This document shows positions 1 through 31,392 of a stretch of DNA of 31,392 nucleotides, in pieces (within the stretch, counting starts at the first letter, position 1; each line of letters begins with the position of its first letter). This DNA comes from Promethearchaeia archaeon. Lineage in GTDB: Archaea > Asgardarchaeota > Lokiarchaeia > Sigyniarchaeales > SOKP01. Under the pieces are notes generated by a model. The model did no database searches. It was not told where the DNA came from and saw only the letters and a program-made list of their open reading frames with translations. Position numbers and translations under genes: made by a program. The stretch is from NCBI GenBank assembly GCA_029856145.1, contig JAHQWK010000018.1:1-31392 (forward strand). The letters run 5' to 3'.

Positions 1-137
1 TTCTGAGCTTCTATTCTGTTCTCCTTAAAAAATTTAGTCCAAATAGGATCTTCTTTAAAGGCATCTGCTAGTACTTCCGCAGCTTTTTTAATATCCGTTT
101 TCTGTACTTTATACAGATCATCTAAATCATTATTCAT
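1..137 (-). CDS. GNAT-family N-acetyltransferase, 5' part (runs off the window edge)
   Basis: Manual translation from ATG at 137: MNNDLDDLYKVQKTDIKKAAEVLADAFKEDPIWTKFFKENRIEAQ. The pattern D(I)xxAAxVLAxAFxxDP is a typical GNAT N-terminus. The frame is open to the window end. Confidence 0.7.
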   Translation of the reverse strand, partial: MNNDLDDLYKVQKTDIKKAAEVLADAFKEDPIWTKFFKENRIEAQ

Positions 138-455
138 ATAATAATTTAAAAAAAATTCAATTATAATAAATTTGGAGACCAGTATTTAACTTAACATTTT
201 CCATGGAATTTTCATTGAAATCAGGCTCTGAATTTACCTTTAACGAAATTCCGAATCATATAATTGATATGGATATTTAAAGAATAATCATCGTTTCACG
301 ATCAATTGGGGAAAAAAATGCTTAGTTGATAAATAGCTATATTTATAAAAGAAAACATCAATAAATGATTTACTTAAAGATTAGATATTAATTTTTTAGA
401 CAAAATGAAATGAAATCGGATTTGAGGAGAGTTAAACTAAATCGGATAAGAGGCG

Positions 456-959
456 ATTATAATTCCTAAGGCAGTAAAAGATAAATGTCGAAAATGTGGA
501 GCAAAAGTATCTCCCGGTTATGATTTTTGCCTTTCATGTGGCACAAAATTCAGTGAGATCCCACCTACTACAAAAGAGAGGGAGAGTGAGAGTATTCTAG
601 GCACTGTTTCAGTTGCTGGTTCAATCGCTAGTGGTGTTGGTGAAATTGCTAAGCCTATAGCTGATTTGTGCTTCATTGCTACAGCAGCATATGGCTCTCA
701 TTTGTCTCCTCAAGTGGCATTTCTAAGATACGTTCGAGATAAAAAATTAAAACAATAAAGGTTAGGAAATCTATGTGTTAATCGATTCGAATGGCTTTAT
801 TATAAATTCAGTCCAGATGTTGCGAAGGTTATGTACAGATATCCTTTCTTCAAACGAATAATGAAATGGTTATTAGTAACTCCTATTGTATATTTCTTAA
901 TGAGCATTTTTAAACCGACAGATTCTATCCGTAAAAAGATCCAAAAAATCATCTATTAA
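456..959 (+). pseudogene. Zinc-ribbon + CFI-box-CTERM domain protein interrupted by an in-frame TAA (756-758)
   Basis: One frame reads IIIPKAVKDKCRKCGAKVSPGYDFCLSCGTKF...DLCFIATAAYGSHLSPQVAFLRYVRDKKLKQ*RLGNLCVNRFEWLYYKFSPDVAKVMYRYPFFKRIMKWLLVTPIVYFLMSIF...IIY*. The CFIATAAYGS...LR..RD..L....G......YY..SP..A motif continues across the stop. There is no ATG/GTG/TTG between the upstream TAA (447-449) and the zinc ribbon. Confidence 0.8.
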
Positions 960-1129
960 TAATTCTATTAACGTTAGGATAATTAAACCAGATATATATT
1001 TTAAAAAATTTATTAAACTCTTGAATTCAGAATTATTCTGATATTTTGATTATTTTAGGATAAAAACCCATCTAAAATCTCAAAATAATAAAATTTAATT
1101 ATTTGGGAGTGTTTTTATCATATATATTT

Positions 1130-1230
1130 GGGCCTATGGATTAGTGGAAATCACTAGCTTTTCGCTCGTTTCACTATAGATCGTTCCCTTGGCATGGGAA
1201 AGGCCGCGGGTTCAATTCCCGCTAGGTCCA
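1130..1230 (+). tRNA. tRNA-Ala(GGC) with a 29-nt intron in the D-loop (1149-1177, position 20/21)
   Basis: Acceptor stem GGGCCTA/TAGGTCC with the G3:U70 Ala identity pair and discriminator A1230. D stem GATT/GATC. Anticodon stem TTCCC/GGGAA with GGC at 1191-1193. T arm GCGGG-TTCAATT-CCCGC. Removing 1149-1177 gives a 72-nt cloverleaf. CCA is not encoded. Confidence 0.95.
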
Positions 1231-1668
1231 TTATCAATTCTTATTATAGGTAATCTTTCTCTAAGAAAATCAATGAATCTTGTATTTTAGTTAAGATCTA
1301 AAAAAATTATCCCCAGTTTTATTATGTAGTCCATATTAGGGGGAAAAAGAAAAAAAGAGAAAATCATAGTATTACTTCTAAAAACTCGTTTCTTATCTTG
1401 TTTAATACCAAACTTTCACCATCAAACTTCCACCATTAAGAAAAAAAGAAAATGAATTAATAATAATTCCGTTTCCTTGGTAGTGTGAATTAGTAATTAT
1501 CCCGCATTTCATTTTGTCATCATAAAAAATAGATAATATATTCAAGTTTCAGAATGAATAAAATGTCCATTAGAAGATTTTATTCACATTTGTTTAATTA
1601 AAAAATTGAGTTGAAATTTCTTAAAAAATGTAAAATATTTAAAAATAAAAAAAAAGAATAAAGTATAA

Positions 1669-4600
1669 TTATTTTCTCTTTCTCCGTACTACGACAATTA
1701 CTACTACTGCTGCTATACTTATAGCTGTAATAGCTGCGATTGCTATTATAGGTAAAAGAATGTCAGGTGGAGATGGATAATATTTGAATGGAGCATTCGT
1801 AGCTAAAAGACACATTACATATTCTCCAATAGCATATGCGAAAGTACCATTTACTAGAAACCCTGTGCTTTTCTCATACCAAGCTATACCTTCTGGATTA
1901 AACATATCTTCTAGTACCCAGACATCAATTTTCCCATATCCTTGTAAATTATGGACTGACTCATTAGATACTTTAAATATATGTTCTCCCTCTTCATCTA
2001 CCGCTATTGAGATTTCATCACCAATTGAAATATTAGTAAATATCCATAAGGGGGTGCGTATTCCTGAGCCAAAAGCAAAACCCCCAAAAACACTGGACAT
2101 GATTCGTGTTTGACTAAATACATCCCATTGGCCTGTTTGCAAAGGAGTACCTCCGTCATGGTAGAAATAATCGAGATGAAACATTCCCTCAGAAAGATAT
2201 GAATATGAGTAGTCCATAGAATTAGTGTCACCAAATATAGCAAAAGAATAGTCAAGGGTCAAGCCGTCAAAAATATTAATCTTTTTAATAGGGACTAATT
2301 TTTCTACAATATTATTAGCAATATAAGGTTCAATTGGTAAATAGGGTACTGAGGCCTTAAGAGTATAATCACCATACTCCGTAGGAGTCCATTGGTAATT
2401 TATTGTGACAGTTTCGCCAACAAGAAGACTTGGGATAGATTCGGAACCAACTATTATTTCACCTAGATATAGGTATAAACCAACACTGTATTCATCATAG
2501 ATACCTTTATTTGTAACATTCGTATTAATCATATAATCATTATTTGGTTGAGCAAAACTAGGAACGTCTAAAGAAACCTCTAAATCGTGCTCTAAAGATC
2601 CCCACCATGGAGTAAATAATAGCGCAAAATTATCAGTTAAACTATCTAAGTTCTGATAGGAGTTATAGTATCTATTATCTACCCCTAAATTTAATCCACA
2701 AGTGTATCCTCCCGCAGTATAATCGAGATAATCATAATTAAAGATAATTTCTCCAGTTTCATACAATATTACTTCGAAGGATCCGACTAAACTTCCACCA
2801 AAGTGGTAAATATTTAACCATTCTGCAACCCAATATGTATCAAATGATTGAACAAACACATTTACACCAGCAGGATTTAAGTCATCCCAGAATGGTGCGA
2901 TTAAATAATAATGACCCGTATCATCTGAAGGAATAGGTTCATTAAAATATTCAATTGGTGATAAATCAATAAAGCTAAGATATCCATTCGAGCCTAAATA
3001 TATTGTTGAAAACGTCTCATTATAAAAAGTAAAGTCAAAAGGCAATGCAATAGCAGCACTGGAGTCATCTCCTAATGATAATTCAGTTCCTCCAGAAGCA
3101 TCGACCCAACTATATGGAGCACTTACGGTCATAGTATAATTCATATTAGGGTGGAGATTAACTTGCTTTTCCCTATAATTATTTACCGTAAAAGACTCTC
3201 CGGGTAATGAAGGGGTATAAGCAGTGATATTATAAATCTTATATCTTGTTGGAGTCCATAGATAATTAATAATTAATTCTTGATCAACATTAAAAGTAGA
3301 AATCACGTCTGAATCAACAAGTACATCATCAATATACAAATATAAATTGACATTTGTCTCAGTAAATAAACCATTATTTAATACTGTCGCATTAATAATA
3401 TATGATCCATAAATATCTGGACTATCTGGAAGTTCGAGTGAGACATGCAAATCATGATCTAATATTGGATAAGATATAGTAGCATCTCCTTCACCAGAAA
3501 TAACTTTTGCAATCAAATAATATTTACCTGTTTCTGTTGCAGTGTATACGATTACCTCATCTTCTCCTGTATTAGGTGATATACTTTTTGCTAACATTAC
3601 TGGCTCTCCTATTGACGATGGAGTACTGTTATATAGATGCAAATCGAAATCAGCCCCAACTGGTACATCTAATGTAAAAATATATGTTTCTCCTTCGATA
3701 AGGTTCACATAGCACCCTAATGCATGTTTACTAAAAGAATCAATAGAACTTGAGGTTAAATATGCAGTCGTATCTGATCCTAACGTTAATTGGTGTGTAT
3801 ATGCTTCTATAGCAGCATCAACATTTAATCGACCATAACCTTCATGCGTATCTTTCCCCCCGCGATTGAGTAGAGGAGAAAAATAAACACTAGAATGTTC
3901 TCTTATTAATGGATATGTTTCAGTAGCAGACATCAAGAGCAAAGATTTAACACTTTTAGCTTCTTCAGGAGTATAGCCCCAAATCTGATGGCCACCCATG
4001 GCATCAATGACTAGATTTGATGCACCCGCAACAGCAGGAGCTGACATTGAAGTTCCTTGTGCGCCATATAAATCATTATAATAAGAATCTGGAGAATACG
4101 CACCTTCTGCATCATTATAATTAGTATCTGCCGAAAACATTTGTAAATTATTAAAGCTACCTCCTGGAGCAGTAATATCGGGTTTACTTGTGAGACCCGT
4201 ATATGAATCTCCACCTTGGCTACTATAATCTGTAATTTCATCATCGATATTCATAGCAGCTACAGTTATTACATTATCAGCATCTCCGGGGGAACCAATC
4301 AAATTTCCTCCATGACCATCGTTTCCTGCGGATACCACAGTTACAATTCCATATTCAACAGCGTTATTTACCGCAGTAATCAAACCTGTATCTCCCGGTC
4401 CGCCTCCTAGACTCAAAGAAATAGTAGTAATATTGTATACCATTCTATTAGTTATTGCCCAATTAATACCATTGATTATATCAGAGCTCCAACCACCACC
4501 ATGTTGATCCAAAACTTTTATTCCCACCAAACGGGCATCAGGAGCAACTCCCTGCCATGGATCGCCACTCCCATAAAGGAGAGGATCAAAAGGCCAGTGA

Positions 4601-5832
4601 ATTTCATTTCTAAATCTTAAATTAAAATCAGTACAATATCCATCTCCAGTATTATCTAATATATTGAGTGCAAATCTAAAAGAATAATCTCCAAGAGAAC
4701 CGCTAGTAACTGTATAAGATAATGTATGTGTCCAAGAATCAGAATTGTCAACATAAGATTCTACTAGGGTATTTTCATGATAGAGATAAGCCCAAAAGTC
4801 AGCATCATCTGAACCAGGTGTAAAATCATCAAATTCACAATTCATTTCAATCACACCAGGAGTATCAACTCTAAATCGTGTCCAATTCAAACTAAGTACT
4901 TGTTCAGGGAGGTTATATCCTGTGTAATCAAAACTATAAGCCGCTGTAGCTACAGAACGATTATTTCCATCATATGAAGGACTTCCTATTCCTGCTGCAA
5001 TTCCACCACAGTGTGAGCCATGACCGTTATCATCATATGGGCTCGGGGATGAACTAACCTCATCACGCCATCCAACAATTTTATAGCTAGAATCACCATC
5101 AGAATAACCTGGGATAAAGAAATTATGTGAATCATCAATTCCAGTATCAATTATTGCGATAGAGCTATATTCATCTCCGTTATAAGAAAGAGTATCCCAA
5201 ACATAAGGTCTAAGATTCATATTTCGGGAAGTATAATACAGATTTGCATGATATATTCTATCTTCTTCAATTAAGAAAGGTATATCCTTTTCTCTTAAGT
5301 TGTCACAGAATTTATTTAGATCTGTATAATCTATACTTCCAGCAAAACCATTAATTGCGACTGTATATTTATTTTTGATTATTCCTCCCAAATCTTCAAA
5401 AAGAAATGAGCAGTATTCATAATCTCCATCAGGAAAAGAAATAATTATAGGAATAGCATCACTAGTAATTAGTAAATTATTAATATTTTTTTCCTTATTA
5501 GGAAAATCAAAAGAATTTTCATTTGGCAATGAAATTGAATCATCTTCCAAACTTTCTTTAATAAAACCAAATTCAGATAAATATTTTAATCTAGTTTCAA
5601 AATAGTCATTAATTCCATTAGTATTTTTATCAACATCTGAAATTAATCCTTCCCATTCATTATTTTCGTTTTTGTTTAGCTGATATTCTTCAAAAGGTAC
5701 TTTTTGTAAATCCGAATTGCTTACTGATTTTTCGAATAAATTAATTGAAGTAGTCGCTATTGGAGAAAAAAGCAACAATATTAACAATAGCAAAAAAAAC
5801 TTAGACTTGTTTTTAGATTTCAGTTTATGCAT
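1669..5832 (-). CDS. Membrane-anchored S8 subtilisin-like serine protease with PPC-like, CARDB/Ig-like and NIDO-like domains
   Basis: Signal peptide. Catalytic motifs IIDTG, HGSHCGG, SAGN and GTSMSAP. PPC-like ADFDLHLY segment. Two HDLxVSL...INATVxNxG CARDB-like repeats. NIDO-like LPFDFTFY...SNGYLSF...IAPFWDDL. C-terminal hydrophobic helix followed by RRKRK. Confidence 0.92.
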   Translation of the reverse strand: MHKLKSKNKSKFFLLLLILLLFSPIATTSINLFEKSVSNSDLQKVPFEEYQLNKNENNEWEGLISDVDKNTNGINDYFETRLKYLSEFGFIKESLEDDSISLPNENSFDFPNKEKNINNLLITSDAIPIIISFPDGDYEYCSFLFEDLGGIIKNKYTVAINGFAGSIDYTDLNKFCDNLREKDIPFLIEEDRIYHANLYYTSRNMNLRPYVWDTLSYNGDEYSSIAIIDTGIDDSHNFFIPGYSDGDSSYKIVGWRDEVSSSPSPYDDNGHGSHCGGIAAGIGSPSYDGNNRSVATAAYSFDYTGYNLPEQVLSLNWTRFRVDTPGVIEMNCEFDDFTPGSDDADFWAYLYHENTLVESYVDNSDSWTHTLSYTVTSGSLGDYSFRFALNILDNTGDGYCTDFNLRFRNEIHWPFDPLLYGSGDPWQGVAPDARLVGIKVLDQHGGGWSSDIINGINWAITNRMVYNITTISLSLGGGPGDTGLITAVNNAVEYGIVTVVSAGNDGHGGNLIGSPGDADNVITVAAMNIDDEITDYSSQGGDSYTGLTSKPDITAPGGSFNNLQMFSADTNYNDAEGAYSPDSYYNDLYGAQGTSMSAPAVAGASNLVIDAMGGHQIWGYTPEEAKSVKSLLLMSATETYPLIREHSSVYFSPLLNRGGKDTHEGYGRLNVDAAIEAYTHQLTLGSDTTAYLTSSSIDSFSKHALGCYVNLIEGETYIFTLDVPVGADFDLHLYNSTPSSIGEPVMLAKSISPNTGEDEVIVYTATETGKYYLIAKVISGEGDATISYPILDHDLHVSLELPDSPDIYGSYIINATVLNNGLFTETNVNLYLYIDDVLVDSDVISTFNVDQELIINYLWTPTRYKIYNITAYTPSLPGESFTVNNYREKQVNLHPNMNYTMTVSAPYSWVDASGGTELSLGDDSSAAIALPFDFTFYNETFSTIYLGSNGYLSFIDLSPIEYFNEPIPSDDTGHYYLIAPFWDDLNPAGVNVFVQSFDTYWVAEWLNIYHFGGSLVGSFEVILYETGEIIFNYDYLDYTAGGYTCGLNLGVDNRYYNSYQNLDSLTDNFALLFTPWWGSLEHDLEVSLDVPSFAQPNNDYMINTNVTNKGIYDEYSVGLYLYLGEIIVGSESIPSLLVGETVTINYQWTPTEYGDYTLKASVPYLPIEPYIANNIVEKLVPIKKINIFDGLTLDYSFAIFGDTNSMDYSYSYLSEGMFHLDYFYHDGGTPLQTGQWDVFSQTRIMSSVFGGFAFGSGIRTPLWIFTNISIGDEISIAVDEEGEHIFKVSNESVHNLQGYGKIDVWVLEDMFNPEGIAWYEKSTGFLVNGTFAYAIGEYVMCLLATNAPFKYYPSPPDILLPIIAIAAITAISIAAVVVIVVVRRKRK

Positions 5833-6232
5833 TTAGAATATTCGCCTATATTTTATTTATAAATTTTTTTTTTAAAATATAATATTTAGAATTGTTATGT
5901 GACTATTTATACTTTTTTGTAGCTACCTATTTACATTTTGGTAAAAGCCAATCAAGTAGGCATATTTTTTGTCTAAAATCTTGAACTTCTGACGATTTAA
6001 TTGATTAAATTCTAAGAAGCACGATTTCCAAGAAATTTGATTAATAATTTTTTAATGGAGGCTCATATAATTGAATAAAGGTGGTCTTTTTACATTTAGG
6101 ACGAAAAAAAGCCTTATTATCTTATTTTAAAATCTTAAATCAATAATTCTACAAAAGTAGAATCAATAATTTTTTAATAAATTCTTTTTTTAAGGTATTA
6201 AAAGAAATATAAAATAACTACTATATTTTGTA

Positions 6233-9200
6233 TTGCCTATGAAAAGATTAAAAAAAAAATCTAATCTATTAATCATTGGACTAATTTTTGTCAGTTATTT
6301 TGTAATTCCGTCTACTGGAATACAATTAAATTATTCTAATAGTTATAATCAAGCAGAGAAAGATACAATTAAGTTAGAATCTTTACCTTCCTCTCTAACT
6401 TCGAAAACTAGTACAAGTAATATTAATTTAGAAAGTTATTCCAAATACAAGTATTCTAAGTTTGATAATGATCTAAATGAATATTTAACAAATCTAACTT
6501 TAAATCAAAATGAAAACCTAGAATATATACAAATTATTGTTCTATTTGAGGATTTCGTTAGTAAAGAAGAACGTATTGAAATTTTGGATTCCATATTTGA
6601 TGATTATAAATTTGTAAGAAATTATGATATAATACCTGGGACTTACATAAAAATCAATCCTAGTCAACTGATTACTAATGAGCATGTAATAGATGGTATA
6701 GAATCAATAAAAAAGATCTATAAATCTAAATTTTATCAAAATCCTTATATATTAGAGGAAAATCCTCAAACTAGTGCTTTAAGTTCTGAAGATTATTCTA
6801 ATTGGTGGGTTTCTGCGGTCGGAGCAGAAAATCTATCTTACGATGGATCAGGTGTGAAAGTAGCTGTAATTGATACTGGAATATACAATCATCCTGATTT
6901 GAATATAATAAATAATAGTAATTTTGTAACTGATGAGAGCCAATTAGACTATAATGATGATGTTGGCCATGGTACTCATGTAGGGGGGATTATTGCTGGT
7001 GATGGAGGAGGATCCTCAGGTCAATATCGTGGTATAGCGCCCGGTACTCTCTTAATTAATGCAAGAGCCGGAAATGCAAGTGGACTAGATGAATTTGATA
7101 TAGTAAGTGCTATTGAATGGAGTTCTGCGCCAACAGGCTCAATGGGTGCGGGGGCAGATATCATTTCAATGAGTTTTGGTGGAGGGTATCCAATTATTTC
7201 GGATTTAATAACTCATGCGATTTCGACAGCAAGAGATCTTTGGGGCGTTATTTTTGTATCATCAGCAGGTAATTCTGGTCCAGAATATTTTTCAGGGTCC
7301 ACTCCTGCCTCTGGTGTTGATGTTATTGCTGTAGGTGCAACGGATAAAAATGATGAGTTAGCTTCATTTAGTAGTTGGGGGCCTAGTTATAGATATTTAG
7401 GGTATCCTGATGTAGTTGCTCCTGGAGTAAATATAATTTCTACAGATGCACCAAATTCCATTATTTCAAAAGAACAGCATTATATAGGAGATTTTTTCAA
7501 TTTTCCTGCTGATGCAGATTATATCCCTCTTAGTGGAACGAGTATGTCTTGTCCTGTTGTTGCTGGGGCATTAGCAATTTTATTAGACGCTTATCCTAAC
7601 ATATCTCCTGAAACTGCTAGAATTGCTTTAATAGAAGGATCAAGAAAACTCTCTAATGAAAATGATGATGATTTTCTTAAATCTGGAGCAGGAATAATAA
7701 ATGTGAGTGCTTCTCTTGATTACTTGAATTATCTAAATGATACAATACCGGATATTAATGATATAATAAAACTTTATCCTGACGAGCTTCCGGTTAAACC
7801 ATATGATTTATTAAACTTTCCAGGAGATCACCAAAAATTTAATTTAACTGTAATTTCAGGTAACAATACAACCTATGACGTTGAAATTCCTAATAATATA
7901 CAAGGAGTAGCAATTTCATTTGATAAGTTCCCCTCTCCATTTTCTGAATCTGGAATAAGTTTTTTGGAATTGGAGATTGAAATTAATAAGGACGCTTTAC
8001 CGGGGATAAGAAATTTCCAAATTAACCTAACAGTTGGAGGGCAAATTTATGATAGTGTTAATATTCTATTGGATATTCGATTACCAGAATACCGGATACT
8101 AATGGAATCATATCATGGTTTAAATGATTGGTTTCCAGAGCTTTCAAAATTCTATCAAATGGGTTTTTATGAAGCTATGGCAGATTTTTCTGAATTAAAT
8201 ATATCAATTGACTATGATATGGAATATTGGACTCCGGATTATAATAAGAATTTAAATAATTCAATTTTAACAGAGGAAAGATTAGCTCAATATGATACAA
8301 TATTACTGCAAAACCCTATATTGCCTTATAGTACTTTAGAAATAAAAAATTTAAAGAACTACTTTGAAGATGGGGGTAATTTATTCTTTTTAGGAACTCG
8401 TTATCAAGATTTAGTTACGGAAAATATAAATTATTTATTCTCAAAATTAGGCATAGATATTCAAATTAATGAAGAAAATGTTATGGATGATAATTGGTTA
8501 GGGATAGGAACAAGTGTGAGTTCCCAAAATATAAGCGATTTTGATAATCCAAAACTATTTGATGGTGTTAACAACGTTTTTTGGCAATATGGTAATAGCT
8601 TTACTGTTTCGGGTAATGCCGAGTCAATTGCAACAATTAATAATAAAACAGTAGTTGCTTTATACAATGGAACTTCTCACGGAAAAGGAAACTTAGTAGC
8701 TTTTGGAGATTTACATTGGCTTTATTATGATTATCAATCAACATCCCATACTCAAGACCATATTAATTTACTTAACAATCTTATGGAATTCTTCTTACCA
8801 AAAGAGGAAGTGTCCATTAATATTAATTTAAAAAGAGATCGTATTTCCAATTCAAAAATCGATTTATCCATATATTTAAAGGACCAAAATTCTGAATCTC
8901 CAATAACTCCCTTTGATTATGATTCATTAAAGGTAATTATTAAAAATTCTACCTTTTCAAAATCAATCATATTAAATGCAACATTCTCAGATAATGGAAT
9001 ATATTTCAATAATTCATATAATCTACCCCATCCAAGTTATTCACCTTATATTATTGAAGTAAATCTAACAATTGGTTCAAATGAATATAGTAAAATTTCT
9101 AAAATTCTCTATTTTGACAAAATTGAAGTGCCGCAGATCGTCGATTTATCGAGTGATGATACAGATATAACGAGAGCTCCTGGAGATTCAACAGATTTAA

Positions 9201-10246
9201 TAGCTGAGATGGATAACTCAACTTACGGTAATATAACAGGATATCTATCAATATATTCCTATTCATTTTACAATTCAAAAAAATCTGTTAATCAAACCCT
9301 TCTACTTAGTCCTCAAGGTTCAAATTTATATAGCACTAATTTTGATCCAGGTATATCAGATCCTTCTGGATTTGGAATCTATTACATTATTCCCGTAAAC
9401 TCAAATTATACTAATCCAAATTCACCTAGATACGTGTTTGAAATTGTTAATAATCCACCTGAAATTTTAGAAGCAAGTTCTAGTTTCAATTTGGCTGGTT
9501 ATGCTGAAGTTTATTTTGATGAAACTGAATCTGATGAAGGTTCCTATGTATATACCGCAACTCAAGGTGATAGCTTCAATTTTGCTGTAAACGTAAGAGA
9601 TTCAGTAAATTATGAAGATTCTAGTTCTGACATGAGAGTATTTGTAAACTTATTTGTTTGTTCTGTATCCGATAATTATATCTTTTTAATTTTTCCACAA
9701 TCTATTGAGGTAGCTGAGCTAAATTATGAATCTATATCTGGAAAATATGAAGGTTCTTTTATAATTCCAGATACAATGCGATATAACTCTATATCAGGAA
9801 CAAAGGCAATTCCAACAGCCGCGGGTTTTGATTTTAATACTAATGAAGGGTATTTAAGTATACTTTATCTTACGGTCTTCGATAGTGAAGGGGGAACTGA
9901 TGAATTCATTATCATTTTAACTATCTCAGAACGTCCTTTTGATTTTTCTCTAATTATCATAATTGTAATTTCAATCGTAGCTCTTTTAGGTGTAGTTTGT
10001 CTGATGGTCTATTATGCAAGAAAGAAAAGATATCCAAGAGCAACTCAAGTTCAACCAAGATATGAAGAATATTATTACAGACCTTCATATGACGAACCAG
10101 AGGAAGAAGCCTATGTAACACCTGAATCCTTATCTACAGTCGGTGCCTCATTTTATTGTCCTTTCTGTGGAGACCCTATCAAGGTTCCAAAAAAATTCTG
10201 TCCAAATTGCGGAGAATCACTAGAATTTTTTCAACAAGATGAGTAA
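6233..10246 (+). CDS. Type I membrane S8 subtilase with Site-1-protease-like architecture (S8, Ig-like, GATase-like domain, TM, cytoplasmic zinc ribbon)
   Basis: Signal peptide and I9-like prodomain. Motifs VIDTG, HGTHV, SAGN and GTSMS. GATase/DUF4350-like segment RILMESYHG...QYDTILL...GGNLFFLG...GNLVAFGD. TM at about 9944-10015. CPFC-CPNC ribbon at 10157-10210. Start is TTG 6233 or ATG 6239. Confidence 0.9.
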   Translation: MPMKRLKKKSNLLIIGLIFVSYFVIPSTGIQLNYSNSYNQAEKDTIKLESLPSSLTSKTSTSNINLESYSKYKYSKFDNDLNEYLTNLTLNQNENLEYIQIIVLFEDFVSKEERIEILDSIFDDYKFVRNYDIIPGTYIKINPSQLITNEHVIDGIESIKKIYKSKFYQNPYILEENPQTSALSSEDYSNWWVSAVGAENLSYDGSGVKVAVIDTGIYNHPDLNIINNSNFVTDESQLDYNDDVGHGTHVGGIIAGDGGGSSGQYRGIAPGTLLINARAGNASGLDEFDIVSAIEWSSAPTGSMGAGADIISMSFGGGYPIISDLITHAISTARDLWGVIFVSSAGNSGPEYFSGSTPASGVDVIAVGATDKNDELASFSSWGPSYRYLGYPDVVAPGVNIISTDAPNSIISKEQHYIGDFFNFPADADYIPLSGTSMSCPVVAGALAILLDAYPNISPETARIALIEGSRKLSNENDDDFLKSGAGIINVSASLDYLNYLNDTIPDINDIIKLYPDELPVKPYDLLNFPGDHQKFNLTVISGNNTTYDVEIPNNIQGVAISFDKFPSPFSESGISFLELEIEINKDALPGIRNFQINLTVGGQIYDSVNILLDIRLPEYRILMESYHGLNDWFPELSKFYQMGFYEAMADFSELNISIDYDMEYWTPDYNKNLNNSILTEERLAQYDTILLQNPILPYSTLEIKNLKNYFEDGGNLFFLGTRYQDLVTENINYLFSKLGIDIQINEENVMDDNWLGIGTSVSSQNISDFDNPKLFDGVNNVFWQYGNSFTVSGNAESIATINNKTVVALYNGTSHGKGNLVAFGDLHWLYYDYQSTSHTQDHINLLNNLMEFFLPKEEVSININLKRDRISNSKIDLSIYLKDQNSESPITPFDYDSLKVIIKNSTFSKSIILNATFSDNGIYFNNSYNLPHPSYSPYIIEVNLTIGSNEYSKISKILYFDKIEVPQIVDLSSDDTDITRAPGDSTDLIAEMDNSTYGNITGYLSIYSYSFYNSKKSVNQTLLLSPQGSNLYSTNFDPGISDPSGFGIYYIIPVNSNYTNPNSPRYVFEIVNNPPEILEASSSFNLAGYAEVYFDETESDEGSYVYTATQGDSFNFAVNVRDSVNYEDSSSDMRVFVNLFVCSVSDNYIFLIFPQSIEVAELNYESISGKYEGSFIIPDTMRYNSISGTKAIPTAAGFDFNTNEGYLSILYLTVFDSEGGTDEFIIILTISERPFDFSLIIIIVISIVALLGVVCLMVYYARKKRYPRATQVQPRYEEYYYRPSYDEPEEEAYVTPESLSTVGASFYCPFCGDPIKVPKKFCPNCGESLEFFQQDE

Positions 10247-10262
10247 ATTATTTTTTTAATAT

Positions 10263-10991
10263 TTATTTTTTTTTTGGTGTTTCTAAAATTAAAACATCGC
10301 CATCACGGGTTCCAATATACGCTTTAGACGCCATTCCAATAAAAAAGCCAGTATCAACAACTCCAGGAATAGACTTAATTTTTCGATCCAATTCTATTAG
10401 TTTATCTATTTCACCAAAATCCACATCTATAATAAAATTTCCATTATCTGTTATTAAGGGACCGCTTTTTGATTGAGCCATTCGAAGTATTGGAGTTCCA
10501 CCTAAATTTTTTAATTTCATCATGATTGGAAAATATGCCATGGGAATTACTTCTATAGGAACTCCCTTTTTCCAATTACTTCCTAATCTCTCAGAACTTT
10601 TCCTAAAATCTGCTATAATAATAAGAATTTTTGAATTCGAAGCAAGGATTTTCTCCTGTACCAAACACCCGCCTCCACCCTTAATTAAATTAAGGTTTTT
10701 ATCTATCTCATCAGCACCATCGATATCTAAATCTATTTTTGGATATTGCTCTAAAGATACTAATTCTAAATCATTCTCTATAATCAATTGATATGCTTGA
10801 AATGAACTCGCAATACATTTTAAATTTAGAGATTTTTCTTTGTTTATTTCACCTAATTTTTGCACAGCATAAACAACAGTTGATCCACTACCAATTCCTA
10901 TAATCATGTTCTTTTTAACATTTTCTTCTACAGCTTTTATAGCAGCTTTCTTTTTTCCTAATTCAATTAAATTTTCAGTCAAATAGATCAC
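10263..10991 (-). CDS. rpiA: Ribose-5-phosphate isomerase A
   Basis: Motifs GIGSGST, DGADE, IKGGGG, QEK, PIEV, TDNGN and PGVV. Confidence 0.97.
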   Translation of the reverse strand: MIYLTENLIELGKKKAAIKAVEENVKKNMIIGIGSGSTVVYAVQKLGEINKEKSLNLKCIASSFQAYQLIIENDLELVSLEQYPKIDLDIDGADEIDKNLNLIKGGGGCLVQEKILASNSKILIIIADFRKSSERLGSNWKKGVPIEVIPMAYFPIMMKLKNLGGTPILRMAQSKSGPLITDNGNFIIDVDFGEIDKLIELDRKIKSIPGVVDTGFFIGMASKAYIGTRDGDVLILETPKKK

Positions 10992-10998
10992 GGATTAT

Positions 10999-11400
10999 TT
11001 ATTTCTTGAACAAATTTAAAATTCTGATTGCTAAGTACGCAGCATTTTCACCTCTATCAATACCAACACTTGCAACAGGTACTCCTGGAGGCATTTGGAC
11101 GATCGATAATAATGCATCTAATCCTCCCAATTTTGCACTTACGGGGACACCTATAACAGGTTTGTCTGTCTTTGAGGCAATTACACCAGGTAAAGCGGCA
11201 GATAATCCCGCAACAGCAATATAGATTAATGCCTTAGAAGATTTCAAATACTCCTCTAATTTTTCGGGATCTCTATGAGCTGAGAGAATTTTTAACTCAT
11301 GTGGGATGTTATTCTCTTTTAGAACTTTAATGGTTTTATTATAAACATCCTCATCAGATGTACTTCCAGCCACAACAGCTACATCAACTTTTTCACTCAT
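10999..11400 (-). CDS. purE: AIR carboxylase / N5-CAIR mutase PurE
   Basis: Motifs [42 protein letters not shown] and NAA. Start placed at [10 protein letters not shown] (11400); the ORF track extends it to 11433. Confidence 0.95.
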
Positions 11401-11566
11401 AATAAATGTAAGGTTTTCACTAATATTAAGCATTATATTATTTTTTTATTAATATCTTTAGTAAAAAGAATCTTTGATTTATTTCAAAACCTTTAATTTT
11501 TGTATTAAATTCAATAACGTATAAAAAAAATAACGATTTAGAACAATACTAAAGAGGGATATAATA

Positions 11567-12907
11567 ATGGTAACCTTAAATGATGTATGGTTAGTAGATT
11601 ATGCTCGAACTGCTTTCTCACGATCGAGACCTGGACAACCAGAGAGAGACGTTTTTGGTGAAATAAGAGGAGATGAGCTACTTGTAATCTTACTCAAAAA
11701 TATGTTTAAAAATAGATTGGCAGATAAAGGCATTGAAAAGAAGGACATCGATGAATTTACGGTTGGATGTTCTTTTGGGGTAGGAGAACACTGGACTTAT
11801 GGAGGTAAACTTCCTACTTATTTTGTGGATATGGATAAAAGAACATCTTGTGTATTTTTAGATAAGGCATGTGGATCAGCCGCAGCTGGATTTAATTTAG
11901 GATTTTTGGAAATTGCTGCGGGTTATAGTAAATGTGTTTTATCAACTGGTATAGAACATCTCACACGTGTGCCTATGGGTATAATGAATGCATGGATTAA
12001 GCCAAACCTCGCAATTGCTAATAAAGAATCACCTTTCTATGTTCCTAAATATGCACGAAAAGGTGAATACGATGTACTTATAGCAACAGATATGTTGTCT
12101 ACGGCACAAAAATTATTCGAAGAGGAAATCCCGAAATTCACGAAGGAAGATATGGATAAATTTGGAGTAAGAGCACATAATTTAACAATTAAAAGCCAAG
12201 AAGAAAAATGGTTCACCTCAGGTGTTAATGGAGGGGAGATTATTCCAGTTGAAGGCCATGTTGAAGGAAATGTTGAAGAGCCAATGATGATAGATAGGGA
12301 CATGGCAGCAAGAAAATCAAAACTTGAATCTGTTGCTAAGTTAAGACCTGTTTCCAAACCACATTTCGTTAAAAAAACAGCAACCGGACAAGAACTTGGT
12401 CGAAAAGGGTATATGGAATTTGTAGGTAGTAAAGAGGGTGTAATCACAGCAGGAAATGCTTCTCCATTGAATGCTGGTGCTACTGCATGCGTATTAATGG
12501 ACGCTAAAGAAGCTGAAAAGAGAAGTATTGAGCCATTAGCAAAAATTATTTCTATAGGATTTGCTGGAGTAGATCCCACCGTAATGGGTCGTGGTCCTGT
12601 TCCTGCCTCTAGAATGGCATTAGAACATGCTGGACTAACGGTTGAAGATATAGATTTCTGGGAAATTAACGAAGCATTCTGTATAGTTGCTTTAAATTGT
12701 ATGGATAAACTTGGTATTCCTGAAGAAAAAGTAAATATTAAAGGAGGTTCCACAGCAATTGGTCATCCATTAGGTGCTACGATGTGTCGCTTAATCGGTA
12801 CTGTAGCTCGTATCTTAAAAGATAAGAATGGAAAATATGGAATTGCTAACGCTTGCGTTGGTGGTGGACAAGGAGTCGCAGTCTTATTAGAAAATCTAAG
12901 TGCCTAA
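11567..12907 (+). CDS. Thiolase (acetyl-CoA C-acyltransferase)
   Basis: Catalytic motifs ACGS, NEAF, GHPLGAT and CVGGGQG, plus TAGNASPLNAGA. GAGGG RBS-like motif upstream. Confidence 0.95.
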   Translation: MVTLNDVWLVDYARTAFSRSRPGQPERDVFGEIRGDELLVILLKNMFKNRLADKGIEKKDIDEFTVGCSFGVGEHWTYGGKLPTYFVDMDKRTSCVFLDKACGSAAAGFNLGFLEIAAGYSKCVLSTGIEHLTRVPMGIMNAWIKPNLAIANKESPFYVPKYARKGEYDVLIATDMLSTAQKLFEEEIPKFTKEDMDKFGVRAHNLTIKSQEEKWFTSGVNGGEIIPVEGHVEGNVEEPMMIDRDMAARKSKLESVAKLRPVSKPHFVKKTATGQELGRKGYMEFVGSKEGVITAGNASPLNAGATACVLMDAKEAEKRSIEPLAKIISIGFAGVDPTVMGRGPVPASRMALEHAGLTVEDIDFWEINEAFCIVALNCMDKLGIPEEKVNIKGGSTAIGHPLGATMCRLIGTVARILKDKNGKYGIANACVGGGQGVAVLLENLSA

Positions 12908-12926
12908 TTAAACTATTTAAAACAAA

Positions 12927-12957
12927 TATTTTTAATATTTTTTTTCTATTTTCTTTT
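12927..12957 (+). terminator. Oligo-T archaeal-type terminator after the thiolase gene
   Basis: Several T runs, including T9, begin about 20 nt after the stop codon. Confidence 0.5.
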
Positions 12958-13106
12958 AAAAATCTATTTTTTGAATATTGAAGTTATACTAATTAATTTT
13001 TTTAAACGGTATGAAACATTAAAAGTAATCATTCTCTTAGAAATATTTAAATATTAACCTATAACAAATTAACTTACAATAAAACTAAAATGATAGTGAA
13101 ATCAAA

Positions 13107-13313
13107 ATGACCGTATATAAGTCAATTCAGCTTGTTGCAACGAGTGATAATAATTGGGCTGATGCTGTGAAAGCTGCTTATGACGAAGCAAAAAAATCTC
13201 TTCGTGGTATTCGAAATATACAAATTGTTGAATCTGACGTGAAAGTAAAGGAAGATATTGACAAATTAATCTACAGGGTTCGAGTACAAGTAAACTTTCA
13301 ACTAGAGAGATAA
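13107..13313 (+). CDS. Dodecin-family protein (calcium-dodecin/SecE2-like subtype)
   Basis: 68 aa with the dodecin pattern VYK.I.L..TS...W.DA...A...A..SL..I.......YRV...V.F.L. Confidence 0.9.
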   Translation: MTVYKSIQLVATSDNNWADAVKAAYDEAKKSLRGIRNIQIVESDVKVKEDIDKLIYRVRVQVNFQLER

Positions 13314-13325
13314 CTTCTCAAACTA

Positions 13326-13358
13326 TTTTTTTATTTTTTTTTCTTTTTCTAAGTTTTT
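13326..13358 (+). terminator. Oligo-T terminator after the dodecin gene
   Basis: T7, T9, T5 and T5 runs directly downstream of the stop codon. Confidence 0.55.
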
Positions 13359-13474
13359 TCCTAAAAATATTTAGCTTTAGATTTTCTTGTTTAAATTGAA
13401 ATGTTCTAAATTTCATGGTTAAATTTTAATATGACGAATTCTATTTTGAAATTAATAATTTCAAGAAAGGGGTA

Positions 13475-13609
13475 ATTGTTTTTCAGTCAAGTGGTATTGT
13501 AGATTTTTTGTCAGATCCAACGGTATTGCAATACATTATTGGGGGTATTATCGCACTTGTGATCATCATCGTATGTTGTTCTCTCCATAGGAAATTAACC
13601 TCAGATTAA
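13475..13609 (+). CDS. Small single-pass membrane protein (44 aa), probable ATT start, absent from the ORF track
   Basis: (M)VFQSSGIVDFLSDPTVLQYIIGGIIALVIIIVCCSLHRKLTSD*. Clean TM helix followed by basic residues. AAGGGGT RBS-like motif just upstream. Ends 6 nt from the convergent TPR gene stop. Confidence 0.65.
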   Translation: MVFQSSGIVDFLSDPTVLQYIIGGIIALVIIIVCCSLHRKLTSD

Positions 13610-13615
13610 ATTCTA

Positions 13616-14140
13616 TCACTCTGTATCCATTTGTTTTAATCTATCTAATTTTCGCCTCACTTCTGATCTCGCTGTTAATGCATAAGTAAAATTTGGGTCA
13701 ATCTCTAAGGCTTGCTCGTAGTATTTTAGAGCTTTTTCATATTTTTCCATCTCCTCATAAACTAAACCTAAATTATATAGACAATACTTATAATCAGGCT
13801 TAATTTCTAGTGCTTTTCCGAAAAGACTCATAGCTCTTTCCAACTGACCTAAATTAAAGCAAGCAATTCCTAAGTTATAATATGCTCTATAATCATTCGG
13901 ACTCAATTTAGTAATTCTCTTAAATAATTGTTTAGCTTTTTCATATCCTGAAGTATAATAATCATTAAGGTATCCTCCATAATCGAATAATGTTTTAATT
14001 AGGATATTTTTAACTTCTTTAGAATTAGGATAGATATTATATAACTCATCTAAGATTTCTAAAGCTTCTTGAAATTTTTCTTGATTCTTTAGACTTTTTG
14101 CCTTTTCAATGAGATCCTTGGCATCATTCGAATTTTCCAT
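13616..14140 (-). CDS. Tetratricopeptide-repeat protein
   Basis: TPR consensus repeats AYYNLG...A...F.KALEI.P and LYNLG..Y.....YEKALKYYEQALEIDP. Confidence 0.92.
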   Translation of the reverse strand: MENSNDAKDLIEKAKSLKNQEKFQEALEILDELYNIYPNSKEVKNILIKTLFDYGGYLNDYYTSGYEKAKQLFKRITKLSPNDYRAYYNLGIACFNLGQLERAMSLFGKALEIKPDYKYCLYNLGLVYEEMEKYEKALKYYEQALEIDPNFTYALTARSEVRRKLDRLKQMDTE

Positions 14141-14190
14141 AAAATTTTTTCACAGAAGCTATATATAAATCAAAAAAATTAAACCTTTAT

Positions 14191-14655
14191 TTACATTTCA
14201 TTTTCATACCAGATGTATCTTGACTTTTTCACTCCTAATTTTAGGAATAGACTTCTTAACGCTCCATCTGAGTCAGGACAAATAAAATGTACCTTATCAA
14301 TTTTTAAAGATCTTTTAATGTATAATTGTAGCTCCCGAATTATTTTTTCTTCAATTCCTTTTTTAAAAGAATCTTCTTTTTTAGTTACTACTTGATGAAT
14401 TAATACTCTATCATTACCTAAATAATCTTTAAATAAAGTATAAGTCCCAAAACCTAAGATTTCTCCATCCTCTTTAGCTACAACCATAGAGTTTCTATAT
14501 TGAAGGTCTAAAGTCCTCCGATTCAGTTCTTCCTCGAATTTTTCCCAATGGGAGAAGAAATAAGACTTGACAGCAATAAAATCTTTAAATAACTCCTTTA
14601 ATGCGTCTTTGTCGACTCTAGGATCATACCTGTCAATTATAATCAAATTTTTCAC
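14191..14655 (-). CDS. GNAT-fold protein with a degenerate acetyl-CoA-binding motif
   Basis: VVAKEDGEILGF strand, IHQVV strand, FKKGIEEKII in place of RxxGxG, and LFLKLG C-terminal motif. GTG start. Confidence 0.65.
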   Translation of the reverse strand: MKNLIIIDRYDPRVDKDALKELFKDFIAVKSYFFSHWEKFEEELNRRTLDLQYRNSMVVAKEDGEILGFGTYTLFKDYLGNDRVLIHQVVTKKEDSFKKGIEEKIIRELQLYIKRSLKIDKVHFICPDSDGALRSLFLKLGVKKSRYIWYENEM

Positions 14656-14741
14656 TATACGAAATTTTGATATTTAACAAAATATCTATTCTTTAATAAA
14701 AATTATTTTTTAAAACTAAAAATAATTAAAATTGATATATT

Positions 14742-15257
14742 ATGAGCCGGAAAAGTATTGATGAAACTATATCAATTCCTTTAAAGAAATTAAGAGAAGA
14801 TGCTATTATCCCAAATCCATCAAAACCCGGAGATGCAGGTGCTGATGCGCGAATCATTGGATTTAAGAAGATAATTCATGAGAATGATAAAAAAGAATTA
14901 ATTGAAATTGATTCAGATACTTATACATTAAAACCACTAGAGAGAATAGGTTGTTCACTAGGATTTTCAACAGCTATACCTGAGGGATTTTATTTTAAAG
15001 TTGTCCCACGAAGTGGATTAGCATTATGGGATGGACTATCTATTGTAAATTCTCCTGGTACAATTGATGCTGGATACAGAAATGAGTGGATGGCAATAGT
15101 AGTTAATCTTTCGAATAAAGAAGTTATATTAAAAAAAGGAGAAAGAATTTGTCAAATTATTTTATCCAAGATGTATAATTATAAATTTATCGAAACAGAC
15201 GAATTACTCGAATCTGAACGTGGCTTGGGAGGCTTTGGTTCAACAGGTAAAAGATAA
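14742..15257 (+). CDS. dut: Trimeric dUTP diphosphatase
   Basis: All five motifs are present: AGAD, PRSG, GTIDAGYR, RICQ and RGLGGFGSTG. Confidence 0.96.
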   Translation: MSRKSIDETISIPLKKLREDAIIPNPSKPGDAGADARIIGFKKIIHENDKKELIEIDSDTYTLKPLERIGCSLGFSTAIPEGFYFKVVPRSGLALWDGLSIVNSPGTIDAGYRNEWMAIVVNLSNKEVILKKGERICQIILSKMYNYKFIETDELLESERGLGGFGSTGKR

Positions 15258-15297
15258 AATTCAATAAAATATTAATATTTTAGTTATAAGATATATC

Positions 15298-15510
15298 ATG
15301 ACAGAGCTGACAGATGAAGAGCATTTCATAGTTGAAAAACTCAAAGAAAAAGGAGGTAAACTGAATTACAAGGAATTACAAATTCTATGCGAAGATCTAT
15401 TCGAAGGAGTAAGGCTAATTCTAAAAAAGTTAAAAGAAAAAGGAATTGTTGATTATGAAGGAATGATACCTGGATTTTCGGCTGAAATAGAGTTAATACG
15501 AGACCTATAA
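15298..15510 (+). CDS. Small winged helix-turn-helix protein
   Basis: 70 aa with the pattern LT.EE..IV..L...GG.L...EL........VR.IL.KL.EKGIV. Lies 40 nt after dut. Confidence 0.7.
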   Translation: MTELTDEEHFIVEKLKEKGGKLNYKELQILCEDLFEGVRLILKKLKEKGIVDYEGMIPGFSAEIELIRDL

Positions 15511-15587
15511 TTTTAAAAATCATCTAGTCGTAAAACTCTTATTGCTTTTTTTATTTTCTTTTGTAGTATTTGGGTTTTAAAAATATT

Positions 15588-17111
15588 ATGAGTGAAAATA
15601 ATAGAGAGCTAGCTAAAGAGAATTTTATTGAAGAAATTTTAAATCCTAAAAGTATTTGTGTTTTTGGGGCGAATAATAGTCCATTAACTACAATGGGTTC
15701 TATGCAATTTCGCAATATCATTGCTGGAGGGGGATTTAATGGATCTCTTTATCCAATTCATCCTCGTTTAGAAAAAGTTCAAGGATTTAAAGCATACAAA
15801 TCTGTATTTGATGTTCCTATTGTTCCAGATTTAGCTTTTCTCATATTACCAACGCATGTAGTTCCTAAAGTTATGGAAGAGTGTGGTCAAAAAGGTATTA
15901 AACGTCTAATCATTACATCAGGTGGTTTTAGAGAAATTGGAAATAATGGTAAGGAATTATCTAAACAAATTGATGCTATTGCAAATAAGTATAATATAAG
16001 ATTCATTGGACCTAATTGTTTAGGAATTTATAATGGATGGTATGGATTTCCTGAGAAAAAAAATGCTTATTTTAATACTAGTTGGCCTTATCTTCCCCCA
16101 GAAAGAGGCAACATTTCTATTGTTAGCCAATCAGGAACTATAGCGGCTCAAATATTTTGGCATGCAAAAAATATGGGAGTTAAAATTGGAAAATCAATAT
16201 CCGTAGGAAATGAAAGAAATATTGATGTAGTCGATTTCTTGGAATTTTTTATTCATGATCCTCACACTGAGGTAATTGGGTTGTATATAGAAGAAATTAA
16301 AAGAGGAAAAGAATTTATAAAACTTGCGAAAGAGATAACACCAAGGAAACCCATTTTAGCCATGTATGGAGGAGGAACTCAAGCAGCAGATCGTTCTATT
16401 GGATCTCATACGGGCTCTTTAGGGGGAAATAATAAAATTTTTGATGGAGTATTTAAAGAAACAGGGATCTTCTCCACAAATTCAATCATGGATTTTCTCT
16501 ATTATCTTAGAACATTTTCTCAAGCTCATTTGAATAAAGCTTTTCCACAAGGAAAAAGAATAGGAATAATCACAGATTCCGGAGGGGCAGGGTCAATGAT
16601 GGCTAAAACAGCTGAAATATATGGATTGAAAGTACCAGAATTTTCACAAGAACTACAGGAAAAAATAAAAGAATCACTTCCTCCTACTGCAGGCGTACAT
16701 AATCCTGTAGATGTCACTTTTGATATAAATTTCATGAATTTACTTTTTCATTTTCCAAAATTATTGATGAAATCAGGTGAAGTTGATATGATTATTATAT
16801 ATGGAGTATTTGATTTTGATGAGATCATGGATACTATTGAGGAATCTGGATTAAAGGTTGATGAACAAATGAGAAACATATCCCAAATAGTGGATGCAGG
16901 TGTATTTAGACCTATTAAGCGTTTAATGAAGAAATATTCAATTCCTGTCTATTATGTTGGTCCTTTTCCCTATAAATACCCATGGTATCAAAAATTTATT
17001 TCTTACGATGTCCCAATCTTTGAATTTTTTGATTATCCTACTAAATGTCTTAGTATTTTATGTCGTTATGCTGAATATCGTAAAAATTTAAATCCTAAAT
17101 TTAAAAATTGA
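15588..17111 (+). CDS. ADP-forming acyl-CoA synthetase, alpha subunit (CoA-binding)
   Basis: LNPKSICVFGA, ITSGGF.E, GPNCLG, SQSG, SVGN, phospho-His motif SHTGSL, SGGAG and NPVD. No ATP-grasp (beta) domain. Start is ATG 15588 or TTG 15570. Confidence 0.92.
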   Translation: MSENNRELAKENFIEEILNPKSICVFGANNSPLTTMGSMQFRNIIAGGGFNGSLYPIHPRLEKVQGFKAYKSVFDVPIVPDLAFLILPTHVVPKVMEECGQKGIKRLIITSGGFREIGNNGKELSKQIDAIANKYNIRFIGPNCLGIYNGWYGFPEKKNAYFNTSWPYLPPERGNISIVSQSGTIAAQIFWHAKNMGVKIGKSISVGNERNIDVVDFLEFFIHDPHTEVIGLYIEEIKRGKEFIKLAKEITPRKPILAMYGGGTQAADRSIGSHTGSLGGNNKIFDGVFKETGIFSTNSIMDFLYYLRTFSQAHLNKAFPQGKRIGIITDSGGAGSMMAKTAEIYGLKVPEFSQELQEKIKESLPPTAGVHNPVDVTFDINFMNLLFHFPKLLMKSGEVDMIIIYGVFDFDEIMDTIEESGLKVDEQMRNISQIVDAGVFRPIKRLMKKYSIPVYYVGPFPYKYPWYQKFISYDVPIFEFFDYPTKCLSILCRYAEYRKNLNPKFKN

Positions 17112-17251
17112 AAATTTAAGTTGTAAAATCTCTACTTATTTCACTAATTATATATATGTTTTTTATCTATAATTATTAGAATTACTTCAAAAAGTTATAT
17201 CAGATATAAGAAAATTTAATTATAATAAATTATACGAGCCTAGTTTTTATT

Positions 17252-18238
17252 TTGCCAATAGAATTTTATAATCCTCCTTCAGCGATTTTAGCTTCTGGAT
17301 CAAAATTAGGGGTTGAGCTTGGAGGCAATAAAAGCATTTTAAGTTTTGATTCCTACCATAATTTATATTCTGAAGGACTTATATTTACTGAAATGTCATG
17401 GGCAACATTTGATCAATTTAATCAAATAGATACATTTGAAACCAAGGAATTTGACTCTATTCGAGAAGATCCTGAAGCATTAATTAAAACTATTGTAGAA
17501 ACTATTTACAATATTATTAATAATGAAAAACTATTTTATGGAATTGTAGATTTTGAAGTAGATGCATTTCTTAATAAAAATACTGTCATTCCTGGACTGA
17601 AATTAGATTATGAAATTATAAATAAACTTTTAGAAGCTCATAAAAAAACCCGAGATAAAGAATTATTTCCCAAAATTTTATCTGATTCAAAAGGTACAAA
17701 AAAAATAAATATTGAAATTCAAGGAACTAAAAAGAATAAACTCCATTTATTAGGAACTAAATTGGAGGATCTAGCTGATATTTTGAGAATGGCTAAAGGT
17801 TTTGCGACCGGAATTGTCTGTACATCTCGAGGTGCTGCAAATCTCTATATTATGAGTGATAACATTGTGTATAAAGAAGACGAAATTCCAGAACTTTATA
17901 TCGACCAAGAAAACTTAGTTATAATTGAGATGGGAATTCAGCGAGAAATTTTATTTCCAATAAGTTGGTTTAGAATTGATCTAGGGATTAGATCTTTAGA
18001 AACATTAGAGCTTTGGGACAAAATTAAAGATGATTCTAGGTTAAATAAAGCTTTAGATCGTTATGATAAATATGTAACAAGTTTAGTATACAAGAAATAT
18101 CGAGACATGGCTTCTACTGAAAAAATAGGGAAGGACGTAGAAGAAGATTTTTACGAAATGAGTCCCGCAGAAAGAAGGCAAGCACTAAGTGATATGGCTG
18201 AAGCAATAAGAAAATTAACTGATGAATATAAAAAGTAG
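17252..18238 (+). CDS. Hypothetical protein (328 aa, soluble)
   Basis: Long ORF with genome-typical composition and a TTG start. No motif recognised. Confidence 0.85.
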   Translation: MPIEFYNPPSAILASGSKLGVELGGNKSILSFDSYHNLYSEGLIFTEMSWATFDQFNQIDTFETKEFDSIREDPEALIKTIVETIYNIINNEKLFYGIVDFEVDAFLNKNTVIPGLKLDYEIINKLLEAHKKTRDKELFPKILSDSKGTKKINIEIQGTKKNKLHLLGTKLEDLADILRMAKGFATGIVCTSRGAANLYIMSDNIVYKEDEIPELYIDQENLVIIEMGIQREILFPISWFRIDLGIRSLETLELWDKIKDDSRLNKALDRYDKYVTSLVYKKYRDMASTEKIGKDVEEDFYEMSPAERRQALSDMAEAIRKLTDEYKK

Positions 18239-18242
18239 AGTT

Positions 18243-18551
18243 TTATTTTTCTTTTAGAATTCTTGGGGCTTTAAAATAACCATCTTTTTTACGTTTTGCA
18301 TTTCTTAATGTTTCTTCATTAGAAAGTGATTTCCACGGGATATCTTCCCTGAAGACATTTTTTAATCCATCTATCGGATGAGTAGTAGGTTCTACTTTAC
18401 TGGTATCCAAATCATCTAATTTTTTAAAATAATTTAAGATATCACCTAATTCTTCAGATAATTTCAGTTTTTCTTCTTCAGATAAATCTAATAAAGCTAA
18501 TTTTGAAATATGATCAATAGTTTCCTTCGAGAATTCTTCTTTCTTATTCAT
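18243..18551 (-). CDS. gatC: Asp/Glu-tRNA amidotransferase subunit C
   Basis: I.HI.KLA.L.L...E......L..IL.Y...L...DT..VEPT.HP....NVFRED...L.NA....DGYFKAPRI. Confidence 0.95.
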   Translation of the reverse strand: MNKKEEFSKETIDHISKLALLDLSEEEKLKLSEELGDILNYFKKLDDLDTSKVEPTTHPIDGLKNVFREDIPWKSLSNEETLRNAKRKKDGYFKAPRILKEK

Positions 18552-18673
18552 ATCTTAGTTCAATAAAATATAGGTATAGATAATAATTAAGATTAACCAC
18601 ATTAAAGAATTCATTTACAACGCTTTAAAAAATAATAATAAGAATTAAGAGATATCTATATTTTATATAAAAT

Positions 18674-19027
18674 ATGGATGATAAAGAAGATTTAAGACTT
18701 GAAATCCCGAGTTACGCTTTTATTGCATTAGCGAGACGTGGGATGGAAAAGATATCTTTAGATCAATGTTTTCTTAAAAACTGTGATAATCAAGATTCAA
18801 ACCTTTTAGAACCATTTAAAAAAGAAATACAAGAAGATGAAAAGAAATATATCAAGAAAATCCATATAAAGTGTAAAAAATGTAATCGTGTCTTTATTCT
18901 AAAACTGGAGACATTAAAAAATGTAGCAAAATCTACTAAAAATAAAGAAGAGGACTCTCTATCAATGGGATTGGTTCACGCATTAGATGAAAATGGTAAA
19001 AACTTAGGACATATAGGGTATTTCTAA
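18674..19027 (+). CDS. Hypothetical protein with a putative Zn-binding Cys4 site
   Basis: CFLKNC and CKKC pairs. Only 1 nt separates it from the HAD gene. Confidence 0.8.
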   Translation: MDDKEDLRLEIPSYAFIALARRGMEKISLDQCFLKNCDNQDSNLLEPFKKEIQEDEKKYIKKIHIKCKKCNRVFILKLETLKNVAKSTKNKEEDSLSMGLVHALDENGKNLGHIGYF

Positions 19028-19028
19028 A

Positions 19029-19718
19029 ATGAAATTTGATTTCTACTTATTTGATTTAGATGGAACATTATTAGATCTTGGAAATATTGGAGCTCATGCA
19101 GATCAAATATTAGAAGAGACTTTGCGAAGACTTAATGTTGATAATATTCCAGATATAAATGAAAGGAAAGAATTATGGTTTTCTGGAGGACAATTTCAAA
19201 AAGTATTAAAGAATTGGGGTATAATTGATTCAGATAATTTTTGGAAATATTATGATAAAACTGATTTTGAGAAAAGGCAAGTCCTTCTTAGGAACAAAGA
19301 GATTTCACTATTTAAAGATGTCAAAACTGTATTGGAACTAATCCACAATCATAAAGACGATAAAAAAATAGCAATTTGTACAAATACAGCAAACTACATC
19401 GTGGACTTTTTTTTAAAATACTTTAAAATTATTCATTATTTTCATGAAATCTTTAGTATGGGAGATGCCAATCAAGAATTTGCTAAACCTTCTCCTAAAG
19501 GGATTCTTACAATTTTAAAGAAATTTGATTTTGATCATCACAATAAAAAAGCTATTATGATTGGTGATTCGATTCATGACATTAGAGCAGCTAAGGAGGC
19601 AAAAATCTCTTCATGTTTAATCGATCACCAAAAAGGAAACGAAATTAAGCATTATAAACAATGGAAAATTCAACCAGATTATGTTATTGAGTATTTAAGT
19701 GAACTGATTGATTTATAA
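19029..19718 (+). CDS. HAD-superfamily hydrolase (phosphoglycolate-phosphatase-like, subfamily IA)
   Basis: Motifs FDLDGT, CTN, KPSP and IGDSIHD. Confidence 0.92.
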   Translation: MKFDFYLFDLDGTLLDLGNIGAHADQILEETLRRLNVDNIPDINERKELWFSGGQFQKVLKNWGIIDSDNFWKYYDKTDFEKRQVLLRNKEISLFKDVKTVLELIHNHKDDKKIAICTNTANYIVDFFLKYFKIIHYFHEIFSMGDANQEFAKPSPKGILTILKKFDFDHHNKKAIMIGDSIHDIRAAKEAKISSCLIDHQKGNEIKHYKQWKIQPDYVIEYLSELIDL

Positions 19719-19845
19719 TCCAGAAATTTTCTATTTTCTTTATTTTAACCTCATATTCTATTGAAATAGTAATTTATCAATAATCAAAATTAAATAGTCG
19801 AACTGACTTTTATTTAATATTGAAAATCTTAAGAGACTAGTCCAA

Positions 19846-21573
19846 ATGTCGACAAAATTAGGAGAAGAAAACATATTACGGAAAAAAGTGTGGAAAATTA
19901 TCAATTTAACCCAAGCTAATCAATTATTTGTTCACTTTAAAGATTTGAGCATTAAATATTTAGGTGAGAAAAGTAGTAAAGTAAGTACAAAAAAATTACC
20001 AGAAATATTGTCGCTATGTGTATTGAATGCTATAGTTCCTAATTCTGCAATGCTTTTAGTAGGTGGGCATGGAGGTGGTAAAACGACACTCCTCAAGCTC
20101 TTAGGACGTATGTTTACTGCTACTTCTCTAAATGAAATTGAAAATTCAATTATAAGAGGACACCCACAATTAACTGAAGAGAAACTTATTGGGACACTTA
20201 AACTTGGTAAGTTAATGAAAGAAGGTGAGGAAGAGGTTGTATGGAGACAATTTGTTACAAATTTTTGGAAAATTATAGATGAGGTAAATCGGTTAACTCC
20301 ATATGCTCAAGATATCCTTTTATCATTACTCGCTGAAGGTACTGTTAAATATTACGATTCAATAATAGCAATTAATAAATACTGCTTATTTGCTACTATA
20401 AATCCTCATGATGTTGGTACATTTGAACTATCCCATCCATTCTTAGATAGATTTGGAATCTCTGTTCCGATTACTATGCCGGGAAGTCATGATTTACAGA
20501 TTATTTTAACAGGGAAAGATGAAAAATATAGTGGGCGAGATGAATTAATAGAAGTTCCACAAATCTTAACTATTGATGAGTTGATGGAAATTTGGTATTA
20601 TGTTAATAAAATAACTTTCAACTTTGATGTTAATAACTATATACATGCTATAATTAGAGAATTCACATTATGTTCGAGGGTTGATAAAGGAAACACTGAA
20701 GATTTAAAACCTAGCACTGGATTATGTTCAGGGTGTCATTTTAACACAACCCAGAACGTTTGTAATAAAATTGATTCAATTCTAAGTGTAAGAGTTGCAA
20801 AAGATCTATTAAGATATTCAAAAGCATTAGCATGGTTAGTAGGAATAAACAAGATTGATGTTAATATAGTAAATACAATTGCACCTTATGTAATTTCGCA
20901 CAGAGCAGTATATGTAAAAAGAGAAGTAGCTAAAGCTCCATATTTTGGAAATAAATATGAATTTTCTAAAAGTATTTTAAACACCATCCAAAAAAGGTTT
21001 AAAACTCGTGAAGCATGTTATCAAATTTCTGAGAGATTTCGTCAAGGAAATCCTAAAGATAACGATTTAACAGAATTGAAAAAATTTGAGAAGAATGATT
21101 TAATAGTAAAATTTGACTTAATTCCGTTTGTAAATTCAGTTAATAATAAGAAATATCCCCCAATTGCCCAACAAATACAAGAAGCATCTAAGAAAGGAGA
21201 TATTCATAAACTGGCTGAAATTCGAAATCATCTTTTAGAAGAAATCGATTTCCCTAATAGGGGGGACCTAATCGGATGGTGTAATCGAGAGCTTTTTAAG
21301 CAAACAGTTACAGATTATGTCATCAAATATTTGTACTGGAAGGAAGTATGGGCAGATATCGCAGCTGAATTCTCTAATTTAGATCAATCATTAAAGGAAG
21401 CTTTTAGTCAAAGACAAACTAAACAAATTCGTACTGAAGATATGCTAATTGAAATTAATGTTACGGGAACTAAAGAAGATTCATTAGTAAATATTCAAAT
21501 TTCTGGTGGTTCTGAGGCTTTAAAGTTAAGATCGATATTAGATCGTTCAGAATATTTACAAAAAGAAGAATAA
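19846..21573 (+). CDS. MoxR-type AAA+ ATPase with a Cys4 insertion and a C-terminal extension
   Basis: Walker A GGHGGGKT, Walker B IIDEVNR, sensor-1 ATINP, Arg finger LDRF, sensor-2 SVR, and PYVISHR. Confidence 0.92.
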   Translation: MSTKLGEENILRKKVWKIINLTQANQLFVHFKDLSIKYLGEKSSKVSTKKLPEILSLCVLNAIVPNSAMLLVGGHGGGKTTLLKLLGRMFTATSLNEIENSIIRGHPQLTEEKLIGTLKLGKLMKEGEEEVVWRQFVTNFWKIIDEVNRLTPYAQDILLSLLAEGTVKYYDSIIAINKYCLFATINPHDVGTFELSHPFLDRFGISVPITMPGSHDLQIILTGKDEKYSGRDELIEVPQILTIDELMEIWYYVNKITFNFDVNNYIHAIIREFTLCSRVDKGNTEDLKPSTGLCSGCHFNTTQNVCNKIDSILSVRVAKDLLRYSKALAWLVGINKIDVNIVNTIAPYVISHRAVYVKREVAKAPYFGNKYEFSKSILNTIQKRFKTREACYQISERFRQGNPKDNDLTELKKFEKNDLIVKFDLIPFVNSVNNKKYPPIAQQIQEASKKGDIHKLAEIRNHLLEEIDFPNRGDLIGWCNRELFKQTVTDYVIKYLYWKEVWADIAAEFSNLDQSLKEAFSQRQTKQIRTEDMLIEINVTGTKEDSLVNIQISGGSEALKLRSILDRSEYLQKEE

Positions 21574-21590
21574 ATGAATTAATATATAAA

Positions 21591-23306
21591 ATGATTCAAT
21601 CGAGAAGAAGAAAAGAGAAAAATATTAAAAAATATTCAGAAAAAGAAAAAAGGACGATAGAATTAGCTAAAATTGCATGGGCTAAGACATTAAAAGAATT
21701 CTATTATCCCCCTTTAAATGATCCTAATTATATATTTGATTACATTCATTTAGAGGGATTTTATATTGATCCTGAACATCAATGGCAAATTACAATGAAT
21801 CTAGCTAATACACCACTACTTAAAGAGGATCAGGAATATATTGATTATTTCTATATTATATCACTTCACGAAGTCTCTCATTATCAAATCATCCCGTATG
21901 ATGGATTAATCAATGCAAAATTACTTAGGGTTGCGATGAAACATGTGAATCAGAATTATGCACCTATAGTAGTAAACATTTTTGCAGATTTAATTATTGA
22001 TACTAAATTATACCAAAAATTTCCTAATCTTATTGAATGGGAGATGATTGAAACCTATAAACATATAACTAGTAAGGGCTCAATCAGCCATTTTAGTAAG
22101 TTCTTATTTCGAGCTTATGAGAAAATGTGGAATAAAGATATTCTAGGAGATGAGGCACTTAAAGAAATGGATCCTTTAGCAGAAAGAATAACTAAAATAA
22201 TTCTTAAAGATTTCGAAGATGAGTCAACTTGGGAAAAAAAAGTATCTCAAGTTGCAAAACTTTTAAATAGTTTAATTCAGGATACTTTTACGTTAATAGG
22301 AACTAGAGGAATTATAGATAAAAATAAAGAAAAAAGAAAAAGTCCTGGTGGCGCATTTGTAGAATTTCCTAAAGATGTATTAGAAATAATGGATAACCCT
22401 TTAGAAAATAAAAATGCAGATAAATTAAGAGAAGGTAATCTCGATGATCTGCAACAAAAATCAGAAGAATTTGCTAAAGATATCCCTTATTCCGAATTTG
22501 GCGGACCTGCACGTCAAGCAGGGATTTTAATTGATGGAAACGCTTTAGCTACTTGGTATCGAGGCTTAGCAAAAAATCTAATTGAAATAAAAATTTATGA
22601 AGAAAAACCAGGAGGGCAATTACCTATCTTTCCAGAGGTTTGGCGGATTGGTGATAGAATTGAAGAATTGGATATTATTCAGAGTTTATTAAATAGTCCG
22701 GTAATAATACCTAATATCACTACAAGAAAATGGGCATATGAAGAAGGACCGGGGCACTTAGTAGAAAAACAAGTTCCTGATCTATTAATTGTTTTAGATT
22801 CTTCGGGTTCAATGAAATGGAGTTATACATCTAGATCTATTAGGGGTAAAGGCCCATATCATACCGCTTTAGTAGCTGCGTTTGCTTCTTTGCATTATGC
22901 GGCAAAAAAAGGTGCTAAATTTAGTATAATCAATTTTTCCAATAGGGCGGATATTTGTCAGTGGACCTCTGATTATAAAAAGGCCGAAAAGGTCTTATTG
23001 AGGTATCAGGGGGGAGGTACATTTTTACCAATTAAAGAAATCGCAAGTCAATGTGAAAAAGCAGAAAGAAATGCTCTTGTGTTTATAATCACTGATTTTG
23101 GTATATATAATTGGAGCAAAGCAAAAAAAATAATGATAAACCTTGCTCAAAAAGGCCATAAAATAATAGGTTTTTTCATCGGGTCAACTAGAATACCCAA
23201 AGAAAAATTTAAGAACTTACTGGATAAAGTAAAATTTTATGGGATAGAGAATCCTAAAGATTTAATTAATCTAGTTATTAAAGAAGTTCATGATAACTAT
23301 TCATAA
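21591..23306 (+). CDS. HEXXH metallopeptidase-like domain + C-terminal VWA domain (DUF2201-like)
   Basis: LHEVSH (21864-21881) followed by NIFADLIID. MIDAS motif LDSSGS...GGT...ITD. Lies 17 nt after the MoxR gene. Confidence 0.88.
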   Translation: MIQSRRRKEKNIKKYSEKEKRTIELAKIAWAKTLKEFYYPPLNDPNYIFDYIHLEGFYIDPEHQWQITMNLANTPLLKEDQEYIDYFYIISLHEVSHYQIIPYDGLINAKLLRVAMKHVNQNYAPIVVNIFADLIIDTKLYQKFPNLIEWEMIETYKHITSKGSISHFSKFLFRAYEKMWNKDILGDEALKEMDPLAERITKIILKDFEDESTWEKKVSQVAKLLNSLIQDTFTLIGTRGIIDKNKEKRKSPGGAFVEFPKDVLEIMDNPLENKNADKLREGNLDDLQQKSEEFAKDIPYSEFGGPARQAGILIDGNALATWYRGLAKNLIEIKIYEEKPGGQLPIFPEVWRIGDRIEELDIIQSLLNSPVIIPNITTRKWAYEEGPGHLVEKQVPDLLIVLDSSGSMKWSYTSRSIRGKGPYHTALVAAFASLHYAAKKGAKFSIINFSNRADICQWTSDYKKAEKVLLRYQGGGTFLPIKEIASQCEKAERNALVFIITDFGIYNWSKAKKIMINLAQKGHKIIGFFIGSTRIPKEKFKNLLDKVKFYGIENPKDLINLVIKEVHDNYS

Positions 23307-23416
23307 ACAATATTGTTTAAAATATAGAAATCAGAGAAAATCAATATTTAAATTTAAAAGCTAAAATCATTTTATCTTTATTAAATTGAAAACCTATATT
23401 AAAAAAGAATAATATC

Positions 23417-24349
23417 ATGGCTAACTTTTGTGTAAACTGTGGAAAGCCTATACAAAGTAATTGGAAATTTTGTCCATATTGCTCAAATCATGCTTATCAA
23501 GCGCCGAAGGATATTTCTCAGTTAACCACAGAAAAACCAAGTATCGGAGCTTATGAGTACGTAGACACTCAATCAGTAGAACCAAGTATGCTTGAAACGA
23601 AAAGAAAAGAAAAAAAAAAAAGATTAACAAAAGTTCAAAAAAGAGCAATAGTTATAGGCATTCCAGTAATAGTTGCTGCAATAGTTATACCGATTGTAAG
23701 CATTGCGATATATCAATATCTTTTTCCACAAAAAACTGTATCTTTTTATGTTAATAACGGAAATACTTCGGCATCTTACACGGTTTCAACAACTCGAGAT
23801 ACATTGGATTATTTTAAGAATTCGCCGCATCCCTCTCATACTCACTGGGATCCAGATTTCATAGCAGATGTAATTGAATCCTATTGTACCCCTAATGACA
23901 CAAGAATGCTTCAAATTGCGACAGCAATTCGTTCAAAATGCATCAATCAATATGATTCTGAAGAAGTGGTAAATGGGTTATTAAGCTTTACTCAAGCAAT
24001 TGGTTATAAACTTGAATTTCAAGATCTTGCAGCATATCCAATGGAAACAATTTTTAACCAAGGTGATTGTGAAGATCTATCTATTTTATTTGGATCATTA
24101 GTAGAAGCATTAGGATATGAAGCAATAATTTGTGTAATTAATTATTATGATACAGTTGAAGAACAATGGTTTGGCCATGCTTGTATTGGGGTATATTTAA
24201 ATTTTACTCCAACTTATAGTTATTCTTTTACAGTAAATAGTAAAGAATATTGGATTTGCGAAACGACATACCAAGGATGGATGGTAGGACAATTGCCTGC
24301 ATCTAATCCGAGTTATTATCAAATGCTAGCATATGCATTCATTAATTAA
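23417..24349 (+). CDS. Zinc ribbon + TM + transglutaminase-like (papain-fold) domain protein
   Basis: N-terminal CVNC...CPYC, then a basic run and a TM (AIVIGIPVIVAAIVIPIVSIAIY). GDCED, GHA and CETT give a Cys-His-Glu putative triad. Confidence 0.85.
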   Translation: MANFCVNCGKPIQSNWKFCPYCSNHAYQAPKDISQLTTEKPSIGAYEYVDTQSVEPSMLETKRKEKKKRLTKVQKRAIVIGIPVIVAAIVIPIVSIAIYQYLFPQKTVSFYVNNGNTSASYTVSTTRDTLDYFKNSPHPSHTHWDPDFIADVIESYCTPNDTRMLQIATAIRSKCINQYDSEEVVNGLLSFTQAIGYKLEFQDLAAYPMETIFNQGDCEDLSILFGSLVEALGYEAIICVINYYDTVEEQWFGHACIGVYLNFTPTYSYSFTVNSKEYWICETTYQGWMVGQLPASNPSYYQMLAYAFIN

Positions 24350-24627
24350 TCTACAAATTCTTTATTAATTTCTCGTAAATAAAGCTTCATAAAATAGCGC
24401 TGACTTTGACAATAAAGAAGTTTATCCTTAGCTGTTAAATGCCTACACTTTTGGAGTACATTCGAAATATCGGTAAGAAGTTTAAAGTTATCATATCTTG
24501 ATTTTTGTGGTATTTCTTCAACCTTTTTATTAACGGCTTTATTTAAAGCTTTAGGCTCATAGAATAAGTCTTTAAGATTGAGAACTGGTTCTGAATCTTC
24601 GATTTTTGAAATAATCATTTTTATCAT
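24346..24627 (-). CDS. Hypothetical protein (93 aa)
   Basis: Fills the gap between genes and overlaps the convergent gene by 4 nt at the stops. No motif recognised. Confidence 0.6.
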   Translation of the reverse strand: MIKMIISKIEDSEPVLNLKDLFYEPKALNKAVNKKVEEIPQKSRYDNFKLLTDISNVLQKCRHLTAKDKLLYCQSQRYFMKLYLREINKEFVD

Positions 24628-24803
24628 TCGTTTTTGGAGTTTTATATGACCTCTATAATAGCTGAGAGATATCTACATATATATTAAAAACATATGGTCT
24701 TTTCTTTTGAAACTAAGTGATATCTAGGTAATATCTTCACAAAAAATTATATCAGAAAAAAACAAGAAAAATTTCAAATAAATAAAAGTAGAGAGTAGAC
24801 TTA

Positions 24804-25448
24804 TTAGAAATTCTTCGCAACCCAATCTTCAAATTTAATTTTTCTAAGCTGTTCTGCCCATAATGCCTTCAAATTTGGCTGGTTAGGAAGTAGATTCTCT
24901 TCCTTAAGAATCCTATATAATTTTTCAATTGTTTTTTCAATTAAAATTTCATATAAAGGAGTTTTCTTATCAAGATCTCCTAATTTTTCTTTAACTTCAT
25001 CCCCTAGTTGTTTGATAATAGTAATCCAATTTTCCGTAAATTTCACGATATACTCTTCTAATTTCTCAGTTTCTTCCGTTGATAATATTGGTATAGTCAA
25101 TTCATAACTCTTGTTTATCAATTTAATCAAATTATACCATTCTAAATTCATAAGGTGATTTTCGACAGTTTTTTTTGTCCAATTGTAGGATATTTGGCAA
25201 TCATATTCTTCTTTTGTTATTAATAATGGTTTTGGTGAGAAATTGACTCTTTCATAGATTTCTTGAAATGTTTTTGGACCTTTAGCGAGGATTATTAATA
25301 TTTCACGTCTTACTTTGTTATCTAAAATCCATGGAATTTCAGGATCATCCCATGGTTTTGTTGTAGTAAAATCAAACCAAGGCTGAATTTCATCTACATT
25401 TATTTTTCCTATAAAACGATAATTATGATATTTAGTATTTTCTCTCAT
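24804..25448 (-). CDS. ArsR-like winged-helix protein, third gene of the sufC-sufBD unit
   Basis: ILDNKVRREILIILAKGPKTF.EI...V..HL..LE...LI pattern. GGAG RBS before ATG 25448; alternative ATG at 25478. Confidence 0.75.
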   Translation of the reverse strand: MRENTKYHNYRFIGKINVDEIQPWFDFTTTKPWDDPEIPWILDNKVRREILIILAKGPKTFQEIYERVNFSPKPLLITKEEYDCQISYNWTKKTVENHLMNLEWYNLIKLINKSYELTIPILSTEETEKLEEYIVKFTENWITIIKQLGDEVKEKLGDLDKKTPLYEILIEKTIEKLYRILKEENLLPNQPNLKALWAEQLRKIKFEDWVAKNF

Positions 25449-25489
25449 TTTAATTCTCCATTTTGATTTAAATTTCATTCTTTTTTTAA

Positions 25490-26452
25490 TTATTCTTCTT
25501 GAAGCATAGCCTCAATGAGCACTTGAGTCGCTTCCTCCTCAGTTAATCCTTTAGCTAATAGTTCATCAAGCCATTTTTGTGGAAATCTACCTAAGGAAGC
25601 TTCATGTGAAACACTTGAAGTAGGATCTATAGCTCTGATAAAAGGACGTGCTCTACATATAGATCCTTTTCCTAATACAATTTCATTACATTCTACATGA
25701 CCGTTGCAATTAGGTGCGTTTCCTTCCGTAATTCCATACATTAAAACTTCTCCTCCATCTCGTGCCGCAGCTTTCATTTTAATGATACTCCTAGCATTTT
25801 CTCCTTCAAGAAACACAGAATCTCTAATTCTTACTGAGTCTTTTTTACTTTTTCCAAAAGCTCTAATATTTGATTTAATCACACTATTTTTCATAGCATA
25901 AATATCAATCATTATTTTTACCTTGCCTGGAGTACCTCTTGTAAGATTAAAATTATTTTCAAAAACACTATTTTCACCAACATACATATAGGCAACTGGG
26001 GCAACAAAGGCTCCTGAATTTTCACCATGGTAATGAGTTTCACTATAAGTAAAATTGCAATTTTTTCCAATATAAAAATGCCCAAACATTTTGTGAATTA
26101 ATCCATTTGCTTTTGGAAAACTACAATGTGCTTGTACAGTTACTTCTGTATTATCTTCAGCAATAATTCTTGGAAAAATTTCTTGAACTCCAGTTTCTTT
26201 GTTTACACCGAAACATAAGTGAACTGGTTCTTCAATTTTTGTCCCTTCCATAATAATTATATCCGCAACAATACCATTTTCAATTTCTCTACCTTTCAAA
26301 ATAACTCCATCAACTTGTTCTAATCCACTAATCTTATTAAAATTTAATAGAAGTTTAGCACCTTTCCCATGTCCGGGCATGAAGTCTCTGATATCTATGT
26401 TATAATCTTCAAGACTTTCTAATATTTCTTTTGGGTATTCAGTACCACTCAT
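25490..26452 (-). CDS. sufB: SufB/SufD-family Fe-S scaffold (SmsB-type)
   Basis: PVHLCFG, AHCSFP, ETHYHG, GHVEC.EI, HEAS.G and L.AKGL.EEEA. Its start overlaps the sufC stop (ATGA). Confidence 0.92.
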   Translation of the reverse strand: MSGTEYPKEILESLEDYNIDIRDFMPGHGKGAKLLLNFNKISGLEQVDGVILKGREIENGIVADIIIMEGTKIEEPVHLCFGVNKETGVQEIFPRIIAEDNTEVTVQAHCSFPKANGLIHKMFGHFYIGKNCNFTYSETHYHGENSGAFVAPVAYMYVGENSVFENNFNLTRGTPGKVKIMIDIYAMKNSVIKSNIRAFGKSKKDSVRIRDSVFLEGENARSIIKMKAAARDGGEVLMYGITEGNAPNCNGHVECNEIVLGKGSICRARPFIRAIDPTSSVSHEASLGRFPQKWLDELLAKGLTEEEATQVLIEAMLQEE

Positions 26453-27246
26453 AATCCTTGTTCCTCCCGAAATATTCTATCGATATAGTCTTCATCAAAA
26501 CAAGCTCCTTCCCCGTTAAATAATTTTCTTTTACAAAACTCCTTTAATCCAGCTTTAGCACAATATCTTAACATAACTTTTGGAAACTCATCTGTTAATA
26601 GGGCATCACCTCTCCATATGAGCGTTCCGTGATCAGCAACCATTCCGATATCTTCTCTATGTGTAATCAATAAAATCGTCATATTTAATTCCTTAATTTT
26701 TCCAAAGATATTCAGAAAATCTTCAATTACAATGAAATCTAAACCAGAATCAGGTTCATCTAGAATGATTAATCTAGGTCTCATAGCGATTACAGCTGCT
26801 AACTCGACTCGTTTTCTCTCCCCTCCACTTAATGACTCATCTATGGTTCGATTCATATATCTTTCAGGATCTAAATTTACGATTTTTAATGCTTCAATGA
26901 TTCGATCCTTGAGATTTATCTTATCCTTGACTCCAAGAGAAATATACTTAGGAATAGATAATCCATCTATTCTAGCAGGTTCTTGCCATGCTAAAGTTAT
27001 TCCTAACTTAGCACGTTCAGTTATATTCATATTCGTTATGTCAATTCCATCAAAATAGATTTTTCCCTCAGAGGGTTTATAATTTTCTAATCCCATTATA
27101 GCGTATGCTAGTGTCGATTTACCTGAACCATTTGGACCAATTACTGCATGAATTGACCCTTCTTTCACCTTAAATGAAACCTTGTTTACAATTACGCATT
27201 TTTGATCTATTGTAGGTATCGTTAAATCTTTCACTTCTAAAATCAA
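26449..27246 (-). CDS. sufC: SufC-like ABC ATPase (SmsC-type)
   Basis: GPNGSGKS, LAWQEP, LSGGE, LDEPDSG, ITH and three C-terminal Cys. TTG start with GAGTGA upstream. Confidence 0.93.
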   Translation of the reverse strand: MILEVKDLTIPTIDQKCVIVNKVSFKVKEGSIHAVIGPNGSGKSTLAYAIMGLENYKPSEGKIYFDGIDITNMNITERAKLGITLAWQEPARIDGLSIPKYISLGVKDKINLKDRIIEALKIVNLDPERYMNRTIDESLSGGERKRVELAAVIAMRPRLIILDEPDSGLDFIVIEDFLNIFGKIKELNMTILLITHREDIGMVADHGTLIWRGDALLTDEFPKVMLRYCAKAGLKEFCKRKLFNGEGACFDEDYIDRIFREEQGL

Positions 27247-27484
27247 TTTGATTCACTCAAGATTTTGTATTACAAATTTTTATTGAAAACTCAACTAAGT
27301 TATTAAATGCTTTTTTTAATAAAAACTTAAATTTTCTCCAAATTGTCTTTAATAGGAAATCTACAAAACCAAGTCTATAACTAGAATATAGTAGATAAAT
27401 TAAAAAAGACCTTTAATATTATATTCTTAGATTCAATTATATACTTAAAAATAAGATATACATAATTATAATTTATTTTAAAAA

Positions 27485-28285
27485 GTGAAATTAATGGATA
27501 AGAAAGAGTACATTTGTGAGAAGGGGAAGAAGAGTTCTATTGTTATAGAAGATCTTTCAGTTCAGATTAAAGAAGGAGCAACTCTTGTTTTAGGATTTGC
27601 GGGAATTGGGCTTATAGGCCCTATTGTCGCTAACACTTTAATAGAACAATTACCAGATATTAAAGAAATCGGCTTTATCACTAGTGAGTATCTCCCACCT
27701 ATCTCCGTGTTTTATGCTGGTGTTTTAAAACATCCTTTTAGAATACTTTACTCCGCTCAAAATAATTTAATTATAGGGATATGTGAGGTACCTTTCCAAG
27801 TAACTACAGCTTACAATGATTTGAGTAGAACTATTTGTAATTGGGCTTTATCTGATGACGTGAAAGCGAAAGAGCTAGTTATTTTTCAAGGAATTCCTCA
27901 GAGAGGTATTGTTGACGAATATCCTGTTTATTATGCTGCTGAAGAGATAATGATAGAACACCTTGAAAAGTTTGGAATTACAAAAGTCGAGAAAGGAATA
28001 ATCGTGGGACCCGAAGCTACTGTATTAAATGAAGCATTAATGAACAGATTGAATGCTTATGCTTTATTCACACCTGTATTAGAAATACCCACTCCAGAAG
28101 GTGCTGCCAGCATTTTAGAGGTATTGAACACAATTTACAATTTAAGTATTGATACTACCTCTCTTATAGAACAAGGAAAAGAAATTAAAGCAAAAATGTT
28201 AGAATTAGCACAGAAAGCTCAAGAGTACCAGCAGCAACAACAACTCCCTGGAAAAAAAGAAGCTTATACAAGATATTTTCAATAA
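27485..28285 (+). CDS. Proteasome assembly chaperone PAC2-family protein
   Basis: LVLGFAGIGLIGPI, LPPISVF..G...HPFRI, G.IVGP, P.PEGAA..L and I.T..LIE....I. Start is GTG 27485 or ATG 27494. Confidence 0.88.
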   Translation: MKLMDKKEYICEKGKKSSIVIEDLSVQIKEGATLVLGFAGIGLIGPIVANTLIEQLPDIKEIGFITSEYLPPISVFYAGVLKHPFRILYSAQNNLIIGICEVPFQVTTAYNDLSRTICNWALSDDVKAKELVIFQGIPQRGIVDEYPVYYAAEEIMIEHLEKFGITKVEKGIIVGPEATVLNEALMNRLNAYALFTPVLEIPTPEGAASILEVLNTIYNLSIDTTSLIEQGKEIKAKMLELAQKAQEYQQQQQLPGKKEAYTRYFQ

Positions 28286-28289
28286 ATAT

Positions 28290-28340
28290 CTATTTTATTT
28301 TTGATTCTCTAATTATTTTTTTATTTTATTTTTATATTTT
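28290..28340 (+). terminator. Oligo-T terminator after the PAC2 gene
   Basis: Multiple T4-T7 runs directly after the stop codon. Confidence 0.5.
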
Positions 28341-28470
28341 CAACCAATATGTTTTATCTACTTTATTTATTGATAATCTATAAAAATTAATTTTAAAATC
28401 CACCCTTATTTAGATAAATTTAATAAATATTACTAAAAAACAATAAGAATAGATTCTGAGGTAGTCTCTT

Positions 28471-28911
28471 ATAAAGGAAAAATTTATCCCCGTACAAATT
28501 GATCAAGAATTATGTTTAAGATGCGAACGGTGTTTACGAGCATGCAAGGCTAAAGCAATTTATTTTGAGCATGGAATTAGAAAAATTGATTATACTAAAT
28601 GTAAAGCATGTTTAAATTGTGTTCAAGTTTGTCCGAGAAATGCTATAGAAGTAACTTCAATAACAAGTCCAGATCAAATTGTAAGTATCAAAATAGATCA
28701 TGAGAAATGTACTCTTTGTGAAAAATGCCTTGATGAAAATGGTAAATTCTGTCCTAAAAACCTTTTCTATAAAGATATTGTTAAAAAAGTAGGAAGAGAA
28801 GAAGAAGGAGTTAGATATAAGTATAGAGAAATCGCAAAATGTCAAGGTTGTTTAAAATGCGAATTATCTTGTCCAGAAGGGGCAATTAGACCTGTGAAAT
28901 TTGAAGCTTAA
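28471..28911 (+). CDS. Polyferredoxin with four [4Fe-4S] motifs (146 aa), ATA start, absent from the ORF track
   Basis: Manual translation gives CLRCERCLRAC, CKACLNCVQVCP, CTLCEKCLDENGKFCP and CQGCLKCELSCP. In-frame TAG at 28462-28464. GAGGT at 28458-28462 lies 8 nt before ATA 28471. Confidence 0.93.
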   Translation: MKEKFIPVQIDQELCLRCERCLRACKAKAIYFEHGIRKIDYTKCKACLNCVQVCPRNAIEVTSITSPDQIVSIKIDHEKCTLCEKCLDENGKFCPKNLFYKDIVKKVGREEEGVRYKYREIAKCQGCLKCELSCPEGAIRPVKFEA

Positions 28912-28920
28912 GGAAAAAAT

Positions 28921-29484
28921 TCAGATTTTTTCATTTATTTTCTCGATTATCAGCTTTTTAATTTCCGAAAAATCTGAGATAACTTGAACTCCTTCAAGAT
29001 TTTTCAATCTCTTAATGTTTTCAAGCTCAATGTCTCTTATTTTCAATGTTAGGGGTGAACCATCAGGTCGAGTTGTAACAATTGGTTCGGTATCTTGATC
29101 TGATGGAAATAGATATACTCTCTGCCCACCTTTTATTGCTTGCGCAACACAGTTGGTGATTAGAGTATCTGCTATCCCATAAACAATCTTCGCTACAGAA
29201 TTAGCAGAGACGGGGCAAACTAAAAACATATCATAATTACCAAGTTGTAGAGGTCCGGCATAAAACGGAATATTAGGAGTCTTTTCTACTTTAACCTTTT
29301 TAACGGTTTCAGTCAATAGTAGCCATTTTTTATACCATTTAACAACTGCAGCACCTTCTTTAGATAAAATTACAGTTATATCAACGTCATAATTATCTTG
29401 CAATTCTTTCATTAAATCAATTGAATCTTGGAGCACATAACCTGTTCCAGTTATTCCGAACATAATTTTAAAAGTCATAATCAC
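28921..29484 (-). CDS. Archaeoflavoprotein AfpA-like (HFCD-fold FMN flavoprotein)
   Basis: KI.FGITGTG, LSKEG..V.KWY, G.LQ.G.YD and P.SANSVAKIV.GIADTL.TN..AQA.KG...P.D. Confidence 0.87.
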   Translation of the reverse strand: MIMTFKIMFGITGTGYVLQDSIDLMKELQDNYDVDITVILSKEGAAVVKWYKKWLLLTETVKKVKVEKTPNIPFYAGPLQLGNYDMFLVCPVSANSVAKIVYGIADTLITNCVAQAIKGGQRVYLFPSDQDTEPIVTTRPDGSPLTLKIRDIELENIKRLKNLEGVQVISDFSEIKKLIIEKINEKI

Positions 29485-29581
29485 ATATTTTCTAAATCAT
29501 TTTGTTATAAGAAGAATTAATAATTTAAGCATAATAAATATTTAATGAGTATTTTCTAAAATTATTACTTTCAGATCTAAT

Positions 29582-30808
29582 ATGAATGATTCAAAATATA
29601 TTTACCTTGATAACGCTGCGACCACTCCAATGGATCCTAGGGTTATTGAAGAAGTTAGAAAACATCTTAGAGAAACTTATGGAAATCCTTCCAGTCTACA
29701 CTCAGTAGGGCAAAAAGCGGGGCAAATATTGTTAAAATCACGCGAAATGATAGCATTATTAATTAATTCGAAAAGGGATGATATTTTTTTCACTTCTTCG
29801 GGAACAGAAGCAGACAATATTGCTATTTTTGGAGTCGCATCAAAAAACAAGGAAAGAGGCAATCATATAATTACAACTTCAATTGAACACCATGCCGTAG
29901 AAAACCCTTATAAAGAATTAGAAAAAAGAGGGTTTAAGGTTACTTTTCTATCGGTTGATAAATATGGTCTTATTAATACAGAAGATTTAGAGAATGCAAT
30001 AACAAAAAAGACCATCCTAATCAGTATCATGTTTGCTAATAATGAAATTGGTACAATTGAGCCAATAAAAGAGATTGGAGAAATAGCAAAAACACATGAT
30101 ATCATCTTTCATACAGATGCTGTGCAGGCTTTTGGAAAAATTCCAATTGATGTTAATGAAATGAATATTGATTTGTTATCTGCTTCTGCTCATAAGCTCT
30201 ATGGGCCTAAAGGTGTAGGGATGCTGTATATTCGCAATAAAGGAGTAAGAGAAGGTTGGGGTAAATTTATTGAACCAATAATGTATGGTGGAGGTCATGA
30301 AAGAGATATGAGGCCAAGTACAGTAAATGTTCCAGGAATTGCAGGTTTTGCAAAAGCAGCAGAGTTAGCTAAAGAAGAAATGGAGGAAGAAGCTCGAAGA
30401 CAGATAAAATTAAGAGACAAAATTATTAAATGGGTGACAGAAAATATTGAGGATAGTTATTTGAATGGTCATCCCACAAAAAGACTTCCAAATAATGTGA
30501 ATTTAGGCTTTAGCTATGTTGAAGGAGAATCAATCGTATTGGATTTAGATATGGAAGGGATAGCGACATCCACGGGTTCAGCTTGTTCTTCAAAATCATT
30601 AGATCCTTCTCATGTATTATTAGCTATAGGTTTGAAACCAGAAGAAGCTCATGGGTCTTTAAGGGTTACAGTTGGAAGGTTTATTACGGAAGATGATGTA
30701 AATTACTTTCTAGAAAAATTACCCCCAATAATAGAGAGACTTAGAAAAATATCACCTCTTAAAAAGGGTGTTGAATATGTGTTTGATAAGAATAACAATC
30801 ATTATTAA
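29582..30808 (+). CDS. iscS: Cysteine desulfurase, group I (IscS/NifS)
   Basis: YLDNAATT, SGTEADN, HTDAVQ, PLP-lysine motif SAHKLYGPKG and catalytic loop STGSACSS. Confidence 0.96.
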   Translation: MNDSKYIYLDNAATTPMDPRVIEEVRKHLRETYGNPSSLHSVGQKAGQILLKSREMIALLINSKRDDIFFTSSGTEADNIAIFGVASKNKERGNHIITTSIEHHAVENPYKELEKRGFKVTFLSVDKYGLINTEDLENAITKKTILISIMFANNEIGTIEPIKEIGEIAKTHDIIFHTDAVQAFGKIPIDVNEMNIDLLSASAHKLYGPKGVGMLYIRNKGVREGWGKFIEPIMYGGGHERDMRPSTVNVPGIAGFAKAAELAKEEMEEEARRQIKLRDKIIKWVTENIEDSYLNGHPTKRLPNNVNLGFSYVEGESIVLDLDMEGIATSTGSACSSKSLDPSHVLLAIGLKPEEAHGSLRVTVGRFITEDDVNYFLEKLPPIIERLRKISPLKKGVEYVFDKNNNHY

Positions 30809-30843
30809 TTGTTTATAATTTACTTGAAAGGTTAAATTTAAAA

Positions 30844-31392
30844 ATGGATGATCACAAAAAGCTTGCAATTGTAATTTTAATAGGCGGAAAAAATATCCGC
30901 TTTGGAAATGAATCTGCTGCTGTTTTAGATGTACTCGGAAAACCGTTAATTTTACACCAAATAGAAACGCTGTCTAATTTTGACGAAGATGTTTTTTTGG
31001 TTGCTAACTCAGAATATCAGATTAATTCCTATTATAGGGAGATTAATTTTCCAAGAGATATTAACTTCATCGTTGACGATACAGAAATAATAGGAAAATT
31101 AGATGTAAGAACTCCAATGTTAGGTATATATTCTGGTTTTAAAGAATTGAATAATTTAGGTTTTGAAAAGGGCTTTCTATTATCGGGCGATATGCCTTTA
31201 ATCAAACCTGAAGTGATCCAATTATTGATTAAAGAAGTCAAAGGATACGATTGTTGTATTCCAAGATGGAATAATGGATTTTTAGAGCCATTATTTGCTA
31301 TCTATCCTGTTGAAAAAACGTATGAACTTGCGAAAAAAACAATTCAAGAAAAAAATTATGCTTTAAATAATATAATCGATAAGACTTGGAAC
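30844..31392 (+). CDS. mobA: Molybdenum cofactor guanylyltransferase MobA-like, partial (runs off the window edge)
   Basis: Manual translation: MDDHKKLAIVILIGGKNIRFG...GKPLI...TPMLGIYSG...LLSGDMPLI...IPRWNNGFLEPLFAIY. The frame is open to the window end. Confidence 0.85.
   Translation, partial: MDDHKKLAIVILIGGKNIRFGNESAAVLDVLGKPLILHQIETLSNFDEDVFLVANSEYQINSYYREINFPRDINFIVDDTEIIGKLDVRTPMLGIYSGFKELNNLGFEKGFLLSGDMPLIKPEVIQLLIKEVKGYDCCIPRWNNGFLEPLFAIYPVEKTYELAKKTIQEKNYALNNIIDKTWN

Follow-up and report, generated by a model that had tools for sequence, protein, structure and literature searches.

A membrane-anchored subtilase with a site-1 protease-like head in Asgard archaea

A subtilase that is predicted to be active, exported and tethered to the cell membrane through a single C-terminal helix (hereafter the Sigyniarchaeales protease) is encoded in the window, i.e. 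the whole stretch of 31,392 nucleotides that was analyzed. Judged by sequence, its catalytic residues are intact, and a propeptide and an anchor are present. In the structural model, the order and overall arrangement of its S8 domain, P-like sandwich and GIFT (GATase-like) domain match those of the eukaryotic comparison enzyme, site-1 protease (S1P, SKI-1 or MBTPS1; MEROPS S08.063; PDB 8UW8, 8UWC, 9CSD). S1P is a Golgi processing enzyme that serves cholesterol and stress signaling. As the overall explanation, we somewhat favor an anchored, active subtilase that has a housekeeping job and is a cousin of S1P.

Gene and domain organization

The open reading frame (6233-10246, + strand) encodes 1337 aa if counted from TTG 6233, and residue numbers given here follow this count. 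However, ATG 6239 is the likelier start, giving 1335 aa, the same length as database record P0001. The domain order named in the original prediction is present, from an N-terminal hydrophobic stretch through propeptide, S8, beta-sandwich, GIFT domain, stalk and transmembrane helix to the tail (Table 1). All eight archaeal motifs quoted there were also found in the order given (residues 458, 514, 536, 621, 686, 699, 714 and 819), and each quoted S1P counterpart occurred in 10-18 of 21 S1P open frames. These frames came from metagenomes, where a short motif served as the search pattern, and were recognized as S1P from their motifs and their fit to the published numbering of human residues rather than from a Pfam scan.

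Table 1. Features of the Sigyniarchaeales protease gene (positions in the window)
Feature	Position	Strand	Details
Whole gene, predicted type I membrane S8 protease with S1P-like head	6239..10246	+	1335 aa from ATG 6239
Basic N-terminus with a hydrophobic stretch, likely to be a signal peptide or signal anchor	6239..6322	+	Hydropathy peak 12-30; boundary approximate
Prodomain, Tk-SP N-propeptide-like	6323..6781	+	E 9e-4; boundaries approximate
S8 catalytic domain	6782..7732	+	D214, H246, S437, oxyanion N347
Beta-sandwich, in position of S1P P-like subdomain	7733..8083	+	Sequon N537-L-T at the aligned position of S1P N515
GIFT (GATase-like) domain, as in S1P, IFT52, OST48	8084..8812	+	Pfam IFT52_GIFT E 7e-8; structure match
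Stalk, ~380 residues	8813..9946	+	No Pfam match; outside the structural models
Single transmembrane helix, then basic stop-transfer patch	9953..10009	+	Residues 1241-1259, hydropathy
Cytoplasmic tail: Tyr/acidic stretch, then CxxC-CxxC zinc ribbon	10019..10243	+	Ribbon 10157-10213, residues 1308-1329

PF00082 matched S8 residues 205-475 at E 8e-48, with 163.6 bits versus a cut-off of 21.8. The protein resembles S1P in having a signal, a propeptide, the three head domains, one C-terminal helix and a basic cytoplasmic start, but it differs in its extra 380-residue stalk and zinc-ribbon tail. The stalk is conserved within the Loki subgroup of the family and absent from S1P. By hydropathy only, a C-terminal helix is present in 160 of the 162 full-length family members.

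Similarity of the head to S1P

When a model of the three-domain head (S8, sandwich and GIFT; pLDDT 93.6) was searched with Foldseek, the top matches were the human S1P entries 9CSD and 8UW8 (TM 0.62/0.57). With VIA, 581 of 684 head-model residues aligned to 8UW8 190-875 at 5.3 A, and among the matches listed by VIA only the S1P entries covered all three domains. The model of the post-catalytic part alone also had S1P ranked first (E 5e-14), with an alignment that begins at S1P residue 478, the start of the P-like subdomain (PMC11231238). In profile-profile comparison, the post-catalytic parts of the family and of S1P matched over 242 columns (probability 98.2, E 4e-14), and the profile alignment was continuous and colinear through both domain junctions (472 columns). 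Thus, the colinear similarity that had been claimed to extend past the catalytic core is beyond chance. A language-model feature search returned eukaryotic S1P as the three best clusters (score 0.95). Identity to S1P was about 31%, 17% and 19% in the S8, sandwich and GIFT domains, respectively. These comparisons support a head that is homologous to, and in the model built like, that of S1P.

Domain by domain, the sequence signal to S1P is not S1P-specific. Among the convertases, a GIFT subdomain was described as a distinctive trait of S1P (PMC11231238, which cites Beatson and Ponting 2004 for GIFT-domain proteins). The domain itself is generic: S1P's GIFT matched stand-alone GIFTs better than those of the family (E 1e-21 versus 5e-14), and IFT52, OST48/Wbp1 and GldG, which have neither a protease domain nor a preceding P-like sandwich, share the fold of residues 618-860. 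The best single-domain structure match to the GIFT was IFT52 (Z 22.2). In comparison with generic GATase-like domains, the post-catalytic part as a whole has S1P ranked first in the structure search, whereas in the GIFT alone generic domains match at least as well, a result that in part counts against the original prediction. The P-like domain alone gave no profile signal over the control (E 0.03). A single-sequence search of solved structures with the post-catalytic part did not recover S1P, and the family profile reached it at E 0.002 only, ranked behind IFT52. The Pfam domains MBTPS1_3rd and MBTPS1_4th had no match anywhere in this genome; MBTPS1_4th had weak matches in 12 of 55 family members (best E 1e-7). 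With the S1P S8 profile, some bacterial S8 domains reached 162 bits versus 91 for the Sigyniarchaeales protease, and S8 scores by themselves fail to single out the family. The S1P post-catalytic profile gave eight weak matches in 301 Asgard genomes, seven of them within this family, and a pattern scan across all GTDB genomes found a single locus, a Heimdallarchaeota family member.

It might be argued that S8, Ig-like sandwich and GIFT domains, each of them a mobile module, were joined independently in eukaryotes and in Asgard archaea. The generic GIFT and the numerous stand-alone GIFTs of Asgard genomes are in line with this idea, as are a Nitrososphaerales protein that has the same modules in a different layout and Bacillus Vpr (PDB 8JMW), in which S8 is followed by a similar beta-sandwich (Z 11.8), although Vpr has no GIFT and no membrane anchor. 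We nevertheless regard such convergence as unlikely, given the unbroken colinear alignment, the common three-domain arrangement and the aligned sequon.

Catalytic residues, substrate pocket and glycan site

D214, H246, S437 and N347 of the Sigyniarchaeales protease correspond to S1P D218, H249, S414 and N338. The triad and oxyanion Asn are invariant in 40 of 40 diverse family members, and the triad motifs are kept in all 187 of 187. The S1P pocket residues for R-x-(L/I/V)-(L/K), namely T286, D312, D315, N348, D339, Q282 and I308 (PMC12067269), are not kept in the alignment. They are replaced by E287, I321, S323, T357, S348, G284 and F315, respectively, in an alignment that is gappy at the S1P 312-315 loop, where D324 may correspond to D315. 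F252 and V415 of S1P are likewise not conserved, and no RxxL motif was found ahead of the mature start in the prodomain. An RxxL-type self-cleavage site occurred in only 1 of 162 family members versus 10 of 21 S1P frames. The suggestion that the archaeal enzyme shares S1P's RxxL specificity was thus not borne out.

The sequon N537-L-T539 aligns with the structural N-glycan site at S1P N515, where 13 of the 40 Asgard rows have a sequon. The Sigyniarchaeales protease is probably glycosylated.

Distribution and phylogeny

Members of the family were found in 207 of 301 Asgard genomes and in 26 of 30 families, mostly in one copy. The genome-by-genome survey covered Asgard archaea only, and we do not claim that the family is restricted to them. 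In four genomes of 1.3-1.4 Mb, a family member is the sole S8 candidate. Copies were apparently inherited vertically across the Asgard classes, unlike the patchy other S8s. Plasmids searched with the post-catalytic part gave no match, and a search seeded with the divergent member P0215 recovered only P0215 itself.

In trees from which seven long-branch rows and near-duplicates were excluded, S1P sits among archaeal subtilases, next to a different Asgard paralogue of 2,586 residues that is encoded in assembly GCA_019056805.1. The grouping of S1P with this Asgard S8-P-like-GIFT protein had support of 100/94 in the S8 tree and 96/94 in the three-domain tree; without the giant paralogue the position of S1P loses support, and both are on long branches. 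AU tests, for groups picked after the first tree was seen, rejected S1P as sister to the Loki subgroup, which includes the Sigyniarchaeales protease (p 0.010, three-domain tree), and to the Heimdall-type subgroup (p 0.005), but not to a 22-row core clade (p 0.32). A position of S1P among ordinary S8 subtilases was not rejected either (p 0.079). This result would also suit independent assembly; against it, S1P fell outside the bacterial clade in all three S8 trees, and an Asgard paralogue carries S1P-type S8 motifs (W288, D291 and V415 equivalents).

The original prediction of a prokaryotic representative of the S1P lineage holds in part: the homologous S1P-like head is pan-Asgard, but a direct counterpart is not supported, given the rejected sister grouping with the Loki subgroup and the nearer paralogue. 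We lean toward the Sigyniarchaeales protease being a cousin of S1P and not its direct orthologue. Shared descent of S1P and the Asgard head appears probable, and descent of eukaryotic S1P from this Asgard family only slightly less so. The radiation of S8-P-like-GIFT proteins would then be old, archaeal and Asgard-centered, with S1P most likely having arisen from it.

S1P forms a lone subgroup among characterized subtilases (PMC9549277). No relevant paper on site-1 protease or MBTPS1 in Asgard archaea turned up in the literature searched. The Asgard family described here, which is conserved, mostly present in one copy and equipped with an S1P-type head, is a candidate prokaryotic source of S1P. 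It indicates an archaeal root of the S1P body plan and adds a Golgi processing enzyme to the list of eukaryotic proteins that have Asgard relatives. Whether the head layout and glycan site are ancient in S1P, and the RxxL pocket and SPRING dependence were added in eukaryotes, becomes a testable question, as does what Asgard cells process at their surface.

Possible roles at the cell surface

By subtilase biology, the Sigyniarchaeales protease would be exported, fold on its propeptide, remove the propeptide itself and then cut proteins at the outer membrane face, lifted on the stalk, with a specificity that presumably differs from RxxL. Because the family is near-universal, mostly single-copy and has no fixed gene neighborhood, we find a housekeeping job, i.e. 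maturation or turnover of proteins that the cell itself secretes or carries on its surface, somewhat the better assumption.

A first alternative is that it acts as a feeding peptidase that breaks down sediment protein at the cell surface, the GIFT domain and stalk being binding or spacer modules. Protein catabolism occurs in some Lokiarchaeota (PMC9123169), and the best solved-structure sequence match for the propeptide and S8 domain (E 3e-51) is the degradative Tk-SP of Thermococcus kodakarensis (PDB 3AFG, 9UES; pyrolysin group). This match stops after the first C-terminal sandwich, and Tk-SP has no GIFT, stalk or membrane anchor. Subtilisin-like Gly and Ser at S1P-specific pocket positions also suggest broad specificity. 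However, the same study cautions that a protein-degrading lifestyle cannot be read from genes of this kind (PMC9123169), no peptide transporter linkage was seen at the loci examined, and the mostly single, apparently vertical copy extends to reduced genomes. We therefore consider feeding rather unlikely.

The original prediction also raised an S1P/S2P-like signaling system, in which the protease would clip a tethered regulator before an M50 protease frees the DNA-binding part. Its anchor and head do resemble those of S1P, and the genome search revealed both kinds of partner: one M50 protease (C18:53435-54436) and membrane-bound winged-HTH proteins, such as that at C9:557781-559040 with an outer domain of ~190 aa, one helix and two HTH domains. 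However, they are unlinked and of common types. The M50 and HTH families matched in 14 of 14 control genomes as well, transmembrane regulators are widespread among prokaryotes (PMC10269533), and neither an M50 nor a tethered regulator adjoins the protease gene here or at five other loci. The M50 is small (333 aa) and has an AN1 finger, the S1P pocket residues are missing, no SREBP-type substrate was found, and a search of the genome, run without a control, gave no bHLH match. Such a cascade appears quite improbable. Less probable still, because of its signaling part, is the joint proposal that this Asgard family gave rise to eukaryotic S1P and that its archaeal form, acting before M50, is already responsible for the initial outer cleavage of tethered HTH regulators; if true, two-step S1P/S2P-type signaling would be older than eukaryotes.

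The cytoplasmic tail was also considered as a specific eukaryote-type sorting signal. This was rejected, since the same zinc ribbon ends 16 membrane proteins of this genome.

Protein layout and genomic context

The open reading frame at window positions 6233-10246 (+) is real and intact, and its ATG at 6239 yields a 1335-residue protein, the same length as the database record (residue numbers below count from TTG 6233). It had originally been predicted to be an archaeal counterpart of the eukaryotic site-1 protease (S1P, also SKI-1/MBTPS1); our analyses instead describe an S1P-like protease that is not an S1P. All archaeal motifs quoted in that prediction were found where it had placed them. 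Our S1P comparison set comprised 21 long reading frames taken from metagenomes, and each of the S1P motifs given as counterparts occurred in 10 to 18 of these. On one side its back-to-back neighbor is an S8 gene unrelated to it; on the other, it precedes rpiA and purE.

Coordinates of the window's protein, its neighbors and related loci
Feature	Location	Protein or genome	Basis or remark
N-terminal hydrophobic stretch		Window's protein	Hydropathy
S8 domain	Residues 205-475	Window's protein	Pfam
GIFT domain	Residues 673-750	Window's protein	Pfam
Single strong helix	Residues 1241-1259	Window's protein	Hydropathy
Zinc ribbon (CxxCG-CxxCG)	C-terminal; window 10157-10213	Window's protein	Pfam
Second membrane-anchored S8 protease, 1387 aa	Window 1669-5832 (-)	Window	Divergently transcribed from the window's gene; large insert within catalytic domain; PPC/CARDB domains, no GIFT; layout unrelated
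MoxR-like AAA+ ATPase gene, then vWA-domain gene	Window 19846-23306 (+)	Window	Translations read by eye
Zinc ribbon, same type, at N-terminus	Window 23417-23490	310-aa transglutaminase-like membrane protein	
Family member, 807 residues	L149:3161-5614 (+)	P0243/P0273	One cluster member labelled Borrarchaeum
S8-P-like-GIFT membrane protein, 2,586 residues	L144:4999-12759 (+)	Contig 2 of GCA_019056805.1	After GIFT, more outer domains (~1,700 residues), then one helix
Asgard paralogues, ~1,420 residues	L145:1121-5362; L148:1297-5616		Some 400 residues between S8 and P-like/GIFT module
S8, GIFT, Ig, P-like, GIFT protein	L106:5001-8615	P0352, labelled Nitrososphaerales	GIFT and Ig inserted relative to Asgard layout
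M50 protease	C18:53435-54436 (-), locus L162	Window's genome	Only M50 match; N-terminal AN1-like zinc finger; Tyr/Pro/Gln-rich linker
Membrane-tethered tandem winged-HTH proteins	C9:557781-559040 (+); C19:70593-71312 (+)	Window's genome	

Comparison with S1P

In human S1P, an S8 domain (187-478) is followed by a P-like sandwich (479-616) and then by GIFT (PMC11231238), whose presence in S1P was already known. The head of the window's protein is predicted to be built like that of S1P. The two best Foldseek matches of the post-catalytic part modeled alone (residues 489-866, pLDDT 94) were S1P, with IFT52 behind; VIA aligned this model with S1P 478-874, with a higher Z for IFT52 (22.2, GIFT domain only) than for S1P (18.6). 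S1P was again first for the three-domain model (pLDDT 93.6; TM 0.62/0.57). The alignment covered 581 of 684 residues at 5.3 A, a loose fit, so the arrangement is similar but not identical. The proposed colinearity beyond the catalytic core was borne out: family and S1P profiles align over 242 post-catalytic columns (E 4e-14), and an unbroken alignment spans 472 columns. The top three clusters by language-model features were also S1P. In addition, the sequon N537-L-T lines up with N515 of S1P, a site needed for normal S1P maturation (PMC11231238); a sequon occupies this position in 13 of 40 diverse Asgard members. The 807-residue member is the most like S1P in overall layout, its helix following GIFT directly without a stalk, and offers a compact target for expression.

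Taken one by one, the domains of the family do not point to S1P. The P-like domain alone matched the S1P profile at E 0.03, equal to the control, and with the S8 profile of S1P several bacterial S8 domains scored higher than the family did. A post-catalytic match beyond generic GIFT held for the part as a whole in the Foldseek ranking but not for GIFT itself, as the S1P GIFT profile matched stand-alone GIFTs at E 1e-21 and that of the family at 5e-14. What the family and S1P have in common is the contiguous fusion of S8, P-like and GIFT domains, which, within the sequences sampled, occurred only in Asgard-labelled or unlabelled proteins. Because the Nitrososphaerales protein has the same modules, the radiation as a whole is better called archaeal than strictly Asgard. 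The zinc ribbon is retained in 134 of 162 family members; in the window's genome it ends 16 membrane proteins, 15 besides this one, and is therefore a generic Asgard tail.

The catalytic triad and oxyanion Asn are invariant in the family, so the enzyme is probably active. S1P-like RxxL specificity is not supported. Among the residues on which the specificity of S1P depends (PMC12067269), Q282, D339, N348 and T286 are replaced by G284, S348, T357 and E287, respectively, and D312 lacks a counterpart in the alignment. An RxxL-type motif precedes the mature start in 1 of 162 members versus 10 of 21 S1Ps.

Phylogenetic analysis

In the S8 tree, S1P paired with the giant Asgard paralogue L144 (support 100/94), the window's protein fell within an Asgard clade of 22 rows (99/87), and a separate group (99/95) held 25 ordinary S8s, most of them bacterial. 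The S1P-L144 pairing recurred in the three-domain tree (96/94), and S1P's W288, D291 and V415 are shared by L144 alone. Both branches are long, and without L144 S1P shifted, unsupported, beside other archaeal S8s. AU tests did not reject S1P with the core clade (p 0.32) or with ordinary S8s (p 0.079), but rejected S1P with the Heimdall-type subgroup (p 0.005) and with the window's Loki subgroup (p 0.010). The window's protein is thus not made the direct orthologue of S1P, and L144 is the better candidate for the sister lineage of S1P. Given these tests, the long branches and the unsupported placement, the trees lean toward an archaeal origin of S1P without proving it. No close relatives of L144 were found among 400 Asgard genomes.

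A search of the available literature, supplementary lists of Asgard signature proteins excepted, revealed no paper tying Asgard archaea to S1P. New in this analysis are the count of how prevalent the family is, the giant paralogue that lies closer to S1P, the AU tests and the comparison of pocket residues.

Distribution and possible role

Full-length relatives carry the NCBI labels Promethearchaeota, Loki-, Thor-, Hermod-, Odin-, Heimdall- and Hodarchaeota, which marks the window's genome as that of an Asgard archaeon, most likely a Loki-type one. Of 301 Asgard genomes, 207 had the post-catalytic module at E below 1e-25, usually in one copy, and 26 of 30 families were represented; the count takes in some longer paralogues in which S8 is followed by an insert. 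The S1P post-catalytic profile gave eight weak matches in Asgard genomes, seven of them within the window's family. Scanning every GTDB species genome with a pattern returned one locus, a Heimdallarchaeota member of the family. In four genomes of 1.3-1.4 Mb, the family member is the sole S8 candidate. Gene neighborhoods vary between the genomes examined.

Conservation, copy number and anchoring suggest that the protease most likely matures or turns over surface proteins of the cell itself; a feeding role (PMC9123169) is a rival explanation. It is also possible that the protease acts in a two-step cascade like that of S1P and the M50 protease S2P, as originally proposed, since one small M50 protease is encoded in the genome along with several HTH proteins bound to the membrane. 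However, these genes are unlinked to the window's gene and of types common in prokaryotes (control genomes; PMC10269533). A search of this genome, run without a control, found no bHLH match. The C9 HTH protein has an outer domain of ~190 residues and is a candidate for regulated proteolysis.
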